Shown piece after piece: positions 1-64,000 of a stretch of 64,000 nt of DNA. The stretch's first letter is position 1. Each line of letters opens with the position of its first letter. The position numbers and the translations under genes were made by a program. Where the stretch lies: the sequence record DRR378314_1653; one strand, written 5' to 3'. Under the pieces are notes generated by a model. It was not told the origin of the DNA. It saw nothing but the letters and a program-made list of their open reading frames with translations, and made no database searches.

Positions 1-63
1 TGGTACTGGCACTTCGTCGATGTGGTCTGGCTTGGACTGTTCGTTTTTGTCTATGTGATCTGA
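1..63 (+). CDS. coxC: Cytochrome c oxidase subunit III, C-terminal end (partial)
   Basis: Frame 1 reads WYWHFVDVVWLGLFVFVYVI*, the conserved COX3 C-terminus; oxidase assembly genes follow. Confidence 0.93.
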   Translation, partial: WYWHFVDVVWLGLFVFVYVI

Positions 64-72
64 CCGCGCCTG

Positions 73-276
73 TCAGGGGGTCGGATTCAGGGTCAGGCCC
101 CCTTGCCAAAGCGAAATCAGGATAACGGCCAGCAGCAGTACGCTCAGGGCGACCCGCAATGCCAGGGAATTCAGAACACGGTTCGATTTCCCACCATCCC
201 GGATCAGGAAGAACAGCCCGCTGAACAGGCTTACCAGAACGGCCAGCATGAGTACCACAATGAGAATCTTCAGCAT
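73..276 (-). CDS. Twin transmembrane helix small protein (DUF2909-like)
   Basis: Two hydrophobic helices (MLKILIVVLMLAVLVSLFSGLFFL...SLALRVALSV); typical antisense position between cox3 and SURF1; ATG at 276 chosen as start. Confidence 0.8.
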   Translation of the reverse strand: MLKILIVVLMLAVLVSLFSGLFFLIRDGGKSNRVLNSLALRVALSVLLLAVILISLWQGGLTLNPTP

Positions 277-326
277 GAGAAATCCTGTAAACGGGAATGT
301 CGATCCTGAGCCCACTATAGCAGAGC

Positions 327-1067
327 ATGTCTGATCCGACCGCGCCTTCGCGGCGCCAATGGCATTTTGACTGGCGCCTTTTGGCGTTCGCCGGTTTTTT
401 CCTCCCGGTGCTCGTGGGTCTGGGGCTCTGGCAACTGGACCGGGCCGGCGAAAAGGAGGCTCGGTTGGAGCAGTGGCAGCAACAGGCGGGCAATCTGGCC
501 TGGCCGGAGCAGCAGGCGTCAGGGCTCGAGGCGGGCCAGCCTGTCACACTGACGGGCCGTTACAGTGAGGTGTCGTGGCTCCTCGACAACCGTACACGTG
601 ATGGCGCTCCCGGCTACGAGATACTGACCGTATTTTTTCCGGACCGCGGCACCCCGGTGGTGGTAAATCGCGGCTGGGTTCAGGCTCCCCGACGCCGTGC
701 ACAATTACCGGAAGTGGGCCGACCGACAGGCGTGTTCCGCATTGAGGGGCGCCTGAGTGAGTTTCCCGAGCCTCCTGTGCTCAAGGCCGTGCCGTCCGAT
801 GCGGAGGGCTGGCCCCGGCGGACCCAGTCGCTGTCCCATACCGAGGCACTGGCGGTGCAGGACGACGTTGCTGGCCTGGTGCTCAGGCTCTCCGGGCCGG
901 AACAGCCGGGCGCCTACCGCGCTGACTGGGCTCCGGACCGGATGGGGCCACAAACCCACTACGGATATGCGTTGCAATGGTTTTCACTGGCCCTCGTGCT
1001 GGTTATATTGACGATCGTAGCGAGCTATCGCAGAACAGGAGCCAGTAATGACAATGACAACGGCTGA
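327..1067 (+). CDS. SURF1 family cytochrome oxidase biogenesis protein
   Basis: LGLWQLDR, VNRGWV and HYGYALQWF motifs. Confidence 0.92.
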   Translation: MSDPTAPSRRQWHFDWRLLAFAGFFLPVLVGLGLWQLDRAGEKEARLEQWQQQAGNLAWPEQQASGLEAGQPVTLTGRYSEVSWLLDNRTRDGAPGYEILTVFFPDRGTPVVVNRGWVQAPRRRAQLPEVGRPTGVFRIEGRLSEFPEPPVLKAVPSDAEGWPRRTQSLSHTEALAVQDDVAGLVLRLSGPEQPGAYRADWAPDRMGPQTHYGYALQWFSLALVLVILTIVASYRRTGASNDNDNG

Positions 1068-1698
1068 GCGAATGGACCAGAAAGAACCGGACGACAACGT
1101 TTCCCCAGAACAGGTGCGCCGCGGCCGACGAACCGCCCTGCTATTGTTTGCCATCGGTTTCGGTCCGATGGTCTTTGCCACCATCATGTACTACACCGGT
1201 TGGCTGAACCCTTCTGGCCACAGCAACAATGGTGAATTGATTCAACCACCTGCACCGCTGGCCCAGATGGAGCTCCAGGGGGCTAATGGCAACCCCCTCA
1301 CTGATCGCTTCGGCCCGGATGTGCCGGATGCCGAGTGGATGATGGTGGTGGTTTCCGGCACCTGCGCCGCTGAGTGTGAGGAACTCCTGTATCTCGCTCG
1401 TCAGGTCAATATTGCCCTGGGAAAGAACGCCAACCGTGTTCATCGTTCCGCCTGGCTGGGCACCGTCCCGTCGGATCTGTCCGCTCGCTGGAACGACGAG
1501 TATAGCTCCATGGAACGGCTGAACGTGGCGGAAGGAGCTACCCCGCAATGGCCGGCAGGCATCGACCCGGCCCATCAGCCGCGTATTCTGCTCGTGGACC
1601 CCTTTGGTAATGTAATCCTGCACTACGGAACCGAACACACCGGGAAAGACATGCTCAAGGATCTGAAGCATCTTCTGAAGCTGTCACAGATCGGCTGA
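1048..1698 (+). CDS. Membrane-anchored cytochrome oxidase-associated protein (thioredoxin-like, CxxxC)
   Basis: N-terminal TM helix, CAAEC, LVDPFGN and DLKHLLKLSQIG end; lies between SURF1 and ctaA. Confidence 0.75.
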   Translation: MTMTTAERMDQKEPDDNVSPEQVRRGRRTALLLFAIGFGPMVFATIMYYTGWLNPSGHSNNGELIQPPAPLAQMELQGANGNPLTDRFGPDVPDAEWMMVVVSGTCAAECEELLYLARQVNIALGKNANRVHRSAWLGTVPSDLSARWNDEYSSMERLNVAEGATPQWPAGIDPAHQPRILLVDPFGNVILHYGTEHTGKDMLKDLKHLLKLSQIG

Positions 1699-1722
1699 TC
1701 ACCACCACCGGGAGACGCATCG

Positions 1723-2820
1723 TTGAACAAGACTCAAATCAGCCCTTCCCGCCGCATGGCACGATGGTCACTGCTGGCGACACTGCTGGCGGTGGTCGTG
1801 ATTATGCTCGGCGCCTGGACGCGGCTGGTGGACGCCGGCCTCGGATGCCCGGACTGGCCTGGCTGTTACGGCTTCCTGACGGTTCCTCACGATGAGACGC
1901 GCATGGCCATCGCCAATGCCCGTTTTCCCGACACCCCGGTTGATGTCGAGAAGGGCTGGCCCGAAATGATCCATCGTTATGCAGCTGGTACCTTGGGGTT
2001 GGTGGTGTTCGGCCTGGCAGCGTATGGGGTTCGTCACCGTCGCGAAGGCGTGCCGTACCGTTTGCCGTTGTTTATCGCGGCGTTCATCCTTCTTCAGGGC
2101 GCGTTCGGCATGTGGACGGTGACCCTGAAGCTTTGGCCCCAGGTGGTTGCCCTGCACTTGCTGGGCGGCTTTACCACCTTGAGCCTGCTGGCCTTGCTAA
2201 CCTTACGACTGCGTGGTCAACCGTCGGCGGACGGTGCCGTGGACCGAGAAAATCAGGCGACGGAGCCGGGGCGTTTCCGGCCCTGGCTCTACGGTGGCCT
2301 GGCGCTGGTAATCCTACAGATTGCGCTGGGCGCCTGGACGGCGGCCAACTATGCAGCGGTGGCCTGTACCGACCTGCCCACCTGCCAGGGTGAGTGGTGG
2401 CCCGCTGATATGGACTTTCAGCATGGGTTTGACGTGACCCAGCACGTAGGGCCGAATTACCTGGGTGGCCAACTGACCGCCGACGGTCGCGTAGCCATAC
2501 ACGTCAGTCACCGGCTGGGGGCAATGATAGTGCTTGCGTACTTCACGGTATTTCTGGCATTACTGTGGCGTAGTACAAAGCGAACATCACTGGCGCGGCC
2601 CATACAGTTAGTGGCCGTGGTGCTGGCGGCCCAGATTGCCCTGGGCCTCGCCAACGTGGTTTTCCACATTCCACTGCCGGTGGCGGTGGCGCACAACGCG
2701 ATGGGGGCCGGGTTGCTGCTGGCGGTGATCAATCTGCTCTGGCGATTCCACCACCAGGCACTGCCGCAGACAGCAAACGCAGAACATACAACAACAAATG
2801 AGCGAGAGGTGACGGCATGA
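1723..2820 (+). CDS. ctaA: Heme A synthase (COX15/CtaA)
   Basis: GLGCPDWPGCYG and EMIHR motifs; multiple TM helices; start may be a few codons later. Confidence 0.93.
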   Translation: MNKTQISPSRRMARWSLLATLLAVVVIMLGAWTRLVDAGLGCPDWPGCYGFLTVPHDETRMAIANARFPDTPVDVEKGWPEMIHRYAAGTLGLVVFGLAAYGVRHRREGVPYRLPLFIAAFILLQGAFGMWTVTLKLWPQVVALHLLGGFTTLSLLALLTLRLRGQPSADGAVDRENQATEPGRFRPWLYGGLALVILQIALGAWTAANYAAVACTDLPTCQGEWWPADMDFQHGFDVTQHVGPNYLGGQLTADGRVAIHVSHRLGAMIVLAYFTVFLALLWRSTKRTSLARPIQLVAVVLAAQIALGLANVVFHIPLPVAVAHNAMGAGLLLAVINLLWRFHHQALPQTANAEHTTTNEREVTA

Positions 2821-3740
2821 GCGAGCACGCAAAGGCACTGCCGGCGCAGGTAACGAACCATGAGTCCGGTGCCGCCGGCATTTCCTGGCGGGATTTTCTG
2901 GAGCTGACCAAGCCAACCGTTGTGGCGATGATGATCCTCACCTCGGTCATTGGGATGCTGCTGGCCACGCCGGGAGTGCCGGGTTGGGAGGTTCTGCTCT
3001 ATGGCAACCTGGGCATTGCCCTGCTGGCGGGAGCCGCGGCCGTGGTCAACCACGTGGTGGACCAGAAGATCGATACCGTCATGGCGCGCACCCGCAAGCG
3101 GCCCGTTGCCACCGGGAAAATCTCACCGCTGGACGCGCTGGTGTTCGCCACCGTGCTGGCGGTGGCCGGCATGGTGATCCTGGTCTGGCAGGTAAACGCC
3201 CTCACCGCCTGGCTGACCCTGGCGTCGCTGGTGGGATACGCTGGCGTCTACACCTTGTTCCTGAAGCGGATGACACCCCAGAATATCGTGATTGGCGGGC
3301 TTGCCGGTGCCATGCCGCCGCTGCTTGGGTGGACCGCGGTCACCGGACAGGTTGAGGGACACGCGTTACTGCTGGTGCTGATTATCTTCGCCTGGACACC
3401 GCCGCACTTCTGGGCACTGGCGATCCATCGCAAGGAAGAATACGCCAAGGCTGGCATTCCCATGTTGCCGGTCACCCACGGCAACAAGTACACCGAGCTG
3501 CACATCCTGCTCTACACGCTTATGTTACTGGCGGTCAGCCTGCTGCCCTTTGTGACCGGCATGTCCGGCATCATTTATCTGGTGGGCGCCCTGGCGCTGG
3601 GTCTGCGTTTCCTGCAGTATGCCGTGCGACTGCTCAGAGGCGATGATCGCCGGGTGGCGCTCAACACCTTCAAATACTCCATCACCTACCTGATGGCCCT
3701 GTTTGTGGTGTTGCTCGTCGACCACTTTGTGTTTTTCTGA
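2817..3740 (+). CDS. cyoE: Protoheme IX farnesyltransferase (heme O synthase)
   Basis: IDTVMARTRKRP, NIVIGGLAGAMPPLLGW and WTPPHFWALA motifs. Confidence 0.96.
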   Translation: MSEHAKALPAQVTNHESGAAGISWRDFLELTKPTVVAMMILTSVIGMLLATPGVPGWEVLLYGNLGIALLAGAAAVVNHVVDQKIDTVMARTRKRPVATGKISPLDALVFATVLAVAGMVILVWQVNALTAWLTLASLVGYAGVYTLFLKRMTPQNIVIGGLAGAMPPLLGWTAVTGQVEGHALLLVLIIFAWTPPHFWALAIHRKEEYAKAGIPMLPVTHGNKYTELHILLYTLMLLAVSLLPFVTGMSGIIYLVGALALGLRFLQYAVRLLRGDDRRVALNTFKYSITYLMALFVVLLVDHFVFF

Positions 3741-3761
3741 TGACGATTTACCGGAGATTTC

Positions 3762-4430
3762 ATGGACCGTTCGATTCGCCTGACGCTGATGCTGTTGCTG
3801 TTGGTTGTCGTGTTGATCTTCGGGTTGGTCGTAGGGCGGCAGGTCTTGCTGGTTGGTAGTGAAGAGCCTTCACCCCCACCGGAACTCAGTGACATCAACG
3901 CCTATGTGTACGACCAGGGCCGTGAACTGGCGGAGTTCGAACTGATGAACGAACAGGGTGACACGGTCACCCGTGAAAGCCTGCGGGGAAAATGGACCTT
4001 TGCCTTCGTTGGCTATACCAATTGCCCTGATATTTGCCCCGCTGCGATGGCGACCTTGCGTAAAACCAACAAAATGCTGCCAGAGGAACTGCCACAGCCG
4101 GAGTTCCTGCTGATTTCCGCTGACCCGGAACACGACACACCCGATAAACTGCGGGACTACGTGGGCTTCTTTGGTGATAACTTCCACGGCCTGACCGGTG
4201 ACCTTGAGACGCTGAGGAAGCTGGCCAGGAGCATGAATGCGGTGTTTTCCCACCGGGAAGTGGATGGAGATCTGCTGGTAGACCACAGTGGGCACTTCAC
4301 CCTGATCAACCCGGAAGGCGAGATGGCCGCGGTGCTACAGCCTCCTCATAACCCCGAAGATCTGGTTGAGGCCTATCGCGAGATCTATGAGTGGGCCAAA
4401 GCCAACCATCCCCGGGCCTCCCAGTCGTGA
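3762..4430 (+). CDS. SCO1/SenC copper chaperone
   Basis: GYTNCPDICP and VDHSG motifs; N-terminal anchor. Confidence 0.93.
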   Translation: MDRSIRLTLMLLLLVVVLIFGLVVGRQVLLVGSEEPSPPPELSDINAYVYDQGRELAEFELMNEQGDTVTRESLRGKWTFAFVGYTNCPDICPAAMATLRKTNKMLPEELPQPEFLLISADPEHDTPDKLRDYVGFFGDNFHGLTGDLETLRKLARSMNAVFSHREVDGDLLVDHSGHFTLINPEGEMAAVLQPPHNPEDLVEAYREIYEWAKANHPRASQS

Positions 4431-4525
4431 CCAGTTGTGCGTACGGCCGCTTGTGTCATGAATCCGGCTGACTTCCGGCCCGCGCTGACTTAGACTGCCC
4501 ACCGGTTTTCTTCAGGGGTTCCGTC

Positions 4526-5737
4526 ATCCCACATACTCACCCGTCCTGTACGAAACCCGCGGATCTGTTTGCGGTCGTCGCAGCTGGGGCCATTCTATTA
4601 CTGGTGACACATGGCCTGGGTCGGTTTATCTACACCCCACTGTTGCCGTACCTGGTGGATGACGGCCAGATCACCGCCGGGCAGGGCGCTGCGGTTGCCA
4701 CCTGGAACTACCTTGGCTACCTGCTTGGCGCACTACTCGCCATCCGCTGGCACACCATTCAGCATATCCGCATGCTGTTGCCCGCTTCCCTGGTGGTTCA
4801 CGTACTGACCACCCTCGCCATGGCCCAGACCGACCACTATGCGGCCATGTCTGCCGCGCGCTTGCTCAATGGCATCGCCAACGGCATCGTCTTCGTCCAG
4901 GCCCCGGCCCTGATTCTGGAATGGCTGGTGCTGCGCAACCGCGCCACTCTCAGTGGCCATCTCTACATCGGTGTTGGCTTGGGTTTGCTGGTGTCCAGCG
5001 GCCTGGTGAGTTTCAGCGCCGACGTGCTTGAAGGCCCCGAACGCTGGTGGCCGGCGGTGGTTCTCTCCATTCCCCTGGCCTGGTGGGCGACCGCGCGGTT
5101 ACTCCGGCTGGATGTACCGGTGAGGGCGCCAAGCAATGGCGAAGCGAAAACTAACAAGTCGCCTCTGTTCGATCGCGCGAGTGTGCCCCTGTTTCTTTCC
5201 TACGCTGGGGCCGGCCTGGGCTACATTCTGCCGATGACATTCCTGCCTTTGCTGGCCAAGGACCATCTACCGCCAGAACACTGGCTGCTGGACGGCGCCT
5301 GGTTCGTGGCGGCGGTGGCAACCATGCTTGCGCCATCGATCTGGAACTATCTGGGCGCTAAAATTGGCGATCTCCCGGCATTACGACTGAACTTCGTAGT
5401 GCAACTGGCCGGTGTCCTGGCGGCGGTGGTCCTACCCGGTGCCGTCGGCCTGGTGCTTTGTGCGGCTCTGGTTGGCGCTACCTTTGTGGGTACGGTCATG
5501 CTCACCCAGCGTATTGGCCGGGCCTTACACCCGCACCAGGGGCCGAGACTGTCGGCGGCCATGGTGTCGGTCTACGGCTTCACCCAGATGGCCGGCCCCT
5601 GGCTCACCAAGCAGTGGCTGGAAGCCGGTGGCACGCTGACCACGGCTTTTGGTATCGGGGTGGCGGCGCTGGCTTTTGGTGTTGTGTTTGCGTTTTTTGT
5701 GCCTTTGCCTGGGGAGTTTCGGTCTGCGCAGGACTGA
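4526..5737 (+). CDS. YbfB/YjiJ-family MFS transporter (start uncertain: ATC 4526 or GTG 4604)
   Basis: HGLGRFIYTPLLP and NYLGYLLGA motifs; the frame stays open upstream of 4604 and encodes the first TM helix. Confidence 0.85.
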   Translation: MPHTHPSCTKPADLFAVVAAGAILLLVTHGLGRFIYTPLLPYLVDDGQITAGQGAAVATWNYLGYLLGALLAIRWHTIQHIRMLLPASLVVHVLTTLAMAQTDHYAAMSAARLLNGIANGIVFVQAPALILEWLVLRNRATLSGHLYIGVGLGLLVSSGLVSFSADVLEGPERWWPAVVLSIPLAWWATARLLRLDVPVRAPSNGEAKTNKSPLFDRASVPLFLSYAGAGLGYILPMTFLPLLAKDHLPPEHWLLDGAWFVAAVATMLAPSIWNYLGAKIGDLPALRLNFVVQLAGVLAAVVLPGAVGLVLCAALVGATFVGTVMLTQRIGRALHPHQGPRLSAAMVSVYGFTQMAGPWLTKQWLEAGGTLTTAFGIGVAALAFGVVFAFFVPLPGEFRSAQD

Positions 5738-5749
5738 TGGCTTTGGGGC

Positions 5750-5844
5750 GGGAGCGGGGTGGTGGCATTATTTTCCTTGGGAATGGAACTCGCTTCGCTC
5801 AGACACCCATTCCTGGCGGAAAATAATGCCACCACCCCACTCTC
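5750..5844 (+). repeat. Long hairpin repeat, copy 1 (loop AACTCGCTTCGCTCAGACAC at 5787-5806)
   Basis: GGGGTGGTGGCATTATTTTCC...GGAAAATAATGCCACCACCCC perfect 21-bp arms plus inner GGAATGG/CCATTCC stem. Confidence 0.9.
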
Positions 5845-5951
5845 ATGTAACTCGCAGTTGTCGTGTCTGGTGAGACGGGCAAGTGCAGCGCAATTCGTGC
5901 AACACAGAGTCAGCCCATAGTACGATTTAGCGAATTGCCGGAGTTACCTAT

Positions 5952-6043
5952 GGGTGTGGGGGTATTTTATTTTTCAATAAAGAAAATGGTGTCTGAGCGA
6001 AGCGAGTTCATTTTCATTTGAAAAATAAAATACCCCCATGCCC
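5952..6043 (-). repeat. Long hairpin repeat, copy 2 (inverted loop)
   Basis: GGGTGTGGGGGTATTTTATTTTTCAA...TTGAAAAATAAAATACCCCCATGCCC around GTGTCTGAGCGAAGCGAGTT. Confidence 0.9.
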
Positions 6044-6085
6044 CTCCCCCAACCCGCCCAGTCCTAAAAAAAGCAAAACCAAACA

Positions 6086-8563
6086 ATGCTCCCAATCAAC
6101 AAAACCATCCCGGACCTACTGACCACCCTGGAGTCCGAAACAACCGTCCTGCTACAGGCCCCACCCGGCGCCGGTAAAACCACCCGAGTGCCACTGGCCC
6201 TGCTGGATACCCCATGGCGGGAAGGCCGGAAGATTCTGATGCTGGAGCCCAGGCGGTTGGCGGCCAGGTCGGCGGCAAGGTACATGGCCGGGCAGATGGG
6301 GGAAAAACCGGGCCAAACCGTTGGTTATCGCACACGGCTTGATACGCAGGTGACGTCAGCCACCGTGATAGAAGTGGTCACCGAAGGCATTCTCACGCGG
6401 CTGATCCAGAACGATCCAGCGCTGGAAGACTACGCAGCCGTGATTTTCGACGAATTTCACGAACGATCGCTGCAAGCCGATCTTGGCCTGGCCCTGGTGC
6501 GGGAGTCCCGCCAGGCATTGCGTGAGGATTTGCGGGTGATCGTCATGTCCGCAACGCTGGATACCGCCCCCATTGCCGGATTGCTTGGGGACGTACCGGT
6601 TTTGACCAGTGAAGGGCGAGCGTTTCCAGTCGAGGTGGCCTATCGGCCGATTCCCCGTAATGGCCGTATGGTGGATCAGGTGGTGGCGGTGATTCACGAA
6701 GCGCTGACGGAACAGCCGGGATCTTTGTTGGTGTTCCTTCCGGGCGCGGGTGAGATACGGCTGGCGGAAAGGCTGCTTCAGGGGCAGGTCGATGACAACG
6801 TCAGTGTGGCGCCGCTGTATGGCAACCTGAAGAATGACCAGCAGGACCGGGCCATAACCCCTGCGCCTGAAGGCCAGCGCAAGGTGGTTTTGGCCACCGC
6901 GATTGCCGAATCCAGTTTGACCATTGAAGGTGTGCGAGTTGTTATCGACAGCGGTCAGCAGCGCCGGGCGGTATTCGATGCCAATAGTGGTATGACCCGA
7001 TTGATAACCGGTTGGGTATCCAAAGCCTCGGCGGAGCAGCGCAAGGGGCGCGCCGGCAGGGTTGAGCCGGGCGTCTGTTACCGGTTGTGGAGCGAATCCG
7101 CCCAGTTCGGACTGGCTGAATTCACCTCGCCGGAAATACAGGAAGCGGACCTAGCGCCGCTGGTGCTGGAACTGGCCCAGTGGGGCGCACGGTCTCCAGG
7201 GCAACTGGACTGGATTGACGAACCGCCGGCCGCGCATTGGCGCCAGGCTGTTGAGCTGCTGCAATGGTTGGATGTGCTGGATGCCGAAGGCGCCATCACC
7301 GACCATGGCAAGGCGGCCCGGGACATGGGCGTCCATCCGCGGCTGGCGCACATGATTCTTCGCGGGCGTGCCCTCGGCTTTGGGTATCTTGCAGCGGAGC
7401 TTGCTGCCCTTCTGGAAGAGCGGGATCTTGCAGGTCGATCAGCAGGGGCGGATATGCAGGAGCGGGTTCGGATACTTCGGAGCCCGGGCGCTCGCCCGGG
7501 TGTGGATGCCGCCAGGGTTAAGTCGATAGCCAAGTCGGTGTCCCGCTTGGCGGCTGGCCTGCAAAGGCCGCGTGAAATGCCCACCGACGATGAAGTTGGC
7601 CGCCTGCTGGCGCTGGCTTATCCGGACCGGGTGGCACGAAAGCGGCGAGGTGAGGCTCCCCGATACCAATTGAGTAACGGGCGTGGTGCCGCCCTTCGAG
7701 ACGACGATCCACTGGCACGCCATCAATGGCTGGCCACCGCTGAACTGTACGGCAAGGCCAGGGAGGCGACGATTTACCTGGCGGCACCCGTTGACCCCGC
7801 AGTGTTGGAACAGGACCTGGCGAGTCACGTTCTTGAATGGGATGAAGCCGCCTGGGATGACGCTCGGGGCACCGTGGTGGCGCGCCGGGTCAGAAAGCTG
7901 GGACAGTTGATCCTTGAAGAAACCGCATTGCCAGCCCCCTCTCCGGAACTGGTGCAACAGGGCCTGCTCGCGGCAGTGCGTAAGAAAGGACTTGAAAGCT
8001 TACCCTGGACACCGGCGGCGAACCAATGGCTGGCCCGGGTCACCTTGCTGGCAAAGTGCTTTCCCGGTGAATGGCCAACGGTCAGCGATGGCTGGTTGAT
8101 AGACAACCTGGAAACCTGGGTTGGCCCGTTCCTGGCAGGGATGACCCGCTGGCGCGAGCTCGAGAAGCTCAATCTCGTCCAGGCCATGTCCAGCCTTTTG
8201 AATTATCAGCAGCAACAAGCGTTGGAAGAGCTGGCACCAACCCGCCTGACCATTCCCACCGGCCAAGCCGTGGCACTGGATTACACCGCCGACAATGGCC
8301 CGGTACTGGCGGCCAAACTCCAGGCCCTGTTCGGCTGGACTGAAACTCCGACAGTGGCAGGTGGAAAGGTGCCCGTGGTCATCCACCTGCTGTCTCCCGC
8401 CCAACGCCCGCTGGCGGTTACGGCAGACCTCACCAGCTTCTGGCGGAACGCCTACCCGGAGGTCCGCAAGGACATGCGCGGTCGGTATCCCAAGCACCCC
8501 TGGCCAGAGGATCCCTTGACGGCTGACGCCAGTCAGGGGACGAAGAAGCGTCCTGTTCGGTAA
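6086..8563 (+). CDS. hrpB: ATP-dependent RNA helicase HrpB
   Basis: APPGAGKTT, DEFHERS, MSAT and QRKGRAGR motifs; C-terminal RGRYPKHPWPEDP. Confidence 0.96.
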   Translation: MLPINKTIPDLLTTLESETTVLLQAPPGAGKTTRVPLALLDTPWREGRKILMLEPRRLAARSAARYMAGQMGEKPGQTVGYRTRLDTQVTSATVIEVVTEGILTRLIQNDPALEDYAAVIFDEFHERSLQADLGLALVRESRQALREDLRVIVMSATLDTAPIAGLLGDVPVLTSEGRAFPVEVAYRPIPRNGRMVDQVVAVIHEALTEQPGSLLVFLPGAGEIRLAERLLQGQVDDNVSVAPLYGNLKNDQQDRAITPAPEGQRKVVLATAIAESSLTIEGVRVVIDSGQQRRAVFDANSGMTRLITGWVSKASAEQRKGRAGRVEPGVCYRLWSESAQFGLAEFTSPEIQEADLAPLVLELAQWGARSPGQLDWIDEPPAAHWRQAVELLQWLDVLDAEGAITDHGKAARDMGVHPRLAHMILRGRALGFGYLAAELAALLEERDLAGRSAGADMQERVRILRSPGARPGVDAARVKSIAKSVSRLAAGLQRPREMPTDDEVGRLLALAYPDRVARKRRGEAPRYQLSNGRGAALRDDDPLARHQWLATAELYGKAREATIYLAAPVDPAVLEQDLASHVLEWDEAAWDDARGTVVARRVRKLGQLILEETALPAPSPELVQQGLLAAVRKKGLESLPWTPAANQWLARVTLLAKCFPGEWPTVSDGWLIDNLETWVGPFLAGMTRWRELEKLNLVQAMSSLLNYQQQQALEELAPTRLTIPTGQAVALDYTADNGPVLAAKLQALFGWTETPTVAGGKVPVVIHLLSPAQRPLAVTADLTSFWRNAYPEVRKDMRGRYPKHPWPEDPLTADASQGTKKRPVR

Positions 8564-8577
8564 GTTTTGTTCTTTAC

Positions 8578-8753
8578 CTTTGGCTTTGGGTAGGACTGAG
8601 GCCTTTGTGGGGATCGGGGAGGTGGGGGTATTTTTCCTTGGGAATGGAACTCGCTGCGCTCAGACCCCCATTCCTGGCGGAAAAATACCCCCATACTCCT
8701 CCCCCAAAACGCCCAGTCCTACCAAAATCCCCCAGTCCTACCCAAAGCCAAAG
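8578..8753 (+). repeat. Long hairpin repeat, copy 3 (about 8623-8693) nested in a 21-bp perfect outer inverted repeat
   Basis: GGGGGTATTTTTCC...AACTCGCTGCGCTCAGAC...GGAAAAATACCCCC; outer arms CTTTGGCTTTGGGTAGGACTG (8578-8598) and CAGTCCTACCCAAAGCCAAAG (8733-8753). Confidence 0.9.
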
Positions 8754-8766
8754 CAAACAATAAACA

Positions 8767-8794
8767 TTGCACCCAACCCAAACCTGTATAAAAT
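8767..8794 (+). promoter_or_regulatory. Candidate sigma-70 promoter for the ATP-grasp gene
   Basis: TTGCAC-16 nt-TAAAAT about 30 nt upstream of ATG 8825. Confidence 0.4.
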
Positions 8795-8824
8795 GCGATC
8801 AACCTAACCACGCACCCAACCTAA

Positions 8825-9643
8825 ATGAAACTGGTCTCTTTCGACATCTTCCGCACCTTGGGCTTCCCGGACACCACAACCCTCAAACCCGAACAGTTCC
8901 TGGCCCACAAGGAATTGCTGAAAGACGCAGACTGGGTACTGTTCCCCGAATACTGGCAGCTGAATGCCCTCGTTCACGGGCTGAAATGCCGCGTTTTCCC
9001 CAGTATTGCCAGCTACCGCATCGGTCACGACAAGGTGGAAATGACCCGGGCTTTCCAGACTGTCGCGCCGGAGCACACCCCATGGACATTGATCGAAGCC
9101 AACGGTCCGGAGGAACAGCAGGCGGTGTGGAAGGCCATGGTCGTACCGTTTGTGGCCAAGCTGCCCAAGGCCAGTATGGGTGAGGGGGTGTGGCTGATCG
9201 AAAACAGGGACGACTGGCAGCGCTATTGCGAGCGGACCAGCGTTCTGTATGCCCAGGAATACCTGCCGATTGATCGCGATGTGCGGGTGGTGATTGTCGG
9301 GGATCGGGTAGTATCCGCCTATTGGCGAACTCAGGCGGATCAGGGGTTTTACAACAATGTATCGCAGGGTGGACGTATTGATCGGGGGCCGGTTCCCGCC
9401 GTGGTGACCGATCTGGCACTGCGCCTTGCGCGGGAACTGGAGGTGGACCACGCGGGCTTTGATATTGCCCTGGTGGAGGGTTACCCCTACGTGCTCGAGT
9501 TCAATCGGTTATTTGGGAATCAGGGGCTGGGTCAAGGCAGTGATCTGAAAACCGCGATTCTGGATTACCTCCAGAGCCGGGCCGAACCTGAAGACCCGGA
9601 TGGACCAACCGGGCCCGCGCCTTTGTGGCCAGTAGCGGTATGA
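8825..9643 (+). CDS. RimK-like ATP-grasp fold ligase
   Basis: VAKLPKASMGEGV, QEYLP, DVRVVIVG, NVSQGG, GFDI and VLEFN motifs. Confidence 0.85.
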   Translation: MKLVSFDIFRTLGFPDTTTLKPEQFLAHKELLKDADWVLFPEYWQLNALVHGLKCRVFPSIASYRIGHDKVEMTRAFQTVAPEHTPWTLIEANGPEEQQAVWKAMVVPFVAKLPKASMGEGVWLIENRDDWQRYCERTSVLYAQEYLPIDRDVRVVIVGDRVVSAYWRTQADQGFYNNVSQGGRIDRGPVPAVVTDLALRLARELEVDHAGFDIALVEGYPYVLEFNRLFGNQGLGQGSDLKTAILDYLQSRAEPEDPDGPTGPAPLWPVAV

Positions 9644-9655
9644 TGTAAGGGCCTT

Positions 9656-9868
9656 TCAGGCCCTGACGTCCACCATGCTGCCCACGTTCTCCGCCGGATT
9701 CGCTCCGGTCGTCGCGACGGCGGTTTCCGTAACGCCTTCCAGTAACTGAAGCGCGCCCTGTCCGGCCATATCGATGGACTGTTTCAACACAGCCACCTGC
9801 GCCTGTTCGCGCACATTCTGCTGGCTCATCTGGGTAGTGCTGGCCGCGAGCGATGCGACGTCAGACAT
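9656..9868 (-). CDS. YjfB-family small protein
   Basis: QVAVLKQSIDM...ALQLL...GSMVDVRA pattern; GGAGG RBS. Confidence 0.75.
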   Translation of the reverse strand: MSDVASLAASTTQMSQQNVREQAQVAVLKQSIDMAGQGALQLLEGVTETAVATTGANPAENVGSMVDVRA

Positions 9869-10145
9869 AGGGGCCTCCGACAGTCTGGTGATTATTTGAC
9901 CACCCTACCACATCGATTGGATGTTTCCAGCCACGCGTATCAGAACGTAACAAAACCACTGATCAAGGCGACACGGTTGACACCATCGTCACGACCACGG
10001 GGCAATTGGGTGGAAGGCGATTATGGGTAGATATCCTCATATCCCGCCCTGGGAAAAGAACCGATGATCGCGCGATTGACGGGTACCGGATCGGTGCCTA
10101 TGTTGTTTTAACCACCTGTTTGCCCTTTGGAGGGAAACCCTATCC

Positions 10146-11321
10146 ATGACTGAGTCTGCCAACGCCCTTATCGCTGATTACTATGACGCAGAGACCTTTG
10201 CCCGTATCAAAGCGTTTGCCGATACCAAGGACACGCCCTGTGTCATCATTGATACCGCGACCATCAACCGTCAGTACGATGATCTGGTGGAAGGTTTCCC
10301 CTATGCCAATGTCTACTATGCGGTAAAGGCCAACCCGGCCCCGCAGGTTCTGACCATGCTGCGGGACAAGGGTGCCAGCTTTGATATTGCGTCGGTGTAT
10401 GAACTCGACAAGGTCATGGGCCTGGGCGTGACCGGGGACCGGATCAGTTATGGCAACACCATCAAGAAGGCAAAGGACATCCGCACCTTCTATGAGAAGG
10501 GCGTGCGCCTGTATGCGACGGACTCTGAAGCGGACCTTCGCAACATTGCCAAGGCGGCTCCGGGCTCGAAGGTGTATGTGCGCATTCTGACCGAAGGCAC
10601 CCTGACTGCTGACTGGCCGTTGTCACGCAAGTTTGGCTGCCAGACCGACATGGCCATGGATTTGTTGATCCTGGCACGTGACTTGGGCCTGGTGCCTTAC
10701 GGCGTGTCCTTCCACGTGGGCTCCCAGCAACGGGAAATCGGCGCGTGGGACGCGGCCCTGGGCAAGGTGAAGGTAATCTTCGAGCGCCTGAAGGAAGAAG
10801 ATGGCATCGAACTGAAGATGATCAACATGGGTGGCGGCTTCCCGGCGAATTACATTACCCGCACCAACGATCTGAAAACCTATGCGGAAGAGATCAAGCG
10901 TTTCCTGGATGAAGATTTCGGTGATGATTTGCCGGAGATTATTATCGAGCCTGGTCGTTCATTGATTTCCAACGCGGGTATTCTGGTCAGTGAAGTGGTG
11001 CTGATTTCACGGAAGTCACGTACAGCATTGCACCGTTGGGTGTTCACCGATGTGGGTAAGTTCGGCGGTCTGATCGAAACCCTTGATGAATCCATCAAGT
11101 TCCCGATCTACACTGAGAAATCCGGTGAAGGGGAAGACTGTGTTATTGCGGGTCCAACCTGCGACAGCGCCGACATCATGTATGAACACCACAAGTACCC
11201 GCTGCCGCTGAATCTGGCGATTGGTGATCGCATGTATTGGCTGTCCACAGGTGCTTATACAACAACCTACAGTGCGATTGAGTTCAATGGGTTTCCTCCC
11301 TTGAAGGACTATTACATCTAA
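10146..11321 (+). CDS. Fold-type III PLP-dependent ornithine/lysine decarboxylase
   Basis: YAVKAN, SFHVGSQ, NMGGGF, EPGR, GPTCDS and GAYT motifs. Confidence 0.93.
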   Translation: MTESANALIADYYDAETFARIKAFADTKDTPCVIIDTATINRQYDDLVEGFPYANVYYAVKANPAPQVLTMLRDKGASFDIASVYELDKVMGLGVTGDRISYGNTIKKAKDIRTFYEKGVRLYATDSEADLRNIAKAAPGSKVYVRILTEGTLTADWPLSRKFGCQTDMAMDLLILARDLGLVPYGVSFHVGSQQREIGAWDAALGKVKVIFERLKEEDGIELKMINMGGGFPANYITRTNDLKTYAEEIKRFLDEDFGDDLPEIIIEPGRSLISNAGILVSEVVLISRKSRTALHRWVFTDVGKFGGLIETLDESIKFPIYTEKSGEGEDCVIAGPTCDSADIMYEHHKYPLPLNLAIGDRMYWLSTGAYTTTYSAIEFNGFPPLKDYYI

Positions 11322-11335
11322 GCCAGCGGTAAGGA

Positions 11336-11424
11336 CGTGGGGTGGGGGGTATGTTTTCCGCCAGAAATGGGTGTCTGAGCGAAGCGAGTTCCATTTCCAA
11401 GGAAAATATACCCCCCGCGCCGCG
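11336..11424 (-). repeat. Long hairpin repeat, copy 4 (inverted loop)
   Basis: GGGGGGTATGTTTTCC...GTGTCTGAGCGAAGCGAGTT...GGAAAATATACCCCCC. Confidence 0.9.
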
Positions 11425-11456
11425 GCCCGGTACAGCGCCGATCAATGGCACCAAAC

Positions 11457-11486
11457 AAAGGGTCAACCTTCGGGTTGGCCCTTTTG
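11457..11486. terminator. Probable bidirectional intrinsic terminator overlapping the MFS stop codon
   Basis: AAAGGGTCAACC-TTCG-GGTTGGCCCTTT hairpin between convergent genes. Confidence 0.65.
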
Positions 11487-12665
11487 TCGTTTCAGGTCCA
11501 GGGTAAAGGTCAGGGGAAGGACCAGAACGCAGTAGGCGATGATAAAGATGACGGCATATCGGGCATCGTTGCTCCAATCGGCTAATAAACCGCCGATCAT
11601 GGGAACCGAGAACGCCAGGGTGTAACCGACCAGAAAATTACCGGCCGACAGTCGGCCCGTTTCTCGTGAATCAACCAGTACCGGCGGCAGAGCCACCAGA
11701 AGTATCAGCAGAATACCGGCCGTGAAGCTCATAAACGTTGCGCTGGCTATGGACCACCAGCCGGTGAAGACGACCGTTCCCACTGTGCCCAGAATGCTGC
11801 AGGTTGCCATTACCATGATGGGTCCCTTGAGGCCGACCCAATACCTTGCCATTTTCAGCATGACCAGGGATGCGATCACCTGGGCGAAGTTGTACCAGAA
11901 TAAGGCGTCCGCCAGCATGTCGAAGTTACCCTGCTGCTCCAGGATATTGCCCATATAGGCGTTGAGGCCGAAGAACAGGGATCCGGATAGGCCCAGTAGC
12001 AGGCCGATTCTCAGGGTAAGCGGGTTCTTCCAGTCAGGGAGCCAGGCCGGTTTTTTCACCGGCCGCGCCATTTCTCTTCGTGGCAGGAACAGAGCGGCGG
12101 CGACCAGCAGCGCGGGCAGAGACCAGGCCAGCAGCGTGGCGCGCCAGCTGTCGTCCATCAGTGGCATCAGTACCGGAAGGGTGATGCCGGCGCCGATGAA
12201 TTCGCCCATCAGCATGCCGTTCATGTAGATGGCGGAGCCGATGGCCAAGTGTTTGGGTTCGAGCCATCGGGGCAGCAATGCTGGCAGGGAGGGCTGCATC
12301 ATGGCCACGCCAAGGCCCATGACAGCGCTGGCGAGCATCAGTGTGACGGTGTCCGGAGAGAGGCCGCGGCCTGCGGAGCCCATCACCATGATGACCATGG
12401 CCAGTGCCAGGGTGTTTCTTGGTCCCAGCCGTGCGATGGCCAGGGAGCCAGGCATGGAGCCGATGGCCAGCATCAGGATGGGCAAGGTGGTGAGCGCGCC
12501 GGTCAGAGCCTGTGACAGGCCGAGTTCGTCGCTGATGAACGGTGCCAGGGGCGGTGCCACCAACACCGGTATGCGCAGGTAAACACCGGCCAGCCAAAGC
12601 AACACCGCCACCGGGAGCAGTCTGGCTGCCGGTGGCGGTGTTGAAGGGACGGAACGTTCACCCAC
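11463..12665 (-). CDS. MFS transporter (CynX/cyanate-permease-like)
   Basis: LRIPVLVAPPLAP...GALTTLP; about 12 TM helices. Confidence 0.85.
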   Translation of the reverse strand: MGERSVPSTPPPAARLLPVAVLLWLAGVYLRIPVLVAPPLAPFISDELGLSQALTGALTTLPILMLAIGSMPGSLAIARLGPRNTLALAMVIMVMGSAGRGLSPDTVTLMLASAVMGLGVAMMQPSLPALLPRWLEPKHLAIGSAIYMNGMLMGEFIGAGITLPVLMPLMDDSWRATLLAWSLPALLVAAALFLPRREMARPVKKPAWLPDWKNPLTLRIGLLLGLSGSLFFGLNAYMGNILEQQGNFDMLADALFWYNFAQVIASLVMLKMARYWVGLKGPIMVMATCSILGTVGTVVFTGWWSIASATFMSFTAGILLILLVALPPVLVDSRETGRLSAGNFLVGYTLAFSVPMIGGLLADWSNDARYAVIFIIAYCVLVLPLTFTLDLKRQKGQPEG

Positions 12666-12676
12666 TATGGCAGAAC

Positions 12677-13072
12677 TTAAACGTCGCTGGTGTCCAGGGT
12701 GTAGGCGCCATCCTCATCATGGACTTCGCGGCCGGTGACCGGGGGGTTGAAGGCACAGATCAAGCGCATATCTTCGGTACCACCACGCAGGGTATGCGGG
12801 TCATTCTTATCCAGCGCATACAGGGTGCCGTCAGAAATCTGATGGGTTTCGCCCGTTTCCTTGTCAAGGATAGTGCCGTTGCCGGCAACGCAGTACACCG
12901 CTTCCAGGTGGTTTTTATACCAGAGGTTCAGCTCGGCCCCAGCAGGGATAATGGTCTCGTGGAACGAAAAGCCCATGCCATCTTTTTTAAGGAGCATGCG
13001 GCGACTGGTCCAGCCCGGCCCAGTGACCTCGCGTTCGGTACCGATGATGTCCTCAACTCGTACAATTTTCAT
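12677..13072 (-). CDS. ectC: Ectoine synthase (solitary EctC)
   Basis: [31 protein letters not shown] and [19 protein letters not shown] motifs. Confidence 0.95.
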
Positions 13073-13122
13073 ACTTATCCCTCGCTGTGTGATGGAGCAG
13101 CCTTACAGTATAAACATCCGCC

Positions 13123-14550
13123 TCAGGTTCGATTCAACCGCCAATCGTCATAGGCGTCCATGGATTGCTCGATGGCGACGGTGAAGGCCACCCTCATTTT
13201 GTCGTCCAGGGCGCGCTTTTTCCGGCACCGTTCAAAAGCCTGATGAATGGCCCGGCGTTGACTGCGGTCAAGCTGCTCCAGCCAGTGGTCATCCGCAGGT
13301 TCAAGATCCAGCAGTTCCCGGCCGGCATGGTTTCGGCGGCTGATATGCCACCAGTGATTAACGGCCCTTCCCAATACAACATAGCCGAACTGGCTGTCTT
13401 GTACAGGTCCGAACGTGGCGGTCCGGAGCCCGTTTTTCAGGACACCGGTGTTGAGTACCGGCAGTGCCAGGCGGTCGCCGTAGAAGTAACTGCCAGCGGC
13501 GCCGATCAGCCCGCCCACCAGGGCGCCGGCACCGAGTGAATGTCCAAGGGTCAACGCATCCACTCCGGCGCCGCTGACGGCACCGGCTCCAAAGCCGGCA
13601 GTGGCCAGGTAGCGGCGATTGACTCCCCAGGCTTTGTGGCTGTCTTCGCTGAACAGGTCGTGTTCGCTGTGCCATTCCAGTTCCGCTTCCTGCCGCTGCA
13701 CGCGGTGATGTTCGTAGAGCTTTTCAATGGCAATTCGAAGGTGTTGCTCCCGCTTTCTCTGATTTTCATACCAACTTTTACGGAGCTGTTCGGCCAGGTT
13801 CTGGTCAGAGATTTCGCTGGTCTGGAGCGTGGTGAGCGTCCGCTTTTCTCGGAAGGACATCATGTCTTCCAGGCTGCGGGCGATGAGAGCTGCCGCCTGG
13901 GTGCGGCGTTGTCGTCTCTGCTCCGCAAGAAACGCGGTCGCTTTCTCCAGCGGCTGCTCCCAATCCGGCTCAAGTTGACCAAAGGCCCTCAGCAGGCTGA
14001 TGTGTTGCTCAAAGGGCGCACGAACGGCGTCGAAGGTTCGGACAACCTGGAAGAACTGGCCGAGCGCCCGGGCCCAGGTGTCGCTGTAGTCGTCGTCACC
14101 AATGCTGTTGATCAGTGCCAGGCTGGGCCGGCCGGTCCAGCGCAGGATGGTCATCTCTGCTTCATGCTGGGCGTTGTAGGGCACTGAACCGTCAACGACG
14201 TAGATAATGCCGGCACCTTCGGTCAGCGGTTGCAAGAGTTCGCATTCGTCGTTAAAGCCTTGGTCCTCACGGTGCTGGGTCACGAAGGCATGGACGGTTT
14301 CCGCGCGATCAGAGGCGGAAACGCTGTGGGCTTCGAGCCATTCCAGAACCCGACGCGGGCGTTGAAACCCGGGTGTGTCCACCAGTGTGTACAGCGTCTT
14401 GCCGTCCACCGCCAAGGGGTAGGCCTGGTGCTTGCGGGTGGTTCCCGGCTCCAATGCGATAGCGATGGCGTCGTTCTGCGATAAGGTGGCCACAATGCTG
14501 GATTTTCCCTTGTTGGGGTGACCGACCACGGCAAACACGGGGGCTGTCAT
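13123..14550 (-). CDS. GTPase / DUF3482 domain protein
   Basis: G1 GHPNKGKSS, G2 PGTT and G3 DTPG; Gly-rich hydrophobic hairpin in the C-terminal half. Confidence 0.85.
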   Translation of the reverse strand: MTAPVFAVVGHPNKGKSSIVATLSQNDAIAIALEPGTTRKHQAYPLAVDGKTLYTLVDTPGFQRPRRVLEWLEAHSVSASDRAETVHAFVTQHREDQGFNDECELLQPLTEGAGIIYVVDGSVPYNAQHEAEMTILRWTGRPSLALINSIGDDDYSDTWARALGQFFQVVRTFDAVRAPFEQHISLLRAFGQLEPDWEQPLEKATAFLAEQRRQRRTQAAALIARSLEDMMSFREKRTLTTLQTSEISDQNLAEQLRKSWYENQRKREQHLRIAIEKLYEHHRVQRQEAELEWHSEHDLFSEDSHKAWGVNRRYLATAGFGAGAVSGAGVDALTLGHSLGAGALVGGLIGAAGSYFYGDRLALPVLNTGVLKNGLRTATFGPVQDSQFGYVVLGRAVNHWWHISRRNHAGRELLDLEPADDHWLEQLDRSQRRAIHQAFERCRKKRALDDKMRVAFTVAIEQSMDAYDDWRLNRT

Positions 14551-15956
14551 TGTGGGTACTCGTCCTGTAGAGCGCGATGCATACGGGTGTCCGGAGGCGT
14601 TGTGGTCGGTGTGCTGACTACGATCCTCTCATCCTCAGTCCTCTCGGCAAAGCGCAGCCACTGGCTTAGCTGGTGGTCGGGCGGCGACTGGTCCGGCTGC
14701 GGTGCTAATGGCACCAGCGCGATCACCGTGTGCGTTGGCCAGACCTGGCGTGCCTGTTGGATGAAATCCAGGAGCTCGCCGGTGGGCGGCTCCCAGCTGC
14801 GGGTAACCAGGAGGACCGCTGGAGTAAGAGCACTGGCCAGTGCGTGGCTAACGAGATGGAGTATGTTGTCGTCGTGTTCAAGCGAGGCGCCGCCACCCGC
14901 ATCGAGCACCGTCCGATGACCGGCACTGAGTGCTTCTGGCAATTCTGGCATGCCCGCGCCTGCCCACCGGATGACGGCCTGGACATCAGGTAGGGGCTGC
15001 AGCTTGGCGGAGGTGGATACGTCCGGCTGGTCGGCGGCGTCGTTGTGGCGATTGCCGGTATCCACGGTGGGTGTTTCCATGCGGTACTGGAGCGCGATCA
15101 GGCCGTGATGGGTGGCCAGCGCCCTGCGGGCACGAAGTCCGGGATGGACGATTGCCAGGCCCAGCAGCGCCAATCGTGGAAGGATAACGTAGGTCGCCCA
15201 GGTCATCGCTACGAACGGCCACCAGCTGCCCCACAGGACAGGATCGGTGTTGTCGGTGGTTTGGCCACGGAAGAACCGGGTGGCGTCCACCAGGTCGCGG
15301 TCCGGCATGGCCGCTGGCCACAGGTGCTGCCAGGGCGTTGCGATCGTGGCCAGCAGTCGGTAATAACTGTCGGTGCCTGTGGTCAGTGTTGTACTCCAGC
15401 CAAAGGCAAGATCCTGGATCACGACCAGGACCAGCAGCGTCATCAATCCAGCGACACCAAACACCAGCCCACCGGTATGAGCAGCGCGGGCCATTAACAG
15501 CGGCTGGAGGCTTCGAAGGGCATCGGAGGGGGGTGTGGCTGCAAACTTCCTCAGCAACCAGCGCCAGGGTTGCCAGCCGGCGATGGCCTGGACAGTGGTT
15601 GCCACCGCGAGGATACACTGGAGCAGCACGAACGCCAGAATCACCGTCAGGTTGATCCGTTGGCCGCCGTCGTAGAACAACAATCCCGCCATGGCCAGCA
15701 CTCCGGTCACGAACCCGGCCGCGGCGAACGCCGTGGTTAGCTTCCGCCAGGGTTTTAAGGAGTCGTCGGTGTCAACACGCCCGGACAGACGGCGAACATG
15801 CTCCATCCACCGTTCGGGCCCCGGATGGATACCGGCGCTGTGGCAGTCCAGGGCGAAACGACGATCCCGCCGGTGCAGGAACGCTGGGCTCTGATCGCGG
15901 TCGCGCTGAACCTGATTGTCGAACTCCAGTAATCGTCGAATGGCGCTGTCTGGCAT
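14547..15956 (-). CDS. DUF2868 domain membrane protein
   Basis: QDLAFGWSTTL, WWPF...YVILPRL and WEPPTGEL motifs; 4-nt overlap with the GTPase gene. Confidence 0.8.
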   Translation of the reverse strand: MPDSAIRRLLEFDNQVQRDRDQSPAFLHRRDRRFALDCHSAGIHPGPERWMEHVRRLSGRVDTDDSLKPWRKLTTAFAAAGFVTGVLAMAGLLFYDGGQRINLTVILAFVLLQCILAVATTVQAIAGWQPWRWLLRKFAATPPSDALRSLQPLLMARAAHTGGLVFGVAGLMTLLVLVVIQDLAFGWSTTLTTGTDSYYRLLATIATPWQHLWPAAMPDRDLVDATRFFRGQTTDNTDPVLWGSWWPFVAMTWATYVILPRLALLGLAIVHPGLRARRALATHHGLIALQYRMETPTVDTGNRHNDAADQPDVSTSAKLQPLPDVQAVIRWAGAGMPELPEALSAGHRTVLDAGGGASLEHDDNILHLVSHALASALTPAVLLVTRSWEPPTGELLDFIQQARQVWPTHTVIALVPLAPQPDQSPPDHQLSQWLRFAERTEDERIVVSTPTTTPPDTRMHRALQDEYPQ

Positions 15957-16039
15957 TGATTATCCTGATGAACTGGGCGGTGTGAGCCGCTCCGGAATGC
16001 TAGGATAAGGGTATCCCATAACCCGGTGCCAGACATACC

Positions 16040-16399
16040 ATGACCAACCACCTCATGAACCTGCGTCACGTTCCCGACGACGAAGCGGATGAAATACGCG
16101 AGCTGTTCGAGGCCCATAACGTGCCTTACTACGAGACGCCGCCCAGTCGCTGGGGGATCAGCATGGGTGGCTTCTGGGTTCACGACGACGAAGAGGCCGG
16201 GCGGGCCCGGGAACTGCTGCAGGACTACCAGCGGGAGCGTTTACAACGTCAGCGCCAAGCCTACGAGCAGGATGTGGCGGCGGGTCGAGTCGGCGGCTTC
16301 TGGCACCGGCTTCGTCGCAAGCCGGTCACCACCCTGGCGGCCTGCCTCGCGATTGCTGTCATCCTGGCATTGACCGTTGCTCCTTTCGTCAGCCTCTAG
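16040..16399 (+). CDS. Conserved small membrane protein (DUF6164-like)
   Basis: LRHVPDDEADEIRELF...YETPPSRWGIS; C-terminal TM helix. Confidence 0.75.
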   Translation: MTNHLMNLRHVPDDEADEIRELFEAHNVPYYETPPSRWGISMGGFWVHDDEEAGRARELLQDYQRERLQRQRQAYEQDVAAGRVGGFWHRLRRKPVTTLAACLAIAVILALTVAPFVSL

Positions 16400-16426
16400 C
16401 CCCAGCCAGCAGACCGGTTATTGCGC

Positions 16427-17305
16427 TCAGCCGTCGCTGTGCCTGAGCAGAAAGTCCGTGGCTTTCTCAACCGCATTGCCTGCGGTCAGGAAGCTGGTGA
16501 TATGTCCCCGCAGGTACATCAGGTAAAGCTCACTCTCCACCCCATGTTCCGAAAGCTCGGCACGGAACGCCTTCGCCTGGCTGGCGGGTACCAGCATGTC
16601 CTGGGCGCCGTGGAACAGGAAGAACGGCGGCGCGGCGGCGGTGATATGAGTAATGGGTGACGCCGCCTCGTAAACTCCGGGAATCTCCGGTTGCTCGCCG
16701 CCCAGGAACTGTCGTATCAGCTCGCCTGAGCCAAAGGCCCGGAGATCACTCGGTAGTCCACCGGCAACGACGGCCGCGGGCCTGGCGTTATCGCCACCGT
16801 AGGGCTGGTTCAATGGGTGCCGGGTGTCGGCCACCAGTGCCATCAGGCTGACAAGGTGGGCGCCAGAGGAAAACCCGAAGGCGCTGACAGCGTTCCGGTT
16901 CAGCTGATGGGTATCGGCCTGGTTATGGAGCCAGTTCATGGCCAGTTGCAGATCATACAGCTGGGCGGGAAAGGTATAGTCCGGCGCAAACCGGTAGTCG
17001 ATGTTCATCACCGCGAAACCGCAACTGGCAAGGTGCTCGGCAATCCACGCCATATCGTCCCTGGAGCGCCTTTCCCAGCCGCCGCCGTGAACCAGAAGCA
17101 CGGCCGGTGAGGGATGGTTGCTCTCAGGCAGGTAGAGATCCGCACGCAGGGGTTCCGGCCAGTTGTCCGGTGAAAAAACAATGTCGGCTTCCACGCGGAA
17201 GTTTGTCTCGGGTACGTGTGCCGGCTGAGCCGGGGCGTTCTGGTGTGATGCACAGGCACTCAGTGCGGCAGTAGCAACCAGTGCCAGCAAGCAATTGGGT
17301 TTCAT
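16427..17305 (-). CDS. Alpha/beta hydrolase (HSL-type esterase), probable lipoprotein
   Basis: HGGGW, GFSSG nucleophile and HGAQD motifs; lipobox LSAC. Confidence 0.88.
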   Translation of the reverse strand: MKPNCLLALVATAALSACASHQNAPAQPAHVPETNFRVEADIVFSPDNWPEPLRADLYLPESNHPSPAVLLVHGGGWERRSRDDMAWIAEHLASCGFAVMNIDYRFAPDYTFPAQLYDLQLAMNWLHNQADTHQLNRNAVSAFGFSSGAHLVSLMALVADTRHPLNQPYGGDNARPAAVVAGGLPSDLRAFGSGELIRQFLGGEQPEIPGVYEAASPITHITAAAPPFFLFHGAQDMLVPASQAKAFRAELSEHGVESELYLMYLRGHITSFLTAGNAVEKATDFLLRHSDG

Positions 17306-17385
17306 TCGGACTCCGTTGATTCGGCCGGTTAGAGGAGTGATACGTCCCAACCCGGGCTGCGGATGCTCCTCAATTCTGGCGGTGG

Positions 17386-17493
17386 TGTCCTACAATCCGG
17401 ACGGCGTCCTGATTTCAGGACAGCCCCTTGGGTGCGCTTATGGCAGGTGTTGGCGCCTGCCTCCGTGGCTCGGACTGTCCGGAAATCCGGAAA
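17386..17493. promoter_or_regulatory. Three 18-bp palindromic sites (putative enhancer-binding-protein UAS)
   Basis: TGTCCTACAATCCGGACG 17386-17403; CGTCCTGATTTCAGGACA 17405-17422; TGTCCGGAAATCCGGAAA 17476-17493. Confidence 0.75.
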
Positions 17494-17535
17494 ACGCCCA
17501 TGATATCCATGGAGGTGGCCTGGGAAGAGCTTTTA

Positions 17536-17548
17536 AATCAACATCTTA
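17536..17548 (+). promoter_or_regulatory. IHF binding site
   Basis: AATCAACATCTTA is a perfect match to WATCAAN4TTR and lies between the UAS and the sigma-54 promoter. Confidence 0.7.
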
Positions 17549-17554
17549 TTTTTT

Positions 17555-17570
17555 TGGCACAGGATACGCA
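17555..17570 (+). promoter_or_regulatory. Sigma-54 (-24/-12) promoter
   Basis: TGGCACAGGATACGCA, i.e. GG-N10-GC. Confidence 0.8.
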
Positions 17571-17662
17571 TGGGCCCGATGGTGGTGCCCGGTGCAAGTG
17601 TCATGGGCCGGGTTCCCTTTCATACAAAAACAACTGCCCAACAACAATAACAGGGAACGACT

Positions 17663-19774
17663 ATGAAAACGTTACTCCAATGCGCCTTGATTGGCGCGGT
17701 GGCAATGACCGGCACCGCGTGTAAAGACAGCAGTAAGACACCTTTTAACCAGCTCCCCGGATTTGTCCAGGGCGACGTCTTTTCCACCCAGTACGACGGT
17801 GTCACCAACGACCTGCTCACCGCCGGTCTGGGTGCCAGCGGCCTGGCCAGTGCAACGCCACCGGCCTTCGATGATCCCGTCAATCCCACCCCTGAAGAGC
17901 TCCGTACGCTGGCCATTTACAACAATTACCGTGCTTTGGTGGATACAGCGCCCGGCGGCGGCTACGGCGAGTTTTTCGGTCCTCAGGTGAATGCCAGCGG
18001 CGAAGGCCTGATTGCGGGCGACGAGTACCTGGCTTACATGACCGTTCCCGGCACCGATGTGCCCGCCTCCGTTATGGTGCAGGTGCCAGACAGTTTTGAT
18101 CCCAAGCAGTCCTGCATGGTCACGGCGCCGTCATCCGGCTCCCGGGGCATCTACGGTGCCATTGGTACCGCCGGAGAGTGGGGGCTGAAGAAAGGGTGCG
18201 CGGTGGTCTACACCGACAAGGGCACGGGCACCGGTTCCCACAACCTTGCTACCAATGCCGCCCAGCGTATCGATGGCACGCTTACCCAGGCCGATGAGCC
18301 GGTGCAGTTCCGGGCCGATCTGGACCCGCAGGCGCGGGCCGATTTCAACGCTAACTGGCCTGATCGTTTTGCCTACAAACACGCTCACTCCAAAGCCAAT
18401 CCAGAAGCTGACTGGGGCCGGCATGTGCTTCAGTCGATCGAGTTCGGTTTCTATGTGCTGAACGAGAAGTTCGGGCAGGAAACCGGCAATGGCCGCAAAG
18501 TCATCAAGGTGAAGCCGAAGAACACCGTGGTGATTGCTTCCAGCGTCTCCAACGGCGGCGGTGCCTCGGTCCGCGCTGCTGAAATGGATGATCGTGGCCT
18601 GATTGATGGCGTCGCGGTATCGGAACCCAACGTTAATCCAGAGGTGGATACCAGCTTTACCATTCAACAGGGTAACGGCCCAGCGCTTGCCGAACACAGC
18701 CGCAGTCTGCTGGATTACACCACGGCGCTTGCGGTGTACCAGGGCTGCGCAAATATTGCGCCTGCCGTGCGCGACGTTGCGCCCCTGAACGCCACGTTCA
18801 ACAACTTCACCGTCGCCGAAAATATCTGTAACTCCCTGGCCAACAAAGGCCTGGTGACCGGTGCTACCACGGATGACCGCGCAACCGATGCGCTGCGCAT
18901 CCTGGAAGAAGACGTGGGTATCCAGCCTGAGCAGAACCTGCTGGCACCGGTTCATTTCGGGCTGGCGGTGGCCCAGAGCATTTCCATGACTTACGCCAAC
19001 GCCTACGGTGAGGCCGGTGTTGAGGACAGAGTGTGCGATATCAGTCTGGCAGCCACCGGCGCCGCGGGTGCGGTCACACCGATCACGGCCGCGCCGGAGG
19101 CGGCATTGTTCTCCGCAAGCAATGGTATCCCCCCAAGCGCCGGTGTGAACCTGGTGTATGACGCGGCCGAAGGACAGCCCACCAACCTCGCTGCCAGCGC
19201 ATCGCCGAGTACCAGCCAACTGGACTATGGCCTGGATGCACTGCTGTGCCTGAGAAGCCTTGCCAAGGGTGTCGACGTGGTGACCGGAACGCCGCTGGCG
19301 GGTGACGCTGCGGACCTGTCGGCGCGTATTGCTGGCGGTATTGAACAGGTTCGTGCGTCGGGCAACCTGCGGGGCAAGCCAGCGGTCTTCGTGACCGGCC
19401 GTGCCGATGCCATCCTGCCGATCAACCACACCTCCCGCCCGTACTTTGGCCTGAACCAGCGGGTTGAAGGCAGTGGTAGCGAGTTGCGGTACTACGAAAT
19501 CCTCAACGCCCACCACCTGGATGTCCTTAATGGATTCCCGGGTATTGCGGACCGCTACGTGCCGCTGCATCACTACTACTTCCAGGCCCTCGACCTGGTG
19601 TGGGAAAACCTCACCGACAAGCAGGCCCTACCACCGAGCCAGGTCGTCAGGACCGTTCCGCGCGGCAACATCGCCACGCCACTGTCTGCAGCCAACCTGA
19701 CCCCGATCGCCGCCAATCCCGACGCCGGGGACCGCATCGTGTTCAGTGATGATCAGGTGCAGATTCCGGACTGA
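17663..19774 (+). CDS. D-(-)-3-hydroxybutyrate oligomer hydrolase (probable lipoprotein)
   Basis: [30 protein letters not shown]-like, SVSNGG and NHTSRPY motifs; signal peptide ending in TAC. Confidence 0.9.
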
Positions 19775-19921
19775 CGTGCTGACCAGCCGGCCCGGCCCGA
19801 TTCCTGGCCGGCATTGTTTGCCCCCGTTCCGGGGGCGCCATATACTTCCGTCACTGCACCCGGTTCGCCGGGTGCCATGGGTATTGCCATGAACAACTTC
19901 CAACCCGGTGGTACAGGGTAC

Positions 19922-21334
19922 ATGACCGAGCTGTTTAACGAGAATAACAAGAGCGGCCTGACCAGGGACCTGATCGAAGCCCTGTTTCCCATGTTTGAGG
20001 AAGCCAGCGCCGGGGCCATTGCCGTTGACCATAAAAGCCGCATTACCTGGATCAACAGCAGCTATTCCCACCTGCTGGGGCTGGGCGACCCGACAGCGGT
20101 TATCGGTAAACCGGTCCGTCAGGTGATTCCCCAGAGCCGCATGCCAGAAGTGGTTGAGACCGGCAAGCCCCTACTGCTCGACATCATGGAGCACAACAAG
20201 CAACAACTGGTGGTAACCCGCCTGCCGTTCTACGACGACGAGGGCCGAATCATGGGTGCGGTGGCGTTTGTTCTTTACGATGACCTGCAACCGCTCACGC
20301 CGCTGGTGGCCAAGTACCGTCGCCTGCATCAGGATCTGGCGGCGGCCCGCAAGGCACTCGCGAAGAAGGCGCGTGGCACCCGCTACAACCTTGCCGATTT
20401 CGTCGGCGCCAGCCCCGCGGCGCTGGAGGTAAAGCGCCGGGCCCGATTGGCGGCCGGTCGCGACATGCCGGTGCTGTTGCTGGGTGAAACCGGTACGGGT
20501 AAAGAGGTACTGGCCCAGGCCATCCATTCCGTGTCCACTCGTGCGGAGAAGCCTTTCGTGGGTGTGAACGTGGCCGCCATCCCGGACAACCTGCTGGAAG
20601 CGGAATTTTTTGGCGTGGCGCCCGGAGCGTACACCGGGGCTGATCGCCGTACCCGTGACGGTAAATTCCAGTTGGCCAACGGCGGCACCCTGTTCCTGGA
20701 TGAAGTTGGGGATATGCCGTTGCCGTTGCAGGCGAAACTTTTGCGAGCCCTGCAGGAGGGCGAGATCGAGCCCCTGGGTTCCAACAAGGTGGCTGCGGTG
20801 GATGTGCGAGTCATTGCCGCCACCAGCCGAAACCTGGAAGCCATGATCGCCGAGGGGGAGTTCCGCTCGGACCTGTATTACCGGTTGAACGTGCTTGAAA
20901 TCCCAATCCCTCCCCTGCGGGACCGTCTGGCGGATCTGGGCGTGCTGTGCGAGGCCCTGTTGGGCGAAATCTGCGACGGCCTGGAAATCCGGGGGGAAAT
21001 CACTGACGCCGGTGTGGCCGCCCTGGGCGGCTACGACTGGCCCGGCAATATCCGCGAGCTGCGTAACGTTCTGGAACGGGCGCTCACCATGGGTGAGGAT
21101 GGTGGGTTGCTGGATGCCGACGCCATTTTCAAGGTACTGCCCCGCAATGGGAACCGACCAACCTCTTCTCTGGTGCCGCAGCCGGTACGCCCCCTGGCCA
21201 AAACCCTGGCCGATGCTGAAGCCCAGGCCATCGAGGAGGCCTTGGTTGCCAGCCGTGGCAATCGCACGCGTGCCGCCAAACTGCTGGGAATTTCCCGCTC
21301 CGTGCTTTACGAAAAACTGGCAAAAATGTCCTGA
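19922..21334 (+). CDS. Sigma-54-dependent transcriptional activator (PAS-AAA+-Fis HTH); start uncertain (19889 possible)
   Basis: GETGTGKE, GAYTGA, LFLDEVG and WPGNIREL motifs; C-terminal HTH. Confidence 0.93.
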   Translation: MTELFNENNKSGLTRDLIEALFPMFEEASAGAIAVDHKSRITWINSSYSHLLGLGDPTAVIGKPVRQVIPQSRMPEVVETGKPLLLDIMEHNKQQLVVTRLPFYDDEGRIMGAVAFVLYDDLQPLTPLVAKYRRLHQDLAAARKALAKKARGTRYNLADFVGASPAALEVKRRARLAAGRDMPVLLLGETGTGKEVLAQAIHSVSTRAEKPFVGVNVAAIPDNLLEAEFFGVAPGAYTGADRRTRDGKFQLANGGTLFLDEVGDMPLPLQAKLLRALQEGEIEPLGSNKVAAVDVRVIAATSRNLEAMIAEGEFRSDLYYRLNVLEIPIPPLRDRLADLGVLCEALLGEICDGLEIRGEITDAGVAALGGYDWPGNIRELRNVLERALTMGEDGGLLDADAIFKVLPRNGNRPTSSLVPQPVRPLAKTLADAEAQAIEEALVASRGNRTRAAKLLGISRSVLYEKLAKMS

Positions 21335-21407
21335 AATCAGGACGCCTGTCCCGATATCCGTACAAACCCCTACGACTGATGTCTACATACGTCCGGATTT
21401 CCGGACT
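21327..21407. promoter_or_regulatory. Second set of three 18-bp UAS palindromes
   Basis: TGTCCTGAAATCAGGACG 21327-21344; TGTCCCGATATCCGTACA 21347-21364; CGTCCGGATTTCCGGACT 21390-21407. Confidence 0.78.
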
Positions 21408-21470
21408 GTTTCTTTCGGCCGGTGTTCTTTGTTATTTCTAGGTATTTGAAAAATATAATAATATTCCGGT

Positions 21471-21486
21471 TGGCACAGTGTCTGCT
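21471..21486 (+). promoter_or_regulatory. Sigma-54 (-24/-12) promoter of the TRAP operon
   Basis: TGGCACAGTGTCTGCT, i.e. GG-N10-GC, after an AT-rich tract. Confidence 0.82.
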
Positions 21487-21656
21487 ATATCCCGTTTGCA
21501 GGACGTCAGAACAACGTAGAAAACAAGACTGACGCTATCGTTGGACCCAAAACACATCTTGTCTGTCTCGTTTCCTGCGATGTCTGACTACACTCAGATA
21601 AGGCCCAGGCGATCCGCGCCAGGCCAGATACAATAACAATGCTAGGAGACTTGCCA

Positions 21657-22709
21657 ATGAAACTTCTCAAGGCTCTCACCGGTGTGGCCGGTGCGATCGC
21701 TCTCACCACGGGCTCCGCGTTTGCAGATGACCTGCGCTGGAAAATGCCCGTTGCCTTCGCTACCAACCTTCCGGGCCTCGGTTCTCCCGCTGCCTGGGTT
21801 GCAGACAACCTCACAACCGCTTCCGGTGGCAGCATCCAGGTTCGTGTCTATGAGCCCGGCAAGCTGGTTCCGCCGTTCGATATCCTGCAATCAGTCTCAG
21901 ACGGCAAGGTATCGGCTGGTTACACCTGGATCGGCTATGACCAAGGTAAAGTGCCGGCCATTCCCCTGTTCGCCGCTGTACCCTTCGGCATGAAGCCACC
22001 GGCCTACATAGGCTGGTATTACTATGGTGGCGGCCATGAAATGCTGCAGGAAACCTACGCCAACAAAGGCTTCGATGTGCACGCGCAGTTGTGCGGCATT
22101 ATCGGGCCCGAAACAGCTGGCTGGTATTCCAAGCCAATCAAAACACTGGAAGACTACAAAGGCCTGAAGATTCGCTTTGCCGGTCTGGGTGGCAAGGTTC
22201 TCGAAAAGCTGGGTGCTTCCGTCACCATGATGCCCGGTGGTGAGCTTTATCAGGCGCTGGAAAAAGGCACCATTGATGCCACTGAATTCTCCATGCCTGC
22301 CATCGACCAGATCCTTGGCTTCAACCAGGTGGTCAAGTACAACCTGTTCCCAGGCTGGCATCAACAGTTCACGGCCCAGTACATGCTGATCAACAAGGCT
22401 GAGTGGAATCGTACCACTGACGCCCAGAAAGCGCTGGTTGAAGCTTCCTGTACCGCCGCGACCACGCGTGGTCTGGCTGAAGGCGAGTACAAGAACGGTA
22501 AGGTTCTGGCTGAGTTCCAGGACAAAGGCGTTCAGGCCGACCAGATTCCCCGCGATGTCCTGCTCAAGCTGAGAGATGTGACCCAGGAAGTACTTGAAGA
22601 AGAAGCGTCCAAGGATGCCGACTTCAAGCGAGTCTATGAAAGCCAGCAGGAGTTCATGGAATCCTACAAGGTGTGGGATACCCGTGCCTATGTTCCGGCG
22701 GACCTTTAA
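21657..22709 (+). CDS. dctP: TRAP transporter substrate-binding protein (TakP-like)
   Basis: Signal peptide; GLKIRFAGLG and ELYQALEKGTIDATEF motifs. Confidence 0.92.
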   Translation: MKLLKALTGVAGAIALTTGSAFADDLRWKMPVAFATNLPGLGSPAAWVADNLTTASGGSIQVRVYEPGKLVPPFDILQSVSDGKVSAGYTWIGYDQGKVPAIPLFAAVPFGMKPPAYIGWYYYGGGHEMLQETYANKGFDVHAQLCGIIGPETAGWYSKPIKTLEDYKGLKIRFAGLGGKVLEKLGASVTMMPGGELYQALEKGTIDATEFSMPAIDQILGFNQVVKYNLFPGWHQQFTAQYMLINKAEWNRTTDAQKALVEASCTAATTRGLAEGEYKNGKVLAEFQDKGVQADQIPRDVLLKLRDVTQEVLEEEASKDADFKRVYESQQEFMESYKVWDTRAYVPADL

Positions 22710-22765
22710 GGTTCGGGGCTGACACTGGGCACCGGACGCAATTCCGGTGCTCTCTGATATAGTCT

Positions 22766-22793
22766 GGATGGCCCTGCGGGGCCATCCTTGTTT
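22766..22793 (+). terminator. Intercistronic hairpin or weak terminator after dctP
   Basis: GGATGGCCC-TGCG-GGGCCATCC-TTGTTT; a second hairpin lies at 22728-22750. Confidence 0.55.
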
Positions 22794-22825
22794 CATGGCA
22801 GGCTTTCTGAACGAGGAACTGTTGT

Positions 22826-23464
22826 ATGGCAGTGTCTGATAAAGGCTCACCGCCCGATGTGCGCGCATCGGCGTCGGACGCCGGTCAATTTATTCATCAT
22901 CACACCGAGTTTCCGACCACCCGGCTCAGCCAGGTTATGGACGGTGTCATTTCTGCAATAGGCAAGAGTGCTTCCTGGCTCTGGATTGTGGTCACTGGCG
23001 TGATCATCTATGCAGTGGTCGGTCGCTATGCCTTTGGCCAGGGTTCGGTCACTCTGGAAGAAGTGCAGTGGCACCTGGCCGGAGCAGGCTGGCTATTGGG
23101 ATTGGGTTATACGCTGGTGACCGATGACCATGTCAGGGTGGATGTTATCCATGAACGCCTGTCGCTCAACGGCCAGGCCTGGGTTGAACTGCTTGGTCTG
23201 GTGTTCCTGTTGTTGCCGTTTCTCGGCTTGGCGGTTTACGAAATGATCCCCTATGCCTTTAGCTCGTGGGAACAGGGCGAGACCAGCCAGGCACCCGCCG
23301 GGCTTCCTTATCGCTGGATTCTCAAGGGCATTCTGGCACTGTCTTTTGTGCTCCTGATGACAGCTGCGCTGTCCCGTTTGCTGAAAGTCACAGCCCTGCT
23401 TTTCGGCTTTCCGAAGCCAATCCGGATCGAGTCCGGGGATAACAAGAAAGAGGACGCGTCCTGA
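22826..23464 (+). CDS. dctQ: TRAP transporter small permease
   Basis: EEVQWHL and HVRVDV motifs; 4 TM helices. Confidence 0.9.
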   Translation: MAVSDKGSPPDVRASASDAGQFIHHHTEFPTTRLSQVMDGVISAIGKSASWLWIVVTGVIIYAVVGRYAFGQGSVTLEEVQWHLAGAGWLLGLGYTLVTDDHVRVDVIHERLSLNGQAWVELLGLVFLLLPFLGLAVYEMIPYAFSSWEQGETSQAPAGLPYRWILKGILALSFVLLMTAALSRLLKVTALLFGFPKPIRIESGDNKKEDAS

Positions 23465-24828
23465 TGGAGCTTGAAACCCTATTTGTAATTGGCATGTTCC
23501 TCACGTTTGGGGCATTGCTGATGACCGGTTATCCGGTTGCGTGGGTGTTGGGTGGCACCGCGGTTATCTGGACCGTCATTGGTGTGGTCGCCGTTGAAAA
23601 TTTTGGTGCCAACCTATGGTTTGACTATTCCTCCTCCATGGGGCTCGTACCTGAGCGGATATGGAACGTCGTCAATAGCGAGACCCTTGTGGCTCTGCCC
23701 ATGTTTATCTTCATGGGCATAATGCTTGATCAATCGGGCGTGGCTGAGCGGCTGATGAACAGCATGGTCAAACTGTTTGGCGCCGTCCGCGGCGGCTATG
23801 CGGTAACCGTGATTGTTATCGGCGTACTTTTGGCCGCTACCACCGGTATCATCGGTGCGTCTGTGGTCCTTCTTGGCATGCTGTCCCTGCCCGTGATGAT
23901 GGAGAACAAGTACGACAAAGGGTTTGCCGTGGGCACGGCTTGTGCCACCGGGACTCTGGGTATTCTGATTCCCCCGTCTATCATGCTGGTGCTGATGGCT
24001 GACCGCCTTGCGGTTCCTGAAGCATCAGTAGGCGACCTGTTCATGGGCGCGTTCTTCCCCGGCCTGATGCTGGGCGCCATGTATGTGGCCTACGCTATTA
24101 TCCGTCCCATGCTGCAACCGAATATTGCGCCGGTGCCTGAGGGTACGGAGAAAGTAACCTGGAGCATCGTCTGGGAAGTCGCGAAAGCCGTTGTACCGAC
24201 GGCCGCGTTGATTCTGGGTGTGCTGGGTTCCATCTTTGCCGGCATAGCAACACCAACGGAGGCTTCCGGTGTTGGCGCGCTGGGCGCGCTGCTGCTGGCC
24301 TTGATGTCTGGCCGACTGAACCTGAAAGTGCTCAATTCATCCATGCAGCAGACAACCCGAACGGCTGCGTTCATCTTTGCCATCTTCCTGGGCGCAACCG
24401 CGTTCTCTGTCGTCCTGCGCGGCCTGGGTGGCGATCAGGTGATCGAAGACGCCCTGCTGGGTTTGCCTTTCGGCCCCTACGGCGTGGTGCTCACCATCCT
24501 GTTTGGTGTCTTCCTGCTGGGCTTCTTCCTGGACTGGGTCGAAATCACCCTGATTATCCTGCCGCTGGTGGCCCCGGTCGTGCAACACCTCGGCTTTGAT
24601 CTGGTGTGGTTCACCATCCTGTTCGCCATGTGTTTGCAAACGTCGTTCCTGACGCCGCCGGTTGGCTTCGCACTGTTCTACATCAAGGGTGTCGCGCCGC
24701 CGGAGATCAAGGTAACCGATATCTATCGTGGCGTTATTCCGTTCATCATTATTCAGCTGGCAGCTCTGGCTATTGTGTTCCTGGTCCCGGAAATCGCGAC
24801 CTGGCTGCCGAGCGTGGCTTACGATTAA
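23464..24828 (+). CDS. dctM: TRAP transporter large permease
   Basis: [25 protein letters not shown] and TPPVGFALF motifs. Confidence 0.93.
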
Positions 24829-24841
24829 GGAGAAAACAACA

Positions 24842-25621
24842 ATGCGTCTGGAAAACCGGATTGCCCTGATAACCGGTGCCGGCCGCGGCATCGGTCGGGC
24901 CATCGCCGAACAGTATGGCCGGGAGGGTGCCAGGGTTGCGGTTGCTGACCTGACTCTGGAGAGTGCCCGGGAAGTCGTTGATGCCATCGAAAAGGCCGGC
25001 GGCACCGCCATGGCCCTGGCCATGGATGTCACCGATGAGGTGGCGGTTGACCAGGGGGTTGCCGCCATTGTCGATAAATGGGGCGGCCTGGATATCGCCC
25101 TGGCCAACGCCGGTATCCAGCACATTGACCCGGTCCACAAGCTGGCCTTTGCCGACTGGCGCAAAGTCATGAACGTTCACCTGGATGGGGCATTTCTCGT
25201 TACGCGGGCCGCACTCAGGCACATGTACGCCAGCGGGGGTGGCACGATGCTCTACATGGGCTCGGTCCATTCTCTGGAGGCCTCCCCACTGAAGTCGCCC
25301 TACGTCGCGGCCAAACACGGCATGCTGGGCCTGTGCCGTGCGGTGGCCAAAGAAGGGGCGGAACACGGTGTGCGCAGCAATATCATCTGCCCCGGCTTTG
25401 TCCGCACGCCGCTGGTGGACAAGCAGATTCCCGAACAGTCGAAGGAACTGGGCATTTCCGAGGAGGAGGTGATCAGTAAGGTCATGCTGAAAAACACGGT
25501 GGATGGGAAATTCACCACTCTGGAAGACGTTGCCGAGCTGGCGGTGCATCTGGCGGCTTTTCCATCGGCGGCACTGACCGGCCAGTCCATCGTGGTCAGT
25601 CACGGCTGGCATATGCAGTAA
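24842..25621 (+). CDS. bdhA: 3-hydroxybutyrate dehydrogenase (SDR)
   Basis: [25 protein letters not shown] and [14 protein letters not shown] motifs; AAGGAG RBS. Confidence 0.92.
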
Positions 25622-25637
25622 GCAACAGGAGAGACGG

Positions 25638-27632
25638 ATGAGCAATACAGAACAATCCCCAGTGGTCTGGTCTCCCTCGGAAGACACACTGACACATTGC
25701 CAGATGGGCCAGTTCCAGGGCTGGCTGGAGCAGCAGGGTTTTGGGCCGTTTTCGGATTATCATGCCCTGCACCAGTGGTCGATTGAGAACCTTGAGACCT
25801 TCTGGCAGAAAGTGTGGGACTACTGCGGCCTGGTATGCGACACCCCGGCGGACGCTGTCCTTGGCAAGCGTGATATGCCCGGGGCGGAATGGTTCCCGGG
25901 TATGAAACTCAATTTTGCCGCTAACCTGTTGCGTCTGGCGGGCGGAGAGCATGCCGACCGCGAAGCGGTGGTGGCCTACTGTGAAACCCGCCCGGTACTG
26001 CGCCGCACCTACGCCCAGTTGAAAGCCGATACCGGCGCGCTGGAAGCTTTCCTCCGTGGCAAGGGCATTCAACAGGGGGATCGCGTGGCCGGTGTGGTCA
26101 CTAACGGCTACGAAGCGCTGGTAGGCATGCTGGCGGCCACCAGCATGGGCGCTATCTGGAGTTCCGCTTCACCTGATTTCGGCGTGGGGGCCATCCTCGA
26201 TCGCTTCGGCCAGATTGAGCCGGCAGCACTGGTTGTGGTCAACGGCTACGGCTATGGCGGCAAGGTCTTCAATCGCCAGAACGAGTTTGCGGGCCTGATT
26301 GATGGCCTGCCCACCCTGCGCTGCGTGGTCAGCATCGAACAACTGCCGGGTGAGCCCGCCGTTGCCGGCGACAAGGTCACCCACTGGGACGATGCCCTTG
26401 CCTCAGGCCAGGGCCAGGCGCCCTCCTTCACGCCGCTGCCTCCGGAACATCCGGTGTATATCCTCTATTCCTCCGGCACCACCGGTAAACCCAAGTGCAT
26501 CGTGCACGGCAATGCCGGCCTGCTGGTCAACCACGCCAAGGAACTGATGCTCCACGGTGATGTCGGCCCGGACGACCGCTTCCTCTATTTCACAACCTGT
26601 GGCTGGATGATGTGGAACTGGCAGGCGTCCGCCCTGCTGACCGGCGCGGCCGTCATTACCGTCGACGGTTCCCCCGGCTACCCGGACCTGAACTACCTGT
26701 GGCAGGTCGTCGCGGATGAAAAGGTCACTCACTATGGCACCAGTGCCCGGTTTATTGCCGGCTGCCGCAAGGCCGAACTGGCGCCGGCGAAAACCCTGGA
26801 CCTGGCCGCCCTCAGGGTGGTCTTCTCTACCGGCTCGCCGTTGCTGCCGGAAGACTATGACTGGGTCTACAGTGACGGTGCGCCCAACGTCCTGCTCGGC
26901 TCCATCGCCGGCGGTACTGATATCTGCGGCTGCTTCGTTGGTTCCACCCCACTGCTGCCCGTGCGCCGTGGTGAAATCCAGTGCCGCTTCCTCGGTGTTG
27001 ACGCCGTGGCCTTCGGCGACAACGGCCAGACCGTCAGTGGCGACCGTGGTGAGCTGGTCTGCAGGCAGCCGCTGCCCTCCATGCCGGTCTCCTTCTGGGA
27101 CGACCCTGGCGACGAACGCTATAAAGACGCTTACTTCAACACCTTCCCCGGTGTCTGGGCTCACGGCGACTTCATTGAGTTCACCGAACACGGTGGCGCC
27201 GTTATCTACGGCCGCTCAGACGCCACCCTGAACCCAGGTGGCGTGAGAATCGGCACGGCTGAAATCTACCGCCAGGTAGAAACCGTGGCCGAGGTCAAAG
27301 ACAGTCTTGTGGTTGGCCGACAGATTGACGGCGACGTGGAGGTGGTCCTGCTGGTGGTTCCGGCGGAGGGAGGAACCCTCACCGAGGACTTGCAGAAAAC
27401 CCTCAAAACCCGAATCCGCCAGGGCGCCAGCCCCCGCCATGTGCCCAAGCACATCGTTCAGGTGCCGGATATTCCCTACACCCGCAGTGGCAAGAAGGTG
27501 GAGTTGGCAGTGGCACGGTTGATCAACGGCTCTGCCAAGGCGGACAACCGGGATGCGCTGGCCAATCCAGAGGCCCTGGATCAGATCCGCGATCGCTGCC
27601 AGGCGGCGGGGCTGATCAACGGAGCCGCCTGA
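25638..27632 (+). CDS. Acetoacetate--CoA ligase
   Basis: YSSGTTGKPKCIVH, FTTCGWMMWNW, GGTDIC and GRSDATLNPGGVRIGTAEIY motifs. Confidence 0.94.
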   Translation: MSNTEQSPVVWSPSEDTLTHCQMGQFQGWLEQQGFGPFSDYHALHQWSIENLETFWQKVWDYCGLVCDTPADAVLGKRDMPGAEWFPGMKLNFAANLLRLAGGEHADREAVVAYCETRPVLRRTYAQLKADTGALEAFLRGKGIQQGDRVAGVVTNGYEALVGMLAATSMGAIWSSASPDFGVGAILDRFGQIEPAALVVVNGYGYGGKVFNRQNEFAGLIDGLPTLRCVVSIEQLPGEPAVAGDKVTHWDDALASGQGQAPSFTPLPPEHPVYILYSSGTTGKPKCIVHGNAGLLVNHAKELMLHGDVGPDDRFLYFTTCGWMMWNWQASALLTGAAVITVDGSPGYPDLNYLWQVVADEKVTHYGTSARFIAGCRKAELAPAKTLDLAALRVVFSTGSPLLPEDYDWVYSDGAPNVLLGSIAGGTDICGCFVGSTPLLPVRRGEIQCRFLGVDAVAFGDNGQTVSGDRGELVCRQPLPSMPVSFWDDPGDERYKDAYFNTFPGVWAHGDFIEFTEHGGAVIYGRSDATLNPGGVRIGTAEIYRQVETVAEVKDSLVVGRQIDGDVEVVLLVVPAEGGTLTEDLQKTLKTRIRQGASPRHVPKHIVQVPDIPYTRSGKKVELAVARLINGSAKADNRDALANPEALDQIRDRCQAAGLINGAA

Positions 27633-27721
27633 GCCGACGAGTCATTGCCAACGGTCACTGGTTCTGCAAGTCTTTGATCCTGTGTAACCGCAAACAGGCA
27701 GGGAGAAGATGAGGTGAGCCA

Positions 27722-29269
27722 GTGACACTCGTCCGGTACGGCAATGCCCTTGTGGGGTTGATCGCAGCCCTGCTGCTGGCGGGTTGCAGCCTGCCGGTCG
27801 TGAATCATGGCAGTCCCTTCCAGGGGCTGCCGGAAGAACAGGCCCGTGAGACTCTGATTGGCCGCTCAACGGCCTCCCTGCAGGCACAGTACCCCGGCGA
27901 GACCGGGGTCCATGCCCTTTCCGAACCACTTGATGCCTTTGCCAGCCGCGTCCTGCTGACGCGCGCCGCCGAACGCACGCTGGATGTCCAGTACTACATC
28001 TGGCAGCAGGACATCACCGGTCTGCTGTTGCTGGGCGAATTGCTGGACGCGGCCGACCGGGGTGTGCGCGTGCGGCTGCTGCTGGATGACAACGGTATTG
28101 GCGGTCTGGATCTTCCCCTGGCAGCCATGGACAGCCACCCGCACATCCACGTTCGCCTGTTCAATCCCTTCGTTCTCCGTGGCGCCAAGTGGCTTGGTTT
28201 TGTAACGGATTTCAGTCGCGTTAATCGCCGCATGCACAATAAATCCATGACCGCGGACAATACCCTCACGGTCGTGGGCGGCCGCAACATTGGTGACGAA
28301 TATTTCGGGGCCACACCGGGCGCCCTGTTCGTGGATCTGGACCTTCTGGCCATAGGCCCCACCGTGCCGGCCGTAACAGAGCAGTTTGATCATTACTGGA
28401 CCAGCGGCTCGGCTTACCCTATCCAGGCGCTGGTGGACCCGGTTGGCTCTCAGGAGCGACGTGAACTCCGTGAGCGGATCCGGGCCGCTGCGGGGCAGCC
28501 AGAGGCCCGACGGTATGCTGAGGCTGTGAGAGACAGTCCCTTCGTTGGTTTACTGCTGGAGCGGGAACTGGAACTGGCGTGGTCTCCGGCAAGGCTGGTG
28601 AGTGATGATCCCGCCAAGGTTCTTGGAGAACTGGACGATAGCCAGTTAATGGTGAGTGACCTGGCCCGGGAGATGGGGCCGCCGCAACGGTCTCTTGACC
28701 TGGTATCGCCCTATTTCGTGCCCACCGACGAGGGTGTGGCCCTATTCGAGCAAATGGAAAATCGCGGTGTTGACGTGCGCATCCTCACCAACTCCGCCGC
28801 CGCCACCGATGTTCTCGCGGTGCACAGCGGCTATGCCCGGCATCGCAAGGAACTGCTGCACGCCGGCGTTGAACTCTATGAAATGAAAGCCGTGGGCAAT
28901 GACAATCGCAAACACGCCAGTGGGGGTGCCGGTTTCAGCCTGAACAGCTCCTCCAGCCTGCACGCGAAGACCTTTGCCATGGATGGTGACCGGGTGTTTG
29001 TCGGGTCCTTCAATTTCGATCCGCGCTCGGCAAAGCTCAATACCGAAATGGGCCTGATCCTGGAAAGCCCGGAGCTGGCCGGTCAGCTTGTCAGTGCCTT
29101 CGGGCCGGACCTGAACCGTCTCGCCTATCGGGTTGAGTTGAACGATGAGGCTGACCTGATCTGGAAGGATGGCGCCGACGACATACTCACCGACGAACCC
29201 GGCACCAGCGCCTTTGAACGGGGTATGCTCTGGTTCTTTTCGTTGCTGCCTATAGAGGGCCTTTTGTAG
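27722..29269 (+). CDS. Phospholipase D family protein (ClsC/YmdC-like), probable lipoprotein
   Basis: Two HKD motifs (HNKSMTAD, HAKTFAMD); lipobox LAGC. Confidence 0.9.
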   Translation: MTLVRYGNALVGLIAALLLAGCSLPVVNHGSPFQGLPEEQARETLIGRSTASLQAQYPGETGVHALSEPLDAFASRVLLTRAAERTLDVQYYIWQQDITGLLLLGELLDAADRGVRVRLLLDDNGIGGLDLPLAAMDSHPHIHVRLFNPFVLRGAKWLGFVTDFSRVNRRMHNKSMTADNTLTVVGGRNIGDEYFGATPGALFVDLDLLAIGPTVPAVTEQFDHYWTSGSAYPIQALVDPVGSQERRELRERIRAAAGQPEARRYAEAVRDSPFVGLLLERELELAWSPARLVSDDPAKVLGELDDSQLMVSDLAREMGPPQRSLDLVSPYFVPTDEGVALFEQMENRGVDVRILTNSAAATDVLAVHSGYARHRKELLHAGVELYEMKAVGNDNRKHASGGAGFSLNSSSSLHAKTFAMDGDRVFVGSFNFDPRSAKLNTEMGLILESPELAGQLVSAFGPDLNRLAYRVELNDEADLIWKDGADDILTDEPGTSAFERGMLWFFSLLPIEGLL

Positions 29270-29637
29270 TTCCACCTGCATTATACAAATCCCACGATTG
29301 TCACTGGCGTAATCCGGAATGATTACTAGACTTAATTGAGCACCGAAAGCGTGTAGAGGTCTATGCAGGGAGGCACACGGTCATGAACACCCGCACTGCT
29401 GCGGTATGTCGCTCCTACCAGCCAGAATCCTGCAATAGCCTTGGTGAGAATGGCGTCCACCAATGTCGCCACAACGCCATTTTCGCAACTCAAGTGATAC
29501 ACCGAATACTCTGTTAAGGAGGGACGAACACCGCACTACGCAATCTTATTGTGAAAGCTCATAACCTGATTGGGTGTCCAAAGGGTATGGCAGTAGGGAA
29601 GTTGCCCCGGGCCTGAATAATTTTGGAGATCCCTGAA

Positions 29638-31626
29638 ATGAAAGTCATAAACCTTCGACGTAATGCCTTTGCCATTGCCATGGGGGCCGTGCTGGCGTCA
29701 AGCAGCGCTGTCCAGGCGGCGAGCAATCCTGCCACTGAAACCACCACCCGGGCCAACCAGGCCGTACTTGATCAACTGCCCTTTGATGACAAAACCGACT
29801 TTGAGAATACCGCCAAGGGCTTTATCGCCCCTTTGCCGGACAACGGCAAGATCAAGAACGACAACGGCGACGTGATCTGGGATGCGGGTCAGTTCGGTTT
29901 CGCCACCGACAAGGAGGCGCCGGATACTGTTAACCCGAGCCTCTGGCGCCAGCTCCAGTTGCTGAGCACACCAGGCCTTTATGAGGTAACGCCGAAGATC
30001 CACCAGGTGCGTGGGTCTGACCTGTCGGTGATCACCTTCGTGGAGGGTGAATCCGGCGTGATTGTCATCGACCCCTGCATCTCGGCGGAAACCGCCAGGG
30101 CAGCCTATGAGCTGTATCAGGAGCATCAGGGAGAGAAGCCAGTGACGGCGGTGATCTATACCCACAGCCATGTGGATCACTTCGGCGGGGTGCGCGGCGT
30201 GGTGGATGAGGCGGATGTGAAAGCCGGCAAGGTGAAGATTGTGGCACCGGAAGGCTTCGTGGGAGAAGCCGTCAGCGAAAACGTCTACGCCGGCAATCAT
30301 ATGAGCCGCCGGGCCGGCTACATGTACGGCAACCTGCTTGAGAAAGGGCCCCAGGGCAGTCTGGGCACCGGGCTTGGCCTGTCCACCTCAACCGGCACGG
30401 TCACCCTGATTGAACCCACGGACGACATTACCGAGTCCGGCCAGACGCTGACCATCGATGGTCTCGAGTTTGAGTTCCTGATGGCCCCGGGCAGCGAGGC
30501 GCCCGCGGAGATGCATTTCTACATCTCCGAGCTAAAGGCGCTGACCGCCGCCGAGAACGCCACCCACACCATGCACAACCTCTATACCCTGCGGGGTGCC
30601 AAGGTGCGTAATGCCAGGGCCTGGTCCAGCTACCTGCACCAGACCATCCAGCAATGGGGCGACGACGTAGAAGTGCTCTACGCACCCCACCACTGGCCGA
30701 CCTGGGGTAACGAGGCCGTGGTTGATCACCTCAAGAAACAACGGGATCTGTACAAGTACATCAATGATCAGACCCTCAGGCTGCTCAACCAGGGGTACAA
30801 CATGGTGGAAGCGGCCGAAATGCTGGAACTACCGGATGAGCTCGCCAAATACTGGCCCAACCGGGGCTACTACGGCAGCCTGAACCACAACGTCAAGGCT
30901 ACCTGGAACTTTTACGTAGGCTGGTTTGATGGCAACCCGGCCCGCTTGCACCCGTTGCCGCCAGTCGAGGCCGGTGACAAGTTCGTGGAGTACATGGGCG
31001 GCGCTGAAGCCGTCATCGAGAAGGCGATGGCCGACTACGATGAAGGTAACTACCGCTGGGTGGCCCAAGTTCTGGACAAAGTCGTGATGGCGGAGCCGGA
31101 CAACCAGCGTGCCAAGGACCTGCTGGCGGATGCCCTGGAGCAGATGGGTTACCAGGCCGAAAACGGTCCCTGGCGTAACTTCTATCTGTCTGGCGCCAAG
31201 GAGCTCCGCAATGGCATAGAAGTACTGCCAATGCCCAATACCGCGTCGCCGGACATGGTGGCTTCCATGCCCCTGGAAATGTTCTTCGACTATCTGGCCA
31301 TCCAGGTGGACGGCAACAAGGCCGCAGGCAAGCGGATGATGATCAACTTTGCCCTGACTGACACCGACGAGGATTATGGCGTCGCCCTGGAGAACGGAGT
31401 GCTCAATTATTACAACGAGCCCTTTGATGAGGCCGATGTGTCGCTCGCTATGGCTCGTGCTGATCTGAACGACGTTCTGGCTGGTCAGGCTTCAATGAAG
31501 GATAAGGTCGATTCCGGCGATGCCACCCTGGACGGCGACGCCGCAACCTTCGACGAGTTCCGCTCGCTACTGGTCAAGTTCGACCCCTGGTGGCCCATCG
31601 TGACGCCGAAGAAAGCCGCTATGTAA
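29638..31626 (+). CDS. Alkyl/aryl sulfatase (SdsA1/YjcS type, MBL fold plus SCP2-like domain)
   Basis: Signal peptide; TVNPSLWRQ, HSHVDH, HNLYTLRGAKVR and RGYYGS motifs. Confidence 0.92.
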   Translation: MKVINLRRNAFAIAMGAVLASSSAVQAASNPATETTTRANQAVLDQLPFDDKTDFENTAKGFIAPLPDNGKIKNDNGDVIWDAGQFGFATDKEAPDTVNPSLWRQLQLLSTPGLYEVTPKIHQVRGSDLSVITFVEGESGVIVIDPCISAETARAAYELYQEHQGEKPVTAVIYTHSHVDHFGGVRGVVDEADVKAGKVKIVAPEGFVGEAVSENVYAGNHMSRRAGYMYGNLLEKGPQGSLGTGLGLSTSTGTVTLIEPTDDITESGQTLTIDGLEFEFLMAPGSEAPAEMHFYISELKALTAAENATHTMHNLYTLRGAKVRNARAWSSYLHQTIQQWGDDVEVLYAPHHWPTWGNEAVVDHLKKQRDLYKYINDQTLRLLNQGYNMVEAAEMLELPDELAKYWPNRGYYGSLNHNVKATWNFYVGWFDGNPARLHPLPPVEAGDKFVEYMGGAEAVIEKAMADYDEGNYRWVAQVLDKVVMAEPDNQRAKDLLADALEQMGYQAENGPWRNFYLSGAKELRNGIEVLPMPNTASPDMVASMPLEMFFDYLAIQVDGNKAAGKRMMINFALTDTDEDYGVALENGVLNYYNEPFDEADVSLAMARADLNDVLAGQASMKDKVDSGDATLDGDAATFDEFRSLLVKFDPWWPIVTPKKAAM

Positions 31627-31641
31627 TACGGAGGCACCCAA

Positions 31642-32457
31642 ATGCCACATACTTATTTTTTCCGCCGAGTTGCAGCCGGCGCATCTCTGGCCGGCTTTGT
31701 TTTTGTAGCACCGCCCCTGTTAGCGGATTCGAGCGAGCTTGCCAAGCAGTTGGCCAACCCGATTGCCAGTCTTGTCTCCGTGCCGTTCCAGGCCAACTTC
31801 GATAGCAACATCGGTCCCGACGATGACGGGGATCGTCTTACCGTCAACGTTCAGCCGGTCATTCCGATTTCCCTGAATGAGGACTGGAACCTGATCAGTC
31901 GTACCATCCTGCCTATTGTCGACCAGAGCGACATTTTCCCCGGCGCGGGCAGCCAGAGTGGACTGGGCGATACGGTGCAGAGTTTCTTCTTTTCACCAAA
32001 GCAGCCGACGGACGGCGGCTGGATCGTTGGTGGCGGACCGGTACTGCTATTGCCAACAGGCACCGATGACCTGCTGACCGCTGACAAGTGGGGTGCGGGG
32101 CCCACAGGTGTGGCACTGAAACAGGCCGGCCCCTGGACTATCGGTGGCCTGTTTAACCATATCTGGTCATTCGCTGGTGACGACGACCGGGAAGATGTAA
32201 ACCAGTCTTTCGTGCAGCCGTTCTTCACCTACACCACGCCTCAAGCCGCCAGTTTTACCCTGACCGCAGATTCGACCTACAACTGGAAGAGTAATGACTG
32301 GACCATCCCAATCGGGGTGTTTGCGGCGAAAGTGTTTTCTGTTGGCAGTCAGACCATGCAGGTCCAGGCAGGCCCTCGTTATTACGCAGCCAGCCCGGAC
32401 AGCGGGCCGGAAGGCTGGGGCGCGCGGTTCAATTTTGTGCTGCTGTTTCCGAAATAG
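31642..32457 (+). CDS. Putative outer-membrane beta-barrel/transporter (sulfatase-associated)
   Basis: LAKQLANPIASL, QPVIP and GLGD motifs; C-terminal alternating pattern FVLLFPK. Confidence 0.7.
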   Translation: MPHTYFFRRVAAGASLAGFVFVAPPLLADSSELAKQLANPIASLVSVPFQANFDSNIGPDDDGDRLTVNVQPVIPISLNEDWNLISRTILPIVDQSDIFPGAGSQSGLGDTVQSFFFSPKQPTDGGWIVGGGPVLLLPTGTDDLLTADKWGAGPTGVALKQAGPWTIGGLFNHIWSFAGDDDREDVNQSFVQPFFTYTTPQAASFTLTADSTYNWKSNDWTIPIGVFAAKVFSVGSQTMQVQAGPRYYAASPDSGPEGWGARFNFVLLFPK

Positions 32458-32615
32458 CGTAACGGGAGTAGTCGAAAGTGCTTGGCAATAAACCCGGATT
32501 CTGACATAGGTGCGCGGAGAACAGACAGGATGTCATCGATCCTCGTGCGCTGGTCTGAACGTATTTCCGCCGGGCCTGAGGCTGAATGGTATTTCCGCCC
32601 CCGGTGGTGATGCGG

Positions 32616-33161
32616 TCAGTTCGCTCGCCCAGGTTCCTGGGATTCAGCGCCCAGATAGAAGTAGTTGGTTTCGCTCTGTTGAGGGCCACGCTTGCCGCTG
32701 ATCAGTTGCGCCGATATCGCCAGGCCGGGATGTTGGCCTGAGGTAAAACGGGTGAGCTGGCCGTCGGGCTCGCCGTCTCTATTCCGCGCCATTTCCGCTC
32801 TGGACCAGTCCGGTCCCAGGCATTGTTGGAGGAAGTTGGTGGTGTTGTTGTAGCGCTCAGTGGCGATCTCGTGTGATGGCGCTTCTGCTGTGCAGGTATA
32901 GGCGGTATCGCCCGCCCCCCACTGCCAGATCTCACAATGGCCTTCGATCAGCTGTTCGGTGGCGCGGAAGGTGGTTACCATCCGGCTGTTGTTGGCTTTG
33001 CCCCGGTAGGAGGGGAAGCCTTCCGGGTACTCTGCAATCAGACCCTTGACCGTGTCGCATGGGTTTTCAACACCTGTGGAGAGCTCTACGTCCGGGCTGG
33101 CGCAGCCGGCCAGAAGGACCAGGGAAACGGTAAAGGTGTTCGTGGCGATTTTTCTGATCAT
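32616..33161 (-). CDS. Hypothetical lipoprotein
   Basis: Lipobox LAGC; four further Cys; overlaps the upstream gene's stop codon. Confidence 0.7.
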   Translation of the reverse strand: MIRKIATNTFTVSLVLLAGCASPDVELSTGVENPCDTVKGLIAEYPEGFPSYRGKANNSRMVTTFRATEQLIEGHCEIWQWGAGDTAYTCTAEAPSHEIATERYNNTTNFLQQCLGPDWSRAEMARNRDGEPDGQLTRFTSGQHPGLAISAQLISGKRGPQQSETNYFYLGAESQEPGRAN

Positions 33162-33802
33162 TGGTTTTTCCACTCACTTTCCGGCGTATTCAGCGCATCA
33201 ACAATGACCACGGCGAACTCTTTTGCCGCTTTATCGAGGGATTCCGGGTCGACCGTGTGGGACACGGCCTGCCAAACGGCTGACCCTGTGGCGCTCTCAT
33301 ACAGGGTCGACTGGATGACGTATTCGACAGAAACTTCAATGCTGGCAGGCTGTACTGACTGCTCCATGTAGGTGATGGAAGCGCCAGCGCCGATTTGTCG
33401 GGTGTAGGGGATGTAGGTGACCGATTCCGGTTTATAGTCCGTGTGGTGCTTGCGATCGACCAGTGATATCACCAGAACGCTGTCGTGCTGGCCTTTCTCG
33501 GCAATGTCGAGCAACTGGCCACGAAGTTCCGCCGGTGTGTCCCATGAGAGCGAATGGTTTTCGGCCGCCAGGAACGTGGCCGTGTTGCCCTGTTTGTTCA
33601 GCCTGTCAGCCAGGGCCTGACCGACTGCTGTCCGCACCCGAGCGCTTGGGTTGGCCGCAACGACGAGTGTGCTCGAAAACGCGCGGGCTGAATCGCCTGC
33701 AGACCGGACGTTGGTGACGGACGTGCTGCTGCTTGAGCAGGCGCCAAGGAGCAGTGACAGTGCAGCGATAGCCACCAAGTGAAGGGTCCATCCAGTTCTC
33801 AT
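33158..33802 (-). CDS. Hypothetical lipoprotein
   Basis: Lipobox LGAC; 214-aa ORF co-oriented with the next lipoprotein gene. Confidence 0.72.
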   Translation of the reverse strand: MRTGWTLHLVAIAALSLLLGACSSSSTSVTNVRSAGDSARAFSSTLVVAANPSARVRTAVGQALADRLNKQGNTATFLAAENHSLSWDTPAELRGQLLDIAEKGQHDSVLVISLVDRKHHTDYKPESVTYIPYTRQIGAGASITYMEQSVQPASIEVSVEYVIQSTLYESATGSAVWQAVSHTVDPESLDKAAKEFAVVIVDALNTPESEWKNQ

Positions 33803-34145
33803 GTGAGTTCCCGAGTGAGATTGCTAATGGGGTTAGCAGGTCTCCTAAGCAAAGCACAAGTGTTTGGTAAACGCCAGATTGGGAGCCTGAATCCGTGTTG
33901 GGGCTCGATGTAAGCTCAATGTTAGAAAGTTTCGTAAATTCCTGCCTTTTCATCACCCTGTAACGGCTTTTAGCGAACTTTTAGTCGGTTCTTATACTAA
34001 GATCGTAACCAGAATTGGCAAAAAAATGCTATCTTAGTAGGTCTATCAAAAGTTCCCGAATCAGTCATCGCTCAAGCCAGGCGTTCACAAGACGGCTGAC
34101 CCTGCGGTGACCGTCCTGAACTCACCCATCAGCCTGAGGACGAAA

Positions 34146-36389
<2,244 letters not shown>

Positions 36390-36405
36390 ACCCGATACCT
36401 GCTGC

Positions 36406-36442
36406 AAAACCCGGACGGTGGCGACACCTTCCGGGTTTTTTT
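36406..36442 (+). terminator. Intrinsic terminator of icd
   Basis: AAAACCCGGA...TCCGGGTTTTTT. Confidence 0.75.
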
Positions 36443-36539
36443 GTGCCCCTCCGGGTGTGGGGCCGTTTCAATCGTCATCAATTGTAATATTCTCTCGACG
36501 ACAGGGGCGTCTGTGACTATTTTCAGGGTGTAATGCCTT

Positions 36540-38177
36540 TTGTTTAGGCCCGAGGTGTTCGCACCGACAGGGATGCAGCCGGAACCCGGGGAAATGACGG
36601 AAATGGAGAGAATTCAAGGACGGCATACGCCGCTGCGGCGGACATTATGGATTGTCGGAATCTATCTGCTGGTTGGGTGGCTGTGGATTACGTTCTCAGA
36701 TTACCTGGTACAGCAGTGGTTCCCCGACCCGGAGACATTGAGCCGGGTGCAGACCTATAAAGGAGCGTTCTTCGTCCTGGTGACGGCGCTTGTCCTTTCC
36801 CTGTCGTTGTTTCGTCAATTTGTCAGTGACCGGACGTTACTGTCTCTGAATGTCCATCAGCAGGAAGAGATCCGCGAACTGAACCAGTTCCGCGAAAGCG
36901 TGATTGAGCGCGCCAATGTCTGGATCAATGTGCTGGATCCGGAGGGTCGGGTCGTGCTCTGGAACAAGGCTGCGGAAGACATCAGTGGCTACCCCAGGGA
37001 AGTGGTCATGGGTTCGGATGAAATATGGCAACTGTTGTACCCGGATGAGGAAGACCGGGTACGAATCCGCGAAAGGGCCAACGAAATCCTCCGTGACGAA
37101 GGCGAAGTGGTGGGATACGAAACCTGGATTACCACTCGCGATGGCCGCGAGCGACAGCTGTCGTGGAACTCACGCAGCCTTCGGAACGACGCCGGCGAGA
37201 TCACCGGCTCCATCGCGATTGGGCAGGACATCACCGATATCCGCAAGGCGGAGAATACCCTTCGGCGGCGCGAACGCCAGTTGTCCACGATCATGGACAA
37301 CCTGCCCGGCATGGCCTACCGCTGCCGGTACGACGAGTTCTGGACCATGCTGTCCGTATCGAACGGTTGCCGTGAACTGACGGGTTTTGAGCCAGACGAG
37401 CTCGTGAACAACAATCTGGTCAGCTTTGGGGAGCTCATCGAAGAGGCCAGCAACGAAACCATCGTGCGAACGGTGGAGACCGCCATCGGCAACGCCGAAC
37501 CGTTTTCCATTGAGTATCCGATCATCCGTAAGGATGGCCGTAAAATATGGGTCTGGGAACGTGGACGTGGGGTCGAGGGCGAGGGTGAACTGGTGCTTGA
37601 GGGGATCATCCTCGATATTTCGGATCGCAAGGCACTGGAGGAGGAGTTGTCTGAGCTGGCAACCCGCGATTCGCTGACCGGTTTGCTGAACCGCCGGGAG
37701 ATGACCCGCATCCTGGAAGAGGAAATCGCCCGGGCCAAACGTTACGACCGCGAACTGGCCCTGTTGTGGATCGATGTTGACCACTTCAAAACCATTAATG
37801 ATGATCATGGACACGCGGCCGGTGATTCCGTGCTGAGGGCGGCCAGCGCACTGCTGGCCGGGAGCATCCGGAGTGTGGATACTGTCGGTCGGTTTGGCGG
37901 CGAAGAGTTTGCCATCCTGTTGCCGGAAATGGACCGCCGCGAGGCGCTGGAAACGGCCGAGAGACTGCGCCGGCTGGTGAGTGATACCCCGCAGCCTCTG
38001 GGGAATGGCAACACAGTCGCAATGACCATCAGCGTCGGCGTTTCTGTCTTCCCCGACCATGGCGCGGGCGCTGATGCCCTGTGCGCGGCCGCCGACCGGG
38101 CCATGTATCAGGCCAAGGCCGATGGGCGCAATCGGGTGGTGCTGGCACCGTTGACCGAGGAAGCCCATAATCCATGA
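36540..38177 (+). CDS. Membrane-bound PAS-PAS-GGDEF diguanylate cyclase (start uncertain, may be 36603)
   Basis: 2 TM helices, two PAS/PAC domains, DSLTGLLNRR, RSVD I-site and GGEEF. Confidence 0.92.
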   Translation: MFRPEVFAPTGMQPEPGEMTEMERIQGRHTPLRRTLWIVGIYLLVGWLWITFSDYLVQQWFPDPETLSRVQTYKGAFFVLVTALVLSLSLFRQFVSDRTLLSLNVHQQEEIRELNQFRESVIERANVWINVLDPEGRVVLWNKAAEDISGYPREVVMGSDEIWQLLYPDEEDRVRIRERANEILRDEGEVVGYETWITTRDGRERQLSWNSRSLRNDAGEITGSIAIGQDITDIRKAENTLRRRERQLSTIMDNLPGMAYRCRYDEFWTMLSVSNGCRELTGFEPDELVNNNLVSFGELIEEASNETIVRTVETAIGNAEPFSIEYPIIRKDGRKIWVWERGRGVEGEGELVLEGIILDISDRKALEEELSELATRDSLTGLLNRREMTRILEEEIARAKRYDRELALLWIDVDHFKTINDDHGHAAGDSVLRAASALLAGSIRSVDTVGRFGGEEFAILLPEMDRREALETAERLRRLVSDTPQPLGNGNTVAMTISVGVSVFPDHGAGADALCAAADRAMYQAKADGRNRVVLAPLTEEAHNP

Positions 38178-38292
38178 AGGCGATGATGGTGTATAAGCTG
38201 ACGCTTTCTGGTCTGCTATCCGGCCAATGTGCAGGGCGCTATCCAACGTCAGGATGAGCGGAAAGACAGTCTCTGGAATCAAAGGTCAAGCG

Positions 38293-39579
38293 ATGAATCG
38301 AATTGCCCGCCGTGCGCTCCACACCTCTGCTATCCCTGGTGATCTGGCATCTGTAACCTACCGCGACGAGGCCGGCGAGAACCCGGAGCTGGCCGGGGTT
38401 GGGCCGGACGTTGTAGATGCGATCTGGCACAGTGTCGAGCGGTTGTACCGAACCGGCGTGCATCCGGGCATCCAGCTATCGGTCCGGCACCGTGGTGAAC
38501 AGATCCTCCATCGTGCCATCGGCCATGCCAGCGGCAACGGCCCCCATGACCCGAAGGATGCGGTGAAGGTGCCGATGACCACGGAGACACCCATTTGCTA
38601 CTTCTCCGCCTCCAAGGCCGTCACCGCTCTGCTGATTCATATGTTAGCTGAACAGGGGCTGGTCAACCTGATGGACCCGGTGTCGTACTACTGTCCGGAA
38701 TTCGCCGCAGGCGGCAAGCGCACCATTACGGTCCACCAGGTGCTGTCTCATCGTGGTGGTATCCCGGCTATTCCCCGGGAAACCCCCATTGATGTGCTCT
38801 GGGACCGGGACGAAATCTGGCGTTTGCTGTGCGAGGCGAAACCGGTGGAGGTGGATGGCGCCAAAGTGGCCTATCACGCCATCACGGGTGGTTTCGTACT
38901 GCAGCGGGTACTGGAGAAGGTCACCGGAGACACCATCGAGGCGTACATTGACCGATACCTCCGTAAACCCATGGGCATGCGGTGGTTCACCTATGGGATT
39001 GCACCGGAGAACGTGGATGAGCTGGCCGACAACTATGCCACCGGTCCGACGCCGCGCTTCCCCGTGTCGTGGGTCGTCAACCGTGCCCTGGGAGGGGACA
39101 TTCGCACGGTGGAGCGGGTCTCCAATGATCCCCGTTTCCAGGAGGCGGTGATTCCGGCAGGCAATCTGTGCGGTACCGCTGAGGAGATGGGGCGCTTTTT
39201 CCAGATGATGCTCAATGGCGGGGTCTGGAACGGCAAGCGCATCTGCAGCGAGATGACGGTCAGGCGATCCATTCAGCAGTTTGGTTCGCTGCAGATCGAC
39301 CGCACGATGATGATCCCCATGCGCTTCAGTGCCGGCATGATGCTTGGTGGCAACCCGGTGGGATTGTGGGGCCAGCAAAGTCGGCACGCTTTCGGTCATG
39401 TCGGTCTGATCAACAAACTGTGCTGGGCGGATGCCGCCAGGGATATATCCGTCAGCCTGCTCAACACCGGTATCCCCATTGTTGGCCACCATCTGCCGGC
39501 GCTGGCACGGTTTGTCTACACCGTGTGTGACCGTTTCCCGTTGATACCGGAGAATCGCAGGCCATTGGTTGCGGCCTGA
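38293..39579 (+). CDS. Serine hydrolase (beta-lactamase-like esterase)
   Basis: FSASK (SxxK), LSHRGG, YHA and FGHVG motifs. Confidence 0.88.
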   Translation: MNRIARRALHTSAIPGDLASVTYRDEAGENPELAGVGPDVVDAIWHSVERLYRTGVHPGIQLSVRHRGEQILHRAIGHASGNGPHDPKDAVKVPMTTETPICYFSASKAVTALLIHMLAEQGLVNLMDPVSYYCPEFAAGGKRTITVHQVLSHRGGIPAIPRETPIDVLWDRDEIWRLLCEAKPVEVDGAKVAYHAITGGFVLQRVLEKVTGDTIEAYIDRYLRKPMGMRWFTYGIAPENVDELADNYATGPTPRFPVSWVVNRALGGDIRTVERVSNDPRFQEAVIPAGNLCGTAEEMGRFFQMMLNGGVWNGKRICSEMTVRRSIQQFGSLQIDRTMMIPMRFSAGMMLGGNPVGLWGQQSRHAFGHVGLINKLCWADAARDISVSLLNTGIPIVGHHLPALARFVYTVCDRFPLIPENRRPLVAA

Positions 39580-39583
39580 CCGG

Positions 39584-39928
39584 TTACAGGGTCGCCAGTT
39601 GTTCTTCCAGTATGCCCAGCACTGACGACAGGATGTCCCGGAAGTCCGTCAGCGTCTGGGTTCTCTGGATCACGTCCTCCCGGTTTTCATCCAGCCGTTC
39701 CAGCTTGGGAACCACCCGCCGGATGCCTTCGGTAATCACCTCGTAAGGGTAATGATGATCCATGACGCTGAGCTTGTTGATCTCCGCCACTTCCTGGCTG
39801 AAGATGCTGATAATGTCGTAGAGCATGTCTTTGTGGTGAATGGAGCTGGCCTCCCAGTAAGCGTCGTCCAACAGCTCCAGTAGGGACAGATACTCCCGCA
39901 GTGTATCGGCAACGGATGTCTGGTTCAT
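39584..39928 (-). CDS. Conserved hypothetical protein
   Basis: Acidic helical ORF (LDDAYWEAS...YPYEVIT); AGGA upstream of ATG 39928. Confidence 0.7.
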   Translation of the reverse strand: MNQTSVADTLREYLSLLELLDDAYWEASSIHHKDMLYDIISIFSQEVAEINKLSVMDHHYPYEVITEGIRRVVPKLERLDENREDVIQRTQTLTDFRDILSSVLGILEEQLATL

Positions 39929-40292
39929 AAGCGGTCTTCCTGGCCGGGGTGCTAGGGTGTCTGAGCAGCAAAAACGTCGCGCTGTCATGCAACTGAAGGG
40001 AACTATAGCAGGGGATTGTTCGTCTGGTTTGTTAGGCAGGCCGGACTTTGCCGGAAAATATATGAAACTCTATTCATTTTTATTGAGTTCTGTCTGACAG
40101 TTGTGCAAAATTACAACGAATCATACAAAGCGGGAAAAGCCTGCTACAGTATGCATCAGGGCTTTGAAAAAGCCCCGCGAAACAAAAGGATAAAAGGATC
40201 TTCCGACCCGGCCAGAAAGAGCCATCGAAACATGGGCGGAATCAACGGTTTCGGCGTATTGATCATTGGATACTCAGTGGAAGAGGACGATC

Positions 40293-40547
40293 ATGGATAA
40301 ACACACGCAGCCACAGCCGGGGCCGGAGCAGCCTCGCCCCGTCAAACTGGACCATCACGACAGTGTCCGGTCTCACGTCTGTCAGCAAGTCAGTACTGAA
40401 GTGGAGCGCCTTGAGCGCCGCATTGAAACCCTTCGACTGACCAAAGCCCCCCATGCCGCCATCATGATCTCGACCTACGAGCGCATGATTGACCGCAAAA
40501 AGGGCTTCCTCAAGAATTGGGGAATGCAGGACCGCGCCGTTTACTAA
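40293..40547 (+). CDS. Small hypothetical coiled-coil protein
   Basis: GAGGA RBS; 84 aa; convergent overlap with the lipoprotein stop. Confidence 0.65.
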   Translation: MDKHTQPQPGPEQPRPVKLDHHDSVRSHVCQQVSTEVERLERRIETLRLTKAPHAAIMISTYERMIDRKKGFLKNWGMQDRAVY

Positions 40548-41545
40548 CGCTCGCTGATGGCCACGGATTCGTAGAGAATCGCCTCTTCGCCCGTCTGCTG
40601 GTTACCGCAATGATCGGGATTGGCGGTTGTTCCCTCGGTCGTGGTGGTGCTCGGCGGCTCATCAGAGGATGTGAACACACGCACTCTTGCATCCTCATAG
40701 TTCACATCTACTCGAATACAATCGGGCTCTTCGCCATCAATCGTAATGCCCGACGTTTGTGTCAGTGACAGCGTGTCTCGCTTGTTGCCGATAAACTCCT
40801 GACGCATCTCTGCGTTGCCGAATTCCCGCCCTGTCAGGCTGGTGGCTGCATATTCTGGCTGGTTGTATCCGCTGACCGAAAAATCCGGGCCGTGAAAACG
40901 TCCGCTCCAGACGGCACTGCGCAGCTCCGGCGGAGAGGCGTCGTCATCGTCGGGCTGCCTGGCGACAAACTGGGCCGCCCGGAAAACTTTGTTGAGCTGT
41001 GGATTGCTTGTCCAATCAAGCAGGACGTATACCCAGATTTGGTCAGGCTCCAGCGGTTCACCGTTATTGCCGCCGGTCTCGGTAAAGCGGATCAGTGCAT
41101 CGTTCCCCGGCGTGTTATAACGGGAAGCCTCGCCTTTAGTCATGCTGTCACGCATCAGGCGTCGGCCGTCGTTGAAGGTGTTGACCTGGTTCGTGTTGAT
41201 AACGTAATGCAGGAAGTCCAGCGGGTTTCGTGCGCTGGTATAGGTGGTACCGTCATCGCTTGGCGCCAACCCCATCAGCAGATCGAGACGCTCGCGGAGC
41301 TGGGTGACCACGCCCTCGTCGTCTTCGCCGTCCGCAGGTTCAAGGCCCCGGTAGATGTCGTAGAAAATGGTGTTGGGCAGTACCGGTGGCAAACCGTCCT
41401 CATTACTGACCGAAAAGCTCTCGAAGGACAACGACACACTGGTTGCCGGGTTGAGGTAGTTGCTGCCGGAGGAATCGTCCGGCCCACAGCCAGCCAGTGT
41501 CAGGGCAAGCAAGGGAACGGCGGCGAAAATGCACGAATGTCTCAT
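40544..41545 (-). CDS. Hypothetical acidic lipoprotein
   Basis: MRHSCIFAAVPLLALTLAGC lipobox; true start lies inside the longer 40544..42481 ORF. Confidence 0.75.
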   Translation of the reverse strand: MRHSCIFAAVPLLALTLAGCGPDDSSGSNYLNPATSVSLSFESFSVSNEDGLPPVLPNTIFYDIYRGLEPADGEDDEGVVTQLRERLDLLMGLAPSDDGTTYTSARNPLDFLHYVINTNQVNTFNDGRRLMRDSMTKGEASRYNTPGNDALIRFTETGGNNGEPLEPDQIWVYVLLDWTSNPQLNKVFRAAQFVARQPDDDDASPPELRSAVWSGRFHGPDFSVSGYNQPEYAATSLTGREFGNAEMRQEFIGNKRDTLSLTQTSGITIDGEEPDCIRVDVNYEDARVRVFTSSDEPPSTTTTEGTTANPDHCGNQQTGEEAILYESVAISER

Positions 41546-41683
41546 TTCATAGGACCCTGAGATGCGTAATCGAACGTAAAACGCTAAAGTGTTTAGCCGT
41601 GGTGCCACTGAAAAGCTCTGGCACCAGCCTGACTGCTGACAATAAACCATAAAAAAGGCATCTGCCCTCGCGGAGATCACATT

Positions 41684-44600
41684 TTGCAGCAATGGGAATG
41701 CCATGCCCGATGGCTCCGGTTCCTGGTCCTTGTGGTTCTGGCTGTTGTCATTCCAGCCTCGGCCATGTCGCAGGAGCGTTGCCAGGACGGCGAGATTGTT
41801 CTGAACAGCGCGACCAGCAGTGTGCGGGATCTGGGCAGTTGTATCTGGTACCTGGAAGATCCGGAGCACACACTTGATTTCAACGATGTCCTGAACGGCG
41901 ACACCGAGCCCTTTACCCGCCACGAGGATGGCGTATTGAACTTCGGCTATACCGAGTCCGCGTACTGGACCCGGTTTGATGTTCAGGTGGGAGCCGGGGC
42001 GGCGCTGACGGACTGGATACTGGAACTGGCGCTGCCCCTGGTGGATGAGGTGGTACTCTACCTGGTGCAGGATGGCGAACTGGTAGAACAGCGCCGCGCC
42101 GGCTACGAGGGCGACTGGTCCGGCCGAGACCTGGCCGTGCCCAATCCCACGTTCCGGCTGTCGCTGGAACCGGGCACCACAACCCGGCTCTACCTGCGCA
42201 TCACCAACACCAACACCTTCCGCCTGCCCATTACCCTCTGGCATCCCGATGCCTATATCGAAAAGGTCTCGGTGGATGAAGCGGTGCGCGGTATTCTGCT
42301 GGGCAGTATCCTGGCGATCCTGGCCTACAACCTGTTTGTGGCGGTCTCCGTCCGCGAGCGCAGCAACATCTACTACGTGCTGTATCTGGTATCGGCAACG
42401 GTGTTCATCGCCACCGAGCAGGTGCACGGCATCCAGCTGCTGGAGAATCGCCCCGCCCTGCTGAATAAAGAGTACCTGCACTACCAGATCATCATGACCT
42501 GGTTCTGGGGCTTGTTGATGGCCCGCTCCCTGTTGGAAACCAAAGAACGGTCAGCGGACCTGGACAAGGTGATCCGGCTTTGTCTGTACTCCATTGTGGC
42601 GACGTTCGTGCTGTCGCTGTTCCTGCCCTACCACACGGCAATGGAGTGGATTGTCCTGGCGTCGATCCTGCTCAGCATGATCCTGATCGTGGTCAGCTAT
42701 CTGTCGTGGCGTTATTACAACCCGGCGGCGCGTTCCTACTTTTTCGCCTGGACCCTGGCACTGGTTGGTTTTGGAATCTATGGCCTGACGGTGATGGGCT
42801 ATCTGCCGTTGAACATGTTCACGTCCTACGCGCCGCAGTTTGGTCTGACAGCCCAGATTATCCTGTTTTCCTTCGCCCTGGCGGACCGGATCAAGCAGGT
42901 GCAGGGAGAGGCGCTGGGCTGGAGCCAGCGGGCGCTGGCCAACCTGCGGCGATACCAGTCGCTGTTCGACAACGCCATCGAGGGCGTCTTCCAGATGTCC
43001 TTGGATCGGCGTTTCGTTACCGCTAATCCCGCCATGGCGAGGCTGATGGGCTATACCAGCAGCCGGGAGCTGCTGGACTTCAATCCGGACGCGTTGGAGA
43101 CCTGTTTTGCGGATGAGCGTGTTCGACGCTGGGTGATCGGGCAACTGGAGTCCCGGGGTACCGTCAAGGGCATTGAGGCGCGGTATTACACGCGTTCGGG
43201 TGAGGAGCGCTGGGCCACCATTTCATTGCATACCGTGTATACCCCCGAGGGCGATCCGGCCCATCTCGAAGGCACCTGTATTGACGCCACCGAGCGCCAC
43301 CAGCGCCAGCGCATCGAGCGGGAGCGAGAGCAGGAGCGGCTGGAAAAGGAACTGGCCCGCAACTCGGCGGAAGCCAAAAGCCAGTTCCTGGCCAACATGA
43401 GCCACGAAATCCGAACGCCGCTCGCGGCCATTATTGGCTACGGTGAAACTCTGCTCGATCCGGACCTGAACGAGAGGGAGAAGCACACCAGTGCGGAAAC
43501 CGTTGTACGCAGTGGCCGTCACCTGCTGGATCTGATCAACGATATCCTGGATCACTCCAAGATCGACGCCAACAAGCTGGATGTGGATATTGTGTCGGTT
43601 AACCTGCCGGAACTGCTCGACGAAATTCGGGCTTTTTTCGCGCCCAGGGCTCGGGAAAAGGGGCTGGAGTTCCATGTAATCTGCGAATTCCCGCTGCCTG
43701 AGAAGATCGCCACGGACCCCACCCGTTTTCGACAGATCATCATCAACTTGTGTGGAAACGCCCTGAAATTTACGGAAAAGGGGTCGATTTCACTGAACAT
43801 TCGATGCGACCGACAGAATCAGACCCTGGTGGCCAGGGTGGTGGACACCGGCATCGGCATGAAACCGGAACAACTGGGGCGCCTGTTCGATCCGTTTGCC
43901 CAGGGCAGTGCCGCTATTGCCCGACAGTATGGAGGAACCGGGCTGGGGCTGAGCATTTCGCGTCGACTTGCGGAGTTGCTGGGGGGAAGTATCGCCGTCA
44001 CCTCGACCTACGGAGAGGGCAGTGAATTCGAGCTTTCCATTGCGACCGGCTCGTTGGAGGGTATCCACTTTTTGCGTGATGCCTCTGAGTTGTCCCAGCG
44101 TCGGCGCAGTATTCCCATGGTGGTTGCGCCGCAGCTTTCCGGTCGTATTCTGCTGGCCGAAGACAACGATGTGAACCGTCGCCTGGTGTCGCTGCTGGTG
44201 GGCCGTACCGGTGCGGAACTGGTGCACGTCAGTAACGGAGCCGAGGCGCTGGACCTGGCATTGCGGGAATCGTTCGATCTGATTCTGATGGATATCCAGA
44301 TGCCAGTGATGAACGGCCGGGATGCAACGGCTGCCATTCGTGAAGCTGGCCTGAATATCCCGGTCATTGCGTTGACGGCGAACGTGATGGCGGAGGATAT
44401 TGCAGACTATCGCCTCGCAGGCTGTAATGATCACCTGGCCAAGCCCATCGACAAACAACGTTTCTATGAAGTCTTGGCTCGATACCTGGTGGTGCAGCCA
44501 GAGAGCGAACACCCGGATCACCGGCGCTACGCCGGGACGGTGCTTGTCGCGGAGGACAACGAAGACAACCGTCGTCTGGTAGAACGCATGCTCGGGGCCC

Positions 44601-45205
44601 AGGGCCTGGGCGTCATCACCGTTGCCAGCGGCGACGATGCCGTCCGCACGGCGTTGTCCGAATCCGTGCAGATGATCCTGATGGACCGGCATATGCCGGG
44701 CCTGGACGGTGTCGAGGCTACCCGGCTACTGCGACAGACGGGCTTTCGTCGGCCGGTTGTTGCGTTCACCGCCGGTGACCAGTCGGAGAGCGAGGCGCTG
44801 ATGGCAGCCGGATGCGATGGTGTGCTGAGAAAGCCGATCGACAGGGAGCATTTGCTGGCTACCCTGGACCGTTTTCTCGTGGCGGCCAATAGCCCGAATG
44901 CTGACACTGATGACGATGAGGCTATTGGTCACCTGGTTGAACGCTTCCTCGACGGGCTGGCGGCCCGCAAAGCGTCGATGGAGGTTGCGGCTGCGAGTCA
45001 GGATCATCAACGGTTAGCGTCTGAAGCCCATCAGATCAAGGGGACGGCCGGTGCCATGGGCTACCCTGAGATGACAAGACAGGCGGGAAAACTGGAGGCC
45101 TGCGTGAAAGTGGAAGACTGCGACTGGGACCGTGTTCACAGCGAACTGCAAGCCCTGGATGACATGATCGACAGGGCTTTGCAGGGCCGGGAGGCGCACC
45201 TATGA
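41684..45205 (+). CDS. Hybrid sensor histidine kinase (7TMR-DISM, PAS, HisKA, HATPase, two REC, Hpt)
   Basis: LNFGYTESAYW, 7 TM helices, MSHEIRTP, GGTGLGL, LMDIQMP, LMDRHMP and AHQIKGTAG. Confidence 0.92.
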   Translation: MQQWECHARWLRFLVLVVLAVVIPASAMSQERCQDGEIVLNSATSSVRDLGSCIWYLEDPEHTLDFNDVLNGDTEPFTRHEDGVLNFGYTESAYWTRFDVQVGAGAALTDWILELALPLVDEVVLYLVQDGELVEQRRAGYEGDWSGRDLAVPNPTFRLSLEPGTTTRLYLRITNTNTFRLPITLWHPDAYIEKVSVDEAVRGILLGSILAILAYNLFVAVSVRERSNIYYVLYLVSATVFIATEQVHGIQLLENRPALLNKEYLHYQIIMTWFWGLLMARSLLETKERSADLDKVIRLCLYSIVATFVLSLFLPYHTAMEWIVLASILLSMILIVVSYLSWRYYNPAARSYFFAWTLALVGFGIYGLTVMGYLPLNMFTSYAPQFGLTAQIILFSFALADRIKQVQGEALGWSQRALANLRRYQSLFDNAIEGVFQMSLDRRFVTANPAMARLMGYTSSRELLDFNPDALETCFADERVRRWVIGQLESRGTVKGIEARYYTRSGEERWATISLHTVYTPEGDPAHLEGTCIDATERHQRQRIEREREQERLEKELARNSAEAKSQFLANMSHEIRTPLAAIIGYGETLLDPDLNEREKHTSAETVVRSGRHLLDLINDILDHSKIDANKLDVDIVSVNLPELLDEIRAFFAPRAREKGLEFHVICEFPLPEKIATDPTRFRQIIINLCGNALKFTEKGSISLNIRCDRQNQTLVARVVDTGIGMKPEQLGRLFDPFAQGSAAIARQYGGTGLGLSISRRLAELLGGSIAVTSTYGEGSEFELSIATGSLEGIHFLRDASELSQRRRSIPMVVAPQLSGRILLAEDNDVNRRLVSLLVGRTGAELVHVSNGAEALDLALRESFDLILMDIQMPVMNGRDATAAIREAGLNIPVIALTANVMAEDIADYRLAGCNDHLAKPIDKQRFYEVLARYLVVQPESEHPDHRRYAGTVLVAEDNEDNRRLVERMLGAQGLGVITVASGDDAVRTALSESVQMILMDRHMPGLDGVEATRLLRQTGFRRPVVAFTAGDQSESEALMAAGCDGVLRKPIDREHLLATLDRFLVAANSPNADTDDDEAIGHLVERFLDGLAARKASMEVAAASQDHQRLASEAHQIKGTAGAMGYPEMTRQAGKLEACVKVEDCDWDRVHSELQALDDMIDRALQGREAHL

Positions 45206-45248
45206 CAACCGGTATCCGGGCGTCCGTTAACAACAGGAATCATCAGTG

Positions 45249-45791
45249 ATGAGCGACAATCTCCAGCACAGTGAACAGCACTCGCTGAGCATGATGTACG
45301 GCACCTACGCCGACATCCTGTTCGTCCTTTTTCCGTTTCTGGTCATCAGCATGCAACGGTTATGGGATGGTCAACTCTATGAAACGCTTCTGCGACCCGA
45401 TCTGAGTATCGCCGCCGCGATACTGGCTGGGCTTGCCATCGGCAAGTTTGTACTGGGACTGGTGAGCAACCGCGATCTGGGCCGCTACAAAGAGCGCATC
45501 GTCTTCTTTATTGCGCTGACGCTGTTTGTGGTGCTGGGGCCGGCAATCATCCTCATGCTGAGTATCGCCGGCAATCGTGAGGTGCCGGGTTTCGTGGCGT
45601 TTGTTCAGCCTATCCTGCTGATCATTGCCATTTCCCTCTACACCACGGCAGTCAGTATCAGTAACATCCTGACCCGGCCCAGCGAGACGGACGTCAGCGC
45701 GTCCCACGTCGACGATCGCGAGCCTGCGCCGGCCGCCGCACAACACGAGCCGCTGGCCATTCCACGGAGAACCGGGAGTGATCCGCTTTGA
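45249..45791 (+). CDS. Hypothetical 4-TM membrane protein
   Basis: Four hydrophobic segments; lies between kinase and receiver genes. Confidence 0.7.
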   Translation: MSDNLQHSEQHSLSMMYGTYADILFVLFPFLVISMQRLWDGQLYETLLRPDLSIAAAILAGLAIGKFVLGLVSNRDLGRYKERIVFFIALTLFVVLGPAIILMLSIAGNREVPGFVAFVQPILLIIAISLYTTAVSISNILTRPSETDVSASHVDDREPAPAAAQHEPLAIPRRTGSDPL

Positions 45792-45837
45792 GGTGCCCCG
45801 CAGGCGCCGGGTACAGAACAGAATCAGGAGGCAGGGT

Positions 45838-46251
45838 ATGAGTGACATGAGAATACTGGTGGTGGAAGACGAACCGGTCATGAGGGAGCGGTTGGTTGAC
45901 ATGCTCTACACTGCTGGCGCGAGCCGCGTGGTTGAATGTTCGGACATTGCCGGTGCCCGGGCTGCCTTCGAGGCCGAAGTGTTCCAGATTATATTGCTGG
46001 ACCTGGGGTTGCCCGACGGCAACGGGCATCAGTTAATGGAAGAGCTCAAATCCAAGCGGAAGGATCAGCACATCGTTCTGGTAACAGCGGATGATTCCAT
46101 TGACAGCATCCAGAAGGCCATCAGCGCCGGAGCCAATGGTTATGTGGTCAAACCCTATTCCCAGGAAAAGATCCACGACGTGGTGAACAACTATGCCATG
46201 GTGCATGGTGGGGATGCCGCCATGATGCAGGGGCTGAACCGTCAGCATTGA
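45838..46251 (+). CDS. Single-domain response regulator (CheY-like)
   Basis: LVVEDE, LLDLGLPD and YVVKP motifs; no output domain. Confidence 0.88.
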   Translation: MSDMRILVVEDEPVMRERLVDMLYTAGASRVVECSDIAGARAAFEAEVFQIILLDLGLPDGNGHQLMEELKSKRKDQHIVLVTADDSIDSIQKAISAGANGYVVKPYSQEKIHDVVNNYAMVHGGDAAMMQGLNRQH

Positions 46252-46272
46252 CGGTTCAGCCCGGGGTCTGCG

Positions 46273-46542
46273 TTACGCGACCTGACGGGCAATCCAGGAG
46301 CCGTAACGGGTGGCAAGGGCGCGCACGTATCGGGCCTCGCCGTCGTTCAGGTTGCCCAGAACTCCCTTGAATATCCAGCCTCGCTCATACAGCCCCAGCA
46401 CCCGCTGTTCGTCATCCAGGTTGACGCGCTGGTTCAGTTTCTTGCAGATCGCATCCAGCAGCGGCAGCTTTTCCGGGCGCCGAATGGGCCCTGTGCGGCT
46501 GCTTGCCGGCTGGTTTGCTGCTTTTGTCGGATGTCTCTTCAT
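46273..46542 (-). CDS. Hypothetical 89-aa basic protein
   Basis: AAGGAGAA RBS before ATG 46542; LYERGWIF motif. Confidence 0.7.
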   Translation of the reverse strand: MKRHPTKAANQPASSRTGPIRRPEKLPLLDAICKKLNQRVNLDDEQRVLGLYERGWIFKGVLGNLNDGEARYVRALATRYGSWIARQVA

Positions 46543-46570
46543 GATCTTCTCCTTGTCGTTTTGCGGCTGC

Positions 46571-46607
46571 AAAAACAAAACCCCGGTGCTCTGGGCAACC
46601 GGGGTCT
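46571..46607 (-). terminator. Intrinsic terminator in the 5' leader of the 46273-46542 gene (attenuator)
   Basis: Minus strand reads AGACCCCGGTTGCCCAGAGCACCGGGGTTTTGTTTTT, about 30 nt before the ATG. Confidence 0.75.
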
Positions 46608-46661
46608 CGCGGAGAAGCTTACCCGGTCGCTCCAAAGGCTCCCGGGACTGACCGAAAGCCG

Positions 46662-46751
46662 TTAGATGTCATTCACCATGGAGTGCGCACACGTCCCGCT
46701 ATTGCGGTGCGCAGTTGCAGCAATCATCAGATATCGGTGTTTCTGAGGCAT
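46662..46751 (-). CDS. Putative 29-aa leader peptide MPQKHRYLMIAATAHRNSGTCAHSMVNDI
   Basis: Purine-rich GGAAAGGG upstream; stop codon directly precedes alternative hairpins. Confidence 0.4.
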   Translation of the reverse strand: MPQKHRYLMIAATAHRNSGTCAHSMVNDI

Positions 46752-46975
46752 ATCAATGGGCCCTTTCCCGGCATTGGTCACCGGGTGAATCGGTTTCGGT
46801 ACTGTCATCAGTGTATCGCTTGCCCATGGCTTTGCAAGGGGCAGATCGCTTCGGCAAACCCCTACAGACGAGGCTCGCCACAATGGTCATAATTCGCTCT
46901 GTCACGTGTTTTACGTTGTGCAATCCTCCGGTGCCCACCTTTTATCTGTGGTGTACCGCATGGATCTCTCCTTTA

Positions 46976-47004
46976 TACGCAGCCCTTTGGGCTGCGTTTT
47001 TTTT
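46976..47004 (+). terminator. Orphan intrinsic terminator (possible sRNA 3' end)
   Basis: ACGCAGCCC-TTT-GGGCTGCG followed by a T run; no credible plus-strand CDS directly upstream. Confidence 0.75.
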
Positions 47005-47147
47005 TGCCTTCCGGAAAGTACTCCAGCCTGTATTGTGGAAACCTCGTAGCCACTAGTTCGTACAGACGCATGGTGGGTTTCTGGCGATAATTTGCACACT
47101 AATCAATGCAATGTATCGCCATTAATCAGAGGTTGAAACCCAGTAAA

Positions 47148-47384
47148 ATGTCCGAAGAAAACGGATCTGCAAAAACTCGTTTACAGTCGCACGCCATCGT
47201 TGAAGCACTGCTGGTCCTGGCGCTCGCCGTTTACCTGCTGATTGCCCGCAGCGAAATGGTGGGTGACGACTTTTCTTTTACCGTCATTGGGGCCGCACTC
47301 ATGGTGCTGGTGACGTACTGGACACTGAACACGTTGCGTGACGGCCTCGAAGTCCTCGCACTCAGGGTTGATCGTTCACGTTGA
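47148..47384 (+). CDS. Small 2-TM membrane protein
   Basis: Two hydrophobic helices; start uncertain. Confidence 0.6.
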   Translation: MSEENGSAKTRLQSHAIVEALLVLALAVYLLIARSEMVGDDFSFTVIGAALMVLVTYWTLNTLRDGLEVLALRVDRSR

Positions 47385-47404
47385 TGAGTTCCCTGCGGGA
47401 AATG

Positions 47405-47941
47405 TCACACGTGCCGGCTGTGGCCGGGAAGCGGTTCGCTGTCGGAGGCCAACAACTGGATGTCCTCCCAGGTTCTGTGGAGGATCAGCGCATCGTTCGC
47501 TGCCCGATGTACCGGCAGCCCCAATCGGTTGATAACCTGCTGCCGCGAGGTTGACCAGTGGCGCACCTGGTTTGCGTCCAGCAACATGGAGATAGACTCC
47601 AGCTGGAAGTCGGCTCGGGTGTTGGCCGCGCGGAAAAGGCGGTGAAGCCAGAAGCTGTCAAACGTCCAGGCATCGCAGAACACCTGCCCCGAAAGCAACT
47701 GATTGAGGCGTGACGCAACTTCCGATACAGGGGTGCCTTCCGTTTCCAGGGTATCCCGCGTGATCCCGTGAACCTGCTCCGCGCTCTCTGACCAATCCTG
47801 CCAAAGCACGTGTGGTTGTATCAGCCAGCTGTGCAGAGTGCCGTCGGGCAGGCAGATGCCTACCTCGATCGGATAGCTGGCGATCAGGTCGAGACTGGAG
47901 GCCTCGAAGTCAATAAAGGCTGGGCTGGTTCTGGTTCTCAT
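47405..47941 (-). CDS. DEDDh 3'-5' exonuclease-like protein
   Basis: FIDFEAS, VHGIT, FD..WL and HRAANDA motifs. Confidence 0.8.
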   Translation of the reverse strand: MRTRTSPAFIDFEASSLDLIASYPIEVGICLPDGTLHSWLIQPHVLWQDWSESAEQVHGITRDTLETEGTPVSEVASRLNQLLSGQVFCDAWTFDSFWLHRLFRAANTRADFQLESISMLLDANQVRHWSTSRQQVINRLGLPVHRAANDALILHRTWEDIQLLASDSEPLPGHSRHV

Positions 47942-48110
47942 TCCGCCTGGTTTTTGTTGATGTGCCGTCATCAGAGTTTACCCGCACGTTCCCGCAGACG
48001 CGAACCCATCGTCGCATTCCACTGTTACAATGTGTCCACGGATGTTACTCCGACCCTATAACACTCCAGTGACGCCCTGCTGGCTGTCTGACTAAGACCG
48101 GGATGACCTG

Positions 48111-48776
48111 ATGACCGAAACTGTCGTTGTAATCTACTCCGGGGGAATGGATTCGTTCACCCTGCTCCACCTTGCGCGTGCTCAAGGGTATGACGTTCAT
48201 GCCCTGTCGTTTGACTATGGTCAGCGGCATGTTCGCGAGCTGGAGTGTGCCCGCGAGGTGTGTGACGAGTTGTCTGTGCCCCACAAAGTGGTTGATATCC
48301 GTGCCTTGGGCCAGGTCATGGCCGGGTCGGCGTTGACCGATGACGTGGATGTACCGGAAGGCCACTACGAAGAGGACAGCATGAAGGCCACCGTGGTGCC
48401 CAACCGCAACATGATTCTCTTATCACTTGCCACGGGTTACGCCGTCACTGCCGGTGCCGTTGCCGTGTGGTACGGCGCCCATGGCGGTGACCACGCTATC
48501 TATCCGGACTGCCGTCCGGCGTTCGTGGAGAAAATGAACGCTGTCTGCCAGGTGGCCAACTACGAACCGGTGAATATTGAGGCGCCTTTTATGGGGTCGG
48601 ACAAGGGGGCCATCCTTGCGGAAGGCCTGAAACTGGGGCTCGACTATGGCAAAACCTGGACCTGCTATAACGGCCGTGACAAGGCCTGTGGGCGTTGTGG
48701 CTCCTGTGTTGAGCGCCTGGAAGCGTTTGCCGCGAACGGGCTTTCAGACCCGCTGAGTTATGAGGTGAGAACCTGA
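48111..48776 (+). CDS. queC: 7-cyano-7-deazaguanine synthase
   Basis: SGGMDS, VPNRN, YPDCR and TWTCY...CGRCGSC motifs. Confidence 0.96.
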
Positions 48777-49432
48777 TGTACCGGGTTAAGGAAGCGTTCT
48801 ACACGTTGCAGGGTGAAGGGGCCCAGGCCGGGCGCGCAGCGGTGTTCTGCCGCTTCAGCAAGTGCAATCTCTGGACCGGTCGCGAAAAGGACCGGGCCAG
48901 TGCCGTGTGCAATTTCTGCGATACGGATTTTGTGGGCACGGATGGCCAGAACGGCGGCCGGTTTGATACCGCGGCGGCGTTGGCAGCGCATATCCGCAGC
49001 CTTTGGCCGGATGCACCCGGGCGCCCCTATGTTGTATGCACGGGGGGGGAGCCACTGTTGCAACTGGATGAAAAACTGGTGGAAGCCTTTCACCACGCCG
49101 GCTTCGAAGTGGGGGTGGAAACCAATGGCACGCTTCCGGCGCCGGCCGGCATCGACTGGCTGTGCGTCAGCCCCAAGGCCGACGCGCCGGTGGTGCTGCG
49201 CCAGTGTGATGAGCTGAAAGTGGTGTACCCTCAACCCCTGGCGATGCCCGAGCGCTTTACCGACATTTGCGCCAGCCACTATTTTCTCTCGCCAATGGCG
49301 TCGCCCACGGTATCGGAGGGTGAGCCTGACCCCGTCAAGCGAAGCAACACCCGCAAAGCCACGGATTACTGCCTGGCGCACCCTCAGTGGCGTTTGACCC
49401 TGCAGATGCACAAGATCATCGGCATCGACTGA
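48776..49432 (+). CDS. queE: 7-carboxy-7-deazaguanine synthase (CX14CX2C type)
   Basis: FYTLQGEG, CNLW...CNFCD, TGGEP, ETNG, VSPK and QMHK motifs. Confidence 0.95.
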   Translation: MYRVKEAFYTLQGEGAQAGRAAVFCRFSKCNLWTGREKDRASAVCNFCDTDFVGTDGQNGGRFDTAAALAAHIRSLWPDAPGRPYVVCTGGEPLLQLDEKLVEAFHHAGFEVGVETNGTLPAPAGIDWLCVSPKADAPVVLRQCDELKVVYPQPLAMPERFTDICASHYFLSPMASPTVSEGEPDPVKRSNTRKATDYCLAHPQWRLTLQMHKIIGID

Positions 49433-49437
49433 CGGCC

Positions 49438-50508
49438 TCAGGCCATCGCGCTGGCAGCGGTGTTCTTCATCGTCGTCGTTGGTAAAGACTCACGGTTCCG
49501 GTATTGGCTGGGGCTCTGGTTGGTCCAGCGTTTGAACGCTCGGGTAAAGTTGGCGGCGTCAGCATAACCCAGGGCGTCGGCGATCTGGCTCAGGTTCATC
49601 GCGGTTTTCTGCAGTAACTCGCCAGCCCTTTCCAGGCGCACCTGATCCACCAGGTGCTGGAAGCTGGCCTCCTCAGCCTGCAAACGTCGCTTCAGGGTGC
49701 GCTCCGACACAAACAGCGTTGTGGCTACCCTGGCCAGTTTTGGCGGGAAGGGGTGACTGGTTTCAATCACCCGTCTTACCCGGCATGCGAAGCCCGCGTC
49801 TTCCGTTAACAGGCGCAGGGCCTCCTCGCACTGTTTCTTCGAAGAGGCGGCCAGCTGGTCGTCGGTAAAGCGGATGGGCAGTGCCAATTGCGCATCAGGG
49901 ATCACAATCGCGTCTTCGGCAGCACCGTAAACCACGGGCACCGGTATCTGCTGGCGGAAGCGGTGGAAATAGGCCGGTTCTGGACCGCGGCGTTGAATGG
50001 ACGAACCGGCCACGGGTGCGCCCGTCAGTTGCGCGCCCATGGAGGCACAGCCGAACAGCATGGCATCCATGATAAAGCCCTGCAGTGGCCCCAGGTCGAT
50101 GCCGCAGGAAATGGCGTAGATGGCCTGGCCGTTTTGCTGGCGACGCTTGACCTGCAGGTGAGGGGCACGGAGGGTCAGATACCGCGTCATCAGGTCCAGG
50201 GCCTCTGCCAGGGTGCGGCTGCTCATGACGGCGGTGCCGAGCGCCCCGTGCAGTGGCAGTCTCAGTTCCCGGGCCAGCATGATACCGAGCCCGGGTTCCC
50301 CGCTCTCAATGATGGCGCGGGTCACGAATTCGCTGGCCTGGGACTGACTGACCCGTAGATCCGTTGATTGCAGGCGAACCGGGTCGAGGCCGACGCGTTT
50401 GAGCAGCGCCTTTTCATCGACGCCGATGGTGTTGAGCAACTCCGCCAGCAAATGCAGGTAAATGGCCGGCATGCCCAGATCCTGAGTGGTAGATACTGAG
50501 GCGCGCAT
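49438..50508 (-). CDS. AraC family regulator (Arabinose_bd_2/OruR type)
   Basis: SERTLKRRL and IADALGYADAANFTRAFKRW. Confidence 0.92.
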   Translation of the reverse strand: MRASVSTTQDLGMPAIYLHLLAELLNTIGVDEKALLKRVGLDPVRLQSTDLRVSQSQASEFVTRAIIESGEPGLGIMLARELRLPLHGALGTAVMSSRTLAEALDLMTRYLTLRAPHLQVKRRQQNGQAIYAISCGIDLGPLQGFIMDAMLFGCASMGAQLTGAPVAGSSIQRRGPEPAYFHRFRQQIPVPVVYGAAEDAIVIPDAQLALPIRFTDDQLAASSKKQCEEALRLLTEDAGFACRVRRVIETSHPFPPKLARVATTLFVSERTLKRRLQAEEASFQHLVDQVRLERAGELLQKTAMNLSQIADALGYADAANFTRAFKRWTNQSPSQYRNRESLPTTTMKNTAASAMA

Positions 50509-50629
50509 GGGATTTCCTCGTGTTTCCTGTTGTTGTTATGTCAGGGATGAAACTTGTTCCATGATTATGAACGGAACCGTCCTTCCACCCCATGACTTCG
50601 CTGACGGGTCAACAGGATATGCAGGCCAA

Positions 50630-51550
50630 TTAAGCGCTGTTGGGCGTCGCTGAATGGCGTTCAACAAATGCCGCCAGGGCGCGGGCCGACCGCCCGGGAT
50701 TCTCCAGCATGGGAAGGTGGCCCACGCCCGGGAATACATGTATGTCAGCGTCTGGTGTGACCTGGCGAAACCAGTCCACACACCGTGTGGGCGTGATCAC
50801 GTCCCGATCACCCCACTGGACCTGCAGCGGTGGGGTGTCCGCGCCGAGGTAACGGGCCGGGGCCAGCGCATCGGTGAGCATGTCGTCGAAGATATGGCGC
50901 AGGGCTCGGGTTCGCTGCAGCAGGTCAGGTCCCAGAAGCCCCGTCATGGCCACGCCCATGGCCGTCGGCTTGCCACTGCCGACACTATTGAACATGTGGT
51001 AGACACCGGCCCAGTCCCGCGGAATCAGGATGGCGTCGCGGTCGGATTCAAACGGGGCGTTGATGTCCACGTTCGCGTGTTCGGGGATGCCGGCACTGTT
51101 CAGTACCGTCAGGGAGGCGGGCGCGGGTGTCATCCTGTGGGCGAGCACGGTGGCGATGGCGCCCCCCATGGAACTGCCGACCAGGTGAACGTTGTCACCT
51201 GCCATCGTATCAATCCAGGCTTCCAGCCGTGACGCCTGCGCTTCATAGCTGTAACGGGCGCCGGGATGGTAATCACTTTCACCAAGTCCTGGCAGATCCG
51301 GGACCAGGATGTGCCAGTGCCCGGGCAATCGCTGAAGCCAGAACGCCCAGTTCTCCTTCATGGCGGCAAAGCCGTGGAGCAGTATGACCGTGGGCCGGCC
51401 CACGGCCGGCATTCCTTTTTCCAGGTACACCATGCGGTGTCCGTCAATCGTGGTGTTACGGCGCTTTGCCTGAAGCAGCCAGCGCTGACCAGTGCGGGCC
51501 GCAGGCCATAAGTTTGGAGTAGGTATCTTCAAGGGAGGCTTCCGTCTCAA
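50630..51550 (-). CDS. Alpha/beta hydrolase (lipase/esterase)
   Basis: LLHGF, PDLPGLG, GSSMG and GHLPMLE motifs. Confidence 0.9.
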   Translation of the reverse strand: MRRKPPLKIPTPNLWPAARTGQRWLLQAKRRNTTIDGHRMVYLEKGMPAVGRPTVILLHGFAAMKENWAFWLQRLPGHWHILVPDLPGLGESDYHPGARYSYEAQASRLEAWIDTMAGDNVHLVGSSMGGAIATVLAHRMTPAPASLTVLNSAGIPEHANVDINAPFESDRDAILIPRDWAGVYHMFNSVGSGKPTAMGVAMTGLLGPDLLQRTRALRHIFDDMLTDALAPARYLGADTPPLQVQWGDRDVITPTRCVDWFRQVTPDADIHVFPGVGHLPMLENPGRSARALAAFVERHSATPNSA

Positions 51551-51634
51551 CTGGGTTGCCTCCAGTGTACTGCTTATCCTGCAACGGGCTTTGGCCTGCC
51601 TGCCCCGATGTTGCGGCTCGCGGGCAAGGTTGGA

Positions 51635-53401
51635 TCAGAGTGACAGATCGGTGATGACGGGGTCATGGTCTGAGGACCGCCAGGGATGCCCCATGGGTAC
51701 GGAAACAGGGCCCTTGTAGCCGAATGCGCGAGGTTCGTCGGCATTGACTGACCAGGTACGGGCGTCGACAACCTGTGCTAGCAGGCCTCTCGAGACCAGG
51801 CTGTAGTCCAGGGTTCCGCTGCGGCCATGAAATCGATAAGTCGTGTGCTTGCAGGCGCTGATTGTGCAGCCATGGAAATGACGAACGGCGTTGGTATAGC
51901 CTGCAGCGTCCATCAGCTGCAAGGGTGTTTCCTGTGCATAGGCATTCATATCGCCGGTGACCAGGGTGCCGGACAGACTGTCCGGTTGTGGCAGCGCATC
52001 GGCCCAGCGGATGATGGCTCGGGTCGCCCTCTCACGGCTTTGGCTGTAGCAGCCCTGCCCGTCGTCCTGATTCTGGTTCGGCCCCCGGGCGCCATGGCAG
52101 GCCTTGGACTTGAGGTGAGAGACGATAATTCTCAGGCCCCGGACACTGTCTAAGGGGCGAAATACCTGGGCCACCGGAGGTCGGCCTCTGCGGTTGAAGG
52201 GTTCGGCCGTTAATCGGCGGGCGGGGCCAGCAGTGACCACCCGGTCGCTGCGATACAGCAGGTCGGTGCGTATGGCATCATTGCCGGTATCGCCCGCCGT
52301 TTTCACGTAGCGCCAGTGTCCACCCAGGGCCTTCGCCAGCTCGGCAATGGCGCTCTTGTCACCATACCCATCATTTTCCAGTTCGGTCACTGCAAGGATG
52401 TCCGCGTCTGGTGCCGTCAATGCGGCTACGAGGCGTGCTTTCTGTTGTTCAAACTGAGCGGAGGATTGCGCGCCCCGCGCGGCCGGAAACCCTCCGCCAT
52501 GGCCATCCCCGTTGAAAAAATTGCCGAGGTTAAGCGTGACCACCCGGAGTGTGGCGGACGATGGCCGCTTGGGGGGCTGTGGCCGCGGATTGGCGGGCCG
52601 GAACGATGGTGTGGACTGTGGCTGCAGGCGCCAGGCGCCGAACCGGAAATCCAGTACGCCGGATAGCTCGCTGGCCTGGTCACCGGCGCGAACCGTGTTG
52701 CCGACGGACAGCGGCGGCCCCGGCCAGGGGATCGGGCGTGGGTTGCGTATCCCCAGGCCATCATCAAGCACCAAGCGGTTGCGTTCCTGTTCCTGATGGA
52801 GCGACTGTGCCTCCGGTCCGGGCTTTTGGAGCTCCGTGGCCATGGTCTGGGGACCTGCTGCGAGCGTCAGTTCACCGTAGCGGGCGAGGTTGTAGTGATC
52901 AACAACGGTCAGTGTATCGGTGACGACGATCCTCATGTTTTCCAGGTGCTCGGGTGTCCGGCCGTCTTGCCAGGGCAGCACAACAGGCACCGGAGCCGGC
53001 AGGCGGCCTTCACCACAGCGGGTGATGGAGGAAATGTCGGTGAGTTCGGTCAGGCCGTGGAATTCTTTTACCCGACCGGAGACGCGGACCCTTTCACCAG
53101 GCTGGCCGTCGGAACGATCGGTGTAAATGAACAGGGCCTCGGAGGTGGTTGGATTGCTGTCCGTTTCGCTGTCGGCCTGTTGCAGGTAAAAGCCCTGGAA
53201 ACCGCCACGATGGCGGGCATCCATGGTTATGACCCCTTCAACGGTGACGGTCTGGCCGGCGAGCGGAGAGTGATCGCCCGCACCCTGAACGCGGGAAACC
53301 GGGACGGCACCCGTCCCGCAACCAGCCTCTGTGGCAGTGGGCAGCCAGAACAACAGGGCGAGGGCAATGTGCCAGGAAGCGGAGCGTTTGGTTATGATCA
53401 C
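51635..53401 (-). CDS. ExeM/NucH-family extracellular endonuclease
   Basis: Signal peptide, OB fold (GFYLQ) and EEP domain (ELEN, SHLKSK, GDMNAY, LDY, SSDHDP). Confidence 0.92.
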   Translation of the reverse strand: MIITKRSASWHIALALLFWLPTATEAGCGTGAVPVSRVQGAGDHSPLAGQTVTVEGVITMDARHRGGFQGFYLQQADSETDSNPTTSEALFIYTDRSDGQPGERVRVSGRVKEFHGLTELTDISSITRCGEGRLPAPVPVVLPWQDGRTPEHLENMRIVVTDTLTVVDHYNLARYGELTLAAGPQTMATELQKPGPEAQSLHQEQERNRLVLDDGLGIRNPRPIPWPGPPLSVGNTVRAGDQASELSGVLDFRFGAWRLQPQSTPSFRPANPRPQPPKRPSSATLRVVTLNLGNFFNGDGHGGGFPAARGAQSSAQFEQQKARLVAALTAPDADILAVTELENDGYGDKSAIAELAKALGGHWRYVKTAGDTGNDAIRTDLLYRSDRVVTAGPARRLTAEPFNRRGRPPVAQVFRPLDSVRGLRIIVSHLKSKACHGARGPNQNQDDGQGCYSQSRERATRAIIRWADALPQPDSLSGTLVTGDMNAYAQETPLQLMDAAGYTNAVRHFHGCTISACKHTTYRFHGRSGTLDYSLVSRGLLAQVVDARTWSVNADEPRAFGYKGPVSVPMGHPWRSSDHDPVITDLSL

Positions 53402-53410
53402 CCGCTCAGT

Positions 53411-54316
53411 CTAGCAGAGCCCTGCTACCGCTTTAATAGCCCGTTCGCGCGCCGATTCCGCGATGCCCAGCTGTCCCTCATTGGCCAGCTCCAGTTGCTG
53501 GACCATTGGGTCCGGGTGCTGGCTGTCTGAACCCAGGCCGAGCCGGGAGAGCACGTAGGGTGCAAGAGCCGCGCGGGTGGTGACCTCAAGCCGGCTGTCG
53601 GTCATGCCGTAGTCGGTGGCAATGATGTCTTGCTGCGCCTTGTTCAGGCGACTGTCAGGCATCATGACCAGTGAGATCTGACGGTTCCAGTCATCATCAT
53701 GCTGGATGGTATGGCGGCTGCGCTGTCGGGTGGTTTCTGGCTTGCCCCGAAAACGGCTGAGGGCAAAATCCCGGAATTCCCGGTTGGAGTCACACCAGGC
53801 GCGGAGGTGCCAGTTCTGACCCACACACACCAGGGTGTGGGGTTCCAGGGTCCGCTGGGAAACACCCACCGGGCTCAGGGAGGCATAGTCTGCCTTCATG
53901 ACCCGGCCATGGCGGGCGGCAGCGACGACGGCCCGCATGACTTCCGGCTTGATAACGCGCTCCGGGCCGCGGACGATGGTGTTGTCCGGCAAGCTGATGT
54001 TGAGCGACTCAAAGGTGTTGCTGAGGCTGTCTTGGCGGGCCAGCAGGTCCTGATATTCACTGGCGTGTCCGCTGGTGACCACCGGCCGGAAACCCGACGA
54101 GGGCACGTAGCCCTTGAGATGGCGATCATAAACCAGATTGTCTGGTGCCAGTTCCCGCAGGTAGGTATTGATGTCCTTGGAAGCCTGCTGTCGCCCGATG
54201 CCGAAACTGTGGCAGATGTGATTGGTGGTGAGCCGTCCTTCCCATAGGGCGATGATTTCAATCAGCCGGTAGCGAAGCAACAGATCCCACCGAATGGGCC
54301 AGTCCGTTTTTTTCAT
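53411..54316 (-). CDS. WYL-domain transcriptional regulator (BrxR/CapW-like)
   Basis: LWEGRLTT...FGIGRQQASKDI wHTH; WHLRAWC...FRDFALSRF WYL core; DYGM C-terminal domain. Confidence 0.9.
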   Translation of the reverse strand: MKKTDWPIRWDLLLRYRLIEIIALWEGRLTTNHICHSFGIGRQQASKDINTYLRELAPDNLVYDRHLKGYVPSSGFRPVVTSGHASEYQDLLARQDSLSNTFESLNISLPDNTIVRGPERVIKPEVMRAVVAAARHGRVMKADYASLSPVGVSQRTLEPHTLVCVGQNWHLRAWCDSNREFRDFALSRFRGKPETTRQRSRHTIQHDDDWNRQISLVMMPDSRLNKAQQDIIATDYGMTDSRLEVTTRAALAPYVLSRLGLGSDSQHPDPMVQQLELANEGQLGIAESARERAIKAVAGLC

Positions 54317-54622
54317 AACCAGGCGCTCATGGTTAGCGTGGATTGCATGAGATGAGAGACTCTCGTGGGTTCAAATGGGCAGCAATTAACTACCCACATG
54401 TTAACCCCTCAGCCTGCCAGCGTGTGTTACGTCACCTTAATGTAAAATGATGTTAAATCCAGTCATCACGGTGCTGCAAGCGGTATTAGAGATTTCGGGA
54501 ACTGCGTAGTGGTTTTGTGGATTGGGCCCTGTTCTAATTCCCGGCCTGAAATGTTCCGGCGTTGCTGCTACTTTCATTACATTCCTGTATCAACCCGTAT
54601 CAAGTTCGCCGGAGCCTGACTG

Positions 54623-55909
54623 ATGACCCGAATGGTCACCTCGCTTTCAGCCCTGATCCTCAGTATTGTCCTTTTGGTCAGTGGCAACGCCTTTCTGATG
54701 ACCCTTCTGGGTGTGCGCCTGAGTATTGAAAGCGTCTCGCCGAATATTATTGGCTGGATACTGGTGTGCTACTCCATTGGCTTTGTGTTGGGCACGCTCT
54801 ATGTGCATCACATCATTGGTCGTGTCGGGCATATCCGGGCTTTTGCGGTCTTTGCAGCCATGGCGGCAGTATGCGCCCTGCTTTACCCAATGGCAGTGTC
54901 CGAGGTGTTCTGGGCGGTGCTGCGTGCGTTGTCGGGCTTCAGTGTGGCTGGCGTGCTGGTGGTCATTGAGAGTTGGTTCAGCAGCCGTGCCACCAATGCC
55001 AACCGGGGAGCTCTTTTCGCCGTCTACCAGATTGTGTTCTACCTGTCTGCCGCAGGTGGACAGTTGCTGATCAACGTCGGGGAGCCGTCCTCGTTTATTC
55101 CGTTTTCCCTGGCCGCCGTCCTGCTGACGCTGGCGCTGATCCCCCTTTCGCTGACGCGCATGGATGCCCCGGTGATTGAGAAGTCCGAGCGGCTGTCGTT
55201 CTTTACCCTGGCGCGTGAGTCGTTCACCGGAGTTTCCGGAGCGCTGATCTGCGGTGTCATGATCGGCTCGTTCTATGCGCTTGGTCCGGTCTACGCCACC
55301 CTCGTGGGCCTGGAAGTCAGCCGGGTGTCGACCTTTATGGCCAGTGCCATCGTCGCCGCCATGATCCTGGCCTGGCCGTTGGGGCTGGTGTGTGACCGGT
55401 TTGACCGTCGCCGTGTGATGTTCTGGGTTGCGGTAACAGCGGGTACGTCGGCAGTGTTCGTTGGCCTCCTTGGGGCTGAACGGATGTGGCTGCTGACCCT
55501 GCTGGTTGGCCTGTTTACGGGCCTGTCGGCCACGCTGTATCCAATCGCGGTTGCCATTACCAACGATCGGATGGAAAGCAACCGTATTGTGGCCGCCAGT
55601 GCGACGCTGCTGCTGAGCTATGGCGTGGGCAGTGTCATTGGCCCCATTGTCATGGCCGAGTTGGTGGGCAAGCTGGGCCCGAGAGGGCTGTTCTTTGGCA
55701 ACGCCGGGTTCCTGATGGTGTTGGCGGTGATTACCAGTTATCGCATCAGCCACACTGACGACGTGCCGGTGGCGGAACAGGAACACTTCATACCTGCCAT
55801 GCCGGAGACCTCGTCGGTGCTGACGGAAATGGATCCCCGGAACGAGGAGTTCCACCAGTCCGCGGAAGCGACGGAACTTCAAGAAGAGGACATGCGAAAG
55901 ACCGGTTGA
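54623..55909 (+). CDS. MFS transporter (YcaD-like)
   Basis: RVGHIRAF, VIESW and DRFDRR motifs; 12 TM helices. Confidence 0.88.
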   Translation: MTRMVTSLSALILSIVLLVSGNAFLMTLLGVRLSIESVSPNIIGWILVCYSIGFVLGTLYVHHIIGRVGHIRAFAVFAAMAAVCALLYPMAVSEVFWAVLRALSGFSVAGVLVVIESWFSSRATNANRGALFAVYQIVFYLSAAGGQLLINVGEPSSFIPFSLAAVLLTLALIPLSLTRMDAPVIEKSERLSFFTLARESFTGVSGALICGVMIGSFYALGPVYATLVGLEVSRVSTFMASAIVAAMILAWPLGLVCDRFDRRRVMFWVAVTAGTSAVFVGLLGAERMWLLTLLVGLFTGLSATLYPIAVAITNDRMESNRIVAASATLLLSYGVGSVIGPIVMAELVGKLGPRGLFFGNAGFLMVLAVITSYRISHTDDVPVAEQEHFIPAMPETSSVLTEMDPRNEEFHQSAEATELQEEDMRKTG

Positions 55910-55991
55910 TGAGGCCGGTTTTCTCGCGTTCAGACCCGGACCTCTCGGTTTTCCCCAATTTTGTTTCACCTTACATATCTGTTTTTATCTT

Positions 55992-56009
55992 AATGGTTAG
56001 CTTACTATT
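55992..56009. promoter_or_regulatory. Putative MarR/SlyA operator
   Basis: Imperfect palindrome AATGGTTAGCTTACTATT resembling the SlyA site TTAGCAAGCTAA, upstream of the MarR gene. Confidence 0.5.
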
Positions 56010-56098
56010 GGTAACGTTATCCGTCACTGCAGTCTTTCGGCAGTGGTATTCGTTACAGGTAGTACAGCAGTCGATACCCATTACCGGAGTTCCAGATC

Positions 56099-56524
56099 AT
56101 GAGAGATCAGTTTCCCTTTGCCGTCGCCCGGGTTACCCGTCGCTGGCGCAAATTGCTGGATGAACGCCTTAAGGATCTGGGCGTCACCCAGGCCCGTTGG
56201 ACGACCATGGTCTATCTGCAGCAAGGGGGCGAAGGGCTGACCCAGCGTGAGCTTGCCCGCCTGATGGCCATCGAGAATCCGACTCTGGTGCGACTGCTGG
56301 ACAGCCTCGAACAGCAGGGCCTGATTGAGCGTCGTCCCTGCCCCAATGACCGTCGTGCCCGCCGTCTTCACCTCACCAGCGACGGAACCGAGTTCATGAA
56401 CGTCCTGACCGAGCGTGCGGCCCGCCTGCGTGAAGAAATGCTGGATGGCATTAGCGACGACGACATTGAAAGCGCGGTCAAAGTATTTCACAAAATTATG
56501 GAGAATGCGGAGCGCCAACGGTGA
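56099..56524 (+). CDS. MarR family regulator (SlyA-like)
   Basis: LGVTQARW, TQRELA...PTLVRLLD and DRRA motifs. Confidence 0.92.
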   Translation: MRDQFPFAVARVTRRWRKLLDERLKDLGVTQARWTTMVYLQQGGEGLTQRELARLMAIENPTLVRLLDSLEQQGLIERRPCPNDRRARRLHLTSDGTEFMNVLTERAARLREEMLDGISDDDIESAVKVFHKIMENAERQR

Positions 56525-56551
56525 TGGTGTTCTGTCGGTGCGTTATCCGGT

Positions 56552-57958
56552 TTGAGGGTTTTTGGTCTGAGCGATAACACGGTTGACGGGCTAAGAGCCC
56601 GTTACGGGGAGCGCTGGCGCTGGCTGGCCGTTGCCACGGTGATGTTGGGCACGATGGCAACGGTGCTCAGCGCAACAGTGGTGAACGTTGCGCTCCACGA
56701 TATTATGCTGGAATTCGGTATCCGCCAGGGCCAGGTTCACTGGCTGGCCACCGGGTTCATTGCAGCCATGACCACGACCATGCTGGCGTCGTCGTGGCTG
56801 CTGGATCATTTCGGAGTGCGCAAGACTCTGGCCACGGCCATGTTCCTGTTTACCGTGATCTCTCTACTCGGTGGTTTCGCCACGTCCCCTGAACAGTTGA
56901 TTGCTGCCCGCATAGGCCAGGGCGCCATGGCTGGGCTGATGCAGCCAATGGGCATGTACCTGGTGTTTCGGATTTTCCCCCGGAACCGTCGTGGCCAGGC
57001 CATGGGGATCTATGGCATGGGGGTGATCCTTGCGCCGGCATTGGGCCCGGTCCTGGGTGGCTTCCTGGTGGACCAGTTGGACTGGCGTTACGTGATGTTT
57101 GCCCCCGTGCCCGTCACCCTGACCGGGGTGTTGATGGCTTGGCGTTTCCTACCCCTGCCGGTCTCACGCCCGGCCCCCTACCGCTTTGACCTGCCTGGGC
57201 TGGTGTTGCTGGGGCTTGCCATCGGCTTGTCCCTGGATACGCTCAACCGGCTTCAGCAACTGGCGGGGCAGGAAGGGCGGATTGCGATCGAGGGCGCCGT
57301 TGCGATACTGGCCCTGGTGCTGTTTGTGATGCGTGAGCGGCGTGCCCGCCACCCATTGGTGAACATTGAGCTGTTGCGAAACCCTGCCTTTGTGTATGCC
57401 AATCTGGGTGCCATGGCGTTGGGGCTTGCGTTGTTCGGATCCACCTACCTGGTGCCGCTGTTTGTGCAGACGGCGCTGGACTTCACCGCGACCGAGGCCG
57501 GATTGCTCATGCTTCCTGCCGGGCTGGTGCTGGGCATGACGTTTCCCGTGGCCGGTCGGCTGGCGGACCGCCTGAGTGCCCGTAAGCTGGTTATATTCGG
57601 CATTATCCTGTTCGCAACCTCGGCGATGCTATTTGCGGTATCGGATATTGAACTTGCCTTTGGCTGGTTGGCGCTGTGGACCGTACTTGGGCGTATCGGG
57701 ATCGGCTTCATGCTGCCTGCACTCTCGACAGGCGCCCTGAATCCACTGGCGCCGGAACAATTGGGTGCCGGTTCGAGCACCATCAATTTTACCCGCCAAC
57801 TCGGGGGTGCTTTTGGCGTGAACATCGTGGCCCTGACCATTGAGTTCGGGGACCACAGTGGTGGTATCCCGACCATTGGGGCGTTTCATTCGGCCTGGTG
57901 GCTGGTGGCGTTGTTCGTGGCGGTGGCGGCCATTCCGGTGTGGAAGATGCGCGTGTAG
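56552..57958 (+). CDS. DHA2-family MFS efflux permease
   Basis: TVVNVAL, APALGPVLGG and RQLGGAFG motifs; about 14 TM helices. Confidence 0.9.
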   Translation: MRVFGLSDNTVDGLRARYGERWRWLAVATVMLGTMATVLSATVVNVALHDIMLEFGIRQGQVHWLATGFIAAMTTTMLASSWLLDHFGVRKTLATAMFLFTVISLLGGFATSPEQLIAARIGQGAMAGLMQPMGMYLVFRIFPRNRRGQAMGIYGMGVILAPALGPVLGGFLVDQLDWRYVMFAPVPVTLTGVLMAWRFLPLPVSRPAPYRFDLPGLVLLGLAIGLSLDTLNRLQQLAGQEGRIAIEGAVAILALVLFVMRERRARHPLVNIELLRNPAFVYANLGAMALGLALFGSTYLVPLFVQTALDFTATEAGLLMLPAGLVLGMTFPVAGRLADRLSARKLVIFGIILFATSAMLFAVSDIELAFGWLALWTVLGRIGIGFMLPALSTGALNPLAPEQLGAGSSTINFTRQLGGAFGVNIVALTIEFGDHSGGIPTIGAFHSAWWLVALFVAVAAIPVWKMRV

Positions 57959-57997
57959 TTGTCACCGGGCGAGTTATTGATTAAGATTCCTGCACTC

Positions 57998-58122
57998 TTC
58001 AGGGGAGTAGCCTCCGCACCGAAACCCGTTTTCAGGGGCGGATGGTAGTCAACATACTTGGGGCTCAATCCCCGTGGCTATCATGTTTCGCTGACACACC
58101 AGTGAAATTGGCAAGACCTGAG
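57998..58122 (+). ncRNA. yybP-ykoY manganese riboswitch
   Basis: AGGGGAGTAGC...GTCAACATACT...GGCAAGACCT hallmark segments; TTCAGG/CCTGAG closing stem; upstream of a UPF0016 exporter. Confidence 0.9.
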
Positions 58123-58188
58123 GCAGTGTCACCTCCCAGGGCGGAAGGTGGGCTGTCTCATGTCTGAATGTCCGCCCCGGAGTTTTTC

Positions 58189-58758
58189 ATGGACGCTTTT
58201 CTCGCTTCAACGGTTGCGGTCGCCATTGCGGAGATCGGCGACAAGACCCAACTGCTCTCCCTCTTCCTGGTTGCCCGTTACGCCAAACGTTTACCCATTA
58301 TTCTTGGCATACTTGTCGCCACCCTGCTGAATCATGCGTTATCGGCACTGCTGGGTGCCTGGATTGCGGAGTGGATTCCGCAAACCTGGTTACCCTGGAT
58401 CCTGGCGTCCAGCTTCGTGGCCATTGCTCTCTGGTTGCTGATTCCGGATAAGGATGACAGTGGCGACTCGGCGTTCCTGGGTATGGGGGCCTTCATGGCC
58501 ACGATCGTGATGTTCTTCCTGGCGGAAATTGGCGACAAGACCCAGATCGCAACCGTGGTGCTGGCGGCGCGATATACGGAAACCTTCTGGGTGATTATGG
58601 GCACCACCGTTGGTATGCTGCTGGCTAATATACCGGTTATCATGGCCGGTAAATGGTTGATGGACCGGTTACCACTGGCTACGGCCAGAATAGGAGCCAG
58701 CCTTCTATTTGTGATTCTGGCTGTTGCCACGGTGTGGGCAGCCCTGACGTCGGTCTGA
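58189..58758 (+). CDS. TMEM165/GDT1 (UPF0016) Mn2+/Ca2+ exporter
   Basis: Two EIGDKTQ motifs; start at 58189 or 58168. Confidence 0.94.
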   Translation: MDAFLASTVAVAIAEIGDKTQLLSLFLVARYAKRLPIILGILVATLLNHALSALLGAWIAEWIPQTWLPWILASSFVAIALWLLIPDKDDSGDSAFLGMGAFMATIVMFFLAEIGDKTQIATVVLAARYTETFWVIMGTTVGMLLANIPVIMAGKWLMDRLPLATARIGASLLFVILAVATVWAALTSV

Positions 58759-58801
58759 AGCGCGTTGTCGTCGCCGCAGATCGGATATCGGATTGGACGC
58801 T

Positions 58802-59869
58802 ATGTATCGAAAGCAGTTGACAGGTTTTCTGCTGGTCTTGCTGGCCCTGGTGTCGGCCAGCCCGCTTGTTGCCGAAACCGAGCTACAGGCCAAGGGTCAG
58901 GAACTGAGTACGCCTGACAAAGACAACCAAACCCCGGAGCAGCCCCGTGTTCCCCGTTTTTCCATCGAGGGTGACCTGGCCGGGGAGCTGTCGGTGATGA
59001 CCACCCGCTATGAGGACACCTTTGCAGGTATCGGCAATCGCAACAGCCTTGGTTACCTGGAACTCGTCAAGGCCAACCCCGGTGTGGATCCCTGGCTGCC
59101 CGGTGACGGAACCCGGATAACCGTGCCCCGGCATTATGTGCTTCCGGATGTGAAACGCGAGGGCATTGTCATCAACCTGGCGGAATACCGGTTGTACTAC
59201 TTTACTGAGGGAAAGGTTCAGGTCTATCCGGTGGGCGTCGGCACTGAGGAAAACCCGTCGCCATTGACCAACGCCGAAGTGACCATGCCGCTGGAATCAC
59301 CGGCCTGGTATCCGCCCGCAAGCATTCGCGCCGAATACGAAGCTTCGGGCGACTACCTGCCCCGGATGATTCCACCGGGGCCGGGCAACCCCCTGGGCTC
59401 CCACGCGCTGATGCTCAGTGAGAAAGGTTACCTGATTCACGGCACCAATAAGCAGTTCGGTGTGGGCATGCAGGTTAGCCATGGCTGTTTTCGCATGTAC
59501 AACGAGGACATTTCCCGGTTTGTCTATGAAGTTGCCAAAGGCACGCCGGTGCAGGTTATCCGCGAGCCCGTCAAGATTGGCATGAAGGGCAACGAAGTCT
59601 GGCTGGAAGTACACCGTCCTGACGAAGACTATAGCCAGCAGGACCGTGAGCAGCTGTGGAAGCTGGTTCAGCGGACGGTTGAAGATTTCCGGCAGCGAAT
59701 GCCGGGTGTGGAGGTCAAGCGCATGGCGATTGAGCTGGCCGTGGACCAGGCGGACGGCCTCCCGCGGATGGTGGGCGAACGCCTGACCCGTGTCGCGGAT
59801 GACGCTGCCGGGCCGATGCGCAGTACCCCTGATGGCGAAAAAGGTGAGAAGCAGCGCCTCTGGTTCTGA
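58802..59869 (+). CDS. L,D-transpeptidase (ErfK/YbiS/YcfS type)
   Basis: ANPGVDPWLP, INLAEYRLYY and IHGTN...SHGCFRM motifs. Confidence 0.92.
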   Translation: MYRKQLTGFLLVLLALVSASPLVAETELQAKGQELSTPDKDNQTPEQPRVPRFSIEGDLAGELSVMTTRYEDTFAGIGNRNSLGYLELVKANPGVDPWLPGDGTRITVPRHYVLPDVKREGIVINLAEYRLYYFTEGKVQVYPVGVGTEENPSPLTNAEVTMPLESPAWYPPASIRAEYEASGDYLPRMIPPGPGNPLGSHALMLSEKGYLIHGTNKQFGVGMQVSHGCFRMYNEDISRFVYEVAKGTPVQVIREPVKIGMKGNEVWLEVHRPDEDYSQQDREQLWKLVQRTVEDFRQRMPGVEVKRMAIELAVDQADGLPRMVGERLTRVADDAAGPMRSTPDGEKGEKQRLWF

Positions 59870-59909
59870 GGCGCCCATGTTCTGATCCGTTGAACGGATC
59901 CGGGGAGGA

Positions 59910-61382
59910 GTGATGAACGCTAACCGACCCAACCGATCCATCCCCTCCGGCCGCCTGTCCTGGTGGCTGGTCACGTTCCTGCTTGGCCTTGTGCTTGCCC
60001 TGGGCTCCCTGTCCCATACCGTCATTGCCCAGCAGGAGGATGCACCGACCGGCCTGGTACTGACAGTGGACGGTGCCATCGGACCTGCCACCATGGATTA
60101 TCTGGTAAGGGGCATTCGCCGCGCCGAGTCCGAGGGTGCCGAATTGGTCGTTATCCGGATGGATACCCCCGGCGGCCTGATGGAGTCCATGCGCGGTATC
60201 ATCAAGGAAATCCTCTCTTCAGACGTACCTGTGGTGACCTGGGTATCACCGGCGGGCGCGCGTGCCGCCAGTGCCGGCACCTATATTCTCTACGGCAGTC
60301 ATGTGGCGGCGATGGCAGAGGCTACCCACCTTGGGTCCGCCACGCCGGTCCAGATGGGCGGGCTGCCGGGCTCCGAGAAGCAGGCGCCCGCAGAGGACAC
60401 CGAGCCAGACGAAACGGACAGCGCCGGCGACAAGGAATCGGCACAGGATGACGCAAGCGCTTCGGATAAGCGCCGGGGTGGAACGGCGATGGAGCGCAAA
60501 GTACTGGAAGACGCCGTCAGTTACATCCGTGGCCTGGCGGAACGCCATGGCCGCAATGCCGACTGGGCCGAGCAGGCCGTCCGTGAAGCCGTCAATCTGG
60601 GTGCGGAAGACGCACTGGCGCAGAACGTGGTGGATGTTGTTGCCAACAACATGGACGGCCTGATGCAGCAGATTGATGGGCGCACCGTGAAAATGGCCGG
60701 GGGTGAGAGAACACTGGCCACCGCGAACATTGAACTGACGCGCACGGACCCCGACTGGCGCACCCGTCTGTTGTCGGTGATCACAGACCCGAACGTGGCC
60801 TATTTCCTGATGATCATCGGCTTCTATGGCATTATCTTTGAGCTTTCCAATCCTGGCGCCATATTCCCCGGTGTTATTGGGGCCATCTGCCTGATTCTCG
60901 CACTGTTTGCCTTCCAGGTTCTGTCTGTCAACTACGCCGGCCTTGCCCTGATTCTGCTGGGGCTCGCCTTCATAGTCGGGGAAGCCTTCATGCCCAGTTT
61001 TGGCATATTGGGGATAGGGGGGATTGTCGCGTTTGTGACCGGCTCCATCATACTGATGGATGGCAGTCATCAGGCGATTTCGCTACCCACCATTGGTGGC
61101 ACAGCGCTGGTGGCAGCGGGCTTTATCCTCTGGACCGTTATCCGCTTTGTGGGTCTGCGCCGGAAACCCCCTGTCAGCGGCAGCGAACAGATTGTCCACG
61201 AGCGAGTAACAGCACTTGATGAGTTCCAGGAAGATGACGGGTACTTCAGGGGGCATGTTCGCATGAGCGGTGAACGCTGGAATGCGGCCTGCAAAAACCC
61301 TGTGAGCAACGGTGACAAGTTGCGGGTGACGGCGTTGGAAGGATTGACGGTTTACGTCGAAGCCGACAAGGCAGAAGCCTGA
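59910..61382 (+). CDS. NfeD-family membrane-bound serine protease
   Basis: MDTPGG, AASAG and GSATPV motifs; TM region; C-terminal OB fold (GERWNA). Confidence 0.92.
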
Positions 61383-61440
61383 TATCCGACTGGAGCGTGT
61401 GTACAGGTTACCCGGCGATCAAGCCAACGAAGGAGACCTT

Positions 61441-62241
61441 ATGAACATCACTGACCTGATTCCCTATATCGCACCCACGGTGGTGCTCCTGCTGATTCTT
61501 GGATCGGCCATCAAGATTCTGCCGGAATACGAGCGCGGCGTGGTTTTCTTTCTCGGGCGCTTCCAGGGTGTCAAAGGGCCGGGCCTGATCATCGTTATAC
61601 CCGGCATTCAGCAAATAACCCGCGTGGACCTGCGTGTCATCGCGTTGGATGTACCGAGCCAGGACGTTATCTCGAAGGACAACGTGACGGTGCGGGTTAA
61701 TGCCGTGCTGTATTTCCGGGTGGTCGATCCGGAGCGGGCCATCATACGTGTCGAGGATTTTGGCTCTGCTACCAGTCAACTGGCTCAGACCACGTTGCGT
61801 TCGGTACTGGGTAAACACGATCTGGATGAAATGCTGTCCGAACGGGACAAGCTGAATTCGGACATCCAGAGCATTATTGATGCTCAGACGGAAGAATGGG
61901 GTATCAAGGTGGCCAATGTTGAGATCAAGCACGTGGACCTCAACGAATCCATGATTCGCGCCATTGCCCGCCAGGCGGAGGCGGAACGTGAGCGGCGTGC
62001 GAAAGTGATTCATGCGGAAGGCGAGCTGCAGGCGTCGAAAAAGCTGGTAGAGGCGGCCGAAGTCATGTCTGCCAACTCCGGCGCCATGCAACTGCGCTAC
62101 ATGCAGACCCTGGCCGATATGAGCACCAACAACAGTTCCACGATCGTGTTTCCGTTGCCGATGGAGATGATGTCGGCGTTCATGAGTCAAAAACCGTCAC
62201 CGAAGCCGACGTCGCCAGAGAGCGATAACGATGAATCCTGA
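61441..62241 (+). CDS. Stomatin/SPFH (slipin) protein
   Basis: [19 protein letters not shown] and [11 protein letters not shown] motifs; AAGGAG RBS. Confidence 0.94.
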
Positions 62242-62264
62242 TGGCAGTCTTATCAGACGCCCAT

Positions 62265-62297
62265 AAAAAAAGGCCGGGAATAAACCCGGCCTTCTTC
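62265..62297. terminator. Bidirectional intrinsic terminator
   Basis: AAAAAAAGGCCGGG-AATAAA-CCCGGCCTTCTT between convergent genes. Confidence 0.8.
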
Positions 62298-62311
62298 GTT
62301 ACGTAACAGCC

Positions 62312-62593
62312 TTACTTCTGGCTGGCACGCTCGAGCATACGCTTGGCACGCTCGTTGGCTTCTTCGGCAGCACGCTGTGCGGCCTTGGCAGCAGCCAGAG
62401 CTTCGTCAGCAGTGCTCTGCGCAGAGCGAGCTGCGCTGGAAGCGCTGTTAGCAGTGTTCAGTGCGTTTTCCGCAGTCTGCTCAGCGGAAGAAGCGGTTGC
62501 ATTTGCTTCGTCGATGGCGCCCTGGTCAGTCGTTGCACAACCTGCGGTCAGTGCGGTGGCCAGTGCAAACCCTGCGATCGTCAGTTTACGCAT
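62312..62593 (-). CDS. Lpp/OprI-family alanine-zipper lipoprotein
   Basis: LTAGC lipobox; Ala-rich coiled coil; ends ANERAKRMLERASQK. Confidence 0.9.
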   Translation of the reverse strand: MRKLTIAGFALATALTAGCATTDQGAIDEANATASSAEQTAENALNTANSASSAARSAQSTADEALAAAKAAQRAAEEANERAKRMLERASQK

Positions 62594-62818
62594 TATCAAT
62601 CCCCTTATTGGTCGTTTTATTTCCTGCATTCCAGAAGTCGTTGGTGCAGACATTCTGTCAAAACGGGGTCGTTGGCGGTTGGCCAGCGACATCGTTAAAC
62701 AGTGTAAATCAGTCTAGACAGAAATGTTAACTAAGGATACGTAAAAGTTCCTAGCTTATGACAACAACTTAATATTGCAGAAAGGATTTACGCATTACGA
62801 GGAAAAGAGATCACTGCG

Positions 62819-63394
62819 TCAGGGGACGATTCTGATCGGGGTTCCGTCGGCTACCAGTTGCCAGATCTCATCCATTTCTTCATTACTGACCGCGATGCAG
62901 CCATCGGTCCAGTCCAGCCCGAGATAGGCGAAGGCCATGTCGCCAACACCGCTCGGCAGGCCATGGATCATAATGCTGCCGCCGGGGTCGAGTCCCCAGG
63001 CAGAGGCCAGTTCTCGATCCTGATCGTTGGGATAGGAGATGTGGATGGATTTATAGAAGTCGCTATTGGGGTTGCGCCAATCCAGGACGTACTCACCTTC
63101 CGGTGTACGCTCATCGCCCTCGTACAGTTTGTGGCCAGACGGGTTGTCACCCAGGCCGATCCGATAGCTGCGAACCACCTGGTCGCCGGACAACAGGTAG
63201 AGCCTCCGCTCTTCCTTGCGAACCAGAACCTCACTGATTTCCGGTGTTTCGTTCATGGCCCCCATTGGCAATTCCGATGCTGACAACGGGCTGACAGGTG
63301 TCAGCAACAGTGACAACACAAAGGCCAGGAAGCCGCTAACGGCGACTGAGGAATGGGCGGAGCCAGGCAGTAAAATAGGCATTCTCAAAAACAT
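62819..63394 (-). CDS. L,D-transpeptidase family protein (YkuD, YafK-like)
   Basis: EGDERTPEG, ISYPN, IMIHG and DWTDGCIAV motifs. Confidence 0.9.
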   Translation of the reverse strand: MFLRMPILLPGSAHSSVAVSGFLAFVLSLLLTPVSPLSASELPMGAMNETPEISEVLVRKEERRLYLLSGDQVVRSYRIGLGDNPSGHKLYEGDERTPEGEYVLDWRNPNSDFYKSIHISYPNDQDRELASAWGLDPGGSIMIHGLPSGVGDMAFAYLGLDWTDGCIAVSNEEMDEIWQLVADGTPIRIVP

Positions 63395-63482
63395 AGCGAG
63401 TCGATCATTAATCTTTGTACACTTTATAGCACAGGCATTTTGCGAATCGAACCAGGGTTTTGAGTGTTTTTGTTAAAGATTT

Positions 63483-64000
63483 TTATTGGTTGTCCATTTT
63501 CAGGCCAACTTTTGTCACTCGATCAGCCTCAGTCGCCCTTGCAACCAGCGTGACAGGGCCCAGCACCACTTTATCACCCACTACCGGATGTCCCTTGGTG
63601 CGACGAGCAAAGCACTCGGCCAGGGACAGCTCCGGCGGCAACTGATCAAACTCAATGCCGTAGACCTGCTCCACATCGCCCAGAAGGGCATCACCATTGA
63701 GCACGAAATCACCAAAAAATGCCCGCTCGGCAAGGTATTTGGGCGCATGGCGACCGCTGAGGGCCTTGCCCAGCTCGGAAAGCATCGCGGGCGTTGCAAA
63801 CATGGCCAACACATCACCGGCGGATACTTCCATGTCCGGGCTCGGCTGATAACAGGTGCGTTTGCGGAACACACCGGCAATGGCCGTGTTGTCTGGCAAC
63901 CGCAGTTGGCCCAAAGGCCTGGGTGACTCCCAGGCGTCGCCGCGCAGCGGAAACAGCATCAGTTCGTGATCCCCGGCCGCCGGAACATCCAGGGGCAGTC
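63483..64000 (-). CDS. cvrA: K+/H+ antiporter CvrA/NhaP2, C-terminal part (partial)
   Basis: TrkA-C-like segment, FFGDFVL and PVVGD...KVGLK; frame open to the window edge. Confidence 0.8.
   Translation of the reverse strand, partial: LPLDVPAAGDHELMLFPLRGDAWESPRPLGQLRLPDNTAIAGVFRKRTCYQPSPDMEVSAGDVLAMFATPAMLSELGKALSGRHAPKYLAERAFFGDFVLNGDALLGDVEQVYGIEFDQLPPELSLAECFARRTKGHPVVGDKVVLGPVTLVARATEADRVTKVGLKMDNQ

Follow-up and report, generated by a model that had tools for sequence, protein, structure and literature searches.

A dispersed hairpin repeat with a 19-nt tip that resembles motifs of phage and plasmid origin regions

The four hairpins found in a 64,000-nt stretch of DNA (record DRR378314_1653, referred to here as the window) represent a dispersed non-coding repeat family that occurs in several phyla, shares a 19-nt tip and is apparently undescribed. 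Comparison of sequences suggests, tentatively and with somewhat less than an even chance, that the hairpins are selfish elements acting as single-stranded DNA (ssDNA), with the tip as an origin-type signal for a replication protein encoded elsewhere.

The 18-mer AACTCGCTKCGCTCAGAC has exactly four matches in the window, at 5787-5804 and 8648-8665 on the plus strand and at 5991-6008 and 11373-11390 on the minus strand, and no fifth match was found there at up to three mismatches. The mean chance expectation in shuffled sequence is 0.07, and none of 100 shuffles reached four. A covariance model trained on 32 orthologous copies and run over the 64 kb recovered the same four copies at 60-102 bits, with no other match above 14 bits. 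Each lies between genes, and successive copies point in opposite directions. Count and model thus agree with the initial annotation, which had described four such copies and none further in the window, and the arms and inner stems that it cited were located in the sequence. The GCGAAGC to which it drew attention is the opposite strand of three loops, the fourth reading GCGCAGC there. Elsewhere, the base that follows the 18-mer is A in 143 of 145 matches (in window copy 3 it is C), which gives a tip of 19 nt. The features are as follows.

5730..5736, plus strand: left outer terminus AGGACTG of the two-hairpin unit, overlapping the stop codon of the upstream MFS gene
5752..5842, plus strand: hairpin copy 1, with a 25-bp outer stem, an asymmetric internal loop and an 8-bp inner stem (DNA fold z of -8.9 and -9.9 on the two strands)
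5787..5805, plus strand: tip of copy 1, 19 nt, opposite strand GA-GC-GAA-GC-GA
5843..5951, no strand: spacer separating head-to-head copies 1 and 2, variable in length and sequence among orthologues
5952..6043, minus strand: hairpin copy 2, inverted relative to copy 1 (fold and covariance model), with an in-place flip in G060/L214
5990..6008, minus strand: tip of copy 2 (18-mer match)
6059..6065, minus strand: right outer terminus, reverse complement of the left, 20 nt upstream of the hrpB start
6086..8563, plus strand: hrpB helicase gene (TIGR01970), a mere neighbour
8578..8753, no strand: outer 29-nt inverted repeat around copy 3 (8578-8606 and 8725-8753), containing GTAGGACTG
8623..8693, plus strand: hairpin copy 3 (fold and covariance model), tip 8648-8666, opposite-strand loop GCA
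11336..11424, minus strand: hairpin copy 4, between convergent genes (18-mer and fold), tip 11372-11390
11457..11484, no strand: ordinary terminator-like hairpin (terminator check), separate from the repeat

Copies 1 and 2 make up a single head-to-head unit with the bounds AGGACTG...CAGTCCT, and many relatives have its left terminus at the orthologous position. Copy 3 is a lone hairpin within an outer inverted repeat of like type, and the whole is likely to be a two-hairpin unit in collapsed form. The clustering around hrpB proposed initially did not hold, as copies are spread genome-wide in relatives. On the better strand, the DNA fold z values of the window hairpins were -9.9, -8.4, -6.3 and -6.1, and for all four copies that strand was the one on which the loop reads GNA.

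The tip is fixed on stems that are unrelated to one another: of 145 distinct genome matches, 121 had complementary flanks exceeding all 60 shuffles, and the columns flanking the tip were otherwise mixed. The freest base of the tip is the middle of the opposite-strand GNA (T in 74, G in 50, A in 15 and C in 6 on the written strand), and GNNA loop variants were observed in 11 phage origins and, on chromosomes, in two copies. The opposite strand of the copy 1 tip is predicted to form a DNA mini-hairpin with tandem G.A pairs. GCGNAGC and GCGNNAGC are given as the two classes of stable DNA mini-hairpin in PMC13037366, where GCGAAAGC is described as much weaker in the form of RNA. In 148 dereplicated copies, stem mismatches that read G.A on the GNA strand dominated (104 versus 10), and no G.U excess was found on the other, written strand (34 versus 55). 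The variable middle of the GNA loop and the strand bias favoring G.A together point to a fold of DNA, not RNA. The bases beyond the mini-hairpin (AAC... and ...ARACA) are near-invariant across phyla.

Such rules bear on the second possibility raised initially, a structured RNA, considered here as a terminator or 3' stabiliser of mRNA whose loop would be bound by a protein. In its favor, copies are often placed at gene 3' ends, with the upstream gene in the written-strand sense in 39 cases versus 18, and transcripts of any long palindrome also fold. However, Rfam gave no match at gathering score in the window or on the motif in 20 related loci (below threshold, only generic microRNA-like hairpins scored), none of the four window copies resembles an intrinsic terminator (GC stem with short loop and T-run), a separate terminator follows copy 4, and orientation flips are tolerated at one site. 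Together with the GNA/GNNA loops and the lack of a G.U excess on the transcribed-sense strand, these results leave the RNA option unsupported, and we consider it very improbable. A Flavo-1 Rfam match in L019 was rejected as a different element ∼420 nt from the motif.

The initial annotation also took compensatory change in the stems as a sign of selection. The covariation itself was confirmed, own-arm pairing being 0.91 compared with 0.74 when arms were cross-paired; here, pairing was counted sequence by sequence because the MAFFT alignment lost the register of pairs. The inference of selection was weakened by the orthologous sites, which revealed whole-hairpin inversions in place, one inversion that extended an arm by copying, and multi-base two-sided changes. 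As set out in PMC8794818, one template-switching event can yield such covarying patterns. Given that inversion in place and arm copying were both observed, covariation is by itself no proof of selection, and the evidence for function consists of the conserved tip and the strand-biased mismatches rather than stem covariation.

At the copy 3 site, 18 relatives with both flanking genes carried a pair (10), a single hairpin (one) or none (seven). At the copy 4 site (odc), the hairpin was present in all 33 close genomes examined, in one orientation in 25 and the opposite in eight, a distribution for which parsimony requires six changes. Repeated inversion at odc was not adopted as the explanation: the eight flipped alleles have common flanks, so one inversion with allele exchange is equally likely. 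Gene content is not the same at the sites that lack a copy, and neither a clean pre-insertion junction nor a target duplication was recovered from these sites. Given that copies are long-lived at orthologous sites, mobility today is low or absent.

Genome-wide copy counts were taken from relatives of the window's organism. Marinobacter-like relatives contain 0-36 copies per genome, and 136 of the 151 genomes have the repeat. Long hairpins that end in the exact tip but have unrelated stems also occur in Pseudomonadota, Bacteroidota, Bacillota and Nitrospirota, with a patchy distribution (18 of 401 Pseudomonadota genomes). Close pairs were oriented +/- in 43 of 54 cases, and 57 classed copies comprised 26 between convergent, 24 between co-directional and seven between divergent genes. 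Just upstream of many non-Marinobacter copies lies a Y/R hairpin with a purine tail (115/484 by a loose pattern). A plasmid search with a 186-nt copy gave no match; a 31-nt query matched chiefly Ralstonia megaplasmids and, when run against phage, gave matches at chance level. The 42 tip matches in lambdoid O genes are coding and belong to one module.

The tip core was also found in the origin region of CTXphi-type filamentous phages, on the rep-sense strand and 64-70 nt from the conserved phage origin hairpin, at 26 of 27 loci that constitute one homologous family and were picked with a pattern derived from two tip-bearing loci. Conservation at these loci begins at the edge of the tip motif. 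The loci match CTXphi ig-1, where ori(+) is located, and in CTXphi the GNA strand is the rstA-sense strand. In ColE1, the 13-nt core of the tip lies just downstream of the origin; a match at one mismatch arises in 7 of 200 shuffles, and the overlap with the tip is limited to these 13 nt. This core falls in the ssiA region and occupies the strand expected to be displaced at initiation; the site is also near the ColE1 transfer origin. The resemblance to ColE1-type origins noted initially was upheld for the 13-nt core. Published accounts describe ssiA of ColE1 as a primosome site (PMC3167613) and place inverted repeats on either side of the RstA nick in CTXphi ori(+) (PMC4439123). The F-G intergenic region of phiX174 has GCGAAGC on the viral strand, without tandem G.A flanks. 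The exact 19-mer also forms the tip of two attC sites (2 of 494 copies), L556 and L557 being the only hits with the look of a true attC.

If the tip is an origin-type signal, as tentatively preferred here, the exposed strand GTYTGAGCGNAGCGAGTT would fold during replication into a mini-hairpin, GC-GNA-GC with tandem G.A pairs as its extension, and this structure may be engaged by host priming or replication-restart machinery of the ssi/pas-like kind. Local DNA synthesis from the tip could re-template one arm off the other and so invert the hairpin, and the same synthesis might on rare occasions yield a copy that inserts elsewhere. Neither a reader protein nor the insertion chemistry was found in the partner searches. 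The attC tips weigh against priming, which has no known role there, and the patchiness fits a horizontally moving enzyme better, a universal host reader alone giving no explanation for it. In a joint reading that we regard as doubtful, the repeat is cross-phylum selfish DNA without an enzyme of its own: with a single-strand initiation signal of plasmid/phage type at its tip, the long hairpin would hijack host priming for its own copying, inversion and re-perfecting and would spread dozens of potential replication-restart sites over the chromosome. In the CTXphi-family origin, the tip may have a function so far overlooked.

Neighbours in 104 and later 160 loci were clustered all against all, and no neighbour protein recurred. 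Pfam analysis of 51 hand-picked and 146 of 175 selected neighbours returned mostly housekeeping genes, the exceptions being an IS3-type transposase, a MUG113 protein and, from phage, an integrase and a Rep. Copy pairs 540-1450 bp apart enclose ordinary genes, the RAYT locus excepted. Within carrier genomes, the tip was absent beside GIY-YIG (0/22 loci from 10 genomes), DUF559 (0/13), IntI (0/9), Rep_trans (0/4) and RT (0/30) genes, and present at 5 of 49 Y1 loci, all at the RAYT site. GIY-YIG-like cargo was seen beside a few copies, as MUG113 in L482 and as look-alike ORFs, judged by eye, in L265 and L480.

These data bear on whether an unlinked HUH enzyme (RAYT/TnpA or phage Rep) moves the repeat as a REPIN-like element, the tip of which would be the recognition hairpin. 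Head-to-head pairs, convergent-gene enrichment and patchy bursts are all REP-like, and the tip-bearing phage origin is of a type cut by an HUH Rep, according to PMC4439123. In 8 of 14 Marinobacter genomes, a true RAYT (NF047646) has the tip within ∼1.5 kb, and RAYT-bearing Marinobacter genomes hold more copies (median 21.5 versus 8; p 3e-4, uncorrected for kinship). However, 13 of the 14 RAYTs occupy one common gene neighbourhood with their own GTAG-type REPs, the RAYT site in G001 (L154) has hairpins without RAYT, and the Y1 count reduces to that one site, with none at Rep_trans loci. Moreover, 21 RAYT-negative genomes contain at least 20 copies, and a search to 300 bp around 49 Marinobacter copies gave no classical GTAG REP. 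On balance, an HUH enzyme is somewhat unlikely to be responsible. The search for flanking HUH, RAYT or nuclease genes suggested in the initial annotation thus yielded RAYT at one locus and, among the families searched, no consistent transposase or nuclease, and its view of a REP/REPIN-like ssDNA element with a loop read by sequence and no transposase nearby is supported at the level of sequence.

Alternatively, a small ssDNA nuclease with site specificity (Ssn/GIY-YIG, DUF559 or similar) may target the hairpin, and repair after cutting would then have promoted its spread. The Ssn-SRM pairing, described for ssDNA hairpins across phyla (PMC11893778), and the cargo genes in L482, L265 and L480 are compatible with this, but the SRM pattern is absent from all four window copies on either strand, and the zero counts at GIY-YIG and DUF559 loci contrast with the 71% of SsnA regions reported to contain SRM (PMC11893778). 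We regard such a nuclease as most unlikely. A tip with no dedicated reader is improbable: here, a fast-folding, nuclease-resistant DNA cap would preserve palindromes and be reused in origins, attC sites and repeats, with template switching perfecting the stems. The identical tip does occur on functionally unrelated ssDNA hairpins, local RAYT REPs are also tipped by GCGNAGC, and in-place inversion and arm copying of the kind treated in PMC8794818 need no selection. Against this, the near-invariant outer bases are not obviously required by thermodynamics alone, and a copying route is still needed for multi-copy bursts.

The family can be found with one 19-mer, yet it is unmatched in Rfam and in the literature searched, and it links chromosomal hairpin repeats to a phage and plasmid origin-region motif and to some attC tips. 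Searches for tip strings in published literature gave no match or apparently unrelated ones, and those on Marinobacter REPs gave unrelated papers only. Spread without a linked transposase is an open question for several repeat families, and CGTC REPs are presented as having no dedicated transposase in the account of Di Nocera (2013, PMC3733652). Should the tip prove to be a signal for priming or loading, it would offer a testable route for such spread of palindromic repeats and would name a conserved element of a much-studied phage origin. Given that perfect stem covariation can accompany inversion and arm copying, it should not be taken as RNA function in bacterial repeats.

Among known systems, REP/REPIN/BIME-RAYT and TIR/TIRYT elements, as outlined by Di Nocera (2013, PMC3733652), are likewise intergenic, palindromic, multi-copy, arranged in inverted pairs and lineage-patchy. 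Local RAYT REPs have GCGNAGC loops, as does the window repeat, and GTAG occurs in the outer end of copy 3. REPs keep a terminal GTAG and a short stem, whereas in the window repeat, a hairpin of 70-100 nt, the apical tip is invariant and the stems change freely, and no flanked transposase was found for it; its GTAG is confined to the copy 3 outer repeat and lacks the short palindrome that would follow in a REP. The ssi/primosome sites and CTXphi ori(+) share the 13-nt ColE1 core and a 17-19-nt ig-1 match, respectively, and likewise have a GNA/GNNA mini-hairpin, on the strand expected to be exposed as ssDNA; the window tip differs from ssi sites in its long stem, many chromosomal copies and lack of a replicon. 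The NTS/SRM-Ssn GIY-YIG repeats covered in PMC11893778 are also cross-phylum ssDNA hairpins, but the window repeat has much longer stems and no linked nuclease. The BoxC/PIT/TMECO triplex repeats show inverted pairing, and their counterpart here is the Y/R module beside many non-Marinobacter copies, which is A/T-rich rather than G/C-rich as in BoxC/PIT and is absent from the window copies; a tip hairpin is not among the features noted for them from PMC4666352. Burkholderiales-1 (Weinberg 2010, PMC2864571, supplementary file 5) was the sole analogue obtained when tip strings were sought in those supplements, where alignment gap dots may mask matches. It is a multi-copy hairpin with a loop that starts AAC and has the centre GC-TTC-GC, but has Watson-Crick pairs where the window repeat has tandem G.A, a short stem and other sequence. 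Integron attC sites are ssDNA hairpins too, but the window copies lack RYYYAAC/GTTRRRY ends, and integron integrase was absent in 13 of 21 carrier genomes tested. The inverted outer ends correspond to the terminal inverted repeats of class II MITEs. In summary, the repeat is best placed as a REPIN/MITE-like variant with an origin-like ssDNA signal.

The initial annotation had described four intergenic copies of a long hairpin around hrpB, and these were found where and as oriented there: the window contains four matches to the loop 18-mer, where chance would give 0.07. A covariance model built on 32 orthologous copies recovered the same four and no others in the window, in agreement with the statement that the remainder held none. 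The features are as follows.

Window 5752..5842, plus strand: hairpin copy 1
Window 5952..6043, minus strand: hairpin copy 2
Window 8623..8693, plus strand: hairpin copy 3
Window 11336..11424, minus strand: hairpin copy 4
Each copy: outer stem, conserved asymmetric internal loop, inner stem of 7-8 bp, tip (the near-invariant 19-nt apex)
Neighbour gene: MFS-like
Neighbour gene, 6086..8563, plus strand: hrpB (TIGR01970)
Neighbour gene: RimK-like ATP-grasp (Pfam match on an orthologue)
Neighbour gene: PLP-dependent decarboxylase
Neighbour gene: CynX-like MFS

The copies are 70-90 nt long, and the better strand of each gave a DNA-fold z-score of -6.1 to -9.9. Copies 1 and 2 stand head to head as one unit with AGGACTG/CAGTCCT ends, and a 29-nt inverted repeat with ends of the same type encloses copy 3. 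Terminator-like features were found in none of the four copies. An ordinary bidirectional terminator-like hairpin at 11457-11484, overlapping the end of the CynX-like gene, follows copy 4 and is separate from it.

The tip was searched with a pattern fixing every position except the most variable one, which was T in 74, G in 50, A in 15 and C in 6 of 145 matches; when one mismatch was allowed, other variation was mostly confined to three more positions. Read on the opposite strand (the GNA strand), this variable base becomes the N of GC-GNA-GC, which has GA on either side, and two chromosomal copies have a GNNA loop. GCGNAGC and GCGNNAGC are described as very stable DNA mini-hairpins, the RNA version of GCGAAAGC being far weaker than the DNA (PMC13037366). 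That the tip is a purely physical cap is less likely than the origin-type reading set out below. Stem mismatches read G.A on the GNA strand rather than the reverse in 224 versus 54 cases in Marinobacter and 495 versus 54 outside it. After dereplication at 60% identity, with 3 nt beside the tip trimmed and 148 of 173 representatives aligned, this direction was favoured by 104 copies versus 10. No G.U excess was seen on the strand opposite the GNA strand in the dereplicated copies (34 versus 55), and no Rfam 15 entry matched the family. Here, GNA loops and tandem G.A pairs were taken as signatures of a DNA fold. Of the two options offered initially, the structured RNA is thus not borne out, an RNA role being among the less likely readings, and the single-stranded DNA element is upheld by the mismatch bias together with better folding of the GNA strand in all four window copies. 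The hairpin is very probably a dispersed, non-autonomous repeat that folds as single-stranded DNA on the GNA strand.

Compensatory change in the stems had been read as pointing to selection. Outer arms at the copy 4 site pair better with their own partner (0.91) than with those of other genomes (0.74), the own partner being best in 21 of 28 distinct alleles, and some of the differences between alleles are multi-base or indel changes affecting both arms. A hairpin occupies this site in all 33 genomes taken as best BLAST hits, a set that includes the window; 25 have one orientation and 8 the opposite one. Six changes of orientation are needed on the gene tree; given that flipped alleles share flanks, a single inversion with allele exchange is just as plausible. 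The site of copies 1-2 carries a +/- pair in 13/18 relatives and a single hairpin in 4/18; in one locus there (L214) the second hairpin is flipped, and the complement of the left flank stands in place of its right flank. Template switching can yield compensatory changes in number, stem extension and loop inversion in a single event (PMC8794818). The covariation is real, yet given these products and the inversions seen it is no proof of selection. Between hrpB and the ATP-grasp gene, a pair was present in 10/18 relatives, a single copy in 1/18 and none in 7/18; the proposed empty-site comparison therefore yielded sites without a copy, and no clean junction was seen because gene content differs among these relatives.

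The window locus was matched in all 151 sampled Marinobacter-like genomes, of which 136 contain the tip (0-36 copies per genome across the sample, median 9); the supposed clustering around hrpB is therefore incidental. The hrpB cluster lies 57-105 kb from dnaA in five complete genomes. Mild enrichment near dnaA was observed in G088, G010, G054, G078 and G074, where the first fifth of the replichore holds 36-54% of sites, these being partly shared and non-independent. Some Marinobacter copies (L160, L162) adjoin toxin-antitoxin-like genes (PIN-like and HipBA-like by eye) and polysaccharide or sulfate loci. A one-genome-per-species scan gave at least 125 stretches, the matches listed including Ralstonia, Stenotrophomonas, Variovorax, Lonepinella, Sphingobacterium, Prevotella, Clostridium, Lachnospiraceae, Nitrospirales and Desulfobacterales. 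Flanks were complementary beyond all 60 shuffles in 121 of 145 distinct tip matches, and stems are unrelated from taxon to taxon while the tip is constant. The tip is patchily distributed: among 401 Pseudomonadota genomes there are 18 carriers (1-32 copies each), and one Ralstonia genome has 54. Close pairs are in +/- orientation in 43/54 cases. Partial tandem duplications (L547, L566) place two same-orientation tips 66-106 nt apart, and a cassette-like Bacteroidales array (L263, G157:C71:52000-64000; L264; L265) has same-orientation units ~1.55 kb apart, interleaved with acyltransferase, KilA-N, UDG-like and YhcG accessory genes.

An unlinked HUH enzyme reading the tip is the main rival explanation; it fits the patchy distribution better than host proteins do, and is on balance unlikely. 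In G005 a RAYT gene lies between two hairpin copies (L150 880-2500). RAYT genes occur in 14/151 Marinobacter-like genomes, with a tip nearby in 8 of the 14; 13 of the 14 loci (L150 and L166-L178) are one conserved neighbourhood of SDR, methyltransferase-like and AmpG-like genes, and they bring their own GTAG-type REPs, which likewise have GCGNAGC loops. Genomes with RAYT have a median of 21.5 copies versus 8 without, kinship ignored; 21 RAYT-free genomes still have 20 or more, and G001 has hairpins at the RAYT site and no RAYT. In carrier genomes the tip was absent from GIY-YIG, DUF559, IntI, Rep_trans and RT loci, and from Y1 loci except at the RAYT site. For the suggested association with HUH/RAYT or nuclease genes, the tip was seen at one RAYT site and at none of the GIY-YIG or DUF559 loci from carrier genomes; reading by a small nuclease is a less likely account. 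Across 160 loci (321 ORFs) no protein family recurs next to the tip; Pfam searches covering 146 of 175 selected ORFs, and 51 more separately, returned mainly housekeeping genes, in keeping with the earlier remark that no transposase lies nearby.

In viral contigs the tip is often matched without long arms; one group of such matches falls in filamentous-phage loci that also have Zot-like and rep genes. Among 27 loci gathered by their neighbouring origin hairpin, 26 have the tip core 64-70 nt from it (GNA in 15, GNNA in 11), and upstream sequence diverges exactly at the motif edge. These loci match CTXphi and other Vibrio inoviruses; in 26/27 (L633-L659, L694) a conserved GNA/GNNA mini-hairpin marks the rstR-proximal edge of ig-1. 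The annotated record (L694 1204-1222) places the motif in ig-1, 11 nt past rstR, with the GNNA strand rstA-sense, presumably the displaced, packaged strand; ori(+) we also take to lie in ig-1. CTXphi ori(+) is reported as 167 bp with inverted repeats either side of the RstA nick (PMC4439123). The likeness noted near ColE1-type origins was confirmed: a 13-nt tip core lies at ColE1 1332-1344, ~140 nt past the origin as judged from the sequence, in a region where the primosome site ssiA is described as exposed (PMC3167613). In 42 contigs (L302, L307 and L327 groups) a lambdoid O-like replication gene contains the tip directly after iteron-like repeats and an AT-rich tract; being coding, these matches are weak support. 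The F-G intergenic region of phiX174, where we assume pas to lie, has GCGAAGC on the viral strand with the G.A flanks absent. A hairpin is the form described for pas (PMC5778457). P2-like prophages (L298-L300, L308, L321, L376) hold a full copy between head genes, and armless tips with short conserved flanks occur in three more phage groups (L128, L136, L145, L330, L363; the L134 group; L149, L316). Since the contexts sharing the tip have no element-encoded enzyme in common, we tentatively favor, as a whole account falling somewhat short of even odds, an origin-type signal that host priming or replication-restart proteins would engage.

The family was not found in the literature searched or the Weinberg 2010 supplements, with subscription journals, the Weinberg 2017 supplement and figure-only sequences outside reach; the main text of Di Nocera 2013 mentions neither Marinobacter nor Ralstonia. 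The family, or a part of it such as the triplex module in Pasteurellaceae, may have been described before. Two attC sites have the exact 19-mer as apex (L556 1460-1557; L557 about 1460-1560), one of them 34 kb from an integron integrase; a neighboring attC in L556 has a degenerate 19-mer. The SRM consensus, the target pattern of Ssn (PMC11893778), was not found in the window copies. In carriers other than Marinobacter the hairpin often belongs to a larger modular end, in which a small terminal hairpin is followed by a pyrimidine/purine hairpin with a purine tail and then the long hairpin; a loose pattern for the middle module occurs in 115/484 copies, and the module resembles an intrastrand-triplex motif. 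A/T-rich potential forms of it, with the terminal hairpin, lie 5' of the long hairpin in L259, L262, L266, L268-L270, L548, L550 and L563, from Ralstonia, Pasteurellaceae, Undibacterium and others. Assessed as a REP, SRM, attC or BoxC element, the family failed the defining tests of each class, although it behaves like REPIN/MITE-type repeats.
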